A stretch of 64,000 nt of DNA, taken from the sequence record PZ019085.1. One strand, written 5' to 3'. Below, piece by piece: positions 1 to 64,000 of this stretch. How positions within the stretch are numbered: position 1 is the first letter of the stretch; every line of letters starts with the position of its first letter. The notes below the pieces were generated by a model. The model ran no database searches. It was given only the letters and a program-made list of their open reading frames with translations, and was not told the origin of the DNA. Origin of the DNA: a phage. The translations under genes were made by a program, and so were the position numbers.

Positions 1-1
1 C

Positions 2-877
2 CATGAAACATTCAAGTCTTTAGTATCTAAAGGAAAACTTCCTCATATTATTTTGCACTCTCCTTCTCCTGGTACAGGTAAAACAACCGTAGCAAAAGCA
101 TTATGTAATGATATCAATGCCGAAATGATGTTCGTCAACGGTTCTGATTGTAAGATTGATTTTGTGCGTGGTCCGTTAACTGCATTCGCTCGTTCGGTCT
201 CAATGGAAGGCAAGCCTAAAGTTATTGTTATTGATGAATTCGACCGTAGTGGCCTCGCCGAATCACAACGCCATCTTCGTACGTTTATGGAAGAATTCTC
301 TAGTAACTGCTCTATTGTTATTACTGCTAACAACATCGATGGAATTATTGAACCATTACGTAGTCGTTGTCGAGTTATCGAATTCGGACGTCCAACCGAA
401 GAAGATAAAATCTCGATGATGAAGAAAATGATTCATCGTATGGTTGAAATCTGTAAGAACGAAAATATCGAAATCGCTGATATGAAAGTTGTTGCAGCTC
501 TGGTTAAAAAGAACTTCCCGGACTTTCGTCGTACAATTGGCCAATTAGATCAGTACTCGTCTAAAGGTGTTCTTGATGCGGGTATTTTGTCTATCGTAAC
601 TAATGACCGTGGCACAGTCTCTGATGTTATCGAAGCAATGAAGAACAAAGATATTAAACAGCTTCGTGCATTAGCTCCAAAATATGCCGCAGATTATTCA
701 TGGTTCATCGATAAATTAGTTTCAGAATGTTATGACCAAGTTGCACCTGGTAAAAGTATTATTTCGCTTTATGAAATTGCAGGCGAAAATAATAAGTTTC
801 ATGGATTAGCAAGTAATATTGAATTACATGTTATGTATATGCTTCTTCAACTGACCTGCGAACTGACTTGGAAATAA
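2..877 (+). CDS. 44: Clamp-loader large subunit gp44 (AAA+ ATPase); 5' end lies outside the window
   Basis: Open frame runs from position 2 with no start codon; Walker [11 protein letters not shown]; near-colinear with T4 gp44 from memory; followed directly by gp62. Confidence 0.95.
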
Positions 878-878
878 T

Positions 879-1442
879 ATGAACTTATTTGATGATGACG
901 TCCAGCTTAACGAGCACCAAATTGCATGGAAGTCTAATGACGCTGATGCGATTCAAAAATGTGCTGATATGTTTAAAGAAAAACCTGAGAATGAATTCTT
1001 TAAAATCATTAATGCTATTAATGAAAAGAAATCTATGTCAATTGCTCAGGTCGACTACTCAAAATTTATGGTTGAGAACTCATTATCCCAGTTCCCAGAA
1101 TGTATGCCAGCTGTTTACATGATGAACTTAGTCGGTTCTGAATTAAGCGATGAAGCGCACTTCAACTATATGATGGCGGCAATTCCGCGTGGTCGTCGAT
1201 TCTCTAAATGGGCTAAACTAGTCGAAGACACTTCAGAGTTACTAGTTATCAAACTGTTGATGAAACGTTACACAATCAACATGAATGATGCTACTGAGTA
1301 TAAGCGGCTCCTTGAAAAAAATAACAAGTTGCCAATAGTCCTTAAAGAACTGAAGGCCATGGTCACTGATGAATTTCTCAAAGAAGTTACCAAAAACGTG
1401 AAAGAACAAAAACAATTTAAAAAATTAGCATTGGAATGGTAA
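879..1442 (+). CDS. 62: Clamp-loader small subunit gp62
   Basis: 187 aa, same length and position as T4 gp62, between 44 and regA. Confidence 0.9.
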
Positions 1443-1444
1443 AA

Positions 1445-1813
1445 ATGATTGAAATTAAATTGAAGAACCCTGAAGATTTTCTGAAAGTCAAAGAGACTTT
1501 GACCCGTATGGGCATCGCTAACAACAAGGATAAAGTCCTTTACCAGTCTTGTCATATCCTCCAAAAGCAAGGTAAGTACTATATCGTCCACTTTAAAGAA
1601 ATGCTGCGTATGGACGGACGTCAGGTTGATATTGATGGTGAAGACTATCAGCGACGTGATTCGATTGCTCAGTTGCTTGAAGACTGGGGCTTGATTGTTA
1701 TTGAAGACTCTGCTCGTGAAGATCTATTTAGCCTGACTAATAACTTCCGAGTTATCTCTTTTAAACAGAAAGATGACTGGACTTTGAAAGCAAAATATAC
1801 AATTGGTAATTAA
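1445..1813 (+). CDS. regA: Translational repressor RegA
   Basis: Translation MIEIKLKNPEDFLKVKETLTRMGIANNKDKVLYQSCHIL matches T4 RegA; ATG at 1445 immediately after the gp62 stop (track ORF begins 9 nt upstream). Confidence 0.9.
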   Translation: MIEIKLKNPEDFLKVKETLTRMGIANNKDKVLYQSCHILQKQGKYYIVHFKEMLRMDGRQVDIDGEDYQRRDSIAQLLEDWGLIVIEDSAREDLFSLTNNFRVISFKQKDDWTLKAKYTIGN

Positions 1814-1866
1814 AGCAATGGGACTTCGGTCCCATTTGGAGTATAATAAGTTCATCAACAAACAAA

Positions 1867-1888
1867 AGACAATAACTCGTCTAAAGGA
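1867..1888 (+). promoter_or_regulatory. gp43 translational operator: hairpin AGAC-AAUAACUC-GUCU followed by the Shine-Dalgarno AAAGGA
   Basis: 4-bp stem with 8-nt loop AAUAACUC a few nt upstream of the gene 43 SD; same architecture as the T4/RB69 gp43 autogenous operator. Confidence 0.6.
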
Positions 1889-1894
1889 AATTAA

Positions 1895-4606
1895 ATGAAA
1901 GAATTTTACTTAACGGTTGAACAGATTGGTGATTCAATTTTTGAACGTTACATCGATTCTAACGGCCGTGAACGTACTCGTGAAGTAGAATATAAACCAT
2001 CACTGTTTGCTCATTGTCCAGAAAGTCAGGCTACGAAATATTTCGATATCTACGGTAAGCCGTGTACTCGTAAGTTGTTCGCTAATATGCGTGATGCCTC
2101 CCAATGGATTAAACGCATGGAAGATATCGGACTTGAAGCACTTGGCATGGACGATTTCAAATTGGCGTATTTGTCTGACACTTATAACTATGAAATCAAA
2201 TACGACCATACAAAAATTCGTGTGGCCAACTTCGACATCGAAGTAACATCTCCTGACGGGTTCCCTGAGCCGTCACAAGCAAAACATCCGATTGATGCTA
2301 TCACCCATTATGACTCAATTGACGACAGGTTCTACGTATTTGATCTATTGAATTCTCCATATGGTAATGTGGAAGAATGGTCTATTGAAATCGCTGCTAA
2401 GCTTCAAGAACAAGGTGGTGATGAAGTTCCATCTGAAATTATCGATAAAATCATTTATATGCCATTCGATAATGAAAAAGAATTGTTGATGGAATATCTC
2501 AACTTCTGGCAACAGAAAACTCCTGTCATTTTGACTGGATGGAACGTTGAGTCATTTGATATTCCATATGTGTATAACCGAATCAAGAATATTTTTGGCG
2601 AATCTACTGCGAAACGTTTATCACCACATCGTAAAACTCGTGTTAAAGTTATCGAAAACATGTATGGTTCTCGTGAAATCATCACATTGTTTGGTATCTC
2701 TGTTCTTGATTATATTGACCTTTACAAAAAATTCTCTTTCACGAACCAACCGTCATATTCTCTGGATTACATTTCAGAATTTGAATTGAACGTTGGTAAA
2801 CTGAAATATGACGGCCCTATTTCTAAGCTTCGTGAAAGCAATCACCAACGATATATTTCTTATAACATCATCGACGTATATCGTGTATTGCAAATTGACG
2901 CTAAACGCCAGTTCATTAACTTGAGTTTGGACATGGGTTATTATGCTAAAATTCAGATTCAATCTGTGTTCAGTCCAATTAAAACTTGGGATGCTATTAT
3001 TTTTAATAGCCTTAAAGAACAAAACAAGGTGATTCCACAAGGTCGTTCTCACCCGGTTCAACCTTATCCTGGCGCTTTTGTTAAGGAACCTATTCCAAAT
3101 CGATACAAATATGTGATGAGCTTCGACCTCACATCTCTGTATCCAAGTATTATTCGCCAAGTGAATATTAGCCCAGAAACAATAGCAGGAACGTTTAAAG
3201 TAGCTCCATTGCATGATTATATTAACGCTGTTGCTGAACGTCCTTCTGATGTGTACAGTTGCTCTCCTAACGGCATGATGTATTATAAAGACCGTGATGG
3301 TGTAGTTCCAACTGAAATCACTAAAGTCTTTAATCAACGTAAAGAACATAAAGGTTATATGCTTGCAGCTCAACGTAATGGTGAAATAATTAAAGAGGCG
3401 TTGCATAATCCTAATCTTTCTGTTGATGAACCATTAGACGTTGATTATCGTTTTGACTTCACTGACGAGATTAAAGAAAAGATTAAAAAGTTGTCTGCTA
3501 AATCTCTTAATGAAATGTTGTTTAGAGCTCAACGTACTGAAGTTGCAGGTATGACTGCACAAATTAACCGTAAATTGCTTATCAACTCACTTTATGGTGC
3601 ACTTGGCAACGTTTGGTTCCGTTATTATGATTTACGTAATGCTACTGCAATCACAACATTCGGGCAAATGGCTTTACAGTGGATTGAACGTAAAGTTAAT
3701 GAATATCTGAATGAAGTTTGTGGTACAGAAGGCGAAGCTTTCGTTCTATATGGTGATACAGACTCCATTTACGTATCTGCTGATAAAATTATTGATAAGG
3801 TTGGTGAATCTAAATTCCGTGATACCAACCATTGGGTAGACTTCTTAGATAAGTTTGCACGTGAACGTATGGAACCAGCTATTGATAGAGGTTTCCGTGA
3901 AATGTGTGAATACATGAACAATAAACAACACTTAATGTTCATGGACCGAGAAGCTATCGCTGGACCTCCGCTTGGTTCTAAAGGTATTGGCGGATTTTGG
4001 ACAGGTAAGAAACGTTATGCATTAAACGTGTGGGATATGGAAGGAACCAGATACGCTGAACCTAAGCTTAAAATCATGGGTCTCGAAACACAGAAATCTT
4101 CGACCCCTAAAGCAGTACAGAAAGCTCTTAAAGAATGTATTCGTCGTATGCTTCAAGAAGGTGAAGAATCGTTACAAGAATATTTTAAAGAGTTTGAAAA
4201 AGAATTCCGTCAATTGAATTATATTAGCATCGCGTCGGTATCTTCTGCTAATAACATCGCTAAATATGATGTTGGTGGATTCCCTGGTCCTAAATGCCCG
4301 TTCCATATTCGTGGAATTCTAACGTATAACCGGGCTATCAAAGGTAATATCGATGCACCACAAGTTGTAGAAGGTGAAAAAGTATATGTTCTGCCTTTAC
4401 GTGAAGGAAACCCATTCGGTGATAAATGTATCGCATGGCCTTCTGGCACTGAAATCACAGATTTAATTAAAGACGACGTACTTCATTGGATGGACTACAC
4501 TGTTCTCCTTGAGAAGACATTTATTAAACCACTTGAAGGATTCACATCAGCAGCGAAACTCGATTACGAGAAGAAAGCATCTCTGTTCGATATGTTCGAT
4601 TTTTGA
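1895..4606 (+). CDS. 43: DNA polymerase gp43 (family B, 3'-5' exonuclease plus polymerase)
   Basis: 903 aa; exo motif FDIEV, polymerase motifs DLTSLYPSII and YGDTDS; sequence strongly resembles RB69 gp43 from memory. Confidence 0.97.
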   Translation: MKEFYLTVEQIGDSIFERYIDSNGRERTREVEYKPSLFAHCPESQATKYFDIYGKPCTRKLFANMRDASQWIKRMEDIGLEALGMDDFKLAYLSDTYNYEIKYDHTKIRVANFDIEVTSPDGFPEPSQAKHPIDAITHYDSIDDRFYVFDLLNSPYGNVEEWSIEIAAKLQEQGGDEVPSEIIDKIIYMPFDNEKELLMEYLNFWQQKTPVILTGWNVESFDIPYVYNRIKNIFGESTAKRLSPHRKTRVKVIENMYGSREIITLFGISVLDYIDLYKKFSFTNQPSYSLDYISEFELNVGKLKYDGPISKLRESNHQRYISYNIIDVYRVLQIDAKRQFINLSLDMGYYAKIQIQSVFSPIKTWDAIIFNSLKEQNKVIPQGRSHPVQPYPGAFVKEPIPNRYKYVMSFDLTSLYPSIIRQVNISPETIAGTFKVAPLHDYINAVAERPSDVYSCSPNGMMYYKDRDGVVPTEITKVFNQRKEHKGYMLAAQRNGEIIKEALHNPNLSVDEPLDVDYRFDFTDEIKEKIKKLSAKSLNEMLFRAQRTEVAGMTAQINRKLLINSLYGALGNVWFRYYDLRNATAITTFGQMALQWIERKVNEYLNEVCGTEGEAFVLYGDTDSIYVSADKIIDKVGESKFRDTNHWVDFLDKFARERMEPAIDRGFREMCEYMNNKQHLMFMDREAIAGPPLGSKGIGGFWTGKKRYALNVWDMEGTRYAEPKLKIMGLETQKSSTPKAVQKALKECIRRMLQEGEESLQEYFKEFEKEFRQLNYISIASVSSANNIAKYDVGGFPGPKCPFHIRGILTYNRAIKGNIDAPQVVEGEKVYVLPLREGNPFGDKCIAWPSGTEITDLIKDDVLHWMDYTVLLEKTFIKPLEGFTSAAKLDYEKKASLFDMFDF

Positions 4607-4646
4607 TATAATGCCAAGGACGGCCAACTAATTAAATGAGAGAAAT

Positions 4647-5282
4647 ATGAAAACTACACCAATCACTATCGCTATTGACGCAATCGTAAAACAAGCTTCA
4701 TCTCTTGCCACTATGGCTAAAGTAATTAGTCAAAACCCTGCCCGATATAATGCTATTCTTGAAACTCTTCGTCGCCCTGGACTGAGTAATTATGAAAGCC
4801 GAGTAATTATTACAGGTGTTGGTAAGAATGCTAATATTGCAACTAAAGCTTCTGAGACATTTGCTTCATTAGGTATTCCTAGCATGTATTTGAACACTGG
4901 GCATTATTCTCATGGTGACGCAGGATTTATTGCACCTAATGATGTATTAGTTCACATCAGTCGTTCTGGTAAGACTGAAGAAATGATAGGTGTTGCTAAA
5001 CATCTTCGTATGATTCGTCCTCAGGTTAAACAGATTCTGTTACATTGTAACCCTGACATTCCACAAGAATACGAAGCTCTTTTTGATTATACGTTCTGTA
5101 CCGGTATCGCGGTAGAAGTTGACGAGAACTCTTTAGCTCCGACGATGTCTACTACATTGTTGTTAGCGCTTATCGATACGTTCGCTATCAACCTTTCATC
5201 TGAACGTGGATTTACCTCTAATGATTTCCTTAAGTTCCATCCAGGCGGTGCACTAGGTGCCATGTTACGAGGCGAGCAATGA
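4647..5282 (+). CDS. SIS-domain sugar-phosphate isomerase (arabinose-5-phosphate isomerase / KdsD-GutQ-like, single SIS domain, no CBS)
   Basis: 211 aa; motif VIITGVGKNANIATKASETFASLGIPSMYL...HGDAGFIAPNDVLVHISRSGKTEE typical of SIS isomerases; no T4 counterpart at this position. Confidence 0.7.
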   Translation: MKTTPITIAIDAIVKQASSLATMAKVISQNPARYNAILETLRRPGLSNYESRVIITGVGKNANIATKASETFASLGIPSMYLNTGHYSHGDAGFIAPNDVLVHISRSGKTEEMIGVAKHLRMIRPQVKQILLHCNPDIPQEYEALFDYTFCTGIAVEVDENSLAPTMSTTLLLALIDTFAINLSSERGFTSNDFLKFHPGGALGAMLRGEQ

Positions 5283-5422
5283 AAGCAATAACAATAGGAC
5301 TTTTACTATTGATGCTTGTCATGACTATCTATTGGAGCTTAACGGCTCCAGTAATGATTCCAACACTTGTAATTGGATGGATTATGATTGGACTACAAGC
5401 AAAGTATGAATGCTTTAACTAG
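5279..5422 (+). CDS. Small hydrophobic membrane peptide (47 aa)
   Basis: ATG overlaps the preceding stop (ATGA); MKAITIGLLLLMLVMTIYWSLTAPVMIPTLVIGWIMIGLQ; below the ORF-track length cutoff. Confidence 0.4.
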   Translation: MKAITIGLLLLMLVMTIYWSLTAPVMIPTLVIGWIMIGLQAKYECFN

Positions 5423-5435
5423 AATAGTGTACAAT
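5411..5435 (+). promoter_or_regulatory. MotA-box middle promoter (TGCTTTA, 12-bp spacer, TACAAT) upstream of the nucleotidyltransferase/kinase gene
   Basis: MotA box TGCTTTA at 5411-5417 and -10 TACAAT at 5430-5435; spacing fits T4 middle promoters. Confidence 0.45.
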
Positions 5436-5463
5436 ACTCCTACTTACCAATGAGGACCACAAC

Positions 5464-7149
5464 ATGAAAAAAGCTGTTATTCTTGGTGCTGGACTGGCAA
5501 CTCGTTTGTATCCAATAACGCATCATATTCCTAAGGTGCTTGTTAACTATAAACAAGACACTATTCTGAGCAATTTGTATACAATTTATTCTGACCTTGG
5601 CGCAGATGAAATTATTGTAGTAGTTCATTCAAAATTTGCTGAAACTGTTCGAGCTTATTGTGAGCAAGAAGGGTTCAATGTGACTATTCGTACAGTTGAT
5701 GAAGCATACGGATCTGCTTATGCTCTTGCTAAATTACACAAAGATTTAGACGGCCATAATGTAATTGTTAACTGGTGCGATATTATTCCTGATTTTGGTT
5801 CATGGTCTTGGAATGTTAACGCAATCTATGTTAAGGGTGACGAATGTCGGTATAATTTCGACGGTGAAAATATCACTAACGTAGGTTCAACAGGTGGTAA
5901 TGTTGTAGGAATTTATCAGTTCAAAGACTGGGAATTCTATATGGGTTCTACCGATGAGGAAATTCATGAATACTGCAAAGGACGTGATTTCGTAGAATTC
6001 CTTTACAGCGGCGCATTCAATAAATCAGAGCTTATGAATATAATTGATTTAGGTGATATGCCTAAACTTGAAAAAGCTCATGAAGTTCGTGAACTTAATC
6101 GTAGTTTTAATGCAGTTGAAATTGGTGAAGAAACTGTAACTAAATTCGCATTAACCGAACAGGGCCGAGCTCTTCAGAAAGATGAGATTTCATGGTATCT
6201 TAAAGTGAAATCAGATTCAGTTCCTCAGTTAGTTTCTGTTAATGAAAATAACTTTGAAATGGAACGCATTAAAGGTAAGCCGGCATTTGAATATATTAAA
6301 TCCAAATCAAGTCTTGCTCGTCCACAAATTGTTGATGCAATTTTAGATGCACTGAAATTCAGCACAGACACTTATTTTGTAAGTCCTGAAACTGTTCGTC
6401 GTGATTTCACTAAAGAATTCTATACGAAAGTTATTGATCGTTGTGAAAGTATTCAACCATTGATTGATTCATTTGGTAAAATCACACATGTGAACTACAC
6501 TAAGATTGGACGTCTGAAGCCAATGCTGAAACAAGCTTTAGAACACCTTATTCGTTATCATAACCGTTCTCAGGGACAGTACTCTGTTATTCATGGTGAC
6601 CCTAACTTCAGTAATACTATGATTACTGATAACGGCGAAGTCAAGTTTATCGACCCTCGTGGATATTTTGGTGAAACCAAGATTTACGGGCCAAAATTGT
6701 ATGACGAAGCTAAAGTGCTTTATGCTGTTTCAGGTTATGATGAATTCAATGCTAATCCGACCTGGGGACAGTTTACTATTGATGAAACAACTTGTAATGT
6801 GACTATTAACATCAATCCATTAATTTACAAATATGGAAAGATGAGTTCGTTTAACGAGTATCATCATTTGGCGGTGGCAATTATCTGGATTGCATTGGGT
6901 GGTTATTTCAAGAATAATCCACTTAAAGCGGTAGCCGCATATTATAAAGGTATGGAACTTCTGACTAAGCAATTACGTAACATGGGCCGTGTACTTCAGG
7001 ACGGCTCTATTAGTTATGACGTAGCAGAACCTGTAACGGCTACTCTGATTACAAAAAATCCTGGTAAATGGGTACTAACTGATAAAGAAACTGGTGTTTC
7101 TTATCGTCCAATCGGTGGCGATATCACTCATCAATGGGAACGAATCTAA
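5464..7149 (+). CDS. Bifunctional sugar-1-phosphate nucleotidyltransferase (N-terminal) / APH-choline-kinase-fold kinase (C-terminal)
   Basis: N-terminus MKKAVILGAGLATRLYPIT is the RmlA/LicC-type G-x-G-x-R-L signature; C-terminus has Brenner motif HGDPNFSN and IDPRG (APH/NahK/LicA-like); 561 aa. Confidence 0.75.
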   Translation: MKKAVILGAGLATRLYPITHHIPKVLVNYKQDTILSNLYTIYSDLGADEIIVVVHSKFAETVRAYCEQEGFNVTIRTVDEAYGSAYALAKLHKDLDGHNVIVNWCDIIPDFGSWSWNVNAIYVKGDECRYNFDGENITNVGSTGGNVVGIYQFKDWEFYMGSTDEEIHEYCKGRDFVEFLYSGAFNKSELMNIIDLGDMPKLEKAHEVRELNRSFNAVEIGEETVTKFALTEQGRALQKDEISWYLKVKSDSVPQLVSVNENNFEMERIKGKPAFEYIKSKSSLARPQIVDAILDALKFSTDTYFVSPETVRRDFTKEFYTKVIDRCESIQPLIDSFGKITHVNYTKIGRLKPMLKQALEHLIRYHNRSQGQYSVIHGDPNFSNTMITDNGEVKFIDPRGYFGETKIYGPKLYDEAKVLYAVSGYDEFNANPTWGQFTIDETTCNVTININPLIYKYGKMSSFNEYHHLAVAIIWIALGGYFKNNPLKAVAAYYKGMELLTKQLRNMGRVLQDGSISYDVAEPVTATLITKNPGKWVLTDKETGVSYRPIGGDITHQWERI

Positions 7150-7535
7150 TGCATCGTGTAGAAAACATGCTTAATCTTTGTTTTGATGTCGACGATTGTA
7201 TAACAGAGTGGAATAACAATCGTGATTACGTGAACTTCAAGCCAGACGTCGAAATGGTGTCTGCCATTAATGCCCTGTATGATGCAGGGCATACCATAAC
7301 GCTTTACACTGCTCGTGGTATGAAGTCAGTAGGTCCTGGTCGTATAGCAATTGACATTCTCCCAAGTCTGATTCAGAACTTGGCAAACATTGGCTTGAAG
7401 TACCATAATTTGCTAACACATAAACCAGTATATGATTGGATTATCGACGACAAAGCTATGCGTCCCGACGAATTCAAAGCTCTTATGAATAAAGGCGAAT
7501 TCGAAACATTTAAATCATATAAACCGAATCTATAA
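7149..7535 (+). CDS. Small HAD-superfamily phosphatase-like protein
   Basis: Motif I FDVDDCIT near the N-terminus, motif IV IIDDK; start taken at the ATG overlapping the upstream stop (TAATG); track ORF starts at 7134. Confidence 0.5.
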   Translation: MHRVENMLNLCFDVDDCITEWNNNRDYVNFKPDVEMVSAINALYDAGHTITLYTARGMKSVGPGRIAIDILPSLIQNLANIGLKYHNLLTHKPVYDWIIDDKAMRPDEFKALMNKGEFETFKSYKPNL

Positions 7536-7589
7536 TAATTTAAGTAAGACCTGCAAAAACCATCGCATAAATTAACGCGAGATGCAAAA

Positions 7590-8750
7590 ATGAATACTTT
7601 TAAAATCGGAACGAATTTTGATTTAGCTCTTCTTGATAAAATCGTAGAGCTCAATAAAACTTATCCTAATAGCTTGATAAACGAAGTATACGGCTCTACA
7701 AGAGAAATGGCTTTTGTAGCAGCCAGACCTGATTTTAGGCTTCCTGACGTTGACAAAAAGATGTTAGAAGATTACGTTAAACGTTGTAATGAATTAGGTA
7801 TTTGCTTTAACTATACACTCAACACGATAAATCCCGGTTCAAAAAGAGAACTAGTTGAGTGGAAGAAGAAAGCTATTCAGGATTATGTTCAGTATCTTTG
7901 GTCAATAGGCGTATGGCGTATTACTATCGCTAACCCTGTTGTTATGGAAATTGTTCGTGAAGTCAATAAAGACATTGAGATTGAAGTTTCAACAATTCTA
8001 CATGTCGATGCTGTAACTCAAATCAAATACTTACATGACCAATACAATATCAAAAAGGTCTGCTGTGGAATTCATAAGAACCGTTCAGTTTCTTTCCTGA
8101 AGCGTGCAGCAGAGTTTTGCAATAAGAACAATATAATATTTGAAGTTCTTGTAAATGAGTTCTGTTCTAATGCTGGTAAAGGGTATACAACACATTGTAG
8201 CTATCGTGACTCTTGCTATATTTTCCATAGTACTGATGTTACAGCTGATGATGCTAAATCCTTAAACGGGTATCCAATGCAACACTGCATTAAAGCTCGT
8301 GATACAGACCCATTTAACTGGTTGAGAACTCGTTTTGTTCGTCCTCAAGATTTGAAACTTTATAATGATATTGGTATCACTCAATTCAAAGTTTCAGGAC
8401 GTACAGGTAGCACAGACTACATTTTGAAAGTTCTTGAAGCATACGCTTCTGAAAAGTTTGAAGGTAATTTGTTAGAACTGTGGAAGCCTTTAGAGACTAT
8501 TTTCACTCTTGAAAACGAAACTGAGTTTTCACATACAGTAAATATTGAAACCTCTTTGTTAGATGGCTTTTTAGAAAAAAGGTGGTTCAGGCATCCAGAT
8601 TTCGATTGTGCTAATGAAATCTGTGGGACGACGTGTACATATTGTGAAAGATATTATAAACGTCAGTTATCTAAAAACGGGTTAGCAGAAAACTCTATAT
8701 CTATTATTGATATAACTAACTCTGATGACGCTTTGAGGTACCCAGAATGA
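7590..8750 (+). CDS. Cys-rich enzyme, possibly peptidase-U32-family / Fe-S TIM-barrel-like; function unknown
   Basis: 386 aa; segments GICFNYTLNTIN and EIEVSTILHV resemble U32-family strands as I remember them; C-terminal Cys cluster C-x4-C-x3-C-x2-C (CANEICGTTCTYC). Confidence 0.3.
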   Translation: MNTFKIGTNFDLALLDKIVELNKTYPNSLINEVYGSTREMAFVAARPDFRLPDVDKKMLEDYVKRCNELGICFNYTLNTINPGSKRELVEWKKKAIQDYVQYLWSIGVWRITIANPVVMEIVREVNKDIEIEVSTILHVDAVTQIKYLHDQYNIKKVCCGIHKNRSVSFLKRAAEFCNKNNIIFEVLVNEFCSNAGKGYTTHCSYRDSCYIFHSTDVTADDAKSLNGYPMQHCIKARDTDPFNWLRTRFVRPQDLKLYNDIGITQFKVSGRTGSTDYILKVLEAYASEKFEGNLLELWKPLETIFTLENETEFSHTVNIETSLLDGFLEKRWFRHPDFDCANEICGTTCTYCERYYKRQLSKNGLAENSISIIDITNSDDALRYPE

Positions 8751-8829
8751 TTTCTAGAAAAACTTTTAACCACCAACTTAATGAAGAGATTTTGACTATG
8801 AAACTGAACACTAACGAACAAATTCTTAA

Positions 8830-8850
8830 AAAGGCCCTTATGGGGGCCTG
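8830..8850 (+). other. GC-rich stem-loop (AGGCCC-loop-GGGCCT) in the 280-nt non-coding gap before gene 42
   Basis: Inverted repeat seen directly; no U-tract follows, so terminator function is uncertain. Confidence 0.3.
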
Positions 8851-9030
8851 TTTGAAACCAAAGCGGCTAAAGTGATTAAAGAACCTGTTCAATTGGAATA
8901 CTACGCTGATGCATTTCTTCATAGTGTTCTTGGAAGTATCGATGCTGAAGCTTTACGGTATATCAACACTGCCAAGAAATTCAAATAAGCTTTACGAATC
9001 GAGTATATAATAAATTGTATTGAGGTAAAC

Positions 9031-9747
9031 ATGGGAAAACATAACACAATGAAATATATCAAAGCCGCAGATTTTCAAACCGCATTTAAAGCAGTCAATC
9101 GTGAAATTTTAGAAAACCCGGAATTCGTAACTGATTCTCGTATTGGACGTTGTAATGAAATTGGGTCTATGACAGTAGTTGTTGACACTCCATCGTCATT
9201 CAAAATGACCGACCCACGTATTAACCGCATCTCTTATGAATATGCCGAAGACTTCTGGAAGTTTATGATTTCTGGTGGTACTGATGCAGAAGAAGCGTTT
9301 AAGGCATATCCTAATGTCGCTAAATTTATTTCTAAACCAAAATCGGATGCTTTGCCTGCAAACTTCAACACTTTCTATGGTCCTCGCATTGCGGCCCAAT
9401 TACCAACTCTTCTAAAAGAACTTAAAGAGAAACCTAACTCTCGAAGAGTTGTGTTCCAAATTCTAGAAAGTTCAGATCAGGCTTTGCTTGATTCGGACGA
9501 AACACTTGAATATCCATGTACTGACTCAGTGACTTATTATATTCGTGATGGTAAGCTTTATACCCACTGTCATATGCGTTCTCAGAACTGTGCTGTTGTT
9601 ATGCAGTTGGATTTTTATCTCCAAGGAAAATTACTTCATTATATCGCTAACGAATGCGGTGTAGAAGTAGGTGATTATACTCATACCATGGTAAGTGCCC
9701 ATGTGTTTGAACGTGATTTTGATTATGTTAAAGGATTCCTTGACTAA
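9031..9747 (+). CDS. 42: dCMP hydroxymethylase gp42 (thymidylate-synthase fold)
   Basis: 238 aa; NSRRVVFQIL and CTDSVTYYIRDGKLYTHCHMRSQN align with T4 gp42 DSRRGIMIYT and CTNTVQYLIRDKKINAVVNMRSND from memory. Confidence 0.85.
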   Translation: MGKHNTMKYIKAADFQTAFKAVNREILENPEFVTDSRIGRCNEIGSMTVVVDTPSSFKMTDPRINRISYEYAEDFWKFMISGGTDAEEAFKAYPNVAKFISKPKSDALPANFNTFYGPRIAAQLPTLLKELKEKPNSRRVVFQILESSDQALLDSDETLEYPCTDSVTYYIRDGKLYTHCHMRSQNCAVVMQLDFYLQGKLLHYIANECGVEVGDYTHTMVSAHVFERDFDYVKGFLD

Positions 9748-10646
9748 TGGCTATTTTCCGCGTACCTATCTTGAGTATGCGGTCTTATGAAACTGGTCAG
9801 TATGCTATCCTTAAGGATGGCAACTTCCAACTTCATTTGCACCGTGCTAATCCAGGCGATGTGATTACATATCCACGTAATGCATCTGATATTAAAGAAT
9901 GTGAACGTCTTTTCCCGGAATTTAAGTTTGTTCCATTATGGTATAAAGATAACGCGTATAACACTCGTAAATATTTCTGGTCTGAAAATGAATTTGTGGT
10001 TGATTCATTAATTGCTTATTATGATTGTGATTTTCTAATCACAGATATCACTGGATATGATGGCGCTTTTGACGTAGAATTCAATTTCAATATCACTGCA
10101 GACCCTAATAAACCACGTTTTTATATTGATGAATTCTTAAAAACCGACATGTTGTCTGTTAATCGTTCACTTCAAACTACTGTGTTGAATGAACGTCAAA
10201 AAGAAGTGCTGGTTAACGCAGGTGCAGATGGTAATAAGATTATCGTAACGCAGAAAGTTATACGTCCTTCCGTCATGCAGCGTCTTGTAGGTGATTTGGC
10301 TCCTATTCATCTAGATGGTATTTTTCATCCATTTCGAATTAGTGACCCATGCTATCGTTTTGAACAAGTTGTTGAATGCGCAATTCAATTAGGTCAACCG
10401 CTTTATATAACTGATCCAAATAATAGTTTCGACAGAAATAAGTATCCTGAAGAAGCGCTGATTCGAATTTTTAATCCAACTAAAACTGAGTACTATCAAA
10501 TTCTTAAAGGACGTCCGAAGATTCAATATTTCGAAAATCCTGAAGAAGTATTCCATCCAGGTCTTGGTGAGTTCATCTACTTTAATGCTTTAATTTCTTC
10601 ACCGTATAATATACCTAAATACGAAGATGTCGTAATCGAGGAATAA
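9747..10646 (+). CDS. Hypothetical protein occupying the T4 beta-glucosyltransferase slot (no recognisable beta-gt similarity)
   Basis: 299 aa; sits between 42 and uvsX where T4 has beta-gt; sequence does not resemble T4 beta-gt as I recall it. Confidence 0.5.
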   Translation: MAIFRVPILSMRSYETGQYAILKDGNFQLHLHRANPGDVITYPRNASDIKECERLFPEFKFVPLWYKDNAYNTRKYFWSENEFVVDSLIAYYDCDFLITDITGYDGAFDVEFNFNITADPNKPRFYIDEFLKTDMLSVNRSLQTTVLNERQKEVLVNAGADGNKIIVTQKVIRPSVMQRLVGDLAPIHLDGIFHPFRISDPCYRFEQVVECAIQLGQPLYITDPNNSFDRNKYPEEALIRIFNPTKTEYYQILKGRPKIQYFENPEEVFHPGLGEFIYFNALISSPYNIPKYEDVVIEE

Positions 10647-10647
10647 A

Positions 10648-11196
10648 ATGGCTAAAATTATTTTAGTAGACGGCCCGGATAATGCTGGTAAAACAACTTT
10701 CATTAATGACATAATGGAAATTAGTGAAAGATATGTAAAGATTGATTTCCCTAAACGAACAGTTGATGGACGTTTCGATGTTAAGTCTCGAAATGAAGTT
10801 GGCTGTTTCGAAACGATGTTGAATTATTTAGACCCTACTAAGATTTATCTGTTAGACCGTGGATATATTAGTAACTGGGTTTATGGACGTATTCGACAAG
10901 ATGTGGACTCGGTTCTTGACGTTTATGAACAGGATTATGTTCGTCTTTGCCAAAACCATGATGTGTTCACAATTATTTTAACACGTAACGAAATGACTGA
11001 AAGTTTTGAAGACGACCTTATTACTTTGTCTTCATTCGGTTTTAATACAGTCATTTCATATTTTGAAGAGTTTGCAATTCATAACAAAATCCAAACGTAT
11101 CAATTACTTAATCATGATGGTGCTAACAAAGTTATAGGATTTAATGCAAGCGAACGTAATTATTTGATTACAGAAATCATTAAATGGGCTCGTTAA
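10648..11196 (+). CDS. P-loop nucleoside/nucleotide kinase-like protein
   Basis: 182 aa; Walker A GPDNAGKTT at the N-terminus and an LDRG motif reminiscent of dNK/TMPK-type kinases. Confidence 0.5.
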   Translation: MAKIILVDGPDNAGKTTFINDIMEISERYVKIDFPKRTVDGRFDVKSRNEVGCFETMLNYLDPTKIYLLDRGYISNWVYGRIRQDVDSVLDVYEQDYVRLCQNHDVFTIILTRNEMTESFEDDLITLSSFGFNTVISYFEEFAIHNKIQTYQLLNHDGANKVIGFNASERNYLITEIIKWAR

Positions 11197-11214
11197 GAGC
11201 CATTTAAAGTTTTA

Positions 11215-11241
11215 AATGCTGTATAACCCTTAGTATATAAT
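11215..11241 (+). promoter_or_regulatory. MotA-box middle promoter upstream of uvsX (TGCTGTA, 12 bp, TATAAT)
   Basis: MotA-like box at 11217-11223 and -10 TATAAT at 11236-11241. Confidence 0.4.
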
Positions 11242-11294
11242 CATCTTATCCTTTAAACATGAGTAAAATATAATGATGCCTATGGAAAAATACA

Positions 11295-12467
11295 ATGTCT
11301 GATTTAAAATCTCGTCTGATTAAAGCTTCTACTTCTAAAATGACTGCAGACTTGACTAAGTCTAAGCTGTTTAATAATCGTGATGAAGTCCCTACTCGTA
11401 TTCCGATGTTGAATATTGCATTAGGTGGTGCACTGAATGCAGGGTTGCAATCAGGCTTAACTATTTTTGCTGCTCCTTCTAAACACTTTAAAACGTTGTT
11501 TGGACTAACTATGGTTGCAGCATATATGAAGAAATATAAAGATGCAATTTGTTTGTTCTATGATTCAGAATTTGGTGCTTCAGAATCTTATTTTCGTTCA
11601 ATGGGTGTTGATTTAGACCGTGTAGTTCATACTCCGATTCAATCTGTCGAACAACTTAAAGTTGATATGACTAATCAGCTTGACGCGATTGAACGCGGTG
11701 ATAAAGTTATTATCTTTATCGATTCAATCGGTAATACTGCATCTAAGAAAGAAACCGAAGATGCGTTGAACGAGAAAGTTGTAGGTGATATGTCTCGTGC
11801 TAAGGCACTTAAATCTCTTTTCCGTATTGTGACCCCGTATCTGACTATTAAAGATATCCCGTGTGTTGCAATCAACCATACAGCAATGGAAATCGGCGGA
11901 CTATATCCTAAAGAGATTATGGGTGGTGGTACAGGTATTCTTTACTCTGCTAACACCGTATTCTTTATCTCTAAACGTCAGGTTAAAGAAGGTACAGAAT
12001 TAACCGGTTATGACTTCACGTTGAAAGCAGAAAAATCTCGTACAGTTAAAGAGAAATCTACTTTCCCGATCACGGTTAATTTTGATGGCGGTATTGACCC
12101 ATTCAGTGGCTTGTTAGAAATGGCAACTGAAATCGGTTTTGTGGTTAAGCCTAAAGCTGGTTGGTATGCTCGTGAATTCCTTGACGAAGAAACAGGTGAA
12201 ATGATTCGTGAAGAAAAATCATGGCGTGCTAAAGCTACTGATTGTGTAGAATTCTGGGGACCATTGTTTAAACACAAACCTTTCCGAGATGCAATTGAAA
12301 CTAAATATAAACTAGGTGCTATCTCTTCTATTAAAGAAGTTGATGACGCTGTTAATGACCTTATTAATTGCAAAGCAACAACTAAAGTTCCGGTTAAAAC
12401 TTCTGATGCTCCATCCGCAGCAGATATAGAAAACGACCTTGACGAAATGGAAGATTTCGATGAATAA
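11295..12467 (+). CDS. uvsX: Recombinase UvsX (RecA/Rad51 family)
   Basis: 390 aa; colinear with T4 UvsX (MSDLKSRLIKASTSK..., acidic C-terminus). Confidence 0.95.
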   Translation: MSDLKSRLIKASTSKMTADLTKSKLFNNRDEVPTRIPMLNIALGGALNAGLQSGLTIFAAPSKHFKTLFGLTMVAAYMKKYKDAICLFYDSEFGASESYFRSMGVDLDRVVHTPIQSVEQLKVDMTNQLDAIERGDKVIIFIDSIGNTASKKETEDALNEKVVGDMSRAKALKSLFRIVTPYLTIKDIPCVAINHTAMEIGGLYPKEIMGGGTGILYSANTVFFISKRQVKEGTELTGYDFTLKAEKSRTVKEKSTFPITVNFDGGIDPFSGLLEMATEIGFVVKPKAGWYAREFLDEETGEMIREEKSWRAKATDCVEFWGPLFKHKPFRDAIETKYKLGAISSIKEVDDAVNDLINCKATTKVPVKTSDAPSAADIENDLDEMEDFDE

Positions 12468-12801
12468 TCTCGATGATTTAAATCTAGAAATCGTTGATGA
12501 ATCCCCTTCTTCGGAAGGGGAAGACATTCGCAAAGAACGAGTGTTTAATGAATCTCTTAAAATTATCCGTTCAGCAATGGAAAATGTCATTCAAGAGATT
12601 CTGATTACGCTTGAAGATGGTTCTCATCATATAGTCTATATTACAAAACTAGACTGGGTTGATGGTAAAATCGTAATGGACTTTGCAGTTCTTGACCAGG
12701 ACAGAAAAGCAGAACTTGCACCACATGTTGAAAAATGTGTTACAATGCAAGTACAACAAGCTTTTAATGAACGGACCAAGAAAAAATTTAAATTCTTTTA
12801 A
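12460..12801 (+). CDS. 40: gp40 (head vertex assembly chaperone)
   Basis: Position between uvsX and 41; first ATG at 12460 (track ORF uses an upstream TTG at 12439). Confidence 0.6.
   Translation: MNNLDDLNLEIVDESPSSEGEDIRKERVFNESLKIIRSAMENVIQEILITLEDGSHHIVYITKLDWVDGKIVMDFAVLDQDRKAELAPHVEKCVTMQVQQAFNERTKKKFKFF
12503..12520 (+). other. Stable intragenic hairpin CCCCTTC-UUCG-GAAGGGG inside the 5' end of gene 40
   Basis: Perfect 7-bp GC-rich stem with UUCG tetraloop, about 40 nt after the uvsX stop; no U-tract. Confidence 0.4.
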
Positions 12802-12810
12802 GGAGTTATC

Positions 12811-14253
12811 GTGGTAGAAATTATTTTGTCTCATCTCGTATATGACCAGGCTTATTTTTCTAAGGTCTGGCCTTATATGGATTCTGAGTATTTTGAGCGT
12901 GGACCGGCAAAAAATGTCTTTAAAATTATAAAGAGCCACGTTAACGAATATAATGCAATGCCATCTATCAATGCGTTAAAGGTGGCTTTAGATAACAGTT
13001 CTTTAACTGAAGCCGAATATAAAGGAACTTCAGACCTAATTGAAAAATTGGCTGATACTCCTGAAGACCACGAATGGTTGGTTAAAGAAACTGAGAAATA
13101 TGTCCAGCAAAAAGCGATGTATAATGCTACATCCAAAATCATTGAGATTCAGTCTAATGCTGAACTACCTCCAGAACAACGTAACAAGAAAATGCCTGAC
13201 GTAGGAGCTATTCCTGATATTATGCGTCAAGCACTTTCAATTTCGTTTGATAGTTATGTCGGACATGACTGGATGGAAGACTACGAAGCACGCTGGCTTT
13301 CTTATCTGAACAAAGCACGTAAGGTCCCGTTCAAATTAAACATTCTGAATAAAATCACTAAAGGTGGCGCTGAAACCGGTACACTGAATGTTTTAATGGC
13401 CGGTGTTAACGTTGGTAAATCTTTAGGCCTTTGTTCACTTGCTGCAGATTATCTTCAAACAGGTCATAATGTTCTTTATATTTCCATGGAAATGGCTGAA
13501 GAAGTTTGTGCTAAGCGTATAGATGCAAACATGCTCGACGTATCACTCGATGATATCGATGATGGTAACGTATCTTATGCTGAATATAAAGCCAAGATGG
13601 AAAAATGGCGTTCAAAAACAACATTAGGACGTTTAGTAGTTAAACAGTATCCTACTGGTGGAGCTAATGCTAATACATTCCGTGCATTGCTTAATGAATT
13701 GAAACTCAAGAAGAACTTTGTGCCATCTGTAATCATGGTTGATTACTTAGGTATTTGTGGGTCTTGTCGTATCAGAGTTTACACTGAAAATAGTTACACA
13801 TTAGTTAAAGCTATCGCAGAAGAACTTCGTGCATTAGCAGTAGAATCTGAAACAGTTCTATGGACTGCAGCTCAAGTAGGACGTGCAGCATGGGATGCTT
13901 CGGATATGAACATGAGCGATATTGCAGAATCAGCAGGTTTACCAGCAACGGCAGATTTCATGTTGGCCGTAATTGAAACCGAAGAACTTGCACAAGCTGA
14001 ACAACAACTTATCAAACAAATAAAATCACGATACGGTGATAAGAATAAGTGGAATAAATTCCTGATGGGTGTACGCAAAGGCAACCAGAAATGGATTGAG
14101 ATTGAGCAAGAAGGCATGAACACATCTAACACAGTAAATGAAAATGCAGGTGCTCAGATGCGTCAGGCAGAGGTGAATCGTACGGAACGCGTAGGTAAAG
14201 CCAAAACAACACGTGCTGACCTAGATAGCTTAGCCAATGAGTTAAAATTTTAA
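12811..14253 (+). CDS. 41: Replicative DNA helicase gp41 (DnaB-like)
   Basis: 480 aa; Walker A GVNVGKS; colinear with T4 gp41; GTG start preceded by AAGGAG. Confidence 0.95.
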   Translation: MVEIILSHLVYDQAYFSKVWPYMDSEYFERGPAKNVFKIIKSHVNEYNAMPSINALKVALDNSSLTEAEYKGTSDLIEKLADTPEDHEWLVKETEKYVQQKAMYNATSKIIEIQSNAELPPEQRNKKMPDVGAIPDIMRQALSISFDSYVGHDWMEDYEARWLSYLNKARKVPFKLNILNKITKGGAETGTLNVLMAGVNVGKSLGLCSLAADYLQTGHNVLYISMEMAEEVCAKRIDANMLDVSLDDIDDGNVSYAEYKAKMEKWRSKTTLGRLVVKQYPTGGANANTFRALLNELKLKKNFVPSVIMVDYLGICGSCRIRVYTENSYTLVKAIAEELRALAVESETVLWTAAQVGRAAWDASDMNMSDIAESAGLPATADFMLAVIETEELAQAEQQLIKQIKSRYGDKNKWNKFLMGVRKGNQKWIEIEQEGMNTSNTVNENAGAQMRQAEVNRTERVGKAKTTRADLDSLANELKF

Positions 14254-14260
14254 TAAAAAA

Positions 14261-14282
14261 GGAGCCTTCGGGCTCCTTTCGG
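14261..14282 (+). terminator. Intrinsic terminator (GGAGCC-UUCG-GGCUCC plus U-rich tail) after gene 41
   Basis: GC stem with UUCG tetraloop followed by TTTC. Confidence 0.6.
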
Positions 14283-14283
14283 G

Positions 14284-14313
14284 GTTTACATCTTCCTCTA
14301 GGCATGATATGAT
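14284..14313 (+). promoter_or_regulatory. Early sigma70-type promoter (GTTTAC, 18 bp, TATGAT)
   Basis: -35 GTTTAC at 14284-14289, -10 at 14308-14313; spacer TTCCTCT is complementary to the downstream SD AGAGGAA. Confidence 0.5.
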
Positions 14314-14342
14314 GTACTTACACCAACCAAGAGGAAAACACT

Positions 14343-14717
14343 ATGAATATGTCTCAAGCAATTTTTACTGCAATCACCGAAAACACAACTGTTGAAGTAG
14401 TTTCTCCGCTGGCAACCTACGTTATTCTTGCTCCTAAAACTATTGTATCTCGTATGGAAAACACGGGCAAACGTATTGTACAAATTGTTGGAGCTGGAAA
14501 TCAAAAACTTGATTATCTGCGAACTATCAAAGCTTACGAACATTTCCAAATCGAAAAAGGTTCTCCTATCCAGGTAGAACTCGTAAATGGTGATATCGTT
14601 CGAGCAATGTTCCATCATTTCTATGCATTGAATGACCAATCTAAAGCGGTTCGTTTAATTGCATACGACGCAAACCAAAACGAAATCAACGCAGACGTAT
14701 CTAAATTACGTTTTTAA
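14343..14717 (+). CDS. Hypothetical protein (124 aa)
   Basis: ORF with upstream SD AGAGGAA and its own promoter. Confidence 0.6.
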   Translation: MNMSQAIFTAITENTTVEVVSPLATYVILAPKTIVSRMENTGKRIVQIVGAGNQKLDYLRTIKAYEHFQIEKGSPIQVELVNGDIVRAMFHHFYALNDQSKAVRLIAYDANQNEINADVSKLRF

Positions 14718-14768
14718 GTTTACTTCTCCAGTAGTTGTGTTATTATAGACCTATCAACTACTGGAGAA
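14718..14768 (+). promoter_or_regulatory. Early promoter (GTTTAC, 17 bp, TATTAT) embedded in a 14-bp perfect inverted repeat that includes the SD
   Basis: Left arm TTCTCCAGTAGTTG 14724-14737, right arm CAACTACTGGAGAA 14755-14768; the -10 lies in the loop. Confidence 0.6.
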
Positions 14769-14772
14769 CAAA

Positions 14773-15090
14773 ATGAAAACCATCGATTGTAAAGCAGAAT
14801 TTAAGATTTTTTATCACGGTTCAAGTAGTTCAGCTAACATCGAAAACATGCTTTGTCCTCCTGAAGAAACAGGAGTTCTGTCTGAAACAGGACGTAAGAA
14901 AAACTTGGATCGTGTATTCTTTACTGAAGATATCGGTTTAGCAAAGATTTATGCAGGACGAGCAGCACGCTCTTATGGAGGTGAACCACGTCTCTATCGA
15001 GTAATTTCTCCGGTAGATGTAGTTCAAATGAATGATACTAAAGGCGCTACAGTTTATCACGCTGAATGGGCATTTTGCGAGGAAATATGA
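14773..15090 (+). CDS. Hypothetical protein (105 aa)
   Basis: ORF after the promoter/stem-loop cassette. Confidence 0.6.
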   Translation: MKTIDCKAEFKIFYHGSSSSANIENMLCPPEETGVLSETGRKKNLDRVFFTEDIGLAKIYAGRAARSYGGEPRLYRVISPVDVVQMNDTKGATVYHAEWAFCEEI

Positions 15091-15275
15091 GCAAATTAAC
15101 TAAAGTTACTTTTATCGGTTGGTTTAAAAGTGGTGAGATGTTCACTAAAGATATCATGTTATCAGGTGATCGCGAAGAAATCGAGTGGGTTGCGGTACAA
15201 CTTGCTGAAGTGAACAACGCATTAGTTAAAGCATTTGTTAATGACGAGAAAGTTTTCGAAGCAGATTTTCGATAA
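15087..15275 (+). CDS. Hypothetical protein (62 aa)
   Basis: ATG overlaps the upstream stop (ATGA); SD GAGGAAA. Confidence 0.45.
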   Translation: MSKLTKVTFIGWFKSGEMFTKDIMLSGDREEIEWVAVQLAEVNNALVKAFVNDEKVFEADFR

Positions 15276-15286
15276 TTTTAAAAACT

Positions 15287-15316
15287 GTTTACAAGCACTA
15301 CATACTGTGTTACTAT
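15287..15316 (+). promoter_or_regulatory. Early promoter (GTTTAC ... TACTAT)
   Basis: -35 at 15287-15292, -10 at 15311-15316. Confidence 0.5.
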
Positions 15317-15344
15317 CTTTCTATCAACTATAGAGGAAATTGAA

Positions 15345-15713
15345 ATGAAAAAATTAATCGCTTTAGCAATGGTATTTGGATTAACCGGATGTGGTGCCCA
15401 TGGCTTTATTCCTAATAATGTTGGCCAACTGATTTACAATCCGAATGTTAAACAATATGAACAACCTAAAGTTGAAGTGGAAGACCCGGTTACTGTAGGT
15501 AATCGAATGATTCAAGCTGATGCTCATGCTCAACGTTATCGTGATTCCGATACTGTAGCTATGTCAAAAGAACAGCGCGTTAAAGAACATTGCTTACAGG
15601 CTACTGAAATCGCATTCATTCGCTATGTTGAAACAACTGGTAAAGAGCCTACCCAGAAACAAATCGCGAATAACTACGTCCAGTGTATTGAACGTTTAAA
15701 CAAATTTAATTAA
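15345..15713 (+). CDS. Predicted lipoprotein (signal peptide with lipobox LTGC)
   Basis: N-terminus MKKLIALAMVFGLTGCG. Confidence 0.6.
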   Translation: MKKLIALAMVFGLTGCGAHGFIPNNVGQLIYNPNVKQYEQPKVEVEDPVTVGNRMIQADAHAQRYRDSDTVAMSKEQRVKEHCLQATEIAFIRYVETTGKEPTQKQIANNYVQCIERLNKFN

Positions 15714-15716
15714 TTG

Positions 15717-15746
15717 GTTTACACTAAAGTTAAAATAAGATACTAT
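15717..15746 (+). promoter_or_regulatory. Early promoter (GTTTAC ... TACTAT)
   Basis: -35 at 15717-15722, -10 at 15741-15746. Confidence 0.5.
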
Positions 15747-15774
15747 AAGCATAACAAATCAAGAGGAAATTAAC

Positions 15775-16023
15775 ATGGAATTATTCGTAGCTAGTTCAGT
15801 AGCAGTTTTAATCGCAGGTATTGGTTCAATCATCATTTACATGTTGCCTTGGGTAATCGCACTTATTCGTGGCACAAAAAGCACAACAGCAATCTTCTTT
15901 GTATCTTTACTCTTTAACTGGACGATGGTTGGTTGGATTGGAACTTTAATTTGGTCCATCGTTGCCGAAAAGAAATCGGCTCAGCAGCCTCAACAAGTAA
16001 TTATTATTCGCGAAAAAGAATAA
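15775..16023 (+). CDS. imm: Superinfection-immunity (Imm-like) inner-membrane protein
   Basis: 82 aa, two TM segments; NWTMVGWIGTLIWSIV resembles the Imm_superinfect family signature as I recall it. Confidence 0.5.
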   Translation: MELFVASSVAVLIAGIGSIIIYMLPWVIALIRGTKSTTAIFFVSLLFNWTMVGWIGTLIWSIVAEKKSAQQPQQVIIIREKE

Positions 16024-16027
16024 ACTT

Positions 16028-16057
16028 GTTTACATTATAGATGGACTATAGTATAGT
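16028..16057 (+). promoter_or_regulatory. Early promoter (GTTTAC ... TATAGT) with GGACTA/TAGTCC palindrome
   Basis: -35 at 16028-16033, -10 at 16052-16057. Confidence 0.5.
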
Positions 16058-16086
16058 AGTCCTATCAAATCAACTAAGGAGTTAAA

Positions 16087-16380
16087 ATGAAAAAGTTATC
16101 ATTGGCAGCAATCTTACTTGCAGTATCATGTGCACCGGCTCCAGTTACAGCAGGTTATGATAAAGACCTCTGTGAGTGGTCAATGACTGCAAATCAAGAA
16201 GATGTTGAACAACAAATCTTCTCTGATATCATGAACATCACTAAACGAGACCGTCCTAATATGGTTAATAAAGTTGTTGAACAACTTAAGTCTGGCGGTA
16301 TCATGCAGTACAACTATGTTTTGTATTGTGACCCTAATTTCGATAACAAAGATATCGTAACCGAAATCACAGGTGAATAA
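16087..16380 (+). CDS. sp: Spackle (Sp) periplasmic superinfection-exclusion protein
   Basis: 97 aa with signal peptide; AGYDKDLCEWSMTA...KRDRP...KSGGIMQYNYVLYCD matches T4 Sp from memory. Confidence 0.8.
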   Translation: MKKLSLAAILLAVSCAPAPVTAGYDKDLCEWSMTANQEDVEQQIFSDIMNITKRDRPNMVNKVVEQLKSGGIMQYNYVLYCDPNFDNKDIVTEITGE

Positions 16381-16381
16381 T

Positions 16382-17032
16382 ATGATTTATTATATGCACA
16401 AAAATGCGCCGTTTAAATATGGTAAATTTCCTAATGCACAATGTTATAATATAACGCCGAATGAAAATAATAATGGATACCATATTGGTGTAATTTTTGT
16501 AATTGTTAAAGATAATGAAATCGTTGCCTGGGCAGATTTTAAAGGTACAACGTATGATGTTAATCCTGTGCCTTTCACGTATTACAATATAATGGATTTG
16601 GCATATGATTATAATTGGTTTACTCATGACACGTTGGCTCATATTGAAGGTGTAGGATTTGACATCTCTTATTCTAGTTATTCACTATGTCCTATGAGCC
16701 GAGCTCACGGTAAAGATGTATCATATCTTTCAATTCGGAAACGTGTAAACTTCAAACGTAGCACAGAGTATGTTGGTGGACTCTTTGTTAAAGATAATAA
16801 AATAACCCGTATTAGTTATCCTTTAAGTGTAGGTCAAAAAGATGTTGATGTTGATTTAGACTTAACTGAAAGTAACATTAATCGTATTGCTTCTGTATAT
16901 TTTGATATCGATGAAAAAATTGTAGTGTGTGGATACGAATTACCACCTGAAGAAAAGGCTGAAGCAATTGAAGTCGAATTAGAAATTTCTGTCGATGACC
17001 AAATATTTAATGCATTTATGAATCGAGGTTAA
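16382..17032 (+). CDS. Hypothetical protein (216 aa), AT-rich
   Basis: ORF; first ATG after the sp stop (track ORF begins at an upstream GTG). Confidence 0.55.
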   Translation: MIYYMHKNAPFKYGKFPNAQCYNITPNENNNGYHIGVIFVIVKDNEIVAWADFKGTTYDVNPVPFTYYNIMDLAYDYNWFTHDTLAHIEGVGFDISYSSYSLCPMSRAHGKDVSYLSIRKRVNFKRSTEYVGGLFVKDNKITRISYPLSVGQKDVDVDLDLTESNINRIASVYFDIDEKIVVCGYELPPEEKAEAIEVELEISVDDQIFNAFMNRG

Positions 17033-17033
17033 A

Positions 17034-17231
17034 ATGACTACTGCAATTTGCACTGGTTCTAAAATTAGTGTTTTTACAAGTTTTGAAGATTACGAAGTTG
17101 TTTCAAAACACCAATGCCATATTAGCGTAAAAGCTAATGATGGTGTAATTTGGAATATTCCACAGTATGAAGGCACTACATATGAAGTCACGGATATAAA
17201 TGGTGACAAAGCAATCTTTGTAATTGATTAA
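17034..17231 (+). CDS. Hypothetical protein (65 aa)
   Basis: ORF tightly packed after the previous gene. Confidence 0.5.
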   Translation: MTTAICTGSKISVFTSFEDYEVVSKHQCHISVKANDGVIWNIPQYEGTTYEVTDINGDKAIFVID

Positions 17232-17250
17232 ATATACTCAGGAGGTACCT

Positions 17251-17718
17251 ATGGGTATTATTAACACTGCAATAGATTCTGTTTATGCATATAAGTTTAT
17301 TCGACTAATGCAAAAACCTTTTACCGAATGGAAAGCGTATGAAGCCAAAATCATCGATGAACGTGGAAGTGTTCTTAAACGTCCTTCTACTCCTGAAGAG
17401 AAAGCGGCTTATACACCTTTTCATGCTTCAGTTCGTTCAATGAAGCGAATGATGAGCACTGTTCCAGGTCTTAATGGAATGGCCTCAATGATGTCTGCCT
17501 GGAGTGCTGTAGCTTCACGCTATAACATTACGGAAGAACAACAGAAAGAAATATTTAAAGAACTCCCTTTATTTGAGGATATGGTTGCCGGCGATTCAGG
17601 CGGTAGTCCTCAAGCTATTGCATCAGGAACAACTACAGGTGCAGTAGTAAATAAAGGTCCAGAACAAATTCCTTCCAAGAAAAGAAAGCGAATTAAAGTA
17701 AATATTAATAAGTTGTGA
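17251..17718 (+). CDS. Hypothetical protein (155 aa) with basic C-terminus
   Basis: ATG preceded by AGGAGG; track ORF starts at an upstream TTG. Confidence 0.55.
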   Translation: MGIINTAIDSVYAYKFIRLMQKPFTEWKAYEAKIIDERGSVLKRPSTPEEKAAYTPFHASVRSMKRMMSTVPGLNGMASMMSAWSAVASRYNITEEQQKEIFKELPLFEDMVAGDSGGSPQAIASGTTTGAVVNKGPEQIPSKKRKRIKVNINKL

Positions 17719-17757
17719 TATGATGGCCTTATTAATTTAAGGCCTCTGGAGAATACT

Positions 17758-18780
17758 ATGGCTGAATGGATAGATAATGAATTTGCTTATCGTGCGTTTT
17801 CTCACCTACCTCGTTTTAGACAAATCAATAATTCAAGCACATTTAAATTAACATTTCGATGTCCAGTTTGTGGCGACTCCCAGACAGATGCAATGAAAGC
17901 TCGCGGATGGTATTATGGCGGTACTCCAGGTAATGTGCATTGCTATAACTGTCAATATCATAATACAATTTCCGGATACTTAAAAGAGTATGATGAAGAG
18001 CTTTATCGCGAATATCTAATGGAAGTTCGTAAAGAAAAAGCTAGAATGGAACCAAAGATTGAAAAGGTTCCTGAAGCTAAGCCGGAGCCAGAGAAAAAGA
18101 CTATAAATTCTTTGCCGTCTTGTTCTCGTCTGGACAAGCTGCCTGAAGAGCATCCTATTGTGAAATATGTTAAGTCTCGGTGTATTCCTAAAGAATCATG
18201 GAACAGATTATGGTTCACATTAGAATGGCCCAAATTGGTCAACAAGATTCAACCTGGTACGTATAAGAAAGAGATTCCCGAACCACGTTTAGTGATTCCT
18301 ATTTTTAATAAAGATGGTAAGGCCGAGTCATTCCAAGGACGTGCACTTCGTAAAGATGCTCCTCAGAAATATATCACTATTAAAGCGTTTGAGTCTGCAA
18401 CAAAAATTTATGGTGTTGAACGTGTTAAGGAAGGGGACGTCTGGGTAATGGAAGGTCCTATTGATAGTTTATTCATACCAAATGCAATCGCTATTACAGG
18501 CGGCTCAATAGATTTAGATGTGGTACCATTTAAAGAACGTCGGGTATGGGTAATGGATAATGAACCTAGGCATCCGGATACTATAGCTCGCATGAAGCGA
18601 TTAGTTGATGCAGGCGAACGTGTCATGTTCTGGGACCGAGCTCCATGGAGATCAAAGGATGTGAATGATATGGTAATGAAAGAAAATGCAACACCACAAG
18701 AAATTTTAGAATACATGAAACAGAATATTTCAAGTGGGTTGCATGCTAAAATGAGATTATCTCGTTATTCGAAGATTTAA
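17758..18780 (+). CDS. 61: DNA primase gp61
   Basis: 340 aa; zinc finger CPVCGDS...CYNC; TOPRIM-like region; colinear with T4 gp61. Confidence 0.9.
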   Translation: MAEWIDNEFAYRAFSHLPRFRQINNSSTFKLTFRCPVCGDSQTDAMKARGWYYGGTPGNVHCYNCQYHNTISGYLKEYDEELYREYLMEVRKEKARMEPKIEKVPEAKPEPEKKTINSLPSCSRLDKLPEEHPIVKYVKSRCIPKESWNRLWFTLEWPKLVNKIQPGTYKKEIPEPRLVIPIFNKDGKAESFQGRALRKDAPQKYITIKAFESATKIYGVERVKEGDVWVMEGPIDSLFIPNAIAITGGSIDLDVVPFKERRVWVMDNEPRHPDTIARMKRLVDAGERVMFWDRAPWRSKDVNDMVMKENATPQEILEYMKQNISSGLHAKMRLSRYSKI

Positions 18781-18974
18781 ACAAGCCCTATAATAGCAAA
18801 AGCTAGGTCAACTACAGTATCCAATGGAACAGAAGGAACCATAACACCATGGGCAACTAACAATGGTGCAATCCCGAAGTTCCATGAAATAATGCCACCT
18901 ACAACTATTGCGGCGATAGCAGTTTTCTTTTTATTGCCTTTAATAGCGTTTATTAACGATGGAAGTTTAAACAT
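18777..18974 (-). CDS. Small two-TM membrane protein encoded antisense to the flanking early genes
   Basis: 65 aa hydrophobic ORF; strong SD AAGGAG 6 nt upstream of its ATG on the minus strand. Confidence 0.5.
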   Translation of the reverse strand: MFKLPSLINAIKGNKKKTAIAAIVVGGIISWNFGIAPLLVAHGVMVPSVPLDTVVDLAFAIIGLV

Positions 18975-19064
18975 AATATCTCCTTAGTTACCTTATTATT
19001 TATTACGCTTTATAAAATTAATGTTAGAATTATCTCTCTTACTACTGAATTGAAAGGAAAAATT

Positions 19065-19586
19065 ATGGCGCACTTTAACGAATGTTCACAACTTATTTCT
19101 GGTGTTGATAAAGCAGAAGAAGCTTATTTTAATGCTCTGATTCATGAAGATAAAGACCCACTGCAGGTAATGCTTGATATGCAGAAATCTTTACAGGTTC
19201 GTCTGGCAAATGACAAGCCTGAATATAACAAACATCCTGATGAATTGGCTACCGCCGGTGATGTTGTTGATTGGCTGCGTAATCAGAAAGATTATATTGA
19301 TGATGAATTCCGTGAACTGCTGACTTCACTTGGCGGTATGAGCAATGGTGAAAAAGCCGCTAGCTCTGTATGGAAGCCGTGGAAAGCACAACATGCTGAA
19401 TATCGTAATCGTCGTATCGATGAACTGTCTCCTGAAGACCAGCTTGAAATTAAATTCGAGATGATTGATATCCTCCACTTTGTTCTGAATATGTTCCAAG
19501 GCCTTGGACTTACTGCTGAAGAAATCTTTAAACTGTATTACCTGAAAAATGCTGAAAACTTCGCACGTCAAGACCGAGGTTACTAA
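19065..19586 (+). CDS. 56: dCTP pyrophosphatase gp56 (MazG-like)
   Basis: MAHFNECSQLISGVDKAEE... matches the T4 gp56 N-terminus; track ORF starts at an upstream TTG. Confidence 0.85.
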   Translation: MAHFNECSQLISGVDKAEEAYFNALIHEDKDPLQVMLDMQKSLQVRLANDKPEYNKHPDELATAGDVVDWLRNQKDYIDDEFRELLTSLGGMSNGEKAASSVWKPWKAQHAEYRNRRIDELSPEDQLEIKFEMIDILHFVLNMFQGLGLTAEEIFKLYYLKNAENFARQDRGY

Positions 19587-19759
19587 TGGCTCGTTTAAAT
19601 AAACGACAGCTTAAGAAAGCCCACAAGAAACGTATTGACCGGCTATTTAAAAATTATGACAAGAAGCTCGTATGTGAGCTCTTATCTAATCAGCTTCAGC
19701 ATGTTAGTCAATTATCAGACCATCTACATATGGTTGATTGGGTTGCAAATGAAACTTGA
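19586..19759 (+). CDS. Hypothetical basic protein (57 aa)
   Basis: ATG overlaps the gp56 stop; below the ORF-track cutoff. Confidence 0.35.
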   Translation: MARLNKRQLKKAHKKRIDRLFKNYDKKLVCELLSNQLQHVSQLSDHLHMVDWVANET

Positions 19760-19973
19760 TTTTTATGCATGGCAAAAAGCCGGGAGACCGGCTAATAAAG
19801 CATTCGGCTCTGATGGATATAATACTAGACTCCACTGGAAATTTAATACTCAAGATGATTATTCTCCGGTAATCATTAATGGTGATGTTGTTATATTAGC
19901 TAAATTCGGATATTTTATTGTCCCGAAGAAATTCATTATAAATACACCTGTAATTAAACAACAAAGGAGTTAA
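19749..19973 (+). CDS. Hypothetical protein (74 aa)
   Basis: Internal ATG of the 19635..19973 track ORF, overlapping the upstream stop. Confidence 0.4.
   Translation: MKLDFYAWQKAGRPANKAFGSDGYNTRLHWKFNTQDDYSPVIINGDVVILAKFGYFIVPKKFIINTPVIKQQRS
19937..19944 (+). promoter_or_regulatory. Late promoter TATAAATA upstream of soc
   Basis: Exact T4 late -10 consensus about 30 nt upstream of the soc ATG. Confidence 0.6.
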
Positions 19974-19975
19974 TT

Positions 19976-20212
19976 ATGGGTGGTTATGTAAACATCAAAA
20001 CCTTTACGCATCCTGCTGGTGAAGGTAAAGAAGTTAAAGGTATGGAAGTTTCTGTACCGTTTGAGATTTATTCAAACGAACATCGGATTGCAGATTCTCA
20101 TTACCAAATCTTTCCATCAGAAAAGGCAGCTTATTCTGATGTCGTTTCTGATGCAGCAACTTGGAAAACTAAGAACGCAGCAATGTTTACCCCTACACCA
20201 GTAAGTGGTTAA
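19976..20212 (+). CDS. soc: Small outer capsid protein Soc
   Basis: YVNIKTF...HYQIFPSEKAAYS matches T4 Soc from memory; late promoter and terminator flank it. Confidence 0.8.
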   Translation: MGGYVNIKTFTHPAGEGKEVKGMEVSVPFEIYSNEHRIADSHYQIFPSEKAAYSDVVSDAATWKTKNAAMFTPTPVSG

Positions 20213-20220
20213 ATAATTTA

Positions 20221-20247
20221 AGGAATCCTTCGGGATTCCTTTTTTTG
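20221..20247 (+). terminator. Intrinsic terminator (AGGAAUCC-UUCG-GGAUUCCU plus U7)
   Basis: Perfect 8-bp stem, UUCG loop, TTTTTTT. Confidence 0.8.
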
Positions 20248-20255
20248 TTTCTACA

Positions 20256-20285
20256 GTTTACAACCACTAAAAACTGTGTTAAGAT
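20256..20285 (+). promoter_or_regulatory. Early promoter (GTTTAC ... TAAGAT)
   Basis: -35 at 20256-20261, -10 at 20280-20285. Confidence 0.45.
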
Positions 20286-20313
20286 ATTCTTACTTACTCA
20301 AGAGGAGAACAAT

Positions 20314-20541
20314 ATGTTAAATCGTTGGATTAAACCTAATAACACATTAGGTGCTTTGATTGCTCAAGAAGTTTCATTAAAGTACGGTCTTGGATATTAC
20401 GATGATGTAGTCGTACACTCATTCATGATGGATGGTGAAGACGTCAAATTTAATGCTGAAATCCGTTGGGATGATGGTGGTGTTCGTTTTGTTCGAGGAA
20501 CAATTAATGCTTACGATACTGAAGAAGTTGTTTTCTGTTAA
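20314..20541 (+). CDS. Hypothetical protein (75 aa)
   Basis: ATG after SD AGAGGAGA; the track ORF start lies inside the promoter. Confidence 0.55.
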   Translation: MLNRWIKPNNTLGALIAQEVSLKYGLGYYDDVVVHSFMMDGEDVKFNAEIRWDDGGVRFVRGTINAYDTEEVVFC

Positions 20542-20555
20542 ACCAGGCGAAGGTA

Positions 20556-20755
20556 TGATGCCTATTCCTGATACACATGAAAAAGGTTGGGAATATATCG
20601 GTGACGGCATGATGGAAGAAGTTGTTCGTCCAAAAACAAAACATGTTAATGCTTCAAGCTCTTCAAGTTATAATCATTCATACGTATCGTCTTGGTCTGG
20701 TGATTCCGGGTCAAGTTATTCTGATTGTGGTTCAAGCTCAGGGAGCTGCGAATGA
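20556..20755 (+). CDS. Hypothetical protein with Ser-rich C-terminus (66 aa)
   Basis: Internal ATG with SD; start uncertain. Confidence 0.35.
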
Positions 20756-20931
20756 ACAAGATAGTTAAATGGTTTAAAAGCTGGGACGATGGTGTCGGTC
20801 CAGAAGATTGGCTGGATGTTCTTGAAGAGAATATGGCTAAAGAATTCCAGAAACATGAAGAAAAGCTCGTCGAAGATGAAGGCGAACGTATTGTAAAACT
20901 TTATATGGGTGAACCATCGAGGAAATTATAA
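20752..20931 (+). CDS. Hypothetical protein (59 aa)
   Basis: ATGA overlap with the upstream stop. Confidence 0.4.
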   Translation: MNKIVKWFKSWDDGVGPEDWLDVLEENMAKEFQKHEEKLVEDEGERIVKLYMGEPSRKL

Positions 20932-21395
20932 TGGATGCTATGCTATTTAAAATGTATTTGCTTGAAGCCAAGTCATTTAAACATATACCAGTGGAAGATA
21001 AGACTCCACTAGAAATAGCTATTCTCATTAATAAAAGTCTAAATAATCCGCAATATATTGTAGAAGAATTCTGTAAATTGCAGATTCCTAAAGGTTACAA
21101 AATTCGTGTAGAGCGAGTTGGAGCTATTACTCGTTCTAAAAATTCTCCGTTTAGTCTTGAAGAAGGCATAAAGGACTTAGGTTATGAATCTACGGAAAAT
21201 GCAGTTTATGTGAATCCTGAAAAGCGTTTAGACTTGTTTGAAAAGCGAGACCATAAGTATTTTGCCAAAAAATACTTTATTACATCATTAGCAGATTTAG
21301 TCCATTTGCAACGTGCTATTTGGAAATTTTTTAAGACAAAAGGTGTAGCACTAGAAACATTCTCTGAACCAGCTAGTTTTTATCTAGGTGAATAA
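20931..21395 (+). CDS. Hypothetical protein (154 aa), at the T4 mrh/srh position
   Basis: ORF; synteny only. Confidence 0.55.
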   Translation: MDAMLFKMYLLEAKSFKHIPVEDKTPLEIAILINKSLNNPQYIVEEFCKLQIPKGYKIRVERVGAITRSKNSPFSLEEGIKDLGYESTENAVYVNPEKRLDLFEKRDHKYFAKKYFITSLADLVHLQRAIWKFFKTKGVALETFSEPASFYLGE

Positions 21396-21396
21396 T

Positions 21397-21576
21397 ATGG
21401 ACCTTATGAGTATGTTTGACGAGCCTGAAGTTGAGGCTCCTAAAGTGCATCGTAGTGAACTTATTGATGAACTAGATAGTATTATACAACGACACGGCTT
21501 TAGTTTACCTGTTGAAGCCCTGAAAGACCTTGCCTCTTATTATGACGACCCGCCACCATGGAGTCCTTGGAAATGA
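21397..21576 (+). CDS. Hypothetical protein (59 aa)
   Basis: First ATG after the upstream stop; track ORF begins at GTG 21388. Confidence 0.45.
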   Translation: MDLMSMFDEPEVEAPKVHRSELIDELDSIIQRHGFSLPVEALKDLASYYDDPPPWSPWK

Positions 21577-21737
21577 AAGAAAAATTTAAAGAGAAATTCT
21601 TACTAGAAATCAAGGAAAAAGACTTTGAGACATGGTACCGAATGGTGAAAGGGTTGACATTGCTTTTTAAAGCGTCCTTATTCATGTTAGAACAACCTGG
21701 TCCTGATGGACCTTTAGTAGGAAAGCTTAAAAAGTAG
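21573..21737 (+). CDS. Hypothetical protein (54 aa)
   Basis: ATGA overlap; below the track cutoff. Confidence 0.35.
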   Translation: MKEKFKEKFLLEIKEKDFETWYRMVKGLTLLFKASLFMLEQPGPDGPLVGKLKK

Positions 21738-21764
21738 TTTACATTCCCTCCTCTCGTGTTATGA
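21736..21764 (+). promoter_or_regulatory. Early promoter (GTTTAC, 17 bp, TATGAT)
   Basis: -35 at 21736-21741, -10 at 21759-21764; downstream inverted repeat GATAGAC/GTCTATC spans the SD. Confidence 0.5.
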
Positions 21765-21792
21765 TAGACTTATCTTTAAATGGAGGTCTATC

Positions 21793-22374
21793 ATGACATG
21801 TCAATCTGAACTTCAAGAACGCGAATACCTAACAAATCTGATTGATAGCAAATTCACCCGCCAAGAACAAAACATTCTCTGGGCTTGCACTGATTCTAAG
21901 GAAGACCCGGATTTCCACTATGAATTAGACCATCTTGTTCGTAAGCATATGACTTCTACAGTACCAGTAGAACTCTACCGTGGTGTAACTCCAGAAGAAA
22001 TAGAACGTCTTTCACTTCTTTCTGTTGGATGCCATTGGTCTCCTGGACGAGTAACATCGTTCACAACTGATTTCAACACAGCTCGTCAATTCTCTGGGAG
22101 TTGGGAATATCAGACGTACACTATTCTTAGTCTCAGGAATGCTCCATTCATTTTTGATTACTACCAAAACATGGTTAACATTGTACTCGCCGGAAAGAAC
22201 CCTAAGCATGTTATGGAAGAAACGCGTGTTGACGTCCTAGATATGATTGAATCTGAACAAGAGTACATGGTCTCAGGTATCTCTAGATTTGAGATTGTGG
22301 AAATTGAAGAGTTAGAGTATGACCCTTTGTCTCGAGTATACAAAATCATTCACTTAAAGATGTTGAATTTTTAG
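21793..22374 (+). CDS. ADP-ribosyltransferase, ModA/ModB family (first paralog)
   Basis: 193 aa; R-S-E-type motifs ELYRG, SFT and EQE; paralogous to the next gene; at the T4 modA/modB position. Confidence 0.6.
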   Translation: MTCQSELQEREYLTNLIDSKFTRQEQNILWACTDSKEDPDFHYELDHLVRKHMTSTVPVELYRGVTPEEIERLSLLSVGCHWSPGRVTSFTTDFNTARQFSGSWEYQTYTILSLRNAPFIFDYYQNMVNIVLAGKNPKHVMEETRVDVLDMIESEQEYMVSGISRFEIVEIEELEYDPLSRVYKIIHLKMLNF

Positions 22375-22403
22375 TGTACAAACTCTACCTACGATGATAC
22401 TAT
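22374..22403 (+). promoter_or_regulatory. Early promoter (GTGTAC ... TACTAT)
   Basis: Degenerate -35, -10 at 22398-22403. Confidence 0.4.
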
Positions 22404-22431
22404 ACTTTTATCAACCACAGGAGAAACCTAA

Positions 22432-23040
22432 ATGTTTATGCCGTATAACGAGTGTGAAATTGAAGAAATGGTTCGTCGTGCTCAAAACCCCGAATATCAA
22501 GATGTATTGCAGTACGAAATTGATAGTCAATTCAGCGACATTGAACAAAGTGTACTATGGCAGTGTATGGAAAACAAGCCAGACTGTATTCAACAGGAGT
22601 TAAGTTCAATCGTTCGTAGAAATTGGACGTCTTCTGTTCCTGAGACAATGTATCGCGGAATCTCTAAGAAAACTATGGCCACACTCGATGATAAAGGCGT
22701 TGGTAGTATTATTAAATTTGACAGAGTAATGAGCTTTAGTCCGGTGTTTGGTGTAGCACGTAACTTCGCTTCATATAATTTTTATGGAACATTTAATATG
22801 TTCTGCATCAAAGATGCACCATTTGCTTTCAACTTCCGTGAACATATGCTTAATATGATTCTGGCTGCACCATCTTGTGAGTTCAATGGAGCTTTCCCTG
22901 AAGCGACAAGACGGTCTAATGCTAGACTTATATCTGACGAATGTGAATTTATGCTCCCTATAGGGACTACACTGCGTGTAGATTCTATTATTCAAGATGG
23001 ACGTTATACAATCTGGAATCTGTCTATTGTCAGTTACTGA
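22432..23040 (+). CDS. ADP-ribosyltransferase, ModA/ModB family (second paralog)
   Basis: 202 aa; MYRG, SFS and ECE motifs; shares the SVLWxC ... DAPFxF pattern with the preceding gene. Confidence 0.6.
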   Translation: MFMPYNECEIEEMVRRAQNPEYQDVLQYEIDSQFSDIEQSVLWQCMENKPDCIQQELSSIVRRNWTSSVPETMYRGISKKTMATLDDKGVGSIIKFDRVMSFSPVFGVARNFASYNFYGTFNMFCIKDAPFAFNFREHMLNMILAAPSCEFNGAFPEATRRSNARLISDECEFMLPIGTTLRVDSIIQDGRYTIWNLSIVSY

Positions 23041-23115
23041 CTGGATTGGAATAACCGGATGGAACTCAGAACCATTATAACACATAAAAAATTAAAGCAT
23101 TTTACGAAAAAAGAG

Positions 23116-23143
23116 TGTACACTACCTGAGGGCATGATATTAT
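23116..23143 (+). promoter_or_regulatory. Early promoter (GTGTAC ... TATTAT)
   Basis: -35-like at 23116-23121, -10 at 23138-23143. Confidence 0.4.
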
Positions 23144-23193
23144 AAGACCTATCAGCTAAATGATCTAACGTCCGTAAGACAGAGGAAAATATT

Positions 23194-23940
23194 ATGTTAT
23201 CAAATAATAAAATTAACAAAATCAATCGTCGTCTTGACCATACCAGAGCTTCTGCGAAGAGACGCTCTAAGGATTTTAACTTAGATTTTAATTACCTTAA
23301 AAACATTCTTGATCAAAAGGTCTGCGCTTACTCAGGTGAATCTTTCAATAACTCTGTTGAAGGTGAGAAATTATCCTTAGAACGTTTTAATAATGATATC
23401 GGCTACATTAAAGGTAATGTTATCCCAGTTAAGAAAAAATATAACACGGCTCGTTCTGATTTAACATTAGAAGAACTTATTGAGAAACGTGATGCCATTG
23501 CAAGACGTATCGCTAATCCTTCTGCCCGTAAAGTAGAGAAACTTAATCTCGACGAGAAGAAATGGACCCAAATTAAAAAGGTTTATGGTACTATTTTAAA
23601 AATACGAGCAAAACGTGAAAATCGTGTTAAGCATATGGCGAACATGATGAAAAATCAACCTTTATCTAACGAATCTAAACTTAGAATTGTTGCTTTGAAA
23701 GCACGCATTAATGGCTCACATCAGGCAGAAGGCCATGAACTTACTAAACTCAACGTTCTTCTTAAAGGCTCTGACTGGAAAACTAAAACTAAATTAACTG
23801 ACGCTGAATCGCTTTTCGATACATATGATAAAGTTATCCAAGGTCTGCAACGTTTTGAAAAGATTGGTTTCATTGGTAAATTAAAATTGAAACGTGGCTT
23901 ACCACTTAGCGCATCATTATTCCAACTGATTAAAGGTTAA
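23194..23940 (+). CDS. Hypothetical basic protein (248 aa), at the T4 srd position
   Basis: Synteny only (between the mod genes and dda); I cannot confirm it by sequence. Confidence 0.5.
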   Translation: MLSNNKINKINRRLDHTRASAKRRSKDFNLDFNYLKNILDQKVCAYSGESFNNSVEGEKLSLERFNNDIGYIKGNVIPVKKKYNTARSDLTLEELIEKRDAIARRIANPSARKVEKLNLDEKKWTQIKKVYGTILKIRAKRENRVKHMANMMKNQPLSNESKLRIVALKARINGSHQAEGHELTKLNVLLKGSDWKTKTKLTDAESLFDTYDKVIQGLQRFEKIGFIGKLKLKRGLPLSASLFQLIKG

Positions 23941-23942
23941 TT

Positions 23943-24254
23943 ATGGTTTATGTATATGCAATAGTTTATCGAGATATGGAAGGATTTACTATCCCGGTTC
24001 CACTTGATGAGCATCGTCCTGCAGTATTTTTTAGAAAGGATATTGCAGATAAAGTTTTCGATACTTTGAAAACACAGTATAAAACAGATTTAAAATTGGG
24101 AGCTCTAAGAATGGTCGAAACTCCGCGTAAGTTCTGGTTTAATAAGCTTGAAATGAAACACGTTAAACTAGATGCGGAGACGCAAAGATTGTATCAACGA
24201 ATCCTGGACACAGGCCGTATTGTTAGTATTCCAATTGCAGGGACTTTACGATGA
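23943..24254 (+). CDS. Hypothetical protein (103 aa), dda.1 position
   Basis: ORF; synteny. Confidence 0.55.
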   Translation: MVYVYAIVYRDMEGFTIPVPLDEHRPAVFFRKDIADKVFDTLKTQYKTDLKLGALRMVETPRKFWFNKLEMKHVKLDAETQRLYQRILDTGRIVSIPIAGTLR

Positions 24255-25564
24255 CATTTGATGATTTGACTGAAGGCCAGAAAAATGCCTTCAACGTTGT
24301 TATGGAAGCTATTAAAGAAAAGAAACATCATGTAACTATTAATGGACCTGCTGGTACAGGTAAAACAACCCTTACTAGATTCATCGTTGAAGCCCTTATT
24401 TCTTCTGGAGAATCAGGTATTATTTTAGCAGCCCCTACACATGCTGCTAAAAAGGTTCTAAGCAAACTTGCAGGTCAAGAAGCATCGACTATTCATAGCA
24501 TTCTTAAAATCAACCCAACCACATACGAAGAAAACGTATTATTTGAACAGAAAAAGGTTCCCGACTTAGCCTTGTGTCGTGTACTGTTATTTGATGAAGC
24601 GTCAATGTGCGACCGTTCTCTGTTTAAAATAATGTTAGCTAGTATCCCTAAATGGTGTACAGTAATTGGAATCGGCGACCGATGCCAGATTCGTCCGGTA
24701 GACCCAGGCGAATCAACTGCGTATCTAAGTCCTTTCTTCACTCACAAAGACTTCGTGCAATGCAACCTTACAGAAGTTAAACGTAGCAATGCACCAATTA
24801 TTGATGTTGCGACTGATATTCGTAACGGCAAATGGATTTACGATAAAGTAGTTGATGGGCACGGTGTTCATGGATATACAGACCTTAAATCGTATATGAT
24901 GAACTATTTTAACGTCGTTAAAACTCCTGAAGACCTTTTCGAAAATCGAATGATGGCATTCACAAATAAGTCGGTGGACAAGTTAAATTCAATTATTCGC
25001 CGAAAACTTCTTGAAACAGAAAAACCATTTATTAAAGACGAAGTCATTGTTCTACAAGAGCCATTTACTAAGACATATAAGCTAGACGGTAAAAATATGA
25101 CCGAAATGCTTTTCAATAATGGGCAATTCGTTCGTATTCGAGACGCCGTAGAAACGTCTACATTCGTTAAAGCACGTGGTGTTTCAGGCGAATATATGAT
25201 ACGATACTGGAATCTTACAGTAGAAACATATGGTGATGATGAAGAATATATCCGCGAAGATATAAAGGTTATTTCTTCTGAAGAAGAGCTTTATAAATTC
25301 AATTTGTTTTTGGCTAAGACCGCAGAAACATACAAATTCTGGAATAAAGGTGGTAAAGCTCCATGGAGCGAATTCTGGGATGCTAAACGTATGTTCACTA
25401 AGGTGAAGGCACTACCGGTATCAACCTTCCATAAGGCCCAGGGTATGTCTGTTGACACGGCCTTTGTTTATACACCGTGTATCCATTATGCCGATTCAGA
25501 ATTAGCTAAACAGTTATTGTATGTCGGCACAACTCGTGGTCGGTTTGACGTCCATTTTATTTGA
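24251..25564 (+). CDS. dda: Dda DNA helicase (SF1B)
   Basis: 437 aa; MTFDDLTEGQKNAFN...GPAGTGKTT colinear with T4 Dda. Confidence 0.95.
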   Translation: MTFDDLTEGQKNAFNVVMEAIKEKKHHVTINGPAGTGKTTLTRFIVEALISSGESGIILAAPTHAAKKVLSKLAGQEASTIHSILKINPTTYEENVLFEQKKVPDLALCRVLLFDEASMCDRSLFKIMLASIPKWCTVIGIGDRCQIRPVDPGESTAYLSPFFTHKDFVQCNLTEVKRSNAPIIDVATDIRNGKWIYDKVVDGHGVHGYTDLKSYMMNYFNVVKTPEDLFENRMMAFTNKSVDKLNSIIRRKLLETEKPFIKDEVIVLQEPFTKTYKLDGKNMTEMLFNNGQFVRIRDAVETSTFVKARGVSGEYMIRYWNLTVETYGDDEEYIREDIKVISSEEELYKFNLFLAKTAETYKFWNKGGKAPWSEFWDAKRMFTKVKALPVSTFHKAQGMSVDTAFVYTPCIHYADSELAKQLLYVGTTRGRFDVHFI

Positions 25565-25573
25565 GAGAAAATT

Positions 25574-26251
25574 ATGAGCACTGATGTTATTATAGATTTT
25601 GAAACATTCGGCAATACATCAAAAGCGGCTGTTATTGACCTTGCGGTTATTGCATATAATTCCGACCCTGAAGTTGTTGAATCATTTGAAGAACTTGTTC
25701 AACGTGGTAAGCGAATTAAATTTAATTTAGCTTCTCAAAAAGGGAAGCGAGTTTTCGCTAAATCCACTATGAAATGGTGGAAAGAACAATCAGCAGAAGC
25801 ACGTAAAAACTTGGCTCCGTCTGAAGACGATGTCACTACGCTTGAAGGCATAAAAATCTTTTTAGATTATTGCCGAGCTAATAAAGTTGACCAATGGAAA
25901 TCACAGATGTGGTGCCGTGGTATGAGCTTTGACTTCCCGATCTTGGTCGATTTGATTCGTGACCTCTATCGTGATGAAGGTGTTCTTGAACCAGATATTG
26001 ATACTGATAAATTAGAACCGGTTAAATTCTGGGCTCAACGCGATATTCGTACGGCAATCGAAGCTTACTCGTTGACACGAGGATTAAGTATGTGTCCATT
26101 ACCAATGGGTACACTAAAAGGATTCGTTGCCCATGATAGTATTCATGATTGTGCTAAAGATATTTTGATGTTAAAATATGCTCAGCGTTATGCGCTTGGT
26201 CTTGAAGATGTCCCTGAGAATCCTGACCCGTTAAGTGTAAAACAGCGATAA
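25574..26251 (+). CDS. dexA: Exonuclease A (DexA, DnaQ-like 3'-5' exonuclease)
   Basis: 225 aa; DFETFG exo motif; position after dda. Confidence 0.85.
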   Translation: MSTDVIIDFETFGNTSKAAVIDLAVIAYNSDPEVVESFEELVQRGKRIKFNLASQKGKRVFAKSTMKWWKEQSAEARKNLAPSEDDVTTLEGIKIFLDYCRANKVDQWKSQMWCRGMSFDFPILVDLIRDLYRDEGVLEPDIDTDKLEPVKFWAQRDIRTAIEAYSLTRGLSMCPLPMGTLKGFVAHDSIHDCAKDILMLKYAQRYALGLEDVPENPDPLSVKQR

Positions 26252-26256
26252 AATCA

Positions 26257-26286
26257 GTTTACAACCAAGGATGGTTGTGGTATAAT
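26257..26286 (+). promoter_or_regulatory. Early promoter (GTTTAC, 18 bp, TATAAT) with spacer hairpin ACAACCA-AGGA-TGGTTGT
   Basis: Consensus -35 and -10; near-duplicate of the promoter at 26815. Confidence 0.6.
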
Positions 26287-26317
26287 CTTTCTATCTTAAC
26301 TAAACAGGAAAAACATT

Positions 26318-26812
26318 ATGAATATCAATACTACGGCTACTTACATCCTGAAAGACGAAAAACAAATCAACTGGTACGGTGCTTCAGTGCGAGCTTATGA
26401 AAAGTTTTGTGAAATTTTAGGTGCCACTCAAGGTAATAGTTTCACTATTGTTAACTTCATCAAACAAGCTGAAGGTCCTTGGTTATTCTTAGAAATTAAA
26501 AATTCATACGGTACAATTTCTACTACCGCCCTTCCAAGCACCGACTTTGAACTGTTGATTGAAGAAGCACCTGTTAAAGATGGTCTCCACTTTGATATGG
26601 ACATCGCTTGTATGTACGGTACTCTGATTAAGCCTATTGAGCCTACTGATTTGTTGTGTAAAGCCGTTTCAATTCGACGTCCGTTCGCAGGTCCAGTGAG
26701 TGGATGGGTAACTGACCAGTGGATTGAAGATGGTGTTGAACTTCTGAACGTAGTTCATGCAGGTGATTTTAGTGTAGTTCCTCGTAGTGCTGTGGTTAAT
26801 ATTCTTAATTAA
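26318..26812 (+). CDS. Hypothetical protein, paralog 1 of a tandem triplet
   Basis: C-terminus GWVTDQWIEDGVELLNVVHAGDFSVVP is shared with the next two genes. Confidence 0.65.
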   Translation: MNINTTATYILKDEKQINWYGASVRAYEKFCEILGATQGNSFTIVNFIKQAEGPWLFLEIKNSYGTISTTALPSTDFELLIEEAPVKDGLHFDMDIACMYGTLIKPIEPTDLLCKAVSIRRPFAGPVSGWVTDQWIEDGVELLNVVHAGDFSVVPRSAVVNILN

Positions 26813-26814
26813 TG

Positions 26815-26844
26815 TTTTACATCCAAGGATGGATGGAGTATAAT
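26815..26844 (+). promoter_or_regulatory. Early promoter (TTTTAC, 18 bp, TATAAT), duplicate of the 26257 promoter
   Basis: Shares the CCAAGGATGG spacer core with the promoter at 26257. Confidence 0.5.
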
Positions 26845-26874
26845 GAATTCAACTTAAACAAAGAGAGAAAAAAT

Positions 26875-27330
26875 ATGATTAATATTGGTGAAATTAAACG
26901 TGTATCAACAGTGTCTCGTTCTAAAGCTGCAGGAAAGCTGGTTGAAGTAGTAGGACTTCGTACTAATGGCATGGGTCGTATTAAAGAAGTTAAAGTTCGA
27001 ATCATCCCCAGTTTTGGCGGACAAGATGCCCAGTATGCTTACGTAAGTCCTAAATTCCTGGAAACTCATGTGAGTGCTCATTTTGCTTCTACTGAACCTA
27101 ATGTACAGTTCAAATGGACCTTGTGTAAAGGTGTTGAATTCCAGACTGATAAAGAATTTGACTTCATCGATGAATACGGTTATCCAAGCAAAACTGATAT
27201 TATGTGTGGCTTCATTAGTGACCAATGGGTTGAAGATGGTGAAAAGTTATACAATATCGTATTCTTAGGTGACTTCCGAGTTGTTAAAGAATCTGAAATC
27301 ACTCGCTATGTGTCTCCTCGTAAAGCTTAA
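26875..27330 (+). CDS. Hypothetical protein, paralog 2 of the tandem triplet
   Basis: GFISDQWVEDGEKLYNIVFLGDFRVV; start trimmed to the ATG after the SD (the track ORF includes the promoter). Confidence 0.6.
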   Translation: MINIGEIKRVSTVSRSKAAGKLVEVVGLRTNGMGRIKEVKVRIIPSFGGQDAQYAYVSPKFLETHVSAHFASTEPNVQFKWTLCKGVEFQTDKEFDFIDEYGYPSKTDIMCGFISDQWVEDGEKLYNIVFLGDFRVVKESEITRYVSPRKA

Positions 27331-27339
27331 GGAATTATT

Positions 27340-27759
27340 ATGAATATTGCAAATCTCTCTATTGGTGATTATGTACACGTATCAGATGCTTCTCGCTCTA
27401 AAGTTGCTGGTAAGTTGGTCGAAGTTCTTTCTGTGAGTGATCCGGTTTTTGGACGTAACGAAGTTAAAGTTCGTGACGCTGATGGTAACATTGGTTACGT
27501 TAAAAGCCAATTCATCGAGCCAGAAGAACGCGCGTTCAAATGGAAACTGTGCAGATCGGTTTTAGTTGTAAAAGACCACGAGTTCACCATTGCTGCGGCA
27601 ACAGATGGAACACCGTGGACAACGAATCAAGTTGCTGGTTTTATTTCGGACCAATGGGTAGAAGATGGTGTTAAGCTTTATAACATCGTTTTCGCTGGAC
27701 AGTTCATAGTAGTTCCTGAGTTCCAAATCAAAAAATATTGTCCAGCATCTTTTGCATAA
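27340..27759 (+). CDS. Hypothetical protein, paralog 3 of the tandem triplet
   Basis: GFISDQWVEDGVKLYNIVFAGQFIVVP; N-terminal SRSKVAGKLVEV shared with paralog 2. Confidence 0.65.
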   Translation: MNIANLSIGDYVHVSDASRSKVAGKLVEVLSVSDPVFGRNEVKVRDADGNIGYVKSQFIEPEERAFKWKLCRSVLVVKDHEFTIAAATDGTPWTTNQVAGFISDQWVEDGVKLYNIVFAGQFIVVPEFQIKKYCPASFA

Positions 27760-27763
27760 AGTT

Positions 27764-27815
27764 GTTTACTTCTCCTCTGGTTTTGATATTATACCCATAT
27801 CAACCAGAGGAGAAT
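27764..27815 (+). promoter_or_regulatory. Early promoter (GTTTAC, 17 bp, TATTAT) inside an 11-bp perfect inverted repeat that includes the SD
   Basis: Left arm TTCTCCTCTGG 27770-27780, right arm CCAGAGGAGAA 27805-27815. Confidence 0.6.
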
Positions 27816-27818
27816 AAT

Positions 27819-28343
27819 ATGTTAGTTTACCGCGTAGAACGTAGTTTTTGTACTCAACGTGAATCATTACCAGGAATTGCTATTGAAGACGGTAAAGCCG
27901 TCAGAATTTGGGAAACCTCTTGGAATAAAGAACCTCGCTCGCCGTACGGTTGGTCGGGCACCGACAACTCTGAAGAAACATGGGAGTTCCTTGATAAGCA
28001 TGGAATACTCTCAGGTAACTTCTACCATCATGGCGACAACTATAATGTCCCTAATCGTCCTACAGTAAATGAAGACAAACTCCTTGAACAAAATATCTTA
28101 AGATACTATAGAATTGAGCACACATTTGAATTGAGTGAAGATTGGGCTCAATGGTTCTATTTTGGATTTGAAAGTGTTGACGCGGTTTATGCATGGTTTG
28201 ATGACCAGGTGGATGTTGAACTCTTGAAAGCTAAAGGATACTACATCGCTGTCTATGAAGCACCTGATTTCATCCTCGGAAGTTGTCAATTAATGTTTAG
28301 ACGTTCATTGGCAGAACAAGTTGATTTTATTTTGCTAAAATGA
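27819..28343 (+). CDS. Hypothetical protein (174 aa)
   Basis: ATG after SD GAGGAGAA; the track ORF start lies inside the promoter. Confidence 0.6.
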   Translation: MLVYRVERSFCTQRESLPGIAIEDGKAVRIWETSWNKEPRSPYGWSGTDNSEETWEFLDKHGILSGNFYHHGDNYNVPNRPTVNEDKLLEQNILRYYRIEHTFELSEDWAQWFYFGFESVDAVYAWFDDQVDVELLKAKGYYIAVYEAPDFILGSCQLMFRRSLAEQVDFILLK

Positions 28344-28400
28344 TGTACAACAACTATGGTCTATGATACTATAGACCTATCAAAACAAGAGGAGAATATT

Positions 28401-28628
28401 ATGAAACGTCAAATCATTAAAAACGTAACTACTGATTCAAACATCGATGAGTTTGAAGATGTTCTGTTTAATCCTGATTTAGTTGTTGTACAGAAAAACT
28501 GGACTGAATTTTTATGCTACACTGAAGTGGTTTACGTTTACGAAAAACTCGGCGATGAAATGCCTATCTATGGTATCTTCCGTGAAATCACTGAAAACGG
28601 TACAACTTATTGGAAGGAAACTTACTAA
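28401..28628 (+). CDS. Hypothetical protein (75 aa)
   Basis: ATG after SD AGAGGAGAA; the upstream promoter-like region (about 28345-28373) has a degenerate -35. Confidence 0.5.
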
Positions 28629-29041
28629 TGGCTAATAAATTTGAAGTTAATAAATGGTATCAGTTCATAGATAAACGTGCCCAAGAAGAGTTTATTAAAG
28701 ACCACACTGATAATGGGATTTATGCACGCCGTCTTGGCATGGAGCCATTTAAAATATTAGATGTTGACCATCTTGGACGTCCTACTAAACTTGTGACATC
28801 TACTGGCACGGTTGGGTACGCAACAGGCGGTGATATTCTTGATGAAAACTTTATCTGGCTCTCCACGAATGAAGCAGAGTTCTTTGACGAAGTTGGAAAT
28901 CCATATCAAGATTCTGAAGAGCAAGATTCTGATGAACTTGGCGAATTGTCTGAATTTCCTGCGATGACGATTACTATCGAAAATAACGACCAGGCATGGT
29001 CTTTGTATCAAATGTTGAAAGCACATTTTAAGGAACAATAA
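28628..29041 (+). CDS. Hypothetical acidic protein (137 aa)
   Basis: ATG overlapping the upstream stop (TAATG). Confidence 0.5.
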
Positions 29042-29220
29042 TGCCTTTATACGACTATAAATGTCAATCTGAAGATTGTGGTCATGAATATGAAAAAATT
29101 AAAAGGATTTCTGAACGAGAAAACGATGTTTGCCCTGAATGTCATCGTCTGTCTACTCGTCGGGTTTCTGCTCCTAAACATGTGAACGGTGGTTTTTACG
29201 ACTTACTTAAGAAGGGTTAA
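29041..29220 (+). CDS. FmdB-family zinc-ribbon protein (59 aa)
   Basis: [18 protein letters not shown] ... CPECH: two CxxC pairs and the FmdB-like N-terminal signature; missed by the ORF track. Confidence 0.55.
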   Translation: MPLYDYKCQSEDCGHEYEKIKRISERENDVCPECHRLSTRRVSAPKHVNGGFYDLLKKG

Positions 29221-29222
29221 TT

Positions 29223-29669
29223 ATGGCTTTTAATACGTCTTTTAAAGGTTTTAAAGGTTTTGAAGTTGGTAAGAAATATCGTATTATCAAAGGACAGGAA
29301 GATAATTTCTTGAGAATTCTTAATACGACCGGTAAACGTCTTAATACTAATCTGCATACTACTTTATTGTCTAAAGATTTTATTGTGGAAGAGATGATTG
29401 GTTATGGTGTTTCAGTGATTGCCGTAGAAGCCGTAGGTGATTATGGCCGAACTATTCATAGTATGCAAGGTGATATTCTGATTTATGGTGCAGAATTTAA
29501 ATTCTTTGAAGAAGTTCCGGAACCAGATACAGCTGTCGATTTCAAAAAAGGCTCTATAGAATTTGTTGATGGTTCGGTGATCGTATCAGGCGATGTGGTC
29601 ATTACAGTTAAAAGTGAACAAGGGCGTTTAGCTGCAATTGATACACTTCAGAAAATTAAATTTAAATAA
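29223..29669 (+). CDS. Hypothetical protein (148 aa)
   Basis: ORF followed by a terminator. Confidence 0.6.
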   Translation: MAFNTSFKGFKGFEVGKKYRIIKGQEDNFLRILNTTGKRLNTNLHTTLLSKDFIVEEMIGYGVSVIAVEAVGDYGRTIHSMQGDILIYGAEFKFFEEVPEPDTAVDFKKGSIEFVDGSVIVSGDVVITVKSEQGRLAAIDTLQKIKFK

Positions 29670-29688
29670 GGGCTTAGGCCCTTTTTGC
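29668..29688 (+). terminator. Intrinsic terminator (AAGGGC-UUAG-GCCCUU plus U-run)
   Basis: GC stem followed by TTTTTG. Confidence 0.6.
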
Positions 29689-29732
29689 TTTAGATTTCGG
29701 ATGATAGAATACCTTCATAACGAGGAGACAAC

Positions 29733-31550
29733 ATGATTAAAAATGAAATTAAGGTATTGTCAGATGTAGAACATATTAAGAAACGTAGTGGTATGTATAT
29801 TGGTTCTTCGGCCAAAGAAGCACATGAGCGTTTTTTGTTCGGTAAATATCAACAAGTTGAATATGTTCCTGGTCTGGTTAAATTAATCGATGAGATTATT
29901 GACAACTCGGTTGATGAAGCTATTCGTACATCATTTAAGTTTGCAAATAAAATTGATGTGCAAATTAAAAATAATCAAGTTTCGGTGGAAGATAACGGAC
30001 GTGGTATTCCTCAAGGTTTAGTTACCGACCAAACAGGTGAACAAATTCCTGGGCCTGTAGCAGCCTGGACTATTCCAAAGGCCGGTGGTAACTTTGGTGA
30101 TGACTCTGAACGCAAGACCGGTGGTATGAACGGCGTCGGGAGTAGTTTAACCAATATCTTCTCTACGTTGTTTACAGGCATTACGTCAGATGGCGAAAAT
30201 GAAATCACTGTTAACTGTTCAAATGGAATGGAAAACAAATCATGGTCTTCTAAGAAATCTAAAGGTAAAGGCACTAAAGTAATCTTCACTCCTGATTTCA
30301 CTTCATTTGAAGAGCATAATTTATCTCAAATTTATTTAGATATTACTTTAGACCGACTTCAAACATTGGCAGTCGTTTATCCTGATATCAAGTTCACATT
30401 TAATGGTAAAAAGGTTGATGGTAATTTTAAACGATTTGCTAAACAATTTGGTGAAGATAACATCATTCAAGAAAATGATAAAGTCTCTATAGCATTCACA
30501 ACATCACCAGATGGCTTCCGTCATTTAACTTATGTGAATAACATCCATACTAAAAACGGCGGTCATCATGTTGAATGTGTAATGGATGATATCTGCGAAC
30601 ATCTTTTGCCTGGTATCAAAAAGAAATATAAGGGTATTGAAGTCACTAAAGCTCGTGTTAAAGAATGCCTCACAATGTTGATGTTTATTAGAGACATGAG
30701 CAACATGCGTTTTGATTCTCAGACTAAAGAACGTTTAACGTCAACGTACGGTGATATTCGTAATCATATCCAATTAGATGCTAAGAAAATTGCTCAGGCA
30801 CTTCTTAAAAACGAAGCCTTGATTATGCCTATTGTTGAAGCAGCATTAGCTCGTAAATTGGCGGCAGAAAAGGCTGCAGAAACTAAAGCGGCTAAAAAGG
30901 CAACTAAAGCTAAGGTTCATAAGCATATTAAAGCTAACCAATGTGGTAAAGATGCAGATACGACATTGTTCTTAACAGAAGGTGATTCGGCAATTGGTTA
31001 TCTCATTGATGTTCGTGACCGTGAACTACATGGTGGATTCCCATTACGTGGTAAGGTGATGAATAGCTGGGGTATGTCATATGCTGATATGATGAAGAAC
31101 AAAGAGCTCTTTGATATCTGTGCTATCACAGGTCTTATTCTTGGTGAAAAGGCAGAGAATACGAACTATCGTAATATTGCAATTATGACCGATGCCGATC
31201 ATGACGGTCTTGGAAGTATCTATCCGGCTTTGCTTGCTTTCTTTAGTAATTGGCCTGAATTGTTTGAACAAGGACGTATTCGCTTTGTTAAAACGCCTGT
31301 AATTATTGCACAAATTGGCAAAACTCAAAAATGGTTTTATACTGTAGCTGAGTATGAAGAAGTTAAAGATACACTGCCTAAGCATAGTATTCGATACATC
31401 AAGGGATTAGGCTCCCTTGAAAAGTCAGAATATCGTGAAATGATTCAGAACCCTGTGTACGACGTAGTTAAACTTCCTGAAAATTGGAAAGAACTCTTTG
31501 AAATGTTGATGGGTGACGATTCAGAACTTCGTAAAGAATGGATGTCCTAA
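29733..31550 (+). CDS. 39: Topoisomerase II large subunit gp39 (GyrB-like ATPase), continuous 39+60-equivalent ORF
   Basis: 605 aa; GHKL ATPase motifs; one uninterrupted ORF, unlike the split T4 39/60 arrangement. Confidence 0.9.
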   Translation: MIKNEIKVLSDVEHIKKRSGMYIGSSAKEAHERFLFGKYQQVEYVPGLVKLIDEIIDNSVDEAIRTSFKFANKIDVQIKNNQVSVEDNGRGIPQGLVTDQTGEQIPGPVAAWTIPKAGGNFGDDSERKTGGMNGVGSSLTNIFSTLFTGITSDGENEITVNCSNGMENKSWSSKKSKGKGTKVIFTPDFTSFEEHNLSQIYLDITLDRLQTLAVVYPDIKFTFNGKKVDGNFKRFAKQFGEDNIIQENDKVSIAFTTSPDGFRHLTYVNNIHTKNGGHHVECVMDDICEHLLPGIKKKYKGIEVTKARVKECLTMLMFIRDMSNMRFDSQTKERLTSTYGDIRNHIQLDAKKIAQALLKNEALIMPIVEAALARKLAAEKAAETKAAKKATKAKVHKHIKANQCGKDADTTLFLTEGDSAIGYLIDVRDRELHGGFPLRGKVMNSWGMSYADMMKNKELFDICAITGLILGEKAENTNYRNIAIMTDADHDGLGSIYPALLAFFSNWPELFEQGRIRFVKTPVIIAQIGKTQKWFYTVAEYEEVKDTLPKHSIRYIKGLGSLEKSEYREMIQNPVYDVVKLPENWKELFEMLMGDDSELRKEWMS

Positions 31551-31575
31551 GCTCCTTCGGGAGCTTCATTTTAAT
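31550..31575 (+). terminator. Intrinsic terminator (GCUCC-UUCG-GGAGC plus U-rich tail)
   Basis: Stem-loop directly after the gp39 stop. Confidence 0.55.
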
Positions 31576-31592
31576 TTTAATAAGGCTTAATT

Positions 31593-32693
31593 ATGAAAGT
31601 TATGTTTATCCCATCTCGTGCAGTCCCATTTAATCCTGACCGTGTACAAGGTGGTCTTGAGGCAGTACATTTAAATGTGTTGAAATATCTTGTGTCCATC
31701 GGTGCTGATATTGATTATATCGGCTTTGATAATGACACGTTTGGTGACTGGAAAGTTACACACCATCCTGTTGGTCATCTGACTAAATTCAGTCTAGGTA
31801 TGAGTTATACTATGGCCCGTAAGATTGTTGAACTAGCCGGCATCCATGAATACGATTTTGTTGTTACTATGGAACCGACTAAACTAACCGTTCAGGCAAT
31901 TAAAGACGCAGGTCTCTCTAAAGTTCATAAGAATTTTATGGCTACGCCGTTTGAACCGGTGTCTCGTGGTATTGTTCAAATTTGGGATCAGACTATCCAG
32001 ATTCACAAGAACGGTGGGAAGAGCTATGCTCCTACTAAAGCATTCCGTGAATTTGAACGTAAATATTGTCATATGACTTCAGCTCTTACTGACAAAATTG
32101 ATTATGACTACTGGCGTGAAAATCCATTATTTGAACCTGATGACTACCCAGTTATTTGTTTGAATGAAAAACCTGAAGTTCTTCCGGCAACTGATTTGAT
32201 TATTAGTGCTCAACGTTATGACACTAAGATGCGTCGCACTGATGTTGCTCTTGAAGCAATTAAAGCACTAGGCGAAAATGGTATTGGTTATTGTCCAAGC
32301 AAATGGGCACCACCAGCTAAATATCCTGTTATTATTGATGCTCCACATAGTGAAATCATGGAACGTCTTAAAACAGCTAAAGCACTTATTAATACGTGTC
32401 CTGACACAGGTACGGTAGAGAATAGTTCTATTGAAGCCATCTCTAAAGGTGTCCCTGTAATCCAGTTAGTTTTTAAGGATTATCCTCATGCGACATTCGA
32501 ATACGACCCAGATACTGTGCGTGTAGAAATTGATTCCTCTACTCCTAAGAAAGAAGTAGTTGCGCTTTACACAAAAGCTGTATTAGAATTCACTGACACA
32601 TACGAAGCTCGAGTTAAACGTGCTGAAGCAGTATGGAAGAAGTATAATCGAGATGCAGTTGTTGCGATGTGGGATAAAATCTTCACAGCGTAA
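31593..32693 (+). CDS. GT-B-fold glycosyltransferase (GT4-like), candidate DNA hmC glycosyl (arabinosyl) transferase
   Basis: 366 aa; C-terminal TGTVENSSIEAISKGVPVI resembles the GT-B donor-binding E-x7-E region; sits between 39 and rIIA. Confidence 0.6.
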   Translation: MKVMFIPSRAVPFNPDRVQGGLEAVHLNVLKYLVSIGADIDYIGFDNDTFGDWKVTHHPVGHLTKFSLGMSYTMARKIVELAGIHEYDFVVTMEPTKLTVQAIKDAGLSKVHKNFMATPFEPVSRGIVQIWDQTIQIHKNGGKSYAPTKAFREFERKYCHMTSALTDKIDYDYWRENPLFEPDDYPVICLNEKPEVLPATDLIISAQRYDTKMRRTDVALEAIKALGENGIGYCPSKWAPPAKYPVIIDAPHSEIMERLKTAKALINTCPDTGTVENSSIEAISKGVPVIQLVFKDYPHATFEYDPDTVRVEIDSSTPKKEVVALYTKAVLEFTDTYEARVKRAEAVWKKYNRDAVVAMWDKIFTA

Positions 32694-32709
32694 ATCCTGA
32701 ATAGCCTGA

Positions 32710-32760
32710 GGCACTATTACACATAAGATGATAAATTATACGGTCTTTAGTAATAGTGCC
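32710..32760 (+). repeat. 11-bp perfect inverted repeat GGCACTATTAC ... GTAATAGTGCC with a 29-nt AT-rich loop
   Basis: Seen directly between the glycosyltransferase gene and the rIIA.1-position ORF. Confidence 0.6.
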
Positions 32761-32785
32761 CTAGGAATCTACTGAAGAGAATATT

Positions 32786-32986
32786 ATGAGAACGTATAAC
32801 GTGGACTTGGAACTTTTTGATAAAGCGGTGCTCCGAGAATTCCGGCTTATCCAAAGATTTTTTGATATCGAATCAGCTGAAGCCTTTAAAGAACGCTTTA
32901 AGGAAATTCGATATAAAATACAAACCGATACAGCTACTAAAGAAGAACTTCTTGAAGTAGCAGAAATTTTTAAACGTAACTTGTGA
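32786..32986 (+). CDS. Hypothetical protein (66 aa), rIIA.1 position
   Basis: ORF upstream of rIIA. Confidence 0.5.
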   Translation: MRTYNVDLELFDKAVLREFRLIQRFFDIESAEAFKERFKEIRYKIQTDTATKEELLEVAEIFKRNL

Positions 32987-32998
32987 TGAGAGAAAAAT

Positions 32999-35212
32999 AT
33001 GATTATTGAAACGGCTAAAGAAACGATTATTGGTTCAGGCGGTAAGAGCACAGCATTCACTATTCAAGGCAATAGCAAAGTTTATAAGATTTTGTCTAAC
33101 GACCTTTATACAAACAAAGAATTGGCTTGTGTACGTGAATTAATCACAAACTGTATCGATGGACAAATTCTTAATGGTTGCACTGATAAGTTTATTGTTC
33201 AGGCTCCAGGTCGTTTAGACCCACGTTTTGTAGTTCGAGACTTTGGTCCTGGTATGAGTGATTTCACCATTCGAGGTAATGACGAAGAGCCAGGAATCTA
33301 TAACTCATATTTTGCTTCAACTAAAACATCGAGTAACGATTTCATTGGTGGTTTCGGTCTCGGCTCTAAAGCTCCACTAGCATATACCGATACGTTTAAC
33401 CTTACGTCTTATCACAACGGTGAAGTTCGTGGTTACGTAATCTACCAAGATGACAGTGGTCCACAGATTAAGCCAACCTTTGTAGATAAGATGGGCCCTG
33501 ATGACCGTACAGGTGTTGAAGTAGTTGTACCGGTTAACCCAGAAGATTTTGAAAAGTTCGCATCTGAAATTGCATATGTTATGCGTCCTCTAGGTGATAT
33601 TGCAGAAGTTCGTGGTGTTAAAGATATTAAATACTTTCCTGAATTTGACGATGTATATTTAGCCAAGGAAGCTCCATGGGGTGAACGTGGTAATATCATG
33701 GCTGTTTATGGTGGTATTGTATATCCAATCGGAAGTGTTATTAAAGAACAAACATGGATGATGACGCGATGCACTACAGCTTATATTAAATTCCCTATGG
33801 GTGAACTAGATGTAGCCCCGTCTCGTGAAGCATTGTCATTTGATAAACGTACAGTAGCAAATATCCATAAACGTGTTGCAGAAATCGATGCTAAATTGTT
33901 CGCTGAAGATTCTAAGAAATGGATTGATTGTAAATACCCACGTCATGTATTCCGTGAAATAGATTCTCTTGGCTATACCGCTCGTAAATACATGGAAAAG
34001 GCCGGGTCTAATATTGAATCACTGAAATACTCTAAAGAACAACTAACTTATTCTGAGTTGTACAAACGTTTTAAAATGGGACCCGAATGGTGTAATCTTG
34101 GCGTCGTATACGATATCGTTGAATCCCCTCGTCTTCGTCGTATTCGTGAAAGTGGTAGCTCATCAACAACCATTTCAATTAACAGCCTGATCGGCATTAA
34201 CATTAAAAACGTTGAAATTGTTATTGACGACGTTAAGGGACGCGTTCCATTAATGCGAGCTCTTAATTCGATTGAAATGTCTAAAGACGAGGTTAAATTA
34301 ACCGGTAAAGTTCCACGCGGTTTTGGTAAAAGCGTACTATTCGTTGACCCTACAGACGAAGATGCAATGAAACTTCTTGAACGTCTTAAAGTTATCTTTG
34401 ATGGCGACAACATTAACATGTACAAGACTTCAGAGCTTTTACAAATCGTTAAGCCATGGATTGAAGTCAGGAAACGGACTAATGAGCCTCGCCCTAAATC
34501 ACCGAGTGCCCATCGTTTCTTCAAGAACGAAAACGATGTTTGGGTATCGGAAGATCTCTTTATTCCAGCGAGTGAAGCTGATGAAATCCAAGGTTATGCT
34601 ATAGTTCGTAATCGTTCTAATGCTGAATGTCTTGACGCAGATAAAGGTTGGTTGAACTATGACTCCAATTTCTTGACCCGTATTGCTGATTTGTCAGGTA
34701 TTAAAGAGTTCACTGTAGTTCGCCCACAAATTGCTAAGAAAGTTCGTAAACTTGGTGAAGTAGAATGTTTGTTTGAAAAATCAATTAATGACTATATTAT
34801 GCTAATCGATAAAGTAGATTATGATGAGTATGTATCACCAAGTCGTAGAGCACAGCCTTATTTGAATCATATTACTCGTAATGAAGAGCTTAACTTCCTT
34901 AGTAAGTATTTTAGCTCTAAGAACAAAGAAATCAGTAAAGACTTTGCAAAACTCTCAACAGTAAATAATCGCTGGGGATGGAATCGATTCGCAGGTGCTG
35001 ATAACAGAGACCTTAACAGGAAGTTAGAATTGTGTGCTAAAATTTTCGATAAGCTTAAAGATAATGCTTACGATAATGATGATAAAATGGTTATTGAATT
35101 TGAAACCAATTATCATATTGTGTCAGAATACATGGGACGACGTGGTACTCTTTCCAAAGAACAGGTCGCTCAAATCGTTAAATTCATGAAGGCCGTGGAA
35201 GCGGCCAAATAA
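32999..35212 (+). CDS. rIIA: rIIA membrane-associated protein (GHKL ATPase-like N-terminus)
   Basis: 737 aa; N-terminal ELITNCIDG ... DFGPGM ATPase-like motifs; precedes rIIB. Confidence 0.9.
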   Translation: MIIETAKETIIGSGGKSTAFTIQGNSKVYKILSNDLYTNKELACVRELITNCIDGQILNGCTDKFIVQAPGRLDPRFVVRDFGPGMSDFTIRGNDEEPGIYNSYFASTKTSSNDFIGGFGLGSKAPLAYTDTFNLTSYHNGEVRGYVIYQDDSGPQIKPTFVDKMGPDDRTGVEVVVPVNPEDFEKFASEIAYVMRPLGDIAEVRGVKDIKYFPEFDDVYLAKEAPWGERGNIMAVYGGIVYPIGSVIKEQTWMMTRCTTAYIKFPMGELDVAPSREALSFDKRTVANIHKRVAEIDAKLFAEDSKKWIDCKYPRHVFREIDSLGYTARKYMEKAGSNIESLKYSKEQLTYSELYKRFKMGPEWCNLGVVYDIVESPRLRRIRESGSSSTTISINSLIGINIKNVEIVIDDVKGRVPLMRALNSIEMSKDEVKLTGKVPRGFGKSVLFVDPTDEDAMKLLERLKVIFDGDNINMYKTSELLQIVKPWIEVRKRTNEPRPKSPSAHRFFKNENDVWVSEDLFIPASEADEIQGYAIVRNRSNAECLDADKGWLNYDSNFLTRIADLSGIKEFTVVRPQIAKKVRKLGEVECLFEKSINDYIMLIDKVDYDEYVSPSRRAQPYLNHITRNEELNFLSKYFSSKNKEISKDFAKLSTVNNRWGWNRFAGADNRDLNRKLELCAKIFDKLKDNAYDNDDKMVIEFETNYHIVSEYMGRRGTLSKEQVAQIVKFMKAVEAAK

Positions 35213-35221
35213 GGAAACATT

Positions 35222-36169
35222 ATGTACAATATCAAATGCTTGTCCCAAGAAGAACAGTTAGAAGCTTACGGCCTTGTTGAATCAGGCAAATGGACTCGTA
35301 AAGAAATTGCCGATTACTTCGACATTTCAACAGATACTCTTCGTAAGATTGTTAAGAATTTTAAAGCTGAAGGCGTTGTCCCTGAAGCAAACGATGCCTC
35401 TTATGTAATCGAAGAAGTTCCAGAAAATAATGAACCTATTATTACAGGTCATCGTCCAGAAATCGTATGGAACGCGTCATCTAAATTTATTTCAATCATT
35501 GAAGGACGCGTAGCATACAATGCGACTCCATCAAGTCATGCAAATTTTGAAGAAATTAAAGCTAATCTGGTCGCAGGAAACCTTAGTAAAGCTGTCGAAC
35601 TTATTAACATCAAGAAAGCTATTAGTAAGTTTGTTGACGGTAATGTTACTATTGAAGGTGGTAGTTTATTTTATCAAGGTATAGAAATTCGTTCAGGACT
35701 GGTTAATCGTATTATTGATTCCATGGAAAAAGGTGAAGACTTTAAATTCTATCTGCCGTTCCTTGAAAACCTGTTAGAAAACCCAAGCGAAAAAGCTGTA
35801 CAACGTTTATTCGACTTCTTGGTTGCAAATGATATTGAAATCACTGAAGATGGGTATTTCTATGCATGGAAAGTAGTTCGTAAGGACTATTTAGACTGCT
35901 ATAGTGGCACATTTGATAACTCGCCTGGTAAAGTTGTTTCAATGCCTCGTACTCGAGTTAACGACGATGATACACAAACTTGTTCCCGTGGTCTACACGT
36001 TTGTGCTAAATCATATATTCGTTACTTCGGTTCAAGCTCAGATAAAGTTGTTAAGGTTAAAGTTCATCCACGTGATGTTGTATCCATCCCAGTTGACTAT
36101 GGTGATGCTAAGATGCGTACTTGTCGTTATGAAGTAATTTCAGACGTTACTGAATTATTTGCAGAATAA
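35222..36169 (+). CDS. rIIB: rIIB protein
   Basis: 315 aa (T4 rIIB is about 312 aa); directly downstream of rIIA. Confidence 0.85.
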   Translation: MYNIKCLSQEEQLEAYGLVESGKWTRKEIADYFDISTDTLRKIVKNFKAEGVVPEANDASYVIEEVPENNEPIITGHRPEIVWNASSKFISIIEGRVAYNATPSSHANFEEIKANLVAGNLSKAVELINIKKAISKFVDGNVTIEGGSLFYQGIEIRSGLVNRIIDSMEKGEDFKFYLPFLENLLENPSEKAVQRLFDFLVANDIEITEDGYFYAWKVVRKDYLDCYSGTFDNSPGKVVSMPRTRVNDDDTQTCSRGLHVCAKSYIRYFGSSSDKVVKVKVHPRDVVSIPVDYGDAKMRTCRYEVISDVTELFAE

Positions 36170-36174
36170 TAATT

Positions 36175-36197
36175 GGGGACTTCGGTCCCCTTTTTTT
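36175..36197 (+). terminator. Intrinsic terminator (GGGGAC-UUCG-GUCCCC plus U7)
   Basis: Perfect stem, UUCG loop, TTTTTTT. Confidence 0.8.
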
Positions 36198-36211
36198 CTT
36201 TAGGGGTAATT

Positions 36212-36499
36212 ATGATTCATCCATTTGACGTATCAGAATCCAAAATTGCTAATCTTCGTGGTCATCATAAGTGTAAATCAGTTTATTGTGCTAAATTGGT
36301 AAAACATCCTGGTGATGCACACTACGGCTGGTTAGAATGTGACGAAGTTGTTATTGAAATCCCACCTGTAGATGCAGAATATCTTGAAGAAGGTGACCGC
36401 ATTTATTTTGGCGAACTACACATCAGAGGTATCTATGGTAAAGACGAACTTGGGACTGTTGAGACTGAAGAATCTTCCGACATTTATCCTGTCGAATGA
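36212..36499 (+). CDS. Hypothetical protein (95 aa)
   Basis: ATG after the terminator; the track ORF start at 36173 lies inside the terminator. Confidence 0.5.
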   Translation: MIHPFDVSESKIANLRGHHKCKSVYCAKLVKHPGDAHYGWLECDEVVIEIPPVDAEYLEEGDRIYFGELHIRGIYGKDELGTVETEESSDIYPVE

Positions 36500-36515
36500 G
36501 TTTTTGACTGGTGAA

Positions 36516-36992
36516 ATGAAGGTGAAGATTGCTGACACTGCTCGGTATTCCCTGAGCCAAAATCCTGACCAAAACAAAGAAGATGTAGTTCGACGTTGTA
36601 AGGTTGCGGTCTTTGCAGAGTATGTGGTAGCAAATTGGCTAGACGGATATGTTAATAAAGGTATTGAAGACGTAGAAGACCCGTACACGTATGCGTGGGA
36701 CGTGTTAGCCCATCCCAAGTATTGTGGAATTCGTGTAGAAGTCAAGACACACCAGATAGATTCTAAATGGATTTCAGTTACCACAGGATACAGTGGTGAT
36801 TATCCGGGTGGTAATGGAATCAATATAGGGCCCTTCTTGAACCATCGAGTCGCAGATTGCATTATTATATTAGATGTCAAAGAAACCTCACCTGACGTCT
36901 TCTCTTATTCTATAAAGTTTGTGGGAGACCATGAAGACCTAAAGAAAATCGTCCGCAAGAGCAACTACAACGGGTGGTATCTTCATCTTTAA
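36516..36992 (+). CDS. Hypothetical protein (158 aa), at the T4 denB position
   Basis: Internal ATG of the 36372 track ORF; start uncertain; synteny only. Confidence 0.4.
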   Translation: MKVKIADTARYSLSQNPDQNKEDVVRRCKVAVFAEYVVANWLDGYVNKGIEDVEDPYTYAWDVLAHPKYCGIRVEVKTHQIDSKWISVTTGYSGDYPGGNGINIGPFLNHRVADCIIILDVKETSPDVFSYSIKFVGDHEDLKKIVRKSNYNGWYLHL

Positions 36993-37004
36993 TTTCATAA
37001 AAGT

Positions 37005-37034
37005 GTTTACAACTAAGTAGGACTATGTTATAGT
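37005..37034 (+). promoter_or_regulatory. Early promoter (GTTTAC ... TATAGT) with AGGACTA/TAGTCCT palindrome
   Basis: -35 at 37005-37010, -10 at 37029-37034. Confidence 0.5.
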
Positions 37035-37060
37035 AGTCCTATCTAAAAGAGGATAACATT

Positions 37061-37324
37061 ATGAAATTTAAATTTTTCTACGCAAAACATAAAGTAACAG
37101 GCGAATTTGTTTCAATGTACAACACTGCAGATGACGAAGGGATGATTTATACCCATTTGGGACTATCTCATTGGGACTCAGACGTGCCTTATATGTCATC
37201 TGAAGCCGAAATAACTCGTTTAGTTAATGGACATATGAACGACCATTTTAGTGTTATTCTTTCTAAAGACCTTAAAGAGGTTATCAACAAAGGATATATG
37301 GAACTGGCGGAAGTTGAGCTATGA
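37061..37324 (+). CDS. Hypothetical protein (87 aa)
   Basis: ORF with SD AGAGGA. Confidence 0.6.
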   Translation: MKFKFFYAKHKVTGEFVSMYNTADDEGMIYTHLGLSHWDSDVPYMSSEAEITRLVNGHMNDHFSVILSKDLKEVINKGYMELAEVEL

Positions 37325-37516
37325 GCTCTAAAATGTGGATCGGAATATGGTTGCTTAGTATCCCTATGATTTGTATAATATTTTCAATTGCATTGAGGTA
37401 CTTATGAAAAATGCACTTCTTATTGTACTAAGAACAATTTGCGATACGGGTTTTTACATTGCGTGTTCGTTCACAGGAACATGGTTGGCTTTAACATATT
37501 TTAATGTAATTTAATT

Positions 37517-37546
37517 GTTTACAACAAGGTAGGATTATGGTATAGT
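37517..37546 (+). promoter_or_regulatory. Early promoter (GTTTAC, 18 bp, TATAGT)
   Basis: Near-duplicate of the promoters at 16028, 37005 and 57137. Confidence 0.5.
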
Positions 37547-37574
37547 AGTCCTATCAAAACACGAGGAACACAAA

Positions 37575-37775
37575 ATGGCTAAGCTTTTTAAAGATGTTGA
37601 AATTGGTGAAAAATTTGTCCTGAATAATGGCCAGCAGCTTATTCGTGTAGCTTCTATCGCCGGACAAACTCATAACTGTATCGCCCCAACGTGTTGGACT
37701 CGATTCTTTATTGAAGATGACACTGAATGTTTAACTGTTGAAGAGCTTTTTGAACGTTCTGATATGGCCGAATAA
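37575..37775 (+). CDS. Hypothetical protein (66 aa)
   Basis: ORF with SD. Confidence 0.55.
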   Translation: MAKLFKDVEIGEKFVLNNGQQLIRVASIAGQTHNCIAPTCWTRFFIEDDTECLTVEELFERSDMAE

Positions 37776-37777
37776 AA

Positions 37778-37815
37778 TTGTACAAACTCTTGAGAGCAGA
37801 GTATAATGCTCTCAT
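37778..37815 (+). promoter_or_regulatory. Early promoter (TTGTAC, 18 bp, TATAAT) with the -10 in the loop of inverted repeat TGAGAGCA/TGCTCTCA
   Basis: -10 TATAAT at 37802-37807 flanked by 8-bp arms. Confidence 0.5.
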
Positions 37816-37851
37816 GGATTACAAAAACATTAATCAATTGAGGAAATTAGT

Positions 37852-38298
37852 ATGTCTAAATATTTAACTCGTAAAGACCTTCTGGCAGTTGGTGGTGAAG
37901 TTGTTGCAGTAGTTCGTAATGGCGAATACGGTTCCGAAGTTTCTAAAGAGTTTCGTTCTCGTGAAGGTTTTTACTTCTTTGTTAAAGGTTCATCCGATTG
38001 GCGACAAGTAGCAGCACGATTCTTTGTAGGACGTCAACGTTCTAAACAAGGGTTGGATGCAATTCTTTCTCACATTCGTCAAGGCCGTTCGCAACTAGCC
38101 CGTACCATGGGTACTAACAATATTGAATATGATGTAATCTTTGTTGCAGCTAAGAACATGAAACCACTGACTACTGGTTATGGTAAAGGACAATTGGCTC
38201 TGGCATTCACTCGCAATCATACATCAGAATATCAAACACTCACTGAAATGAACCGTCTTCTGGCAGATAATTTCAAATTCATTCTGCAGAGTTACTAA
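37852..38298 (+). CDS. ndd: Nucleoid disruption protein Ndd
   Basis: [33 protein letters not shown] ... [33 protein letters not shown] matches T4 Ndd from memory. Confidence 0.85.
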
Positions 38299-38305
38299 TT
38301 TATAT

Positions 38306-38338
38306 AGGCCTATTAAGCTAGGCCTTTAATTTATTTTT
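38306..38338 (+). terminator. Terminator-like hairpin (AGGCCUA-loop-UAGGCCU) followed by a U-rich stretch
   Basis: 7-bp stem then TTTAATTTATTTTTG. Confidence 0.5.
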
Positions 38339-38350
38339 GAGGTAATTAAA

Positions 38351-38497
38351 ATGGTAGCATGGATTATTGCATTACTGTGTTGGTCGTTTTTATTCGTTAA
38401 CACTTTAGTTACAGGCGAAACATCAGTATTTCAACAGGCGGTGTCACAAGGTACCTTAGCAGTCTTAGCTCTTATTAACGTATTAAAAGGCGAGTAA
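38351..38497 (+). CDS. Small membrane peptide (48 aa)
   Basis: Hydrophobic ORF between ndd and 52 (the region where T4 carries ac/stp); identity not established. Confidence 0.35.
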   Translation: MVAWIIALLCWSFLFVNTLVTGETSVFQQAVSQGTLAVLALINVLKGE

Positions 38498-38637
38498 TGA
38501 TTAAGAAAATCTTAGCAGGAGCCTTCGGGCTCTTGTTGTTGCTTACGGTTCTGTACTATGGTGTGTTGTTTGGACTAATCCAAGTAGTGCTTTTCATTTC
38601 AGATGTTATAATGGTTATTCGTTCATTAATATGGTGA
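38497..38637 (+). CDS. Small membrane peptide (46 aa); contains a GGAGCC-UUCG-GGCUC hairpin
   Basis: TAATG overlap with the previous ORF; could instead be an RNA element. Confidence 0.3.
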   Translation: MIKKILAGAFGLLLLLTVLYYGVLFGLIQVVLFISDVIMVIRSLIW

Positions 38638-38641
38638 AAAT

Positions 38642-39967
38642 ATGCAATTGAATTCTCGTAATCTAAAAAGTATTATTGATAACGAAGCCTTAGCATATGC
38701 GATGTACACCGTTGAAAACCGTGCAATCCCAAACATGATTGATGGATTTAAGCCGGTTCAACGTTTTGTGGTTCATCGTGCATTAGATTTGGCTCGTGGT
38801 AATAAAGAAAAATTTCATAAACTTGCGTCAATTGCAGGCGGTGTTGCAGATTTAGGTTATCACCATGGTGAATCTTCTGCACAAGATGCAGGTGCATTAA
38901 TGGCTAACACGTGGAACAACAACTATCCACTGTTAGATGGTCAAGGCAACTTTGGTTCTAGAACAGTCCAAAAAGCTGCAGCGTCTCGTTATATTTTTGC
39001 TCGTGTAAGTAAAAATTTCTATAACGTATATAAAGATACTGAATATGCTCCAGCTCATGAAGATAAAGAACACATTCCACCAAAATTCTATCTTCCTATT
39101 ATTCCGACAGTTCTTTTGAATGGCGTCTCTGGTATTGCAACCGGTTACGCAACAAATATTCTGCCTCATAGTTTTAAATCAGTCAAAAAGGCTGTATTAC
39201 AAGCTCTTCAAGGTAAAAATGTCACTAAGCCAAAAGTTGAATTCCCGGAATTCCGTGGTGAAGTACATGAAGTTGATGGGCGTTATGAGATTCACGGAAC
39301 ATATAAGTTCACATCTCGAACTCAAATGCAGATAACTGAAATCCCGTATAAATTTGACCGTGAAACGTATGTGAGTAAGGTTCTTGACCCGTTGGAAGAC
39401 AAAGGTCTAATCTCATGGGAAGATGATTGTGGTGAACATGGCTTTGGGTTTAAGGTGAAGTTCCGTAAAGAGTACTCGCTTCCTGATGATGAAGAGCTAC
39501 GTCATGAAAAAATCATGAAAGATTTTAGTCTCATCGAACGTCGTTCACAAAACATCACAGTGATTAATGAAAAGGGTAAATTAGCGGTCTATGATAACGT
39601 AGTGGACTTAATCAAAGATTTTGTTGAAGTCCGTAAGACTTACGTTCAGAAACGTATTGACAACAAAATCCTTGAATCTGAAAAAGCATTTAAACTTGCT
39701 TTTGCTAAGGCACACTTCATCAAAAAAGTTATTACAGGTGAAATTGTGATTCAGGGCAAGACTCGTAAAGCTTTGACTGAAGAGCTAGCACAAATCGAAA
39801 TGTATAAAGAACATGTCGATAAACTGGTAGGTCTTAACATCTTCCATATCACTTCCGACGAAGCACGTAAACTGGCAGAAGAAGCTAAAGCTAAGAAAGA
39901 AGAAAATGAGTATTGGAAGTCTACTGATGTTGTGACAGAGTACACTAAAGACTTGGAGGCACTTTGA
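38642..39967 (+). CDS. 52: Topoisomerase II medium subunit gp52 (GyrA-like)
   Basis: 441 aa (T4 gp52 is about 442 aa); topo-II cleavage-core-like sequence; position before motA. Confidence 0.9.
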   Translation: MQLNSRNLKSIIDNEALAYAMYTVENRAIPNMIDGFKPVQRFVVHRALDLARGNKEKFHKLASIAGGVADLGYHHGESSAQDAGALMANTWNNNYPLLDGQGNFGSRTVQKAAASRYIFARVSKNFYNVYKDTEYAPAHEDKEHIPPKFYLPIIPTVLLNGVSGIATGYATNILPHSFKSVKKAVLQALQGKNVTKPKVEFPEFRGEVHEVDGRYEIHGTYKFTSRTQMQITEIPYKFDRETYVSKVLDPLEDKGLISWEDDCGEHGFGFKVKFRKEYSLPDDEELRHEKIMKDFSLIERRSQNITVINEKGKLAVYDNVVDLIKDFVEVRKTYVQKRIDNKILESEKAFKLAFAKAHFIKKVITGEIVIQGKTRKALTEELAQIEMYKEHVDKLVGLNIFHITSDEARKLAEEAKAKKEENEYWKSTDVVTEYTKDLEAL

Positions 39968-40043
39968 GTGCCCTAGCCTTAGGATTTCTCGGTGCAATAG
40001 CTGCACTAGTGATTTGGCTATATTGGTTGGACAAACATGATTA

Positions 40044-40063
40044 GGGAGCTTCGGCTCCTTTTT
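40044..40063 (+). terminator. Intrinsic terminator (GGAGC-UUCG-GCUCC plus U5)
   Basis: Stem, UUCG loop, TTTTT. Confidence 0.7.
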
Positions 40064-40086
40064 GTGCATTTTTTTCTAACAAAACA

Positions 40087-40115
40087 GTTTACATGTGCTT
40101 CAAACATGATAGTAT
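40087..40115 (+). promoter_or_regulatory. Early promoter (GTTTAC, 17 bp, TAGTAT) for motA
   Basis: -35 at 40087-40092, -10 at 40110-40115. Confidence 0.5.
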
Positions 40116-40154
40116 AGACCTATCAAAACAAAACAACCAAATTGGAGAAATAAA

Positions 40155-40787
40155 ATGTCTAAAGTTACTTACATCATCAAAGCTTCTGAAAACGCTCTGA
40201 ATGAAAAAACTGCTGCAATAATGGTTTATATCATTAAGAACAACTTCACCACTGCTGCCAATGTCCGTGAAGCTCTGGAAGCGGAATACAATGCATCGGT
40301 TGTTAACTCTAACATTGGTGTATTGATTAAGAAAGGTTTAGTCGAAAAATCTGGTGATGGACTTATAGCAACAGGTGAAGCAATGGATATTATCCAAAAA
40401 GCTGCAGACCTATTTGCTCAAGAAAATGCTCCAGAACTTCTTCAGAAACGTAACACCAGAAAAGCACGTGGAGTTACTCCTGAAATGCATGAACTAGCAA
40501 ACTTTGTTTTTGAAAATATTAAAGATAAAGTTGAAGTTAAAGAAATTGGTGAAAACCGTAGTAACTTGGAAGTTCGATTTGCAAAACGAGTTCTAGGTAT
40601 TCGTCAGATCGAAATTCGTCGAAATGGTTCTCTTAGAATCTTTGCATACAACATGTCAGAAACTGAATCAAAGCTGTTTACTTCTCTTGAAAATGATGTT
40701 AAGATTAAGATCGGTGGTAAATATACTTACATTGACTTCCCTAATGTGTCCAAAGAAATCATTACTCTTGTAACTAACGTACTGTGA
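40155..40787 (+). CDS. motA: Middle-transcription activator MotA
   Basis: MSKVTYIIKAS ... VVNSNIGVLIKKGLVEKSGDGLI matches T4 MotA from memory. Confidence 0.9.
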   Translation: MSKVTYIIKASENALNEKTAAIMVYIIKNNFTTAANVREALEAEYNASVVNSNIGVLIKKGLVEKSGDGLIATGEAMDIIQKAADLFAQENAPELLQKRNTRKARGVTPEMHELANFVFENIKDKVEVKEIGENRSNLEVRFAKRVLGIRQIEIRRNGSLRIFAYNMSETESKLFTSLENDVKIKIGGKYTYIDFPNVSKEIITLVTNVL

Positions 40788-40797
40788 GGAATACATA

Positions 40798-41142
40798 ATG
40801 AATAAGCTGAATATTATTAACGAACTTCGTAAATGCGCAGAACCTACTCAGGAAGGATGGGATATTTGGTACCACGGGGCTTATTTAGGGACAATTGTAA
40901 AGGTTAAAGCTGGGTTATATTTAATTATTCGCGAAAATTCCGAATTCCCTAATGGAGTAGCTCCTGGTGGTCTTCGTAAAAACTATATGGCCGCGATCAG
41001 TTCATTTGTTGATGCAGCTTACGAAATCTATAAAGAAGATTATAAAGAATATCAGCAGTCGCAACCGGTTATTCGTTCGATTGGTGTAAATAAACAAGCA
41101 CAAAAATCTATTTGGCAACGTATTAAGGAATGGTTTAAATGA
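40798..41142 (+). CDS. Hypothetical protein (114 aa)
   Basis: ORF. Confidence 0.55.
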
Positions 41143-41600
41143 AATCATTTAAAGAACGTTTAGAGCTATTAGATTTGGCCTTGTCTCGTGAGACTCCTGA
41201 AAGTCTAGCAGAAAAATTCCAGTCCTACGGTTATAATTATTCTGCTGATGATATAATGAATGAAGTTCCTGAAATCTGTTGGCAAACATGCTATTGGAAT
41301 AATGACCAAAAAGTTCAACGTGTTATAGTATGTGCAGCCAATAGGTTTAAATTGAAGAGTGGTGGAACTCTGGTTATTCCTGGAGTTCGTCATTACTCTA
41401 AAGATATGGCTGAAGTACTTGATATAGTTGGTCCTCAATTAGTCTCACAACAAGTTTGTGGTGACGACCAAGGCTTTATCGACCAATACTCTAATTACTG
41501 GACTCGTGAAGAAGCAATGATTATTGCAACATATGCTGGACAGGTGCGTATTGAACGTGGCGGAAGTGAGAAAGAACTTTATTCAGAGGACCTTTATTAA
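41139..41600 (+). CDS. Hypothetical protein (153 aa)
   Basis: ORF with ATGA overlap. Confidence 0.55.
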
Positions 41601-41881
41601 TGAATATTAAACAACTCCAGAAAGATGCTATTGAAACACGTATCCAAGATATCAAACGTCTTAATCATATGATGGAAGAAAACTATGGTATGTATGCTAA
41701 TCAGCCTGGTTGGGATGCTTTAGATCATCCTTATTTGGTCAATTTATGTAAAGGTGATAAGTTAGCAATTATTCGTGACGGGTTAAAACCTTTCTTGCGT
41801 GACATGTATATTAAAATGAACGAAGAAATTATTAGCTCGTTGCAATATCAATTAAGGAAATTAGATGATGAGAATAATTGA
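41600..41881 (+). CDS. Hypothetical protein (93 aa)
   Basis: ORF. Confidence 0.5.
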   Translation: MNIKQLQKDAIETRIQDIKRLNHMMEENYGMYANQPGWDALDHPYLVNLCKGDKLAIIRDGLKPFLRDMYIKMNEEIISSLQYQLRKLDDENN

Positions 41882-42083
41882 TTCTAAAGCAGATTATTTT
41901 AATTCTGTTAATGATAAGAATAAAGCTTTAATTCGCCACTTTATTACTGAGATGGGTTATACTGACTCTAAAGATTTGAAAGAGCACATTATCGAATGTT
42001 CTGTGGCTAAAAAGTTTTCTTTTACCGATAAATGCTTAAATGAGGTTATAAATCATTATGAACAATCTTGTAGCAAAACATGA
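41865..42083 (+). CDS. Hypothetical protein (72 aa)
   Basis: ORF. Confidence 0.45.
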   Translation: MMRIIDSKADYFNSVNDKNKALIRHFITEMGYTDSKDLKEHIIECSVAKKFSFTDKCLNEVINHYEQSCSKT

Positions 42084-42166
42084 TTTCAATAAGGCTTCTG
42101 TCCATAAGGACAAGAAGAAATCAGAACTTCAATCTAAACGCAAACAAAAACATAAGGGTAAAGACT

Positions 42167-42466
42167 ATGCTTACTAAAATCAAAGAAAATCCTGCCACTG
42201 AACTTGTTATTCGATGTGAAGAACTTGCAGAGCTTTATCAGGTTAACCGAGAAGTGTATCGTAGTGTTGTTGCGGATATGGCAGACGAAGTATGTTCTCG
42301 TATTCCTTTTAGTGTTGATTTCAATCACATGAAGCCTGGTGAAATCACTATCGTCTTTGGTTCCGACTATACTGAAGAACGGGCTCTTAATGCCCTAGAA
42401 TATGAAATGTCGTTCTTCGACATACAGGACTACATTGATAGTTATAAGGAACGATATGAGTCATAA
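42167..42466 (+). CDS. Hypothetical acidic protein (99 aa), at the T4 arn position
   Basis: Internal ATG with SD AAGGG; synteny only. Confidence 0.4.
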   Translation: MLTKIKENPATELVIRCEELAELYQVNREVYRSVVADMADEVCSRIPFSVDFNHMKPGEITIVFGSDYTEERALNALEYEMSFFDIQDYIDSYKERYES

Positions 42467-42599
42467 TCTTCAGAACGTAGTAGAGGCCGAACGTGAGCGT
42501 GAGGCTTTAGTCTATAATGAACTATTAGTTCCGTTCTTGGTCTTACACTCGTACGAACAGGAAGACTACGCCAATTACGTTAAAAGCGTAGAAAAAGCT

Positions 42600-42629
42600 G
42601 TTTACAATCAACACTGATAATGGTACTAT
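42600..42629 (+). promoter_or_regulatory. Early promoter (GTTTAC, 18 bp, TACTAT) for asiA
   Basis: -35 at 42600-42605, -10 at 42624-42629. Confidence 0.5.
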
Positions 42630-42663
42630 ATCCATATCAACTAAGTAGAATGAATAAAACGTT

Positions 42664-42936
42664 ATGAATAAAGATATTGAAATTGTACGTGAAATTATTA
42701 CTATTGCTTCTATTTTGATTAAATTCTCTAGGGAAGATATTGTTGAAGACCGAGCAAGTTTCATCGGATTCTTGAATGAGATTGGAATTAAAAAAGATGG
42801 TCGGCAGCTAAATCAGAATTCTTTTAGAAAACTAATTACAAATTTAACTGCCGAAGAAAAGAAAACACTGATTAGTGAATTCAATGAAGGTTTTGAAAAT
42901 ATTTATCGTCATTTAGCGATGTATTCTAACAACTAA
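42664..42936 (+). CDS. asiA: Anti-sigma70 factor AsiA
   Basis: 90 aa; VREIITIASILIKFSREDIVE ... KLNQNSFRK nearly identical to T4 AsiA from memory. Confidence 0.95.
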   Translation: MNKDIEIVREIITIASILIKFSREDIVEDRASFIGFLNEIGIKKDGRQLNQNSFRKLITNLTAEEKKTLISEFNEGFENIYRHLAMYSNN

Positions 42937-43599
42937 TTATTTAGCCCTTCCTAGTATTCGGATCGCTTGGTTGCATATAGCCGCTAAGCGATCTTCCTCA
43001 AGTATATTATTATTCCCCTTATACCAATACATCGCCACAGTTCCAGCATAGATGTTATCCAAATTAAAGTATGGACAACTATACATATAAGAAAGTTCGG
43101 CAGTCTTAGATTTTGTAGGCAAAAATGCAAATTCTGATTTAGATGAGAAATGACGGCCACTTAAATGAATTATATATTCATCGGCCGTTTTATCCACTGG
43201 GAATCCGCCAAGGGACTTTTCAGAAATTGTGCTAGGTAGTTTGCCTTCATAAGCTATAAGGTCGACAAAATAATTTAAGTTTTTAGGTCTGAAAGAATAC
43301 ACAGCACTAAAATCTGCACCAGATGAGATATGAACTATTTGCAGTTGTTCTAGAGCCGCAGATTCAAAACGTAAAGCTCGTTCTTTTTGGATTATTTCAG
43401 TATAAGTATCATACTTAGCTCTTACATAATAATCCAGCAAAATACTTCCTTTGTACCATATTAGTGCCATTAGGAACAAAAGAATAATTACCGCTACTCG
43501 GGACATTAAAACCTTTCCAGTAGCGTTATCTTTGAAAATACGATCTAGCAACCCAAATAGAATATCACTAAGCGAAAATGATACTTTTGGTGTTGCCAT
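42937..43599 (-). CDS. t: Holin T
   Basis: 220 aa; FSAVYSFRPKNLNYFVDLIAYEGKLPSTISEKSLGG ... MYSCPYFNLDNIYAG matches T4 holin from memory. Confidence 0.95.
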   Translation of the reverse strand: MATPKVSFSLSDILFGLLDRIFKDNATGKVLMSRVAVIILLFLMALIWYKGSILLDYYVRAKYDTYTEIIQKERALRFESAALEQLQIVHISSGADFSAVYSFRPKNLNYFVDLIAYEGKLPSTISEKSLGGFPVDKTADEYIIHLSGRHFSSKSEFAFLPTKSKTAELSYMYSCPYFNLDNIYAGTVAMYWYKGNNNILEEDRLAAICNQAIRILGRAK

Positions 43600-43608
43600 A
43601 ATACCTCC

Positions 43609-44160
43609 TTACTTAAAGATATTTATAATCGCTTTGACAATAGATTTGTTTTCAAGGTCAGGGAATTTAGGGAATTCACAGCCAAGATGTTCATGTTTTT
43701 CTAAAAGGGCAAAGAATTTTTTGAGCTCTTTAAATTTTCGTTTTTCTTCTCTATTAGCAACCTCTGCGTCAATAAGAGAACTTAAAACACTGAATAATTT
43801 ATAGAGTTCATGAATTTTCTTATCACGTTGAACTACGCGTTTATATGCTTCATCTTCCTTCCACCCGTCGCCGGTCCAAATGTCAAATTCACCAGGTTCT
43901 TCTGTAGTAACATTTTGAAGAGCACCTGGGGTGTCAATAACAATTTTTTGCTTATCATAAGTCCATACTGTTTTTCCACGATGGTCTTCAACATATACCC
44001 ATTCTTGCTCGCGTTCGTCAAATATAACAGCATAGCCTTCTTTAGGGTCTAAAGGTTTTTTTGGTGTTGAATGAGCCGGAAATCCTACGCCTTTTAATGG
44101 TTTATAATTTTCTTCTTTGTAAAATTCTTTAGTGTCAAAATAATAATGATAGAGTTTCAT
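43609..44160 (-). CDS. 38: gp38, T4-type tail-fibre assembly chaperone
   Basis: 183 aa; MKLYHYYFDTKEFYKEENYKP ... LLEKHEHLG matches T4 gp38 from memory. Confidence 0.9.
   Translation of the reverse strand: MKLYHYYFDTKEFYKEENYKPLKGVGFPAHSTPKKPLDPKEGYAVIFDEREQEWVYVEDHRGKTVWTYDKQKIVIDTPGALQNVTTEEPGEFDIWTGDGWKEDEAYKRVVQRDKKIHELYKLFSVLSSLIDAEVANREEKRKFKELKKFFALLEKHEHLGCEFPKFPDLENKSIVKAIINIFK
43620..43627 (-). promoter_or_regulatory. Late promoter TATAAATA (minus strand) for t
   Basis: Plus-strand TATTTATA about 20 nt upstream of the t start, inside the 3' end of gene 38. Confidence 0.55.
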
Positions 44161-44165
44161 ATTAT

Positions 44166-44184
44166 AAAAAGGGACCGAAGTCCC
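44166..44184 (-). terminator. Intrinsic terminator on the minus strand (GGGAC-UUCG-GUCCC plus U5) after gene 37
   Basis: Reverse complement of the plus strand 44166-44184. Confidence 0.6.
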
Positions 44185-44190
44185 TTCTCC

Positions 44191-47100
44191 TTATGCTAAA
44201 CGAACGATATAGTTAAAAGCAACGTTTTTAACAGTGTTTTCTGTATTTCCTGTGGCATTTACAGTTATTGTATGTCCATGGGAACCAATTGCAACAGTAT
44301 GAGAATGAGCACCAATACCTACAGTATGAGAATGAGCACCAATACCTACCGTATGAGCATGGTTACCTGTAGTGCTTGTAGTACCAGACCAACTATGAGT
44401 ATGGTTACCTTCTGTTGACGACTTTGCAATATATTGGCTTGTGCCAGGCACGACACCGTTGCTTAGGCCAAAACCAACAACCTGAGACCCACTAATTAGA
44501 GTAGCCCCATTAGGAAATATCCCGGTCGGTTGGTTACTAGGTCCTCTTGGGCCTGTCTGTGAGTGCTGGTGGTTACCAGCGGCACTAGTATTACCACTCA
44601 CTGTATGGTTATGGTTACCAGTGGTATTACTGGTCTTAGTACCATAATCAAAGCTTGAAGTCGTTTTGCTACCGTAATCAAAACTTGACGTATTTTTAGT
44701 ACCCAAATCTGTGCTTGATGCACTTGCACTATGGCTATGTGACTTAACACCGTCTGCTTCTGTACTTAATACAGCACGCCCAGATGGTTTACCCTTGATA
44801 GTTTGACCACGCATATCAGGCAGTGCGCCGGAAGGATACACAGCAGCTAACTTAGGATACAAGTCAGCATCAAATGTTTGCCCTTCCATTATGGCATAAC
44901 CTTCAGGAGGTGTATCAGTAGGCCAAGGAATCGGAGCACCAATTGGATAACTCGACACAATATCCGTCTTAAGGTTATTTATTGTGGTATTCAAGTTAGC
45001 AAAATTACCAGAACCACCAGTAATATTACCATCAGTTCCTAGTTGTGCATCTCCGACTTTAAGAGGTTTACTGACTTCCACGAAATTATCGCTTATAACA
45101 AGACCGTGTCCATACGATTGGCTATAAAGTGATAAATCATTTCCAGAACCACCAAGACCAACATACCAAGATCTAGTTCCAGCTTTAGAACCCTGCAAAT
45201 AATTAGCAGAAGAAGATGAAGGAGAATCTAGAGTAAGCGCTGCATTACGTTCATTAATAGTTACTGGACATATCATTTTAATAGTTTTAAGACTATTACT
45301 TACTTGTAATAATCCTGTACCGGATCCAGAATCCCCCAAATGAACATCATGCGACATTTTAACTGTGCCGGTGTTCAGTTCTATTATCAATGGTCTAAGA
45401 TTACTTATACCGCCTGATTCTCCAGCATCTTTAGGAGTAGGGATAATATAAAGATTACTTTCTGAACGACGGAAAATAGCCCCGTATTCAGCATTCCAAA
45501 TTCTTAATGCATCAGCTGTTCCACCAATTTTAACTTGTCCAGTAATAGAAGAACCACCTTGTAAAAACAAGCCGTTCTTCATTGTAACATTGCCACCAAA
45601 AGAACCTGTACCGGAGGCACTTATATTACCAAGGCCTACGATATGGCCTGTTTCGACAGTTCCGTTAAATTTAAAGTTAACCGGACCTACTGTTTCACCA
45701 GAAGCCGGGTTGGTACGTTGAGCATAAAAATAATAACCTTGTGAATCTGATACTTCAAATACAGTTTCTCTATTACCCTTTTCAGCGTTAAATGAGTTAC
45801 CCCATGCTTTAATGGTTACAGTATTTTTATTCTGACCATTACGAGTACCTGCATCCCAGTTAATGGGTTTTGTCCCGTCAACACCTGTAGGCGCTTTAAA
45901 TGACAAAGCATTGGTATTGTCATCACCTGATAAAAATAACCCAGTACGCATTGAAATACGTTGGGTTGAGTCAAATGTACCATCTGCTCTAATAGCAACC
46001 TTATTGGAACTGGTTTTAATATCTAAAATGCCAGGCTCAACAAGAAGCCCATCACCCATACTAACGGACATACGGCCAGTGCCACGGAAATAGTGATACA
46101 TCTTGGCATTGCTACTATAGCCAATATGAGTCTGACCGTCACCGTTATTATTACCATCAACATCGGTACGCGCAGTAAACATTGCTTGGTTGTTATTTGG
46201 GTAATCCCAAGTAGAACCAGAATCTCGACTATAACCAACCATCAATTTTTTAGTACTGTTAATACCGTTATTAAGAATAGTGCCGGCAGAAATACCATTC
46301 GCAACTAAATCGATAACCCCGTCACGAACCCATTTAATACCGGTATCATTGTCACCAATTGCAATACCTTTACCAAACGAAACCAATGGATAACGTCCTT
46401 GGTCACCAACATCAGCAAGACCTATACCTATCGAATTAGCAACAGACATACGCCCATCTGTGGTATAAGACCATTGATAAACTTCAGCATTACGTCCCGT
46501 CCAATACGAAATATTCTGTGGTTTACCTGAACGAGCATCAGCAACTTCATGGAAAATAGCAGAAGAAACATGTCCGCGGAATTTACGAAGGTAGTTTATA
46601 CCATTAGTATCCAAATCTGTTTCGGTTGGAGTATACTGCCAAGTCGGTAGTGAAACTAAATCATATGCAGTATCAATATTAGTGTCCCAAGATTTAGTGC
46701 TCACATTGATATTTTTGGTAATAACTTTAGGACCAATTAAAGAACCAGCTTTAGTTTCAATATTACTTTGAGTAACTAAATATCCATTAGATACTAATAA
46801 ACTTCCGGAATCAACTTGAAAATTACCGTTTCGATTAAAAGTCCAGTATTTTGAAGTCCCGGTTTCATCAATATAATGGAATTTAAAACTACCTTCGTTT
46901 ACTAATGTACCAGCAGAAAAAGTTCCATCTTTATAGCGTTGTTTAATCAGTGGATGGTATTCTGAAACAGAAGTAGTTGAACTTAAATCTGTAAAGATAG
47001 GGGCTTTATTCGAATGTTGGTTAGCCCAAGCGCCATTTCCAGTGGTTTTAGGTAAAAATTCAATGTATTTTCCTGCATAAACAAACTGATTTCCATTGAG

Positions 47101-47325
47101 ATTATATGTGCCGTTTTGTAAATAATCACCAGTTTGAGTTACATTACCGTTAATATCCCCACCCTTAGCAAAGCCTAGGCTAATAATATTACCGAGGTCA
47201 TCTTTAGTAAAAAGAGTTCGATCTTTTAAGTTTATCGCTAATTCGCCTTCGGCTAATTGTGCTGCAGTAGGATTAACTCCTGCTACTTTGCTTCTTTTAA
47301 ATTGTATCTGTTTTAATGTAGCCAT
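44191..47325 (-). CDS. 37: Long tail fibre distal subunit gp37 with His-rich receptor-binding tip
   Basis: 1044 aa; C-terminal HxH repeats (GNHTHSWSG ... [18 protein letters not shown]) as in the T4 gp37 needle domain. Confidence 0.9.
44281..44345 (-). repeat. Tandem DNA repeats encoding the GIGAHSHTV HxH units of the gp37 tip
   Basis: Directly repeated ATGAGAATGAGCACCAATACCTAC-like units on the plus strand; approximate coordinates. Confidence 0.5.
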
Positions 47326-47333
47326 AAGTCCTC

Positions 47334-47999
47334 TTAATAATAGCCGAAATCTTGAACAGAATCTTTAATTACAATCTGGTCGAAACGAGGAACATGATTA
47401 GCCTCGGATGCCGGATTCTGTGAGAAAAAGTTTGGTGCTGTTAAAGTACCAGTCATGGTATCGCCTTTACGCAATACACGAGAATTTGCGTTATCCGTAA
47501 CAATATTTATTCGTCCATCAACATAATCTTTTCTTGTGAGATCATTTGCTGCAACCGGAGCAGTCATATCGCTTCTTACTTGTCCTGAAGCAGATACAAC
47601 GCCTTTTGTACTAATATCACCATTACGTGCATTAATTACAACAGTTCGAGCTGCTGAACCTTGCGATGATTTAAAACCAATACCATTCCACGAAACAATA
47701 TCGATATTTGCTACAGCAAAAGTAGCATTATCACCGTTGCCTGGGAAAATACCGCTTTGATTTGTGTTATTTACGGCATAAGGTACTTGTACACCGTTAT
47801 TAAATGTTACTCGAGCGGCATACGTACCACCATTTGCTTTAGAAACGAAATCATTATCAGCAGCTTGTGGCTTATTATATTCTGAATAGAGTTTAAACGT
47901 TTTATACAGGACGTCATCACCTGCTGGCATTAAAGGGAAATTACCTTGATGCCATATAACAGCACCGCCAGTTGTACTACCAGCTTTTAAATCGGCCAT
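47334..47999 (-). CDS. 36: Long tail fibre subunit gp36
   Basis: 221 aa (same as T4 gp36); between 35 and 37. Confidence 0.85.
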
Positions 48000-48023
48000 A
48001 GTTGTCTCCTTATATGTATACCA

Positions 48024-48031
48024 TATTTATA
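48024..48031 (-). promoter_or_regulatory. Late promoter TATAAATA (minus strand) for gene 36
   Basis: Plus-strand TATTTATA; followed on the minus strand by SD AAGGAGA and the gene 36 ATG. Confidence 0.6.
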
Positions 48032-48032
48032 C

Positions 48033-48056
48033 AAAAATGGGAGACCGAAGTCTCCC
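48033..48056 (-). terminator. Intrinsic terminator on the minus strand (GGGAGAC-UUCG-GUCUCCC plus U5) after gene 35
   Basis: Perfect 7-bp stem with UUCG loop. Confidence 0.7.
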
Positions 48057-48061
48057 TAAAT

Positions 48062-49189
48062 TTATTCTGATGCTTCTTTAAATTCTTGTCCAAATACCTT
48101 ACCAGTATCAGTTGAAGATTGAGTAGGTAGTGTCATTATGTCTGGAGTATTTAAAGATTCTGAAACATAATTTACACGAATACCATTTATACCAAACTCG
48201 GCAGGTTTTGAAACGCTTCCATTACATGATACTTCAGTGAATATAACGTTTCTTAATCCACCTTGCCCGACTGGAGCTGTACGATAACAATAAATCGTGA
48301 ACCCGTCAGCACCAGCAGGAATTTCTATGTAGTCTTCATATATCTTCCATTCACCTGCACCCCCATCAAAGTTTATATCCTTAAACGAAATAGGTGAAGT
48401 AGAAGGAGATTTAAAGAAACGAATAGAAAGTCGTGTCGTCCCTTGTGCTAACAAATCGGCATCGGCCATTAGTTGGAATTTCATATAAAGGAAATCTCCA
48501 GGCTTCAATTTATACCCAGCGAGAGGTGTAATAATGGATGTTGTAGGCATCCTTTTAATTTCATTATTAGTACCTCCAATGGCAGATAAAAATGTGTCTG
48601 TCGATTCGTACGTACGTCTAGGGAAGCCGGTAGCACCAATATCATCAATCGTGTCGTACACAACATCAAGTGGTGTACTATAGTCGGTTGAAGTTTTCTT
48701 ATTACTATACTTAATATGTTCTAGTGCTATAGCATTCTTACCAGAAATATAAAATGCCGAATAGGAAATGTCCACTATATTTAAAACTTGTTGAGCTAAT
48801 GGAATAACAGAACTCCCAGCTTTAGTAAACCATGCGAGAACTTCAGGTGGAAAGTTTGTTTTAGCGTTAGTAACAAGAGCAAATATAAAATTTGAAGCAT
48901 ATGTGTCCATGTAAGTAACAAATGCACTTGACGTGGCGTCGTTTTCAGTAGAGAAATTATATGACTTAGATTCAACTACTGCACCTGTTGTAGGATTTAT
49001 TACACGAACGTTTAATCCAACGGAAAAAACCTGGGACCCAAGTGGATTATCTTGAAACTTAATATAAGCAGGAGATGTTGATAGCGGGCAAGATCCCGCT
49101 ATGCTTAATTTAAATCGTACTGAATTGCTTTCCGATAAAAATGGCGTTTGGACGTATCCTTGTCCAAACTTAGCCATAAATTTTTCCAT
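48062..49189 (-). CDS. 35: Long tail fibre hinge protein gp35
   Basis: 375 aa; position between 34 and 36. Confidence 0.85.
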   Translation of the reverse strand: MEKFMAKFGQGYVQTPFLSESNSVRFKLSIAGSCPLSTSPAYIKFQDNPLGSQVFSVGLNVRVINPTTGAVVESKSYNFSTENDATSSAFVTYMDTYASNFIFALVTNAKTNFPPEVLAWFTKAGSSVIPLAQQVLNIVDISYSAFYISGKNAIALEHIKYSNKKTSTDYSTPLDVVYDTIDDIGATGFPRRTYESTDTFLSAIGGTNNEIKRMPTTSIITPLAGYKLKPGDFLYMKFQLMADADLLAQGTTRLSIRFFKSPSTSPISFKDINFDGGAGEWKIYEDYIEIPAGADGFTIYCYRTAPVGQGGLRNVIFTEVSCNGSVSKPAEFGINGIRVNYVSESLNTPDIMTLPTQSSTDTGKVFGQEFKEASE

Positions 49190-49197
49190 AATACCTC

Positions 49198-52100
49198 TTA
49201 TTCAATCCACTCGAATTTAACGGATTTATTCACAGGGTCTGGAATAATGCGGACATTACCAATCCTTAAGAAATCCCTTATTGTCAAGTTTCCGATTGTT
49301 GCATTATCAGAAGGTAAAGCGCCAATATCAGAAGGTTGAGGAGGGTTTCCACCATCAAATACCTGAACAAAACTTGACCAAGAATTTTTAGTTTTCTGCC
49401 ATGTACGTGTCCAACGGGTTGTACGTGCTTCTGGAGTTGTCGGATAAGTAATCCAATCTTGGTAAAGCGAATCAAGCGTATTACCAAACTGAGTCAATGT
49501 ACCAGGAGATTTAACTTCTTCACCACGTTCTAAGTATGGAAGTCCAGTCACTTCATTAGTTTTTTCAACCATTTTAAAATAACCTGGGAACTGGTTATAA
49601 GTGGCTGAATCGTTAATATCTATTGACCAGAATCCTACAGTATCAGATGTTGGTGCACGGGTATATAAATCAGATGTTTTAGTACCCTGAGAACGAATTC
49701 TCGAGTTAACAGTTAAACCACCTGAATTTATAGTAGCACCTTTGGCGATGATTAAGCTTTCACCAATCGTTACTTGACCAGATGCATTATTAATAGCCAA
49801 AGGACGTAATCCATTAAATCCGCCGGTCTGATCACCAGATGCAGTGAGCATAAAATAGGTATTAGCAGCATCATTACGAATAAAGAATCCGTAATCACCG
49901 TTTATTGCTCTGAAAGCATTTGCAGACTTGCTGATGAATTCGCCATTAGCAGTAACTGAACTACCAAATGTTGCTACGCCATTCGCATTCAATGAACCCG
50001 AAGCGTTAACATTTATTGGCATTACAGTACCATTAATGCTAAACGTTATATTACCAGCTTTATTACGTTGAGAATAAAAGTGATTAGACGTTTCATCGCC
50101 AACTTCAAATACGGTAGAACGTGTTGTATCTGAACCACCACCAAACTGATTTCCCCAAACTCTGATAGTCATCGTCTGTACTGGGTTAGTTCCAGTCTGA
50201 GGTCCTTTTTCAAAAATCAGACGAGTTGCCGTTCCAGTATTAGAAATAGTTAATGTACTATTTGCCGAAACTGATCCACCAAACGTAGCGGTACTAGATG
50301 ATACAAGAGGGGCACTCAGATTTGTTTGTTGGGTTAAGGTTAGTGAACCATTAACCGTCTGTGCAATGTCCCTACGAATGAACTGAGATGAATCTAGGCC
50401 ATCCAATAAATTCGTGTCGGCAGCTTTTGCTTTTAATGGCAAGTAATTTGCTAATACACGGTTTAATTCATACGGTGATACTGCATAGCTATTTTTCTCG
50501 TATAGCTCTAAGTTCTGTGTAGAACCGACTGTATCATTACCAACGAATGTAATTGAACCGGATGAAGTTTTAACAAAACCTCTTATCGCCGTAGTAGCAG
50601 CCCATGTCGGTTCACTCTGCACAATCCATTTTAAATTTTTTGGAGATACAGCAGTATTTGCTGACGTTCCTGTTACAGTTTCAGCCCGAGTAGCAACCTT
50701 AATTACGCCTTCAGACGTTTCAGTGGACTTAGTCCCTAAAAGCTTTTTAGGAGTAATAAGAACATCATCTAAAGTTCCTGCATTAGATTCTGCCTGGGTC
50801 GCTACGCGAAGTGTACCACGTTGTGTTTCATTTGCTTTAGAAATATCAAGAGTATAATGGTTCCACAAGGTTCCTTCTTCAATAAGTCCGGAATCAGAAT
50901 TAACACTGGTACGGTCAGAAGAATCAAAATGAGTTTTAATTTTCAGTGGAGTCGAGATACGAGTATCATCAGTTCCAGTATCAAATTCAACTTGCGTAGC
51001 AATTTCGGCTATGCCGGATAATCCTTCCGTCGCTCTCCTATCATTTAACGTCTTAGGCGTTACTGCACGTGTATAATCAGTCCCAGCATTAGTTTCTGCT
51101 TGCGTAGCAATTTCAATTAAACCAATACGTCCATCAGTAGAAGTTTTCTTATGTAGTGTTTCAGGAGTTACTACAGCGTGAGAATAACCTGCTTGTGATT
51201 GACCAGCAATTACTTCACTATCAACAGCTAAAATTACTGCACCTTGTTGAGCATAAGTTGCTTTATATTGGTCAAGGGCTTTAGGAGAAATAGTTAAATT
51301 ATTTACGGTTTTATTATAAACGTTAGTGCCTGCAGTGCCACGAGTTTCAGCAGGAGTAGCAGAAGTAGTCGATACATATTTAACTATACCAGACAGCGTT
51401 TCAGAGCCCTGACGTGCCTGCAATTTCTTAGGTGTAATAATCGTTGTGTCATCAAGACCAGCATCGGTTTCGGTCTGAGTAGCAATTTCAGCAAGACCGC
51501 GACGAGTTTCAGTTGCTGTACGTTCATTTAGTTTTTTAGGCGTAACAATAGTATCGTCCACAAATGATGCTGTGGAATTCTGGTTAACTTGCGCTGTTGT
51601 AGCAATTTTGGCGATACCACGTCGAGATTCAGTTGCTGTACGATTTGCCAATGTTTCAGGAGTAATAGCAACTTCTTTAGCTGGAGTATTCTCTAAATCA
51701 ACATTTGCTTGCGCTTGAGTAGCAAGAGCAATAACACCTAAACGAGCTCGTGTAGCATCAGATCCAGCATCAACACGTTCTACCGTAGGGACGTTTTGTT
51801 GAACAACCCAATAACGTGTACCAGCAACGGTGTCTTCGATATACGATAATTCTAATACAGGAACATATGAAGTAGTGCCATTGAATTCTAGTTCAGTAAC
51901 AGAGACCCATTGAGCATCAGGTGGATATTCAGAACGTTTAGGGAACTGAAGCAATGCAACAGAAGAAGCAATTGTATCACCAGTAGCTGCTTTAATTTTT
52001 ACTGTTTGGCCTTTACGCATGTAGTTCATTGAAATTTTAACAGTGTCACCACTCAAAATTCCGGTAGGCAGCGTAAGATTAATAGTTCCAGTTGTAGCAT

Positions 52101-53073
52101 TATTTGTGCCAAAAATAAGAACTTCTTCATTTGGACGAATATTTGAATCCGCACGGATAATACGAAGACGCGATTTCTGGTCGCCTTCCCATATACGCCA
52201 TAAACTATTTGAAGCATCAAAAACAAAAAACGCGTCAGAGTCATTTCTGCCTTCGGCAATATGAGTCCCGACTTCACCAATAGACGTTGTATCATCAAAT
52301 GTTTTAACAATTGTATGATACAGTGGGTTTAATCTATCTAAATCGACTAGACTGATTATATCACCATTGTTAGCATTACGTGGAAGTGTAATGTTGATTG
52401 GTGCTGCACTAGTAAAACGACGAACGATAAAATCATTTGCTTGTGCTTGATATGGTGTCGCAGGTGTAACAGTGATTGATTCTTTACCATAATCGGTAAT
52501 ATACATCTGCCACAAACGATTACTAAATACAAACAATAGTTGTGAACGTGGGCGCGTCATTAAAACTGTACGAACTTGTTCACCTCTAAAGTTTAAAATA
52601 CTCTGCACAGACGCGTTAATCTGTACTTTAACTGTCCCGGTTCTTCCACCAATATCAGCCAAAACAACAGTATCACCATCAACCGGCGCATTTGGCAACG
52701 TGAAAACCATATCATTGCCGGCCCCAGTGTTAACCGAAATCGATTCACCTGAAGAAAGTTGATAAGTCCCAGAAGAGACAGTTATCCATTGTGCATCGGT
52801 ACGAACTGCACGCCATTGTAAAAGGTTAAATGCCCCGGAAGGAGACACGATATCATTTATTGCTTGATATAGACGGTTGTCATAAAGAACAACAAATCCT
52901 TTGTTGTATCCACGCGTAGAATCATATACTTGAACGGTGTTTTCTTGTACCAGGAAGTCAACGTTTACGCCATCAGTACCTACTGTACGGTCGGCTAATG
53001 CTACGTTAACAATCTTGTCGCCACCGGCGTCCAGACCGTCTTCGGCTCTGAACTTACGTTTGATGTCGGCCAT
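49198..53073 (-). CDS. 34: Long tail fibre proximal subunit gp34
   Basis: 1291 aa (T4 gp34 is about 1289 aa); repetitive beta-rich sequence. Confidence 0.9.
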   Translation of the reverse strand: MADIKRKFRAEDGLDAGGDKIVNVALADRTVGTDGVNVDFLVQENTVQVYDSTRGYNKGFVVLYDNRLYQAINDIVSPSGAFNLLQWRAVRTDAQWITVSSGTYQLSSGESISVNTGAGNDMVFTLPNAPVDGDTVVLADIGGRTGTVKVQINASVQSILNFRGEQVRTVLMTRPRSQLLFVFSNRLWQMYITDYGKESITVTPATPYQAQANDFIVRRFTSAAPINITLPRNANNGDIISLVDLDRLNPLYHTIVKTFDDTTSIGEVGTHIAEGRNDSDAFFVFDASNSLWRIWEGDQKSRLRIIRADSNIRPNEEVLIFGTNNATTGTINLTLPTGILSGDTVKISMNYMRKGQTVKIKAATGDTIASSVALLQFPKRSEYPPDAQWVSVTELEFNGTTSYVPVLELSYIEDTVAGTRYWVVQQNVPTVERVDAGSDATRARLGVIALATQAQANVDLENTPAKEVAITPETLANRTATESRRGIAKIATTAQVNQNSTASFVDDTIVTPKKLNERTATETRRGLAEIATQTETDAGLDDTTIITPKKLQARQGSETLSGIVKYVSTTSATPAETRGTAGTNVYNKTVNNLTISPKALDQYKATYAQQGAVILAVDSEVIAGQSQAGYSHAVVTPETLHKKTSTDGRIGLIEIATQAETNAGTDYTRAVTPKTLNDRRATEGLSGIAEIATQVEFDTGTDDTRISTPLKIKTHFDSSDRTSVNSDSGLIEEGTLWNHYTLDISKANETQRGTLRVATQAESNAGTLDDVLITPKKLLGTKSTETSEGVIKVATRAETVTGTSANTAVSPKNLKWIVQSEPTWAATTAIRGFVKTSSGSITFVGNDTVGSTQNLELYEKNSYAVSPYELNRVLANYLPLKAKAADTNLLDGLDSSQFIRRDIAQTVNGSLTLTQQTNLSAPLVSSSTATFGGSVSANSTLTISNTGTATRLIFEKGPQTGTNPVQTMTIRVWGNQFGGGSDTTRSTVFEVGDETSNHFYSQRNKAGNITFSINGTVMPINVNASGSLNANGVATFGSSVTANGEFISKSANAFRAINGDYGFFIRNDAANTYFMLTASGDQTGGFNGLRPLAINNASGQVTIGESLIIAKGATINSGGLTVNSRIRSQGTKTSDLYTRAPTSDTVGFWSIDINDSATYNQFPGYFKMVEKTNEVTGLPYLERGEEVKSPGTLTQFGNTLDSLYQDWITYPTTPEARTTRWTRTWQKTKNSWSSFVQVFDGGNPPQPSDIGALPSDNATIGNLTIRDFLRIGNVRIIPDPVNKSVKFEWIE

Positions 53074-53103
53074 TCGTTTTTCCTTTATTGTTTCAATAAT
53101 ACT

Positions 53104-53111
53104 TATTTATA
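53104..53111 (-). promoter_or_regulatory. Late promoter TATAAATA (minus strand) for gene 34
   Basis: Plus-strand TATTTATA about 30 nt upstream of the gene 34 ATG. Confidence 0.6.
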
Positions 53112-53113
53112 CC

Positions 53114-53144
53114 AGTTTACGCTTTCAAATGAGTATGTTACTAT
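53114..53144 (+). promoter_or_regulatory. Possible early promoter for rnh (GTTTAC ... TACTAT, long spacer)
   Basis: -35 GTTTAC at 53114-53119; the -10 assignment is ambiguous. Confidence 0.3.
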
Positions 53145-53176
53145 AGACAAGTTGACTAACTGAACAAGAGGTTCAT

Positions 53177-54094
53177 ATGGATTTAGAAATGATGTTGGAT
53201 GAAGATTACAAAGAAGGTATTGCACTTGCCGACTTTAGTAACATTGCATTGGCAGCTGCATTAAACAACTTTGAAGATGGCGATAAAATTACTGTTCCGA
53301 TGGTTCGTCATGTAATCTTGAATTCAATTCGTAAAAACGTAGTGATGTTCCGTAAGCAAGGCTATACAAAATTTGTATTGTGTATGGATAATGCTACTTC
53401 AGGTTATTGGCGTCGTGACTTTGCTTACTATTACAAGAAAAATCGTAAAACCGATCGTGAAGCTTCAAAGTGGGATTGGGAAGGATATTTTACTGCACTC
53501 CGTCAAGTTGTTGATGAGATTAAGAAATACATGCCGTACGTTGTAATGGATATTGACAAGTATGAAGCGGATGACCATATTGGTGTATTAACCAAATATT
53601 TGTCATTAGCTGGACATAAGGTATGTATTGTTGCATCAGATGGTGACTTTACACAATTACATAAATATCCTAACGTTAAACAGTGGTCACCACCACAGAA
53701 AAAATGGGTTAAAATTAAGAACGGTTCTGCCGAAATTGATTGCATGACTAAAATTCTTAAAGGCGACCGTAAAGACGGCGTTGCGTCGGTTCGAGTTCGT
53801 GGCGACTTCTGGTTTACTAGAGTTGATGGTGAACGAACTCCGAGCATGAAAACATCAATTATTGAAGCAATTGCTAACGACCGTTCTCAAGCTGAAGTAT
53901 TATTAAGTGCTGAAGAATATAAACGGTATCAAGAAAATTTGGTTCTCATTGATTTTGATTATATCCCTGATAATATTGCTTCAACCATTATAGAGTATTA
54001 TAACTCATATAAACCACAACCTAAAGGCAAGATTTATTCATACTTTGTAAAATCTGGTCTTTCTAAATTAACAAGTGTAATTAATGAATTCTGA
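53177..54094 (+). CDS. rnh: RNase H (5'-3' exonuclease / flap endonuclease)
   Basis: 305 aa; MDLEMMLDEDYKEG ... colinear with T4 RNase H. Confidence 0.95.
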   Translation: MDLEMMLDEDYKEGIALADFSNIALAAALNNFEDGDKITVPMVRHVILNSIRKNVVMFRKQGYTKFVLCMDNATSGYWRRDFAYYYKKNRKTDREASKWDWEGYFTALRQVVDEIKKYMPYVVMDIDKYEADDHIGVLTKYLSLAGHKVCIVASDGDFTQLHKYPNVKQWSPPQKKWVKIKNGSAEIDCMTKILKGDRKDGVASVRVRGDFWFTRVDGERTPSMKTSIIEAIANDRSQAEVLLSAEEYKRYQENLVLIDFDYIPDNIASTIIEYYNSYKPQPKGKIYSYFVKSGLSKLTSVINEF

Positions 54095-54101
54095 GGTAAA
54101 C

Positions 54102-54371
54102 ATGGCTAAGAAAGAAGCAGTTGAATTTAATCAAGATGTGCATGGTGAAGAACTGGCTAAACTAGTCAAGGAAGCTTCCGATAACAAACTTAAAATTTCT
54201 GGTTATAATGAACTGATTAAAGACATTCGTACTCGTGCTAAAGAAGAGCTTGGCGTCGATGGAAAAATGTTTAATCGTTTGTTAGCTCTTTATCATAAAG
54301 ATGCTCGTGACCAATTTGAAGCTGAAAACGAAGAGGTAGTCGAGCTTTATGACACAGTTTTCACTAAGTGA
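54102..54371 (+). CDS. dsbA: Double-stranded DNA-binding protein DsbA
   Basis: MAKKEAVEFNQDVHGEELAKLVKEASDNKLKISGYNELIKDIR matches T4 DsbA from memory; start trimmed from the track ORF. Confidence 0.85.
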   Translation: MAKKEAVEFNQDVHGEELAKLVKEASDNKLKISGYNELIKDIRTRAKEELGVDGKMFNRLLALYHKDARDQFEAENEEVVELYDTVFTK

Positions 54372-54687
54372 TATTAAACCGGTTGATGAGGCCGGTTTAT
54401 CTGAACAAGAATTAGCAGTAAAACATGATAAAGATGATATCGCTAAATTGCTTGACCGACAAGAAAACGGATTCATTATCGAATCCATGGTTGAACAATT
54501 TGGTATGTCTTATTTAGAAGCAACAACTGCTTTCTTGGAAGAAAATTCTATTCCAGAAACACAATTTGCTAAATTTATTCCTACAGGAATTGTTGAAAAA
54601 ATTACAAGCGAAGCAATTGACGAAAACATGCTTCGCCCATCAGTTGCTCGTGGTGAAAAAACTAATACGTTAGATTTCTTATTATGA
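54349..54687 (+). CDS. 33: Late transcription co-activator gp33
   Basis: 112 aa; MTQFSLSDIKPVDEAGLSEQEL ... matches T4 gp33. Confidence 0.9.
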   Translation: MTQFSLSDIKPVDEAGLSEQELAVKHDKDDIAKLLDRQENGFIIESMVEQFGMSYLEATTAFLEENSIPETQFAKFIPTGIVEKITSEAIDENMLRPSVARGEKTNTLDFLL

Positions 54688-55337
54688 TTAAAATACGCAT
54701 GCCTCCTGATGGAGAACGTTATATTAACGGAAAATCGGTATACAAACTATACTTGATGTGCAAACAACATTTTAATGGTCGGTATGACGTAATCAAATAT
54801 AACTGGTGCATGCGTGTTTCGGATAATGCGTATCAAAAACGCCGAGATAAATATTTCTTTGAAAAACTAGCAGAGAAATATAAATTGAAGGAACTCACCT
54901 TGATATTCATAAGCAACTTAGTTGCTAACCAAGACGCATGGATTGGTGAGATATCAGACGCTGATGCATTAGTTTTCTATAGGGAATATATTGGACGTCT
55001 CAAACAAGCCAAGGAGACGTTTGCTGAAGATGTACGTAACATCTACTATTTCAGTAAGAAAGTTGAAGTTAGTGCGCTTCAAGAGATATTTGATTATAAT
55101 AACAACGTTCAGTCGAGCTACATATTCAAATTGCTACAAAGCAATATAATTTCATTTGAGACTTTCTTATTGTTGGACTCATTTTTGAATATTATAGATA
55201 AGCACGACGAACTCACCGATAATTTAGTCTGGCAAAATTATTCTACCAAATTAAAGGCATATCGAAAAATACTTCAAATCGATGTAAATGCTGCTAAGAA
55301 ATTGTTCATAGAAACAATCAAATCATGTAAGTATTAA
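54684..55337 (+). CDS. 59: Helicase loader gp59
   Basis: 217 aa (same as T4 gp59); between 33 and 32. Confidence 0.85.
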   Translation: MIKIRMPPDGERYINGKSVYKLYLMCKQHFNGRYDVIKYNWCMRVSDNAYQKRRDKYFFEKLAEKYKLKELTLIFISNLVANQDAWIGEISDADALVFYREYIGRLKQAKETFAEDVRNIYYFSKKVEVSALQEIFDYNNNVQSSYIFKLLQSNIISFETFLLLDSFLNIIDKHDELTDNLVWQNYSTKLKAYRKILQIDVNAAKKLFIETIKSCKY

Positions 55338-55366
55338 GCTTTATTTCTTGTGTGTTAAAATTACTT

Positions 55367-55374
55367 TATAAATA
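55367..55374 (+). promoter_or_regulatory. Late promoter TATAAATA upstream of gene 32
   Basis: Exact consensus in the 32 leader. Confidence 0.55.
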
Positions 55375-55384
55375 AATCATACCA

Positions 55385-55450
55385 GCTACGAGGTATAAGT
55401 GTCGTAGCAACCAACTGTAAATAAATTAAATAATCTAAATAAAAGGTAAT
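55385..55450 (+). promoter_or_regulatory. Gene 32 translational operator: hairpin (GCTACGA/TCGTAGC) plus AU-rich unstructured tract before the start codon
   Basis: 7-bp stem followed by AAATAAATTAAATAATCTAAATAAAAGG, like the T4 gene 32 autoregulatory leader. Confidence 0.55.
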
Positions 55451-55455
55451 AATCC

Positions 55456-56355
55456 ATGTTTAAACGTAAATCTACTGCTGACCTCGCTGCTCAAATGGCT
55501 AAACTGAATGGTAACAAAGGTTTCTCTTCAGAAGATAAAGGCGAATGGAAGCTGAAGCTAGATGCATCCGGTAATGGTCAAGCGGTAATTCGTTTCTTGC
55601 CAGCAAAAACTGATGATGCACTACCATTTGCAATTCTTGTTAACCACGGTTTCAAGAAAAATGGTAAATGGTATATTGAAAATTGCTCTTCTACACATGG
55701 TGATTATGACTCTTGTCCTGTATGTCAGTACATTAGTAAAAATGACCTGTACAATACTAACAAAACTGAATATTCTCAACTGAAACGTAAAACTTCTTAT
55801 TGGGCTAATATTCTGGTTGTTAAAGACCCTCAAGCTCCAGATAATGAAGGTAAAGTATTTAAATATCGTTTCGGTAAAAAGATTTGGGACAAAATCAATG
55901 CAATGATTGCTGTTGATACCGAAATGGGTGAAACTCCAGTTGATGTTACTTGTCCGTTTGAAGGTGCTAACTTCGTTCTGAAAGCTAAGCAGGTTTCTGG
56001 TTTTAGCAACTATGACGAATCTAAATTCTTGGGTCAATCTGAAATTCCTCGTATTAATGACGAAGCATTCCAGAAAGAACTATATGACCAGATGGTAGAC
56101 CTTACTACTTTGACGGCTAAAGACCAGTTTAAATCCTTTGAAAAATTAAATGAATCTTTCGCTAAGGTTCTTGGTACTGCCGCTCTTGGTGGTGCAGCAG
56201 CCGCAGCAGCTTCTGTTGCAGATAAAGTTGCTTCTGACCTTGACGATTTTGATAAAGACATGGAAGCCTTTAGTTCTGCAAAAACTGAAGATGACTTCAT
56301 GAGTTCCTCGTCTTCTGACGATGGCGACCTCGATGACCTGTTAGCCGGTCTATAA
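55456..56355 (+). CDS. 32: Single-stranded DNA-binding protein gp32
   Basis: 299 aa; [36 protein letters not shown] ... matches T4 gp32. Confidence 0.97.
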
Positions 56356-56361
56356 TAAATC

Positions 56362-56383
56362 GGGAGACTTCGGTCTCCCTTTT
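56362..56383 (+). terminator. Intrinsic terminator (GGGAGAC-UUCG-GUCUCCC plus U4)
   Basis: Perfect stem and UUCG loop after gene 32. Confidence 0.75.
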
Positions 56384-56411
56384 GAGTATCTGTAAATTGC
56401 CAAAAAAAGTT

Positions 56412-56450
56412 GTTTACTTTTCCTTTAAACATGATACTATAGACTTATCA
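56412..56450 (+). promoter_or_regulatory. Early promoter (GTTTAC, 17 bp, TACTAT); spacer TTTTCCT is complementary to the SD AGGAAAA
   Basis: -35 at 56412-56417, -10 at 56435-56440. Confidence 0.5.
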
Positions 56451-56470
56451 ACAAATTAGAGGAAAATAAA

Positions 56471-56722
56471 ATGATTTTTATTATTCAAAGAAGTATGGAT
56501 TACTGCGGTAGCAAAAACGTTGCAGCTTTCACTGACCCAGTTGCGACATACAATGAATGCCTGAAGCCGGAAAACGTAGCATGTATTTCGTCTGATTACG
56601 AAGCTCTTATCGTACAGATGTTCTATTCTTCGGGTGATAATCATGCAGTTCGCATTAAAGAAGAACACCTAGAATCATATGAGACGTTTGCAGAATCTTT
56701 ATTACAACACATCAACAAATGA
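56471..56722 (+). CDS. Hypothetical protein (83 aa)
   Basis: ORF with SD AGAGGAAAA. Confidence 0.55.
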   Translation: MIFIIQRSMDYCGSKNVAAFTDPVATYNECLKPENVACISSDYEALIVQMFYSSGDNHAVRIKEEHLESYETFAESLLQHINK

Positions 56723-56732
56723 GGAAATCAAA

Positions 56733-57137
56733 ATGGAAATCGGAAAATCTTATATCATTAACCCTTTGTTTAAAGACGACTTTGTTCAAGAAGCACCACA
56801 CAATAATGCTAAGATGTTAAAATTGATTGAGCTCCATGGGCCTAGTTTTGTTGTAAATGGAATGGAACCTGATTATGATGGCGATACGCCAAACGTAGTA
56901 AGTGTAACCATGGAAGACGGTACTGTATGTTCTGCTGGTGGTGAAATTGAAACTTATTTTGAGATTTATCCTGACGAGTTCAAATACTTTATTGAGTACT
57001 TTACTGAGGTAGATTTAGTAAAACCTCAACCTACTAACGAAGGTATAACTTTAGGTGTAACAAAAATCCATTGTATCGTAGATGAAACCAACGTCGACGA
57101 AATCATCAAACTTTTGCAAAAAACTTTTAAAAAGTAG
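56733..57137 (+). CDS. Hypothetical protein (134 aa)
   Basis: ATG after SD GAGGAAA; the track ORF begins upstream. Confidence 0.55.
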   Translation: MEIGKSYIINPLFKDDFVQEAPHNNAKMLKLIELHGPSFVVNGMEPDYDGDTPNVVSVTMEDGTVCSAGGEIETYFEIYPDEFKYFIEYFTEVDLVKPQPTNEGITLGVTKIHCIVDETNVDEIIKLLQKTFKK

Positions 57138-57166
57138 TTTACAACAAGATAGGGCTATGTTATAGT
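57137..57166 (+). promoter_or_regulatory. Early promoter (GTTTAC, 18 bp, TATAGT)
   Basis: Same promoter family as 16028, 37005 and 37517. Confidence 0.5.
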
Positions 57167-57200
57167 AGTCCTATCAAATAAAAGTGAAGAGGAGAATAAA

Positions 57201-58896
<1,696 letters not shown>

Positions 58897-58897
58897 A

Positions 58898-59152
58898 ATG
58901 ATTTTACGTTTTATTAATTCATATGGCACCACAATTTTTGAAATGAAAAATCCAAGTGAACTGGATATACCTTCACCGAATAGTGAAATCACAGTTAAAG
59001 GTGAACGATTCATTTGCTATTCACACGAACGAATTTATGACTATCGTGAATTTTGTGGTGGTTACGGTATAGAAAAAGAACCGTTGGTTTATTTCGATAT
59101 CACAGTCTTGACACCTAAAGAATACAAAGAAATTATTGCTGAGAATAATTAA
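58898..59152 (+). CDS. Hypothetical protein (84 aa)
   Basis: ORF between td and nrdA. Confidence 0.5.
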   Translation: MILRFINSYGTTIFEMKNPSELDIPSPNSEITVKGERFICYSHERIYDYREFCGGYGIEKEPLVYFDITVLTPKEYKEIIAENN

Positions 59153-59183
59153 CGCTTCAGTTTAAAAGTGTATAATAAATTAA

Positions 59184-59206
59184 CGGGATAAATACTATCC
59201 CGTTTG
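59184..59206 (+). terminator. Terminator-like hairpin (CGGGAUA-loop-UAUCCCG) followed by UUUGG
   Basis: Inverted repeat seen directly; weak U-tract. Confidence 0.4.
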
Positions 59207-59239
59207 GAGTAATGTTTATCAACCTATACTGAGGAATAT

Positions 59240-61495
59240 ATGCAAGTAACTAAGAGCAGTGGTGTATCCCAAAATTTTGATGCACAGAAAATTATTCAAG
59301 TCTTAACTTGGCAATGTGAAGGAACACAAATTGACCCATATGAATTGTACGAAGAAATTAAAACCCATCTTGTCGATGGGATGAGCACCAAAGATATTCA
59401 GAAGATTTGTATTAAAGTTGCAGCTAACTCGATTTCTGTCGAAGAACCTGATTATCAGTATGTCGCCGCCAAAGGGCTAATGTTTGCACTTCGTAAAGAT
59501 GTATACGGACAGTTTGAACCTCCTGCTTTTATCGACCATATCTCGTATTGTGTTAATGAAGGCAAATACGATCCTGAGTTGTTGTCTAGATATTCTGCAG
59601 AAGAAATCATTTATCTTGATTCTCGGATTAAACATGAGCGAGATTTTGACCTGACTTATGCTGGTGCTATGCAGCTTAAAGAAAAATATCTAGTTAAAGA
59701 TAAAACAACTGGGAAGATTTATGAAACTCCTCAGTTTGCTATCATGGCTATTGGCATGGCCTTACACCAAGACGAAACTCATGACCGTTTGAAACATATT
59801 ATTCGTTTTTATGATGCCGTTTCTACTCATCAAGTTTCATTGCCTACCCCAATTATGGCAGGTGCTCGTACTCCGACTCGCCAGTTCTCTAGTTGTGTAG
59901 TTATTGAAGCAGGTGATTCGTTAAAATCTATTAACAAAACTTCAGCATCAATTATTGAATATATTTCTAAACGAGCTGGCATCGGTATCAACGTTGGTAT
60001 GCTTCGTGCAGAAGGTTCTAAGATCGGTATGGGTGAAGTTCGACATACGGGTGTTATTCCATTCTGGAAACATTTCCAAACTGCAGTAAAATCTTGTTCT
60101 CAAGGTGGTATTCGCGGTGGTGCTGCTACAGCATATTATCCGATGTGGCACTTAGAAGTAGAGAACCTATTAGTTCTGAAAAATAACAAAGGTGTGGATG
60201 AAAACCGTATTCGACATATGGACTACGGAATTCAGATTAATGACCTCATGATGGAACGCCTTGGTAAAAATGATTATATTACTTTATTTAGCCCTCACGA
60301 AATGTCAGGCGAACTATACTACTCGTTCTTTGAAGATCAAGATAAATTCCGTGAGCTTTATGAGAAAGCTGAAAAAGACCCAACAATCAGAAAGAAAAGA
60401 ATCAAAGCACTAGAACTCTTTGAATTGTTCATGACTGAACGTTCTGGTACTGCTCGAATTTATCCACAGTTTGTTGATAACACGAACAACTACACTCCAT
60501 TTATTCGTGAAAAGGCTCCAATTCGTCAGAGTAACTTATGTTGTGAAATCGCTATTCCGACTAATGATGTGAATGGTCCTGATGCTGAAATTGGTTTATG
60601 CACATTATCTGCTTTTGTATTAGATAAATTTGATTGGCAAGACCAAGATAAAATTAATGAACTTGCTGAAGTACAAGTACGTGCACTTGATAATCTGTTA
60701 GACTATCAAGATTATCCGGTTCCAGAAGCTTTAAAAGCCAAAAAGCGTCGTAATCTTGGTGTTGGTGTTACGAACTATGCTGCATGGTTAGCTTCTAACT
60801 TCGCTTCATATGAAGACGCTAACGATTTGACTCATGAATTGTTTGAGAGATTGCAATATGGCCTTATCAAAGCTTCAATCAAACTCGCCAAAGAAAAAGG
60901 ATGTTGCGAGTATTATTCAGACACTAAATGGTCTAGAGGCGAATTACCTATCGACTGGTACAATAAAAAGATTGACCAAATCGCAGCCCCGAACTACGTA
61001 TGTGATTGGGAAGAACTTCGAGCTGAACTCAAAGAACACGGAATTCGTAACTCAACGTTGTCTGCACTCATGCCTTGTGAGTCAAGCAGTCAAGTATCGA
61101 ACTCTACAAATGGGATTGAACCGCCGCGTGGTCCAGTGAGTATTAAAGAATCTAAAGAAGGCAACTTCCGTCAGGTTGTTCCTAATATAGAACATAACAT
61201 GAGTCTTTACGACTACGCGTGGAAACTTGCTAAGAAAGGTAATAAACCTTATTTGACCCAAGTTGCTATCATGTTGAAATGGGTGTGCCAATCTGCTTCT
61301 GCTAATACTTACTATGACCCTGCAGTATTTGAGAAAGGTAAAGTGCCAATGTCGGTAATGCTTGACGATCTGCTTTACTTCTGGTACTTTGGCGGAAAAA
61401 ACCTCTACTATCATAACACTCGTGATGGGTCAGGTACAGATGACTATGAATTAGAAACACCTAAAGCTGAAGATTGTTCTGCTTGTAAGCTTTAA
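59240..61495 (+). CDS. nrdA: Aerobic ribonucleotide reductase large subunit NrdA
   Basis: 751 aa; class I RNR catalytic region (NLCCEI ...). Confidence 0.95.
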   Translation: MQVTKSSGVSQNFDAQKIIQVLTWQCEGTQIDPYELYEEIKTHLVDGMSTKDIQKICIKVAANSISVEEPDYQYVAAKGLMFALRKDVYGQFEPPAFIDHISYCVNEGKYDPELLSRYSAEEIIYLDSRIKHERDFDLTYAGAMQLKEKYLVKDKTTGKIYETPQFAIMAIGMALHQDETHDRLKHIIRFYDAVSTHQVSLPTPIMAGARTPTRQFSSCVVIEAGDSLKSINKTSASIIEYISKRAGIGINVGMLRAEGSKIGMGEVRHTGVIPFWKHFQTAVKSCSQGGIRGGAATAYYPMWHLEVENLLVLKNNKGVDENRIRHMDYGIQINDLMMERLGKNDYITLFSPHEMSGELYYSFFEDQDKFRELYEKAEKDPTIRKKRIKALELFELFMTERSGTARIYPQFVDNTNNYTPFIREKAPIRQSNLCCEIAIPTNDVNGPDAEIGLCTLSAFVLDKFDWQDQDKINELAEVQVRALDNLLDYQDYPVPEALKAKKRRNLGVGVTNYAAWLASNFASYEDANDLTHELFERLQYGLIKASIKLAKEKGCCEYYSDTKWSRGELPIDWYNKKIDQIAAPNYVCDWEELRAELKEHGIRNSTLSALMPCESSSQVSNSTNGIEPPRGPVSIKESKEGNFRQVVPNIEHNMSLYDYAWKLAKKGNKPYLTQVAIMLKWVCQSASANTYYDPAVFEKGKVPMSVMLDDLLYFWYFGGKNLYYHNTRDGSGTDDYELETPKAEDCSACKL

Positions 61496-61513
61496 GACTT
61501 TTGATTATAATTT

Positions 61514-61527
61514 ACTCATGGATGAGT
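61514..61527 (+). repeat. Palindrome ACTCAT-GG-ATGAGT between nrdA and nrdB
   Basis: 6-bp arms with a 2-nt centre; more likely a DNA-level site than an RNA hairpin. Confidence 0.4.
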
Positions 61528-61550
61528 TAATAACTAAGTGAGAAAATATA

Positions 61551-62729
61551 ATGAGTACAGTTTTTAACACGCAACAAGTCGATGTTTTGAATGAACCGAT
61601 GTTCTTTGGTTCTGGTCTTGGCCTCGCACGTTATGATATTCAGCGTCATAAAGTTTTTGAAGAACTTATAGAAAAATCCTTATCATTTTTCTGGCGTCCC
61701 GAAGAGGTAAACTTGATGTTGGACTCTGCGCAGTTCAATAAGCTTCCTCAGTTCCAACAGGACATCTTTACAAACAATCTTAAGTATCAATCATTATTAG
61801 ATTCTATCCAAGGCAGAGCCCCATCTGCGGTACTTATGGCACTGATTTCCGACCCTTCATTAGATACGTGGGTTGCAACATGGACATTCAGTGAAACTAT
61901 TCACTCTCGTTCGTACACTCATATTATGCGAAATCTTTATACCGATCCATCCAAAGTATTTGATGAGATTGTATTAGACGAAGCAATCATGAAACGAGCT
62001 GAATCCATTGGACGTTATTATGATGACGTTCTGATTAAAACCCGTGAATGGGAAAATGCTAAAGAAATTTTTAAATGTTTTTCCGAAAATGAATATGATT
62101 TAGATGCGTATTCAAATAGTCTTATGCACATGGAAGAATGTAAACATGACCTAATGAAGTCTCTTTATCTCTGTTTGCATGTTATCAACGCCTTAGAAGC
62201 TATTCGTTTTTACGTATCATTTGCATGTACTTTCAACTTCCATAAAAATATGGAAATTATGGAAGGTAATGCAAAGATTATGAAGTTCATTGCTCGTGAC
62301 GAACAACTCCATCTCAAGGGTACTCAGTACATTATCCGTCAACTTCAATCTGGTACTGACGGTGATGAGTGGGTTCAAATTGCTAAAGAATGTGAACAAG
62401 AAGCAGTTGACATTTTTATGGAAGTAAATAGTCAAGAGAAGGAATGGGCTGCACACCTCTTTAAAGATGGTACATGTCCAGGTATCAATACGCAGAGTAT
62501 GTGTGCTTTTGTTGATTACTTGACTGTGTCTCGTATGAAACAGTGTGGTTTGCCATGCCCAATCACTGATGCTCCGACCAAGCATCCGTATCCTTGGATT
62601 CGTGAATATCTGAACTCCGATTTAGTTCAAGCAGCTCCTCAGGAAGTTGAAATCAGTTCTTATCTTGTCGCACAAATTGATAATGATGTAGACCAAAATG
62701 TAATCAATTCATACAAAAAATATTTCTAA
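61551..62729 (+). CDS. nrdB: Ribonucleotide reductase small subunit NrdB, uninterrupted
   Basis: 392 aa continuous ORF; position and length match T4 NrdB; sequence similarity not checked residue by residue. Confidence 0.9.
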   Translation: MSTVFNTQQVDVLNEPMFFGSGLGLARYDIQRHKVFEELIEKSLSFFWRPEEVNLMLDSAQFNKLPQFQQDIFTNNLKYQSLLDSIQGRAPSAVLMALISDPSLDTWVATWTFSETIHSRSYTHIMRNLYTDPSKVFDEIVLDEAIMKRAESIGRYYDDVLIKTREWENAKEIFKCFSENEYDLDAYSNSLMHMEECKHDLMKSLYLCLHVINALEAIRFYVSFACTFNFHKNMEIMEGNAKIMKFIARDEQLHLKGTQYIIRQLQSGTDGDEWVQIAKECEQEAVDIFMEVNSQEKEWAAHLFKDGTCPGINTQSMCAFVDYLTVSRMKQCGLPCPITDAPTKHPYPWIREYLNSDLVQAAPQEVEISSYLVAQIDNDVDQNVINSYKKYF

Positions 62730-62733
62730 GGAC

Positions 62734-62757
62734 GGGACTTCGGTCCCACTTTATTAT
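62734..62757 (+). terminator. Terminator-like hairpin (GGGAC-UUCG-GUCCC) with a weak U-tract
   Basis: Overlaps the denA start region. Confidence 0.4.
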
Positions 62758-63166
62758 GAAAGATATTGCCGCCGAATATTCCTTTATTAAATATACAGAA
62801 TTGGAGCTATTAGAAGATGCAACAATTAAAACAGTTGATGTCCCTAATAAGAAAAATGTCATATATGCTATTGCTATAGATGACGAACTTGTGTATATTG
62901 GTAAAACCAAGAATTTAAAGAAACGCATTAACTATTATCGAACAGCCATAAATCGAAAAGACCAGACTTCAGATTCAAGAAAATCACTTATGATTTTGGA
63001 TGCCTTAATGCAAGGCAAAAAGGTTGAATTCTGGGCCCGCCAATGTTTTGACCTTTCAGTCACCAACGAACTTGGTTCAATGACCATCGCAACAATGGAC
63101 CTTGAAGAACCGCTTTTTATCAAAAAGTTCAACCCGCCTTGGAATATCCAACATAAGAAAAAGTAG
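62756..63166 (+). CDS. denA: Endonuclease II (DenA, GIY-YIG-like)
   Basis: 136 aa; YSFIKYTELEL ... VYIGKTKNLKKRINYYRTAINRKD matches T4 DenA from memory. Confidence 0.9.
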   Translation: MKDIAAEYSFIKYTELELLEDATIKTVDVPNKKNVIYAIAIDDELVYIGKTKNLKKRINYYRTAINRKDQTSDSRKSLMILDALMQGKKVEFWARQCFDLSVTNELGSMTIATMDLEEPLFIKKFNPPWNIQHKKK

Positions 63167-63195
63167 TTTACACACCACAAGGATTGTGGTACAAT
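63166..63195 (+). promoter_or_regulatory. Early promoter (GTTTAC, 18 bp, TACAAT) with spacer hairpin CCACAA-GGA-TTGTGG
   Basis: -35 at 63166-63171, -10 at 63190-63195. Confidence 0.55.
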
Positions 63196-63213
63196 TTAAA
63201 AAAAACTAACTGA

Positions 63214-64000
<787 letters not shown>

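Follow-up and report, generated by a model that had tools for sequence, protein, structure and literature searches.

Three consecutive ORFs of 164, 151, and 139 aa (ORF1, ORF2, and ORF3) are encoded on the plus strand between dexA and gene 39 of the phage DNA analysed here, a stretch of 64,000 nucleotides that we call the window; their number, sizes, and placement are as the first-pass annotation had described them, and they are followed by a context gene, ORF4 (Table 1). The mechanical reading frame of ORF2 starts at 26812 and gives a protein of 172 aa; we considered the version listed in the table. The whole proteins were compared with the Pfam family PF17613 (motB, “modifier of transcription”), for which the curated gathering threshold is 25 bits: all three lie above it, with 36.8 bits for ORF1, 129.8 for ORF2 (E = 1e-37 along its full length), and 85.7 for ORF3 (E = 4e-24), the ORF1 match being limited to the C-terminal half of the protein (residues 88-159, E = 4e-9). 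The trio had been taken for an anonymous accessory family; it belongs instead to the named and partly characterised MotB/MotB.1 family (PF17613; PMC7827196). PADLOC defence-system models gave zero matches against ORF1 to ORF4. Our explanation as a whole, which we consider probable, is that the trio is the motB.1 - motB - motB' cluster of early host-takeover genes of a Mosigvirus, i.e., of an RB69/JS09-like T-even phage. Within it, the identity of the genes, their family, domain plan, and promoters, as well as their conservation under purifying selection, are shown here, the DNA binding and H-NS remodelling of ORF2 are carried over from experiments on T4, and the roles of ORF1 and ORF3 are speculative. 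The MotB family, the C-terminal domain common to MotB and MotB.1 (published in 2021; PMC7827196), and the RB69-type arrangement of three genes were already known, the count for RB69 being two motB and one motB.1 (Patterson-West et al. 2021, PMC7827196).

Table 1. Features of the dexA-39 interval discussed in the text, with positions in the window.
Feature	Position	Strand	Description
dexA	25574-26251		Upstream flank of the trio
P(ORF1)	26258-26286	+	Predicted early sigma-70-type promoter, TTTACA-N17-TATAAT; 11/12 match
ORF1	26318-26812	+	164 aa; full-length MotB.1 homolog
ORF1 C-terminal domain	26639-26809	+	Residues 108-164; EPTDLLCKAVSIRRPF..GWVTDQWIEDGVELLNVVHAGDFSVVPRSAVVNILN; from the alignment
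P(ORF2)	26816-26844	+	Predicted early sigma-70-type promoter, TTTACA-N17-TATAAT; 11/12 match
ORF2	26875-27330	+	151 aa from the ATG at 26875; T4 MotB ortholog
ORF2 C-terminal domain	27106-27327		MotB-type
ORF3 (MotB')	27340-27759	+	139 aa; second MotB paralog, RB69 ORF010c type
ORF3 C-terminal domain	27535-27756
P(ORF4) cassette	27765-27818	+	TTTACT, 16 nt, TATTAT; downstream boundary of the trio
ORF4	27819-28343	+	174 aa; T4 MotB.2 homolog, context gene
Gene 39	from 29733		Far boundary of the dexA-39 interval

What the three proteins have in common is their C-terminal end, where G(W/F)(V/I)(T/S)DQW(I/V)EDG..L.N(V/I)V..G(D/Q)F.VV is invariant across the ORF1/ORF2/ORF3 alignment. A shared motif had been pointed out there before, and chance resemblance can be excluded because the pairwise BLASTP E-values (2e-10 for ORF1-ORF3, 3e-9 for ORF1-ORF2, and 3e-31 for ORF2-ORF3, the last with 45% identity across 145 aa) and the PF17613 scores all hold; the three are true paralogs, as had been supposed. 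The alignment also bears out the N-terminal segment SRSK(A/V)AGKLVEV, found in both ORF2 and ORF3. As to the fold, for which an SH3/KOW-like domain had been guessed, AF2 structure prediction returned barrels, which we take to be KOW-like in the N-terminal part of ORF2 and ORF3 and probably SH3/LSm-like in that of ORF1, with fold matches that include the KOW domains of Spt5/NusG, ribosomal proteins, Xrn1, and Ski2. All three proteins would end in one small beta-barrel module of about 55-74 aa, preceded by a KOW-like barrel in ORF2 and ORF3 and by a different, SH3/LSm-like barrel in ORF1. The C-terminal domain of MotB has been assigned by HHpred to the OB-fold (cold-shock/eIF5A C-terminal; Patterson-West 2021, PMC7827196). 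A profile of the C-terminal domain searched against 1.84 billion representative proteins gave no link to a cellular family and only about 28 true relatives, all of them small MotB-like proteins; four long matches were discarded as repeat proteins with a chance “YATEQWVEDK”-like motif.

ORF2 is the ortholog of T4 MotB (Patterson-West et al. 2018 and 2021; 49% identity, E = 2e-42), with which it shares the C-terminal domain and a KOW-like N-terminal domain with SRSKAAGKLVEV. Its plan is that of a basic KOW-like N-terminal domain, a short linker, and a MotB-type C-terminal domain. ORF2 and ORF3 both align with MotB proper, category 1 of Patterson-West 2021, over their full length and both domains, and S18, R19, S20, G24, V27, and E28, together with the core DxWVExG..LYN.VF.G, are invariant in a MotB alignment that includes them. 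In the maps of the window, T4, RB69, and Dhakavirus, MotB proper lies between dexA/motB.1 and cef; as in T4, dexA and motB.1 precede ORF2 and cef follows it, and an early promoter is predicted in front of the gene. It differs from T4 MotB in its length (151 vs. 162 aa), owing to a shorter interdomain linker, and in being much less basic (pI 7.7 vs. 9.2), with an acidic C-terminal domain. A sequence search of the PDB with ORF2 returned nothing at E up to 1.

ORF3 has the two domains of MotB but lacks the linker between them and, in the N-terminal one, a stretch of 6 residues, and its AF2 model (pLDDT 86.6) consists of two five-stranded barrels. In RB69, it corresponds to ORF010c (the “second motB”, gene 7434-7853), which is 92% identical, has the same length of 139 aa, and likewise lies directly after motB, 9 nt downstream; we found no difference of substance between the two. 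Among the 779 phage records with a MotB relative of any kind, 208 contain an ORF3 ortholog of at least 80% identity. In the phylogeny, 77 of 100 bootstraps place ORF3 outside all canonical MotB (Mosigvirus, Tequatrovirus, and Dhakavirus) and a single one makes it the sister of ORF2, and the duplication is therefore old.

ORF1 is of another kind. It is homologous to T4 MotB.1 (E = 3e-27, residues 3-136, N-terminal and C-terminal domains both aligned) and to phrog_2333 (E = 1.5e-81, full length) and aligns with intact relatives of 143-167 aa, which places it in MotB.1 (category 2 of Patterson-West 2021); its N-terminal domain differs from that of MotB proper and sets it apart from the latter. 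The AF2 model (pLDDT 70.6) comprises an N-terminal beta-barrel (about residues 1-85), a low-confidence linker (86-109), and the MotB.1-type C-terminal domain, which is 74-88% identical to that of the MotB.1 variants of other T-even genera, themselves carrying unrelated N-terminal domains. As ORF1 shares only its last ~55 aa with the two other proteins and has an unrelated N-terminal domain, we read it, from its sequence, as a domain-swapped relative (T4 MotB.1) and not as a copy of ORF2 or ORF3. Like T4 motB.1, it sits directly upstream of motB; unlike it, ORF1 contains an interdomain insertion of 20 aa, directly follows dexA, is intact at 164 aa (the T4 reference annotation is frameshifted, at 119 aa), and has its own predicted promoter, whereas T4 motB.1 lies 10 nt after motB.2 without one. 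The literature describes the N-terminal domain of MotB.1 as an LSm/SH3-like barrel and groups it with GoF and Frd.2 (PMC12152347, Kim 2025), the LSm-like family being defined by a bent five-stranded antiparallel N-terminal barrel related to that of GoF (Kim 2025); an ORF1-family profile had no significant similarity to the GoF-like ORF6 and ORF8 of the window, and the GoF link of this domain therefore rests on the literature. An Rfam search of positions 24000-31000 gave a sole match, to Y_RNA inside ORF1, which we read as chance since it is sub-threshold (26.9 vs. 38 bits).

Experimental knowledge of the family comes from T4. T4 MotB, made early in infection, coats DNA and loosens the silencing exerted by host H-NS: it binds DNA non-specifically, co-purifies with H-NS and StpA, is toxic in E. 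coli, and has a 2-fold effect on burst (PMC6070864); it also alters the H-NS footprint and de-represses genes of the H-NS regulon (PMC7827196). By homology, ORF2 most likely binds dsDNA tightly and without sequence specificity and remodels H-NS; its basic N-terminal half would contact the DNA, and the protein would change the seating of H-NS/StpA on it and raise burst size, as T4 MotB does. The net charge of the N-terminal parts is +5 for ORF2, −2 for ORF3, and −7 for ORF1, that of the C-terminal parts 0 for ORF3 and −1 for ORF1, and ORF3 is acidic overall (pI 5.7). ORF1 and ORF3 are both acidic and conserved paralogs. The C-terminal module that they have in common with MotB suggests that they share a partner or complex with it, and it is more likely, speculative as this is, that they would modulate MotB or nucleoid proteins than coat DNA independently. 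Deletion of T4 motB.1 leaves burst and latent period unaffected (PMC12152347), so ORF1, by analogy, may do little under laboratory conditions.

A different role for ORF1 and ORF3 has to be weighed here, namely that they act on RNA (mRNA stability or translation, like their neighbour goF) and that only ORF2 coats DNA. KOW, LSm, Tudor, and SH3-like barrels are frequent binders of RNA or of RNA-processing partners, and the fold matches listed above are of this sort; the neighbouring cef and goF concern tRNA and mRNA, and the overall acidity of ORF1 and ORF3 can be brought in on the same side, as can the grouping of the MotB.1 N-terminal domain with the LSm-like GoF and Frd.2 (PMC12152347). However, acidic proteins bind RNA poorly, an RNA-binding motif was not found, and T4 MotB.1 had little effect in an mRNA reporter assay (PMC12152347), although the construct was apparently the truncated 119-aa form. 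Taken together, we regard an action on RNA as unlikely.

Turning to transcription, a sigma-70 consensus scan of positions 24000-30000 gave P(ORF1) and P(ORF2) as its two top-scoring matches. The near-identical promoters with a common spacer core that the first-pass annotation had reported before ORF1 and ORF2 are indeed there: identity is 73% over 59 nt, reaching the start codons, and the 64 kb contain exactly two copies of CCAAGGATGG, one in each spacer and in the same register. The spacers are identical at 13 of 17 positions (15 of 17 in most Mosigvirus relatives), the mean for the 36 pairs among the nine window promoters of this type being 7.3 (sd 2.8); another promoter subfamily (37006, 37518, and 57138) is equally self-similar. 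We rejected CCAAGGATGG as a dispersed regulatory site, since it is confined to the two promoters and one-mismatch matches occur at chance frequency. The idea that every gene of the trio has its own promoter was right for ORF1 and ORF2 but not for ORF3, the start of which lies 9 nt past the ORF2 stop and is preceded by an AAGGA Shine-Dalgarno sequence and no promoter; ORF2 and ORF3 must therefore be co-transcribed. Host sigma-70 RNA polymerase would start at the two early promoters, giving one transcript with ORF1 and another with ORF2 and ORF3. P(ORF2) is kept in all Mosigvirus loci, and P(ORF1) is also present in Mosigvirus loci, with its loop inverted in phage AV111. A scan for MotA boxes found a weak candidate at 27084, in ORF2, and a clear one at 29686 that belongs to gene 39.

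Each of the two spacers contains a quasi-palindrome, 26259-26267/26272-26280 with the loop AAGGAT in P(ORF1) and 26820-26825/26830-26835 in P(ORF2). The corresponding hairpins (−9.4 kcal/mol, z −1.4, and −7.6 kcal/mol, z −0.3, respectively) are not significant; since shuffled sequence gives energies no different from theirs, we do not regard them as terminators or other functional RNA structures. The P(ORF4) cassette forms a 12-bp stem in which 27770-27781 pairs with 27803-27814; the fold reaches −24.5 kcal/mol (z −5.9; none of 200 shuffled sequences was as stable), covariation of the two arms is seen across T4, Dhakavirus, and Mosigvirus, and the stem would sequester the Shine-Dalgarno sequence of ORF4 in read-through transcripts. 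This organisation recalls the PeSL (promoter-early stem-loop) cassettes, the promoter-terminator units known from T4-like phages (Arbiol 2010; Comeau 2014): near-identical promoter copies lie in the hyperplastic dexA-39 region, they follow TTTACW-N17-TAYWAT, the early promoter type of T4 and PST (PMC4122927), with a Shine-Dalgarno sequence and a start codon behind, and promoters are found at rearrangement junctions (the TH58 deletion and the relocated motB.2, see below). The published PeSLs have, however, a terminating stem-loop just upstream of the promoter, whereas P(ORF1) and P(ORF2) each have just one hairpin, which lies within the spacer and is not followed by a T-run, and the stem of P(ORF4) spans the promoter and the Shine-Dalgarno sequence.

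The locus comparisons were drawn from GenBank phage records; a scan of IMG/VR gave only two Mosigvirus-type loci. The order dexA - motB.1 - motB - MotB-like - motB.2 - cef is also that of RB69 and of 9 of 10 Mosigvirus-type loci, the tenth, TH58, being without motB.2 only and having at the junction a hybrid promoter, part motB.2 and part cef. ORF4, the motB.2 homolog (E = 3e-15 with T4 MotB.2; also phrog_1106), is outside the MotB family; it lies downstream of the trio here, whereas in T4 motB.2 lies upstream of motB.1, and motB.2 with its own promoter is found at different places in T4 and Mosigvirus. With dN/dS values of 0.17, 0.23, and 0.14, ORF1, ORF2, and ORF3 are under purifying selection, and their dS (0.27-0.43) exceeds that of dexA and motB.2 on either side (0.07-0.10) by a factor of 3-6. 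The earlier description of a hypervariable region between dexA and gene 39 therefore agrees with what we see: the order differs from T4, TH58 is without motB.2, and the dS of the trio is raised.

It does not follow that the trio was locally amplified, as had also been claimed. A recent local tandem amplification, in which an ancestral unit of promoter and gene was copied three times to give a fast-evolving accessory family, would agree with the adjacency of the genes, the one domain common to all, and the resemblance of P(ORF1) and P(ORF2) and their 5' leaders. These promoters, moreover, have far less in common with those that precede motB.2 and motB in T4 than with one another, which fits intragenomic promoter copying or gene conversion. 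On the other hand, the N-terminal domain of ORF1 is unrelated, ORF2 and ORF3 are just 45% identical with ORF3 branching outside canonical MotB, ORF3 has no promoter copy, MotB.1 and MotB are also present in Tequatrovirus and Dhakavirus, and, where copy-number variation among related phages had been proposed as a check, the order of the trio was unchanged in all Mosigvirus loci examined, and the genes are under purifying selection. We hold such an amplification to be very improbable.

The motB.1 gene is not intact everywhere. It is disrupted in the RB69 reference, in which the “29-aa peptide” is its frameshifted tail, and in a metagenomic Tequatrovirus contig (L008) it is split; 10 of the 11 Mosigvirus-type genomes examined have intact ORFs. 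The frameshift of T4 motB.1 appears confined to the reference record, and the real T4 MotB.1 would have 143 aa, including the whole of the MotB-type C-terminal domain, a point that bears on published MotB.1 constructs. In some phages, there is a single motB/motB' chimera. To conclude from these disruptions, from the chimera, and from the T4 motB.1 deletion without phenotype (PMC12152347) that ORF1 and/or ORF3 are functionless duplicates being lost is hardly credible, given dN/dS of 0.14-0.17 at dS up to 0.8, Mosigvirus-type ORFs that are intact with the exception of the RB69 reference, ORF3 orthologs in over two hundred records, and a T4 frameshift restricted to one record.

For the window, the annotation is settled as motB.1, motB, and a motB paralog, and not as hypothetical proteins or “transcriptional regulators”. 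The locus also provides clean examples of two events, a deletion with promoter cassettes at its ends and the unequal crossover by which two tandem paralogs collapse. The biology of phage proteins that work against H-NS and behave like nucleoid-associated proteins is of real interest. We put forward a further proposal as a long shot: the C-terminal barrel would be a docking or oligomerisation module, not the DNA-binding part, and the three paralogs a graded set. Basic MotB would then coat the DNA, and acidic MotB' and MotB.1 would cap or disassemble MotB filaments or compete for H-NS/StpA via the C-terminal domain. If this were true, having three copies rather than the two of T4 would let a phage tune nucleoid remodelling in a manner closed to T4.

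The 26257-27759 interval holds three ORFs in succession, all on the + strand (see table); the minus-strand ORFs of the same interval are all short (at most 106 aa) and unsupported. As the first-pass annotation had proposed, the three products have a C-terminal motif in common, whose invariant core in our three-way alignment is G-x-x-x-D-Q-W-x-E-D-G-x-x-L-x-N-x-V-x-x-G-x-F-x-V-V, and ORF2 and ORF3 do share the N-terminal segment SRSK(A/V)AGKLVEV. BLASTP E values were 3e-31 for ORF2-ORF3, 2e-10 for ORF1-ORF3 and 3e-9 for ORF1-ORF2, similarities well above chance level. ORF2 called mechanically begins upstream, with an ATG at 26812 overlapping the ORF1 stop; we set its start at 26875, in agreement with the T4 MotB start and with position 2 of the Pfam model. 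The upstream in-frame ATG (TAATG) would add 21 codons to ORF2, encoded by the promoter DNA itself (26812-26874), and an extended ORF2/MotB form of 172-186 aa is annotated in many database entries. The only Rfam match in 24000-31000, to Y_RNA within the ORF1 CDS (26467-26560, +; 26.9 bits, below the gathering score of 38; E 0.036), is most likely due to chance.

Features of the dexA-39 interval and of the loci compared with it (window positions unless a locus or record is named)
Feature	Position	Strand	Remark
dexA	25574-26251		
P(ORF1)	26258-26286	+	TTTACA-N17-TATAAT, sigma-70 match
ORF1 (motB.1 homolog)	26318-26812	+	164 aa
P(ORF2)	26816-26844	+	TTTACA-N17-TATAAT, sigma-70 match
ORF2 (MotB ortholog)	26875-27330	+	151 aa
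ORF3 (MotB')	27340-27759	+	139 aa
ORF4 (motB.2 homolog)	27819-28343		
Early promoters with spacer-to-Shine-Dalgarno pairing	27765-27818; 14719-14790; 14285-14345; 21738-21800		12-13 bp stems
GoF-like paralogs	28628-29041; 29223-29669		both phrog_622
Bidirectional terminator-like hairpin	29668-29683		
MotA-box middle-promoter-like site	29686-29710	+	TGCTTTAGATTTCGGATGATAGAAT
T4 reference motB.1	L002, 4292-4651	minus	119 aa
RB69 reference motB.1	L003 (NC_004928), 3377-3873	minus	
MotB/MotB' chimeras P0027, P0029, P0031	L027, 2501-2992; L028, 2199-2690; L029, 37-528		

All three proteins exceed the gathering score of the Pfam motB family (PF17613), over the full length for ORF2 and ORF3 and over the C-terminal half only for ORF1; in PHROGs, ORF2 and ORF3 fall into phrog_1671 (“MotB-like transcriptional regulator”) and ORF1 into phrog_2333. 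ORF2 (49% identity to T4 MotB, E 2e-42) is the ortholog of T4 MotB, ORF1 (E 3e-27 against T4 MotB.1) the MotB.1 homolog, and the next gene, ORF4, a MotB.2 homolog with no sequence kinship with MotB. Mosigvirus genomes, such as JS09, ZQ3 and ST0, match the window at 95-96% identity over the trio region. Patterson-West et al. (2021, PMC7827196) described MotB and MotB.1 as having a conserved C-terminal domain in common and different N-terminal domains, considered that duplication may have produced motB from motB.1 or vice versa, and credited RB69 with two motB genes, a single motB.1 and a peptide of 29 aa. The trio is a correct rediscovery, the named family and the arrangement both being already known.

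RB69 has the gene order of the window, namely dexA, motB.1, motB, a second MotB-like gene (92% identical to ORF3), motB.2, cef and goF, and domain mapping of the fetched loci found the trio in the same order in 10 of the 10 Mosigvirus-type loci with full coverage of the interval. With ORF3 as a tblastn query, a MotB relative was found in 779 phage records; best-match identity was at least 80% in 208 of them, our definition of a true ORF3 ortholog, and below 60% in the other 571, with none in between. ORF3 is not limited to Mosigvirus, since a locus labelled Tequatrovirus (L023) carries an ortholog at 90% identity along with the T4 order. In T4-like phages and Dhakavirus, this order is dexA, motB.2, motB.1, motB, cef, and the motB.1 genes combine N-terminal domains of two or three kinds (143 to 251 aa) with a C-terminal domain 74-88% identical to that of ORF1. 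Three IMG/VR loci have one gene each, combining a KOW-like N-terminal with a MotB.1-type C-terminal domain, and this gene matches Klebsiella-phage MotB-like genes at the same identity. Among 1.84 billion representative proteins, a C-terminal-domain profile retrieved only about 28 true relatives, all of them small and MotB-like.

In a neighbour-joining tree rooted with sequences from the single-gene IMG/VR loci, ORF3 orthologs fell outside all canonical MotB in 77/100 bootstraps, a placement that faster ORF3 evolution could exaggerate, and were sister to Mosigvirus MotB in 1/100. This argues against a recent local amplification; the first-pass annotation was partly right, since paralogs, an SH3/KOW-like fold and a plastic region are retained from it. 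Nei-Gojobori dN/dS was 0.17 for ORF1, 0.23 for ORF2 and 0.14 for ORF3, and the three genes are functional. Among Mosigviruses, dS was 0.27-0.43 over the trio (26318-27759) versus 0.07 for dexA and 0.10 for motB.2, i.e., 3-6 times that of its flanks; the trio sits where divergence or exchange is locally concentrated, and its raised dS suggests that the segment was exchanged with more distant lineages. Single-gene chimeras also exist, in which canonical MotB supplies the N-terminal part and MotB' (ORF3 type) the C-terminal part; one of them (P0029) lies in a T4-order locus and was found on 5 contigs from at least three samples. Unequal crossover between tandem paralogs would yield such genes, and they look like a tandem pair collapsed in this way.

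P(ORF1) and P(ORF2), the predicted early promoters of the first two genes, are the top two sigma-70 matches in 24000-30000. Their spacers share CCAAGGATGG in identical register, with no other exact copy anywhere in the 64 kb, and the likeness extends across the leader as far as the start codon (73% identity over 59 nt), so that the near-identity previously noticed holds. The claim that each gene has its own promoter was overstated, as ORF3 has none and starts 9 nt past the ORF2 stop, after an AAGGA Shine-Dalgarno. Spacer identity is 13/17, compared with a mean of 7.3/17 (sd 2.8) among nine promoters of the same type in the window, and a second subfamily (37006, 37518, 57138) also scores 13/17; the pair is, thus, a real promoter subfamily but not an unusual one, such subfamilies being a general feature of this genome. 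Only two positions (A..T versus T..A), which are partners in a small palindrome, distinguish the two spacers in most Mosigvirus relatives; the fold stability of the spacer hairpins of P(ORF1) and P(ORF2) was not significant. Both promoters are far closer to one another than to the T4 promoters 5' of motB.2 and motB, which favours copying or gene conversion inside the genome.

In AV111 (L026, ~377-405), the spacer of P(motB.1) is ACC-ATCCTT-GGT versus ACC-AAGGAT-GGT in P(ORF1), a palindrome loop exactly inverted on a retained stem, which is the mark left by template switching or a cruciform event. The second subfamily (16029, 37006, 37518, 57138; +), whose members are likewise nearly identical, follows TTTACA..TAGGACTATG(T/G)-TATAGT-AGTCCTATC, with a hairpin across the -10 element. 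The promoter at 63167-63195 (+), TTTACA-caCCACAAGGATTGTGG-TACAAT, has an AAGGAT-centred spacer palindrome, the third of its kind, akin in design to P(ORF1) and P(ORF2) with a stem of dissimilar sequence.

The motB.2 gene has its own promoter, whose spacer pairs with the Shine-Dalgarno region of the gene in a 12-bp stem (27770-27814; -24.5 kcal/mol, z -5.9); across T4, Dhakavirus and Mosigvirus, the arms differ in sequence and co-vary so as to keep complementarity. Transcripts begun at P(motB.2) would be without the 5' arm, leaving the ribosome site free, and read-through transcripts would mask it, as we infer by analogy with T4 genes e, soc and I-TevI, where the ribosome site is similarly hidden in read-through transcripts; the three other early promoters with such pairing (see table) would behave alike. 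This gene and its promoter lie 3' of the trio in the window and in RB69, and between dexA and motB.1 in T4 (7661-8161) and Dhakavirus; motB.2 has moved as a promoter-plus-gene unit. TH58 (L025, ~1926-1985) has no motB.2 homolog, and at its junction the 5' half of P(motB.2) runs into the 3' half of P(cef) and the P(cef) leader, as a hybrid cassette (cf. 27765-27818 and 28344-28400), which indicates a promoter-to-promoter deletion. Relocation and loss of motB.2 uphold the plasticity proposed for the dexA-39 region, and both fit the cassette shuffling of PeSL, the published promoter/stem-loop cassette of T4-like phages, although the hairpin positions differ from published PeSL anatomy. Further downstream, two GoF-like paralogs flank a 39.2-type zinc-ribbon gene, and ORF8 (GoF-like) weakly matches the MotB.1 family phrog_2333 (E 7e-4); a few small beta-barrel modules, thus, seem to underlie most of the genes in the interval. 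A MotA-box-like site, preceded by a terminator-like hairpin, lies directly upstream of gene 39.

The comparison also bears on two reference genomes. In the T4 reference (NC_000866/AF158101), motB.1 has an extra G within the conserved DQWIEDG codons (cf. window 26714-26735) and ends in ...DQWIGRWR*, with the rest of the C-terminal domain (28 aa) still encoded downstream in another frame. An intact 143-aa MotB.1, 100% identical to the repaired T4 sequence, is found in 13 other records, namely 11 of T4 (including T4T, KJ477684-6 and MT984581), RB55 and RB59; only AF158101 and NC_000866 need a two-piece gene. The MotB.1 constructs in the literature came from gene synthesis, and their protein ran at 13.8 kDa, which suggests the truncated 119-aa form. 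Compared with the window, RB69 reference motB.1 has a single T inserted at each of two places, and RB69p012, annotated as a “hypothetical protein” of 29 aa and listed as “category 3” by Patterson-West 2021 (PMC7827196), is the frameshifted motB.1 tail and no separate gene.

The SH3/KOW-like fold guessed at first reading is supported by the AlphaFold2 models. That of ORF3 (mean pLDDT 86.6) has two beta-barrels of five strands each (residues 11-60 and 73-133), in both of which a short 3-10 turn comes ahead of the last strand; that of ORF1 (mean pLDDT 70.6) has an N-terminal domain of beta strands and a helix, a low-confidence linker (86-109) and a C-terminal barrel of the same kind. HHpred on MotB had suggested a KOW-like N-terminal domain and a C-terminal OB-fold (PMC7827196); the models do not specifically support the latter. 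GoF, Frd.2 and the MotB.1 N-terminal domain have been grouped in an LSm/SH3-like fold family, and deletion of T4 motB.1 gave no phenotype (Kim et al. 2025, PMC12152347).

T4 MotB is a tight, non-specific DNA binder that co-purifies with H-NS and StpA, shows toxicity in E. coli and doubles burst size (PMC6070864); at proV, it changes the footprint of H-NS, and it relieves the repression of part of the H-NS regulon (PMC7827196). The KOW-like half is charged +5 in ORF2 and +4 in T4 MotB, and the C-terminal domain of ORF2 is acidic; the best-supported reading, by homology, is that ORF2 would act as a MotB-like nucleoid-associated protein, with the basic charge in its KOW-like half. For ORF1 and ORF3, an RNA-directed role is a reasonable alternative, given the fold class and the adjoining cef and goF genes. 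Alongside a MotB-like ORF2, ORF1 (pI 4.65) and ORF3 (pI 5.7) are unlikely to coat DNA alone, because they are without its basic character; more likely, they would use the common C-terminal barrel to reach MotB's partner or complex.

Follow-up and report, generated by a model that had tools for sequence, protein, structure and literature searches.

The gene at 31593..32693 (plus strand) of this phage DNA encodes a 366-residue glycosyltransferase of the GT-B fold, which we propose is the second, chain-extending DNA arabinosyltransferase; this assignment, rather than one to the first step, is probable though not certain. The gene lies in a stretch of 64,000 nucleotides (sequence record PZ019085.1, called the window here), which also carries a sugar cassette and a second protein with a GT-B-like fold. 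We favor chain extension over base attachment because of the distribution of the two candidate transferases, their gene neighborhoods, the biochemistry of homologues, and published genetics. The gene itself is already known, having been proposed in 2018, annotated in 2021, crystallized by 2025, and assigned to the second step in 2025-2026.

The gene, its neighbors, and its flanking hairpins

By megablast the window belongs to a Mosigvirus (RB69-like), with 98.5% identity to PTK and AlbertHofmann/Bas47 over 31000..33500, an interval of which 148 records cover at least 80%. The gene begins at an ATG preceded by the Shine-Dalgarno sequence AAGG. Its upstream neighbor encodes a fused gp39/60 topoisomerase large subunit (29733..31550), and a 92-nt spacer separates its stop codon from rIIA.1 (32786..32986; 66 amino acids, 71% identity with T4 rIIA.1), after which come rIIA (32999..35212) and rIIB. 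T4 has the order 39, mobA, 60.1, 60, rIIA.1, rIIA; relative to it, the window has an extra gene inserted after the topoisomerase gene ends and before rIIA.1. A preliminary description of this DNA had placed a GT-B glycosyltransferase between gp39 and rIIA, and the open reading frame was confirmed. It is not a chance reading frame, since PHROG 8302 ("unknown function") matches the product at residues 1-366 of 366 (E 1e-221) and tblastn finds the family in 212 records of the phage collection. The best protein match, from phage PTK, is 100% identical.

The orthologue in RB69, ORF003c/gp3 (NP_861693), is also 366 amino acids long, sits at the same position (gene 39 to rIIA.1), and has the same flanking hairpins. 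It is the RB69 arabinosyltransferase candidate with which a comparison had been proposed, and the identity is 98% (PMC6024577). RB69 ORF003c, the other Mosigvirus orthologues, and the gene described here do not differ in substance; they are one gene seen in different isolates. The earlier suggestion of an arabinose DNA modification pathway is supported. The counterpart in Bas47 (bas47_0105) shows the same synteny and is annotated as a "putative hmC-arabinosyltransferase."

Two hairpins flank the gene. Between the gp39 stop and the transferase start lies a terminator-like, G+C-rich hairpin followed by a T-run (31549..31566, plus strand; 7 pairs, tetraloop TTCG, tail CATTTTAATT), the sole terminator-like site found in 31200..33100. 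The spacer between the transferase stop and rIIA.1 holds an inverted repeat (32705..32765, plus strand) with 16-nt arms that are 88% complementary and a 29-nt loop; its exact 11-bp arms (32710-32720 and 32750-32760) had been suggested to mark a module boundary. The repeat exists, but it is position alone that points to a boundary. Its predicted RNA fold has an energy of -24.7 kcal/mol (z -3.2), and no T-run was found after it. Per 64-kb window, 8 perfect 11-mer inverted-repeat matches were observed, this locus being one, versus about 1.5 (sd 1.6) in first-order Markov simulations; by count, the repeat is not beyond chance and is statistically unremarkable. No covariation was found in it among Mosigvirus sequences, whose identity is about 98%. 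Its conservation is that of overall near-identity only, and in RB69 one arm bears a substitution that the other does not compensate. A small hairpin of a different kind and a TATAAT-like hexamer occupy the equivalent place in T4. A role as boundary or regulator is conceivable but finds no support in these results.

Fold and donor site

In the AlphaFold (AF2) model (pLDDT 90.8), the 366-residue protein adopts a GT-B fold, with two Rossmann-like alpha/beta domains that enclose the catalytic cleft. Foldseek aligned this model at TM 0.95-0.97 with 9IR0 ("phage HY126 glycosyltransferase with UDP") and 9IQZ. Both entries were released on 2025-07-16 and represent the UDP complex and the apo form, respectively, of the HY126 enzyme, which is 99% identical over its full length and differs at about five residues, such as E176A, P182A, D183E, I230V, and S315F (window residue first). 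Modeling, together with the deposition of this orthologue as a UDP complex, supports the description of the enzyme as a UDP-dependent GT-B transferase. No signal peptide or membrane segment is evident in the model, which is an all-soluble, two-domain protein.

Classification by sequence gave a different picture from classification by fold. The preliminary description had pointed to a GT4-like donor-binding signature and proposed a profile search against glycosyltransferase families. Pfam returned zero families, even at E<=10 (Glycos_transf_1 PF00534 and Glyco_trans_4 included), NCBIfam returned zero matches, and PDB sequence searches with either the single sequence or an 11-member family profile recovered the orthologue alone and no glycosyltransferase family. 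Because profile classification failed, the "GT4-like" label rests on fold only, and membership in CAZy family GT4 is not supported.

The motif itself, however, is real. Residues 272-290 (TGTVENSSIEAISKGVPVI; codons 32406..32462, plus strand) are the family's most conserved block, and within it G273, T274, E276, S279, E281, A282, and G286 are invariant. In the model this block lies in the C-terminal Rossmann domain and folds as a loop, a helix, and a strand; the secondary structure there runs from a strand at 264-267 through a helix at 277-284 to a strand at 289-294. From the GT-B fold and the UDP complex of the orthologue (9IR0), we infer that this is where the nucleotide would bind. Further invariant residues are G20/G21, R208, and R214, and the two arginines lie with E276 and E281 in the C-terminal half. 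These invariant positions come from a family alignment from which the DLP1 sequences were left out. Read by eye, they suggest a Gly-loop (G20/G21), basic residues (R208/R214), and a Glu-helix (E276/E281) for the donor.

The closest structural relatives are bacterial retaining GT-B enzymes of the GT4/GT5 type, including sucrose-phosphate synthase (6KIH), BshA (6N1X/3MBO), BGluT (5ZER), PimA (2GEJ), MshA (3C4Q), and WaaG, at 10-15% identity. The E-x7-E motif of GT4 enzymes does not appear to be kept as such here. In a comparison made by eye against the GT4 consensus, the second Glu is present as the invariant E281 (in ...IEAISKG...), G273 occupies the position 8 residues before it, and E276 is the invariant acid closest to it, which gives E-x4-E. 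Of the two T4 DNA glucosyltransferases, AGT (1Y6F/1XV5; GT72) and BGT (GT63), neither has detectable sequence similarity to the protein, and in the structural ranking AGT came 35th and BGT fell outside the top 60. The earlier statement that T4 alpha-gt and beta-gt are absent from the window held up, as the best tblastn match had an E of 0.065 (chance level), and the window is without the T4 alpha-gt slot (genes 47-55). The T4 enzymes act on a flipped-out base and glucosylate its hydroxymethyl group, whereas the 31593..32693 product probably extends a sugar.

Acceptor base, sugar cassette, and a second GT-B protein

The acceptor had been taken to be hmC, and this part of the preliminary description has to be replaced. 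The modified base is 5-hydroxycytosine (5hoC), as follows from the window's thymidylate synthase (ThyA) homologue, a 5-hydroxy-dCMP synthase (9031..9747, plus strand; Pfam Thymidylat_synt), which has the substitutions D169N, N177D, and L143E (E. coli numbering), and from the chemistry of Mosigvirus DNA (PMC13326640, PMC13390438). The three substitutions are the signature of 5-hydroxy-dCMP synthases, and D169N is diagnostic; T4 gp42 keeps D169. The protein is nearly the same as the HY126 enzyme of PDB entries 9IQC/9IR2, and its RB69 orthologue was shown to make 5-hydroxy-dCMP (PMC13326640), with agreement for Mosigvirus NP (PMC13390438). In the DNA of RB69 and other Mosigviruses, arabinose is ether linked to 5-hydroxycytosine (PMC13326640, PMC13390438), and the RB69 nucleoside is beta-D-Araf-(1,3)-alpha-D-Araf-5-hydroxy-2'-deoxycytidine (Lee et al. 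2026, PMC13326640).

Upstream of the ThyA homologue lies the donor-synthesis part of the cassette (4647..8750, plus strand), assigned to UDP-arabinofuranose supply by Pfam, NCBIfam, and the roles of the HY126/RB69 orthologues (PMC13326640, section 27). All on the plus strand, it encodes a KpsF-like arabinose-5-phosphate isomerase (4647..5282), a bifunctional nucleotidyltransferase/kinase (5464..7149), a HAD-type phosphatase (7134..7535), and a U32-family protein (7590..8750). A thymidylate-kinase-like small protein with weak dTMP-kinase matches (10648..11196, plus strand) closes the cassette. The cassette (4647..11196) and 31593..32693 occupy one window about 20-27 kb apart, in rough agreement with the earlier description of the transferase as unlinked from the sugar genes by about 23 kb.

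The T4 beta-gt slot, between the gene-42 homologue and uvsX, does not hold unrelated genes, as had been thought, but the gene for a 299-residue protein with a GT-B-like fold (9747..10646, plus strand). This protein is the homologue of RB69 gp46:47, DLP3 gp79, and Thanatos TH1_063 and has been proposed as the initiating arabinosyltransferase (PMC13326640). Searches of Pfam, NCBIfam, and PDB sequences gave no match for it; its AF2 model (pLDDT 93.5) matched UDP-GlcNAc 2-epimerases, MshA, and other GT-B proteins, including 9IR0, in Foldseek. As this second GT-B protein, now considered initiating, fills the beta-gt slot, the 31593..32693 product is most likely the chain-extending enzyme.

A separate observation concerns the U32 protein of the cassette, which falls in a family of oxygen-independent, prephenate-dependent hydroxylases. 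Chorismate mutase makes prephenate, and type II chorismate mutase gene matches occur in 48 records; in KLB31 its exact place is between the U32 gene and that of the ThyA homologue, and features listed under other matches indicate the same location. Acinetobacter species are strict aerobes, and among Acinetobacter phage records none match the U32 protein and 57 match the cassette glycosyltransferase. Across 222 phage records from many genera, the identity of the U32 protein is 80% or higher. Relatives of this protein include RlhA, which makes 5-hydroxycytidine in rRNA, TrhP, and UbiU/V (PMC5727448, PMC6599085, PMC10990095). Our literature search found no published link from these U32 and chorismate mutase facts to phage 5-hydroxycytosine, though He et al. 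2026 and Mahler et al. 2025 may draw it.

Assignment of the arabinosylation step

We propose the following sequence of events. Deoxycytidine would be replaced by 5-hydroxy-deoxycytidine, made at the dCMP level by the ThyA homologue (9031..9747), while the cassette (4647..8750) would make UDP-D-arabinofuranose. The cassette GT-B protein (9747..10646) most likely adds the first, alpha-linked arabinofuranose on the 5-hydroxyl, and the 31593..32693 enzyme, a putatively soluble, UDP-sugar-dependent GT-B protein acting on phage DNA after replication, would then transfer a second arabinofuranose from UDP-Araf onto the first sugar to give di-arabinosyl-5-hydroxycytosine. In RB69 the second linkage is reported to be beta-1,3 (PMC13326640). 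The bulkier glycan may widen the protection of phage DNA against host nucleases and defense systems.

The distribution of the two transferases fits this order. Among the 212 records with the 31593..32693 family, Mosigviruses have one copy per genome and Acinetobacter T4-like phages two, with one additional record labeled Tegunavirus. The cassette glycosyltransferase, by comparison, was found in 349 records, which include Klebsiella, Serratia, Yersinia, Enterobacter, Proteus, and Edwardsiella phages, Dhakavirus JS98, and Shewanella Thanatos phages; these additional groups are absent among the 212, and the cassette enzyme likewise occurs in the main carriers of the 31593..32693 family, Mosigvirus and Acinetobacter phages. 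The preliminary description had named 31593..32693 as the best candidate for base attachment, a position it loses to a second GT-B protein that is more widespread (349 versus 212) and is the only one in Thanatos, where no copy of the 366-residue family was found and the cassette protein was the one GT-B-like protein found, in agreement with PMC13326640. A 378-residue Thanatos protein at the position of the Acinetobacter copies, TH1_065, was considered as a hidden family member and rejected; the hhalign probability was 0.1%, and it is a U32-family protein.

In groups with reported chemistry, copy number of the 366-residue family goes hand in hand with how many sugars are added beyond the first (0, 1, or 2). 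Thanatos, with the cassette GT-B protein only, has one pentose on its DNA (PMC13326640); Mosigvirus DNA carries one and two arabinoses (PMC13326640, PMC13390438, PMC12923530); and in the Acinetobacter phage DLP3 the number is three (PMC13326640). There are reports of phages in which up to three arabinoses are linked, and Maestro is named among arabinosylated phages (PMC13390438). Two family copies are present in Maestro, and two in DLP1, a relative of DLP3.

Biochemistry of homologues points the same way. The DLP3 proteins gp76 and gp77 (DLP1 ADLP1_074/075; Acj61 p076/p077) belong to the same family, with 41-44% identity over the full length and the same invariant residues. Purified and combined with UDP-Araf, gp76 plus gp77 added a further arabinose to mono- and di-arabinosylated RB69 DNA, but the pair was inactive on plain 5hoC-DNA, which no single glycosyltransferase modified (PMC13326640, section 26). 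Within the family, this extension has been shown for that pair only. The base-attaching role suggested earlier is also at odds with the literature, which ascribes addition of the second arabinose to 31593..32693, as a proposal for the Mosigvirus enzyme (PMC13326640, Table 1 and section 26; PMC13390438): RB69p003 is listed there as "beta-arabinosyltransferase 2" (PMC13326640, Table 1), and the two transferases of Mosigviruses are believed to work one after the other (PMC13390438). As for genetics, a Bas46 mutant without the arabinosyltransferase Aat is viable yet sensitized to a defense system, as cited in PMC13216743, which fits an accessory step; by contrast, inactivation of the donor-synthesis gene in Thanatos nearly abolished propagation (PMC12838424). 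The Aat of Mahler et al. 2025 probably corresponds to the 31593..32693 gene and its family.

The main competing explanation is that 31593..32693 encodes the initiating transferase, placing the first arabinose on the modified cytosine, and that the 299-residue cassette protein works elsewhere, for example in sugar-nucleotide metabolism. The original HHpred-based assignment of RB69 ORF003c (Thomas et al. 2018, PMC6024577) and the BASEL annotation "putative hmC-arabinosyltransferase" both take this position. It also draws strength from two findings that count against our model: DLP3 gp79, the presumed initiator, was inactive alone on 5hoC-DNA (PMC13326640), and TH1_063, its Thanatos counterpart, has been described as a UDP-xylose pyrophosphorylase and did not glycosylate plasmid DNA (PMC12838424). 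We nevertheless consider it unlikely. Whole groups of phages with the cassette, Thanatos and the Serratia phages among them, are absent from the matches to the 31593..32693 family, yet DNA of Thanatos and of Serratia LC53/92A1 is arabinosylated or pentosylated (PMC13326640). Moreover, family copy number follows the count of extra sugars, family members extend arabinosylated DNA while being inactive on 5hoC-DNA (PMC13326640), and the ThyA homologue signature shows that the base is not the hmC of that annotation.

Other observations sit less easily with chain extension by a single enzyme. DLP3 needs both paralogues together (PMC13326640), and Mosigviruses have one copy. Almost all of the nearest structural neighbors are retaining enzymes, yet the reported second linkage is beta. 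One alternative is that the 31593..32693 product has little activity by itself and works only in a complex, with the cassette GT-B protein or with itself, and that a two-enzyme machine installs both arabinoses. DLP3 gp76 and gp77 are active together only and inactive singly (PMC13326640, section 26), and the Mosigvirus protein is co-orthologous to both. In a neighbor-joining tree, the Mosigvirus copy is the outgroup to the two Acinetobacter paralogues and the orthologue of neither; orthology to DLP3 gp77 specifically was rejected, and the Acinetobacter pair is a lineage-specific duplication. Against a complex stand the roughly 21 kb between 31593..32693 and the cassette glycosyltransferase gene, as well as divergent family members that occupy unrelated genome slots without a nearby partner, and we regard this arrangement as quite improbable.

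Gene neighborhoods are in line with chain extension and bear on the acceptor as well. In DLP3 the two homologues are tandem paralogues directly after the cassette, both needed together, and make the third sugar (PMC13326640), unlike the single Mosigvirus gene about 21 kb away. In DLP1 the homologues ADLP1_074/075 directly follow the kinase-like gene that closes the cassette. The 31593..32693 product might instead glycosylate something other than DNA, such as a host envelope glycan, lipid, or protein, with its conservation in arabinosylating phages being incidental; its closest folds are bacterial enzymes that act on lipids, LPS, small molecules, and glycans, and its own gene is unlinked from the cassette. 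That is hard to reconcile with the homologues in Acinetobacter phages, which adjoin the cassette and whose activity on DNA has been shown in vitro (PMC13326640). Besides the one Tegunavirus-labeled record, the family was found only in Mosigvirus and Acinetobacter phages, both with reported poly-arabinosylated DNA, and the modeled protein shows no evident signal peptide or membrane segment. We give a non-DNA acceptor very little credence.

Judged by sequence searches, the 366-residue family is small and phage restricted. A word-indexed homologue search yielded 5 clusters, and an exhaustive HMMER scan of 1.84 billion representatives yielded about 10; covariation and deep evolutionary analysis were ruled out because the family is too small and too uniform. 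Its members sit between 39 and rIIA.1, next to the cassette in Acinetobacter phages, and, on metagenomic contigs, near dsbA/ligase or among structural genes. Three divergent members (P0008, P0009, and P0010) lie on contigs that are short or unrelated to the cassette and are uninformative on function. As a more speculative idea, to which we give less than even weight, the family may be a portable chain-extension module that, unlike the classical T4 DNA glucosyltransferases, recognizes the sugar in the major groove without base flipping and forms a beta-linkage on a retaining-type scaffold. Shifting from one hyperplastic slot of T4-like genomes to another, such a module would turn mono- into poly-arabinosylation and so allow escape from defenses that recognize a single sugar.

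The beta-alpha-glucosyltransferase of T2/T6, which makes gentiobiosyl-hmC, offers a functional analogy only, being a second transferase that extends a sugar on modified cytosine in DNA. That enzyme uses glucose, works on an hmC base, and belongs to a different protein family. T2 ba-gt is listed in Table 1 of PMC6024577.

Our analysis revises the picture with which we began: the base is 5hoC, two transferases are present, and 31593..32693 most likely encodes the second. Arabinosylated 5-hydroxycytosine was resolved only recently; this hypermodification of phage DNA stops many restriction enzymes and reportedly gives protection from some CRISPR-Cas systems, and the number of sugars changes which host defenses still work. 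Assigning each enzyme to its sugar matters for phage engineering, for sequencing, and for the choice of therapeutic phages.

The cassette glycosyltransferase and the ThyA homologue

Within the UDP-arabinofuranose cassette, the slot that holds beta-gt in T4 is filled by a 299-aa homologue of RB69 gp46:47 (9747..10646, + strand). This cassette glycosyltransferase was without any sequence-family match; its structural model is confident (pLDDT 93.5) and GT-B-like. The protein is the probable initiating arabinosyltransferase. It is far more widespread and diverse than the studied transferase, the RB69 ORF003c-type GT-B protein proposed as a second DNA arabinosyltransferase. For one homologue, TH1_063 of Shewanella phage Thanatos (L005:4995-5897 on the comparison locus), the published activity is that of a UDP-xylose pyrophosphorylase, and plasmid DNA was not glycosylated by it (PMC12838424). 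Those findings conflict with its glycosyltransferase-type fold and with the proposed role as initiating transferase.

The cassette also encodes a thymidylate-synthase (ThyA) homologue (9031..9747, + strand) that is near-identical to PDB 9IQC/9IR2. Its D169N, N177D, and L143E substitutions (E. coli numbering) are the signature of 5-hydroxy-dCMP synthases, as opposed to dCMP hydroxymethylases of the T4 type.

Placement of the studied transferase family and inverted repeats in the window

The Dhakavirus JS98 has the cassette glycosyltransferase without any member of the studied family; between its gene 39 and rIIA.1, the position of the Mosigvirus transferase, lie about 590 bp with no annotated gene (L004:2437-3024). 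The six Yersinia phage records that match the cassette glycosyltransferase are absent from the studied-family matches in the phage collection. One record there has an organism name beginning 'Tegunavirus' and matches the studied family at less than 60% identity. Divergent members (36-39% identity) lie on T4-like metagenomic contigs (L006:3040-4224 and L008:8001-9140), one of them after dsbA and a DNA ligase gene and another in a structural-gene region, flanked by a DPBB-domain gene and by large structural ORFs. Such different positions suggest that this gene may move between plastic slots of T4-like genomes.

Besides the repeat downstream of the studied transferase, the 64-kb window has only two other perfect, short-loop inverted repeats of at least 11 bp. 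These are 14 bp (14724..14768, + strand, just after an ORF end at 14717) and 13 bp (27770..27814, + strand, just after an ORF end at 27759). Both start with TTCTCC and may represent one shared type of hairpin, placed at transcript ends or serving RNA stability.

The U32 protein and its neighboring slot

A Peptidase_U32-family protein is encoded in the cassette at 7590..8750 (+ strand). In the window, the slot between its gene and the ThyA homologue is occupied by a homologue of RB69 ORF049c (8747..8988, + strand), which is intact in phage ATK47 (79 aa). Here a G-run near 8841-8845 carries a 2-bp (GG) insertion that splits the gene into two ORFs of 42 and 38 aa. The HY126 copy has two different 1-bp insertions. 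The cause is either decay of the gene or sequencing error in homopolymers. In other genera this slot is filled by a chorismate mutase, an unrelated protein.

Chorismate mutase makes prephenate, and a type-II enzyme was matched in 48 phage records. In Klebsiella phage KLB31 (L011:4983-6394) its gene is directly flanked by the U32 gene on one side and the ThyA homologue on the other, and the features listed for the remaining matches point to this slot as well. At 80% identity or more, the U32 protein occurs in 222 phage records from many genera; it has no matches among Acinetobacter phage records in the collection, 57 of which match the cassette glycosyltransferase. The Peptidase_U32 family includes the O2-independent, prephenate-dependent hydroxylases RlhA, which produces ho5C in rRNA, TrhP, and UbiU/V (PMC5727448, PMC6599085, PMC10990095). 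We found no published account of an anaerobic route to 5-hydroxycytosine of this kind in the readable literature. Family membership, phage distribution, and the placement of chorismate mutase together suggest that the U32 protein and chorismate mutase may provide one.
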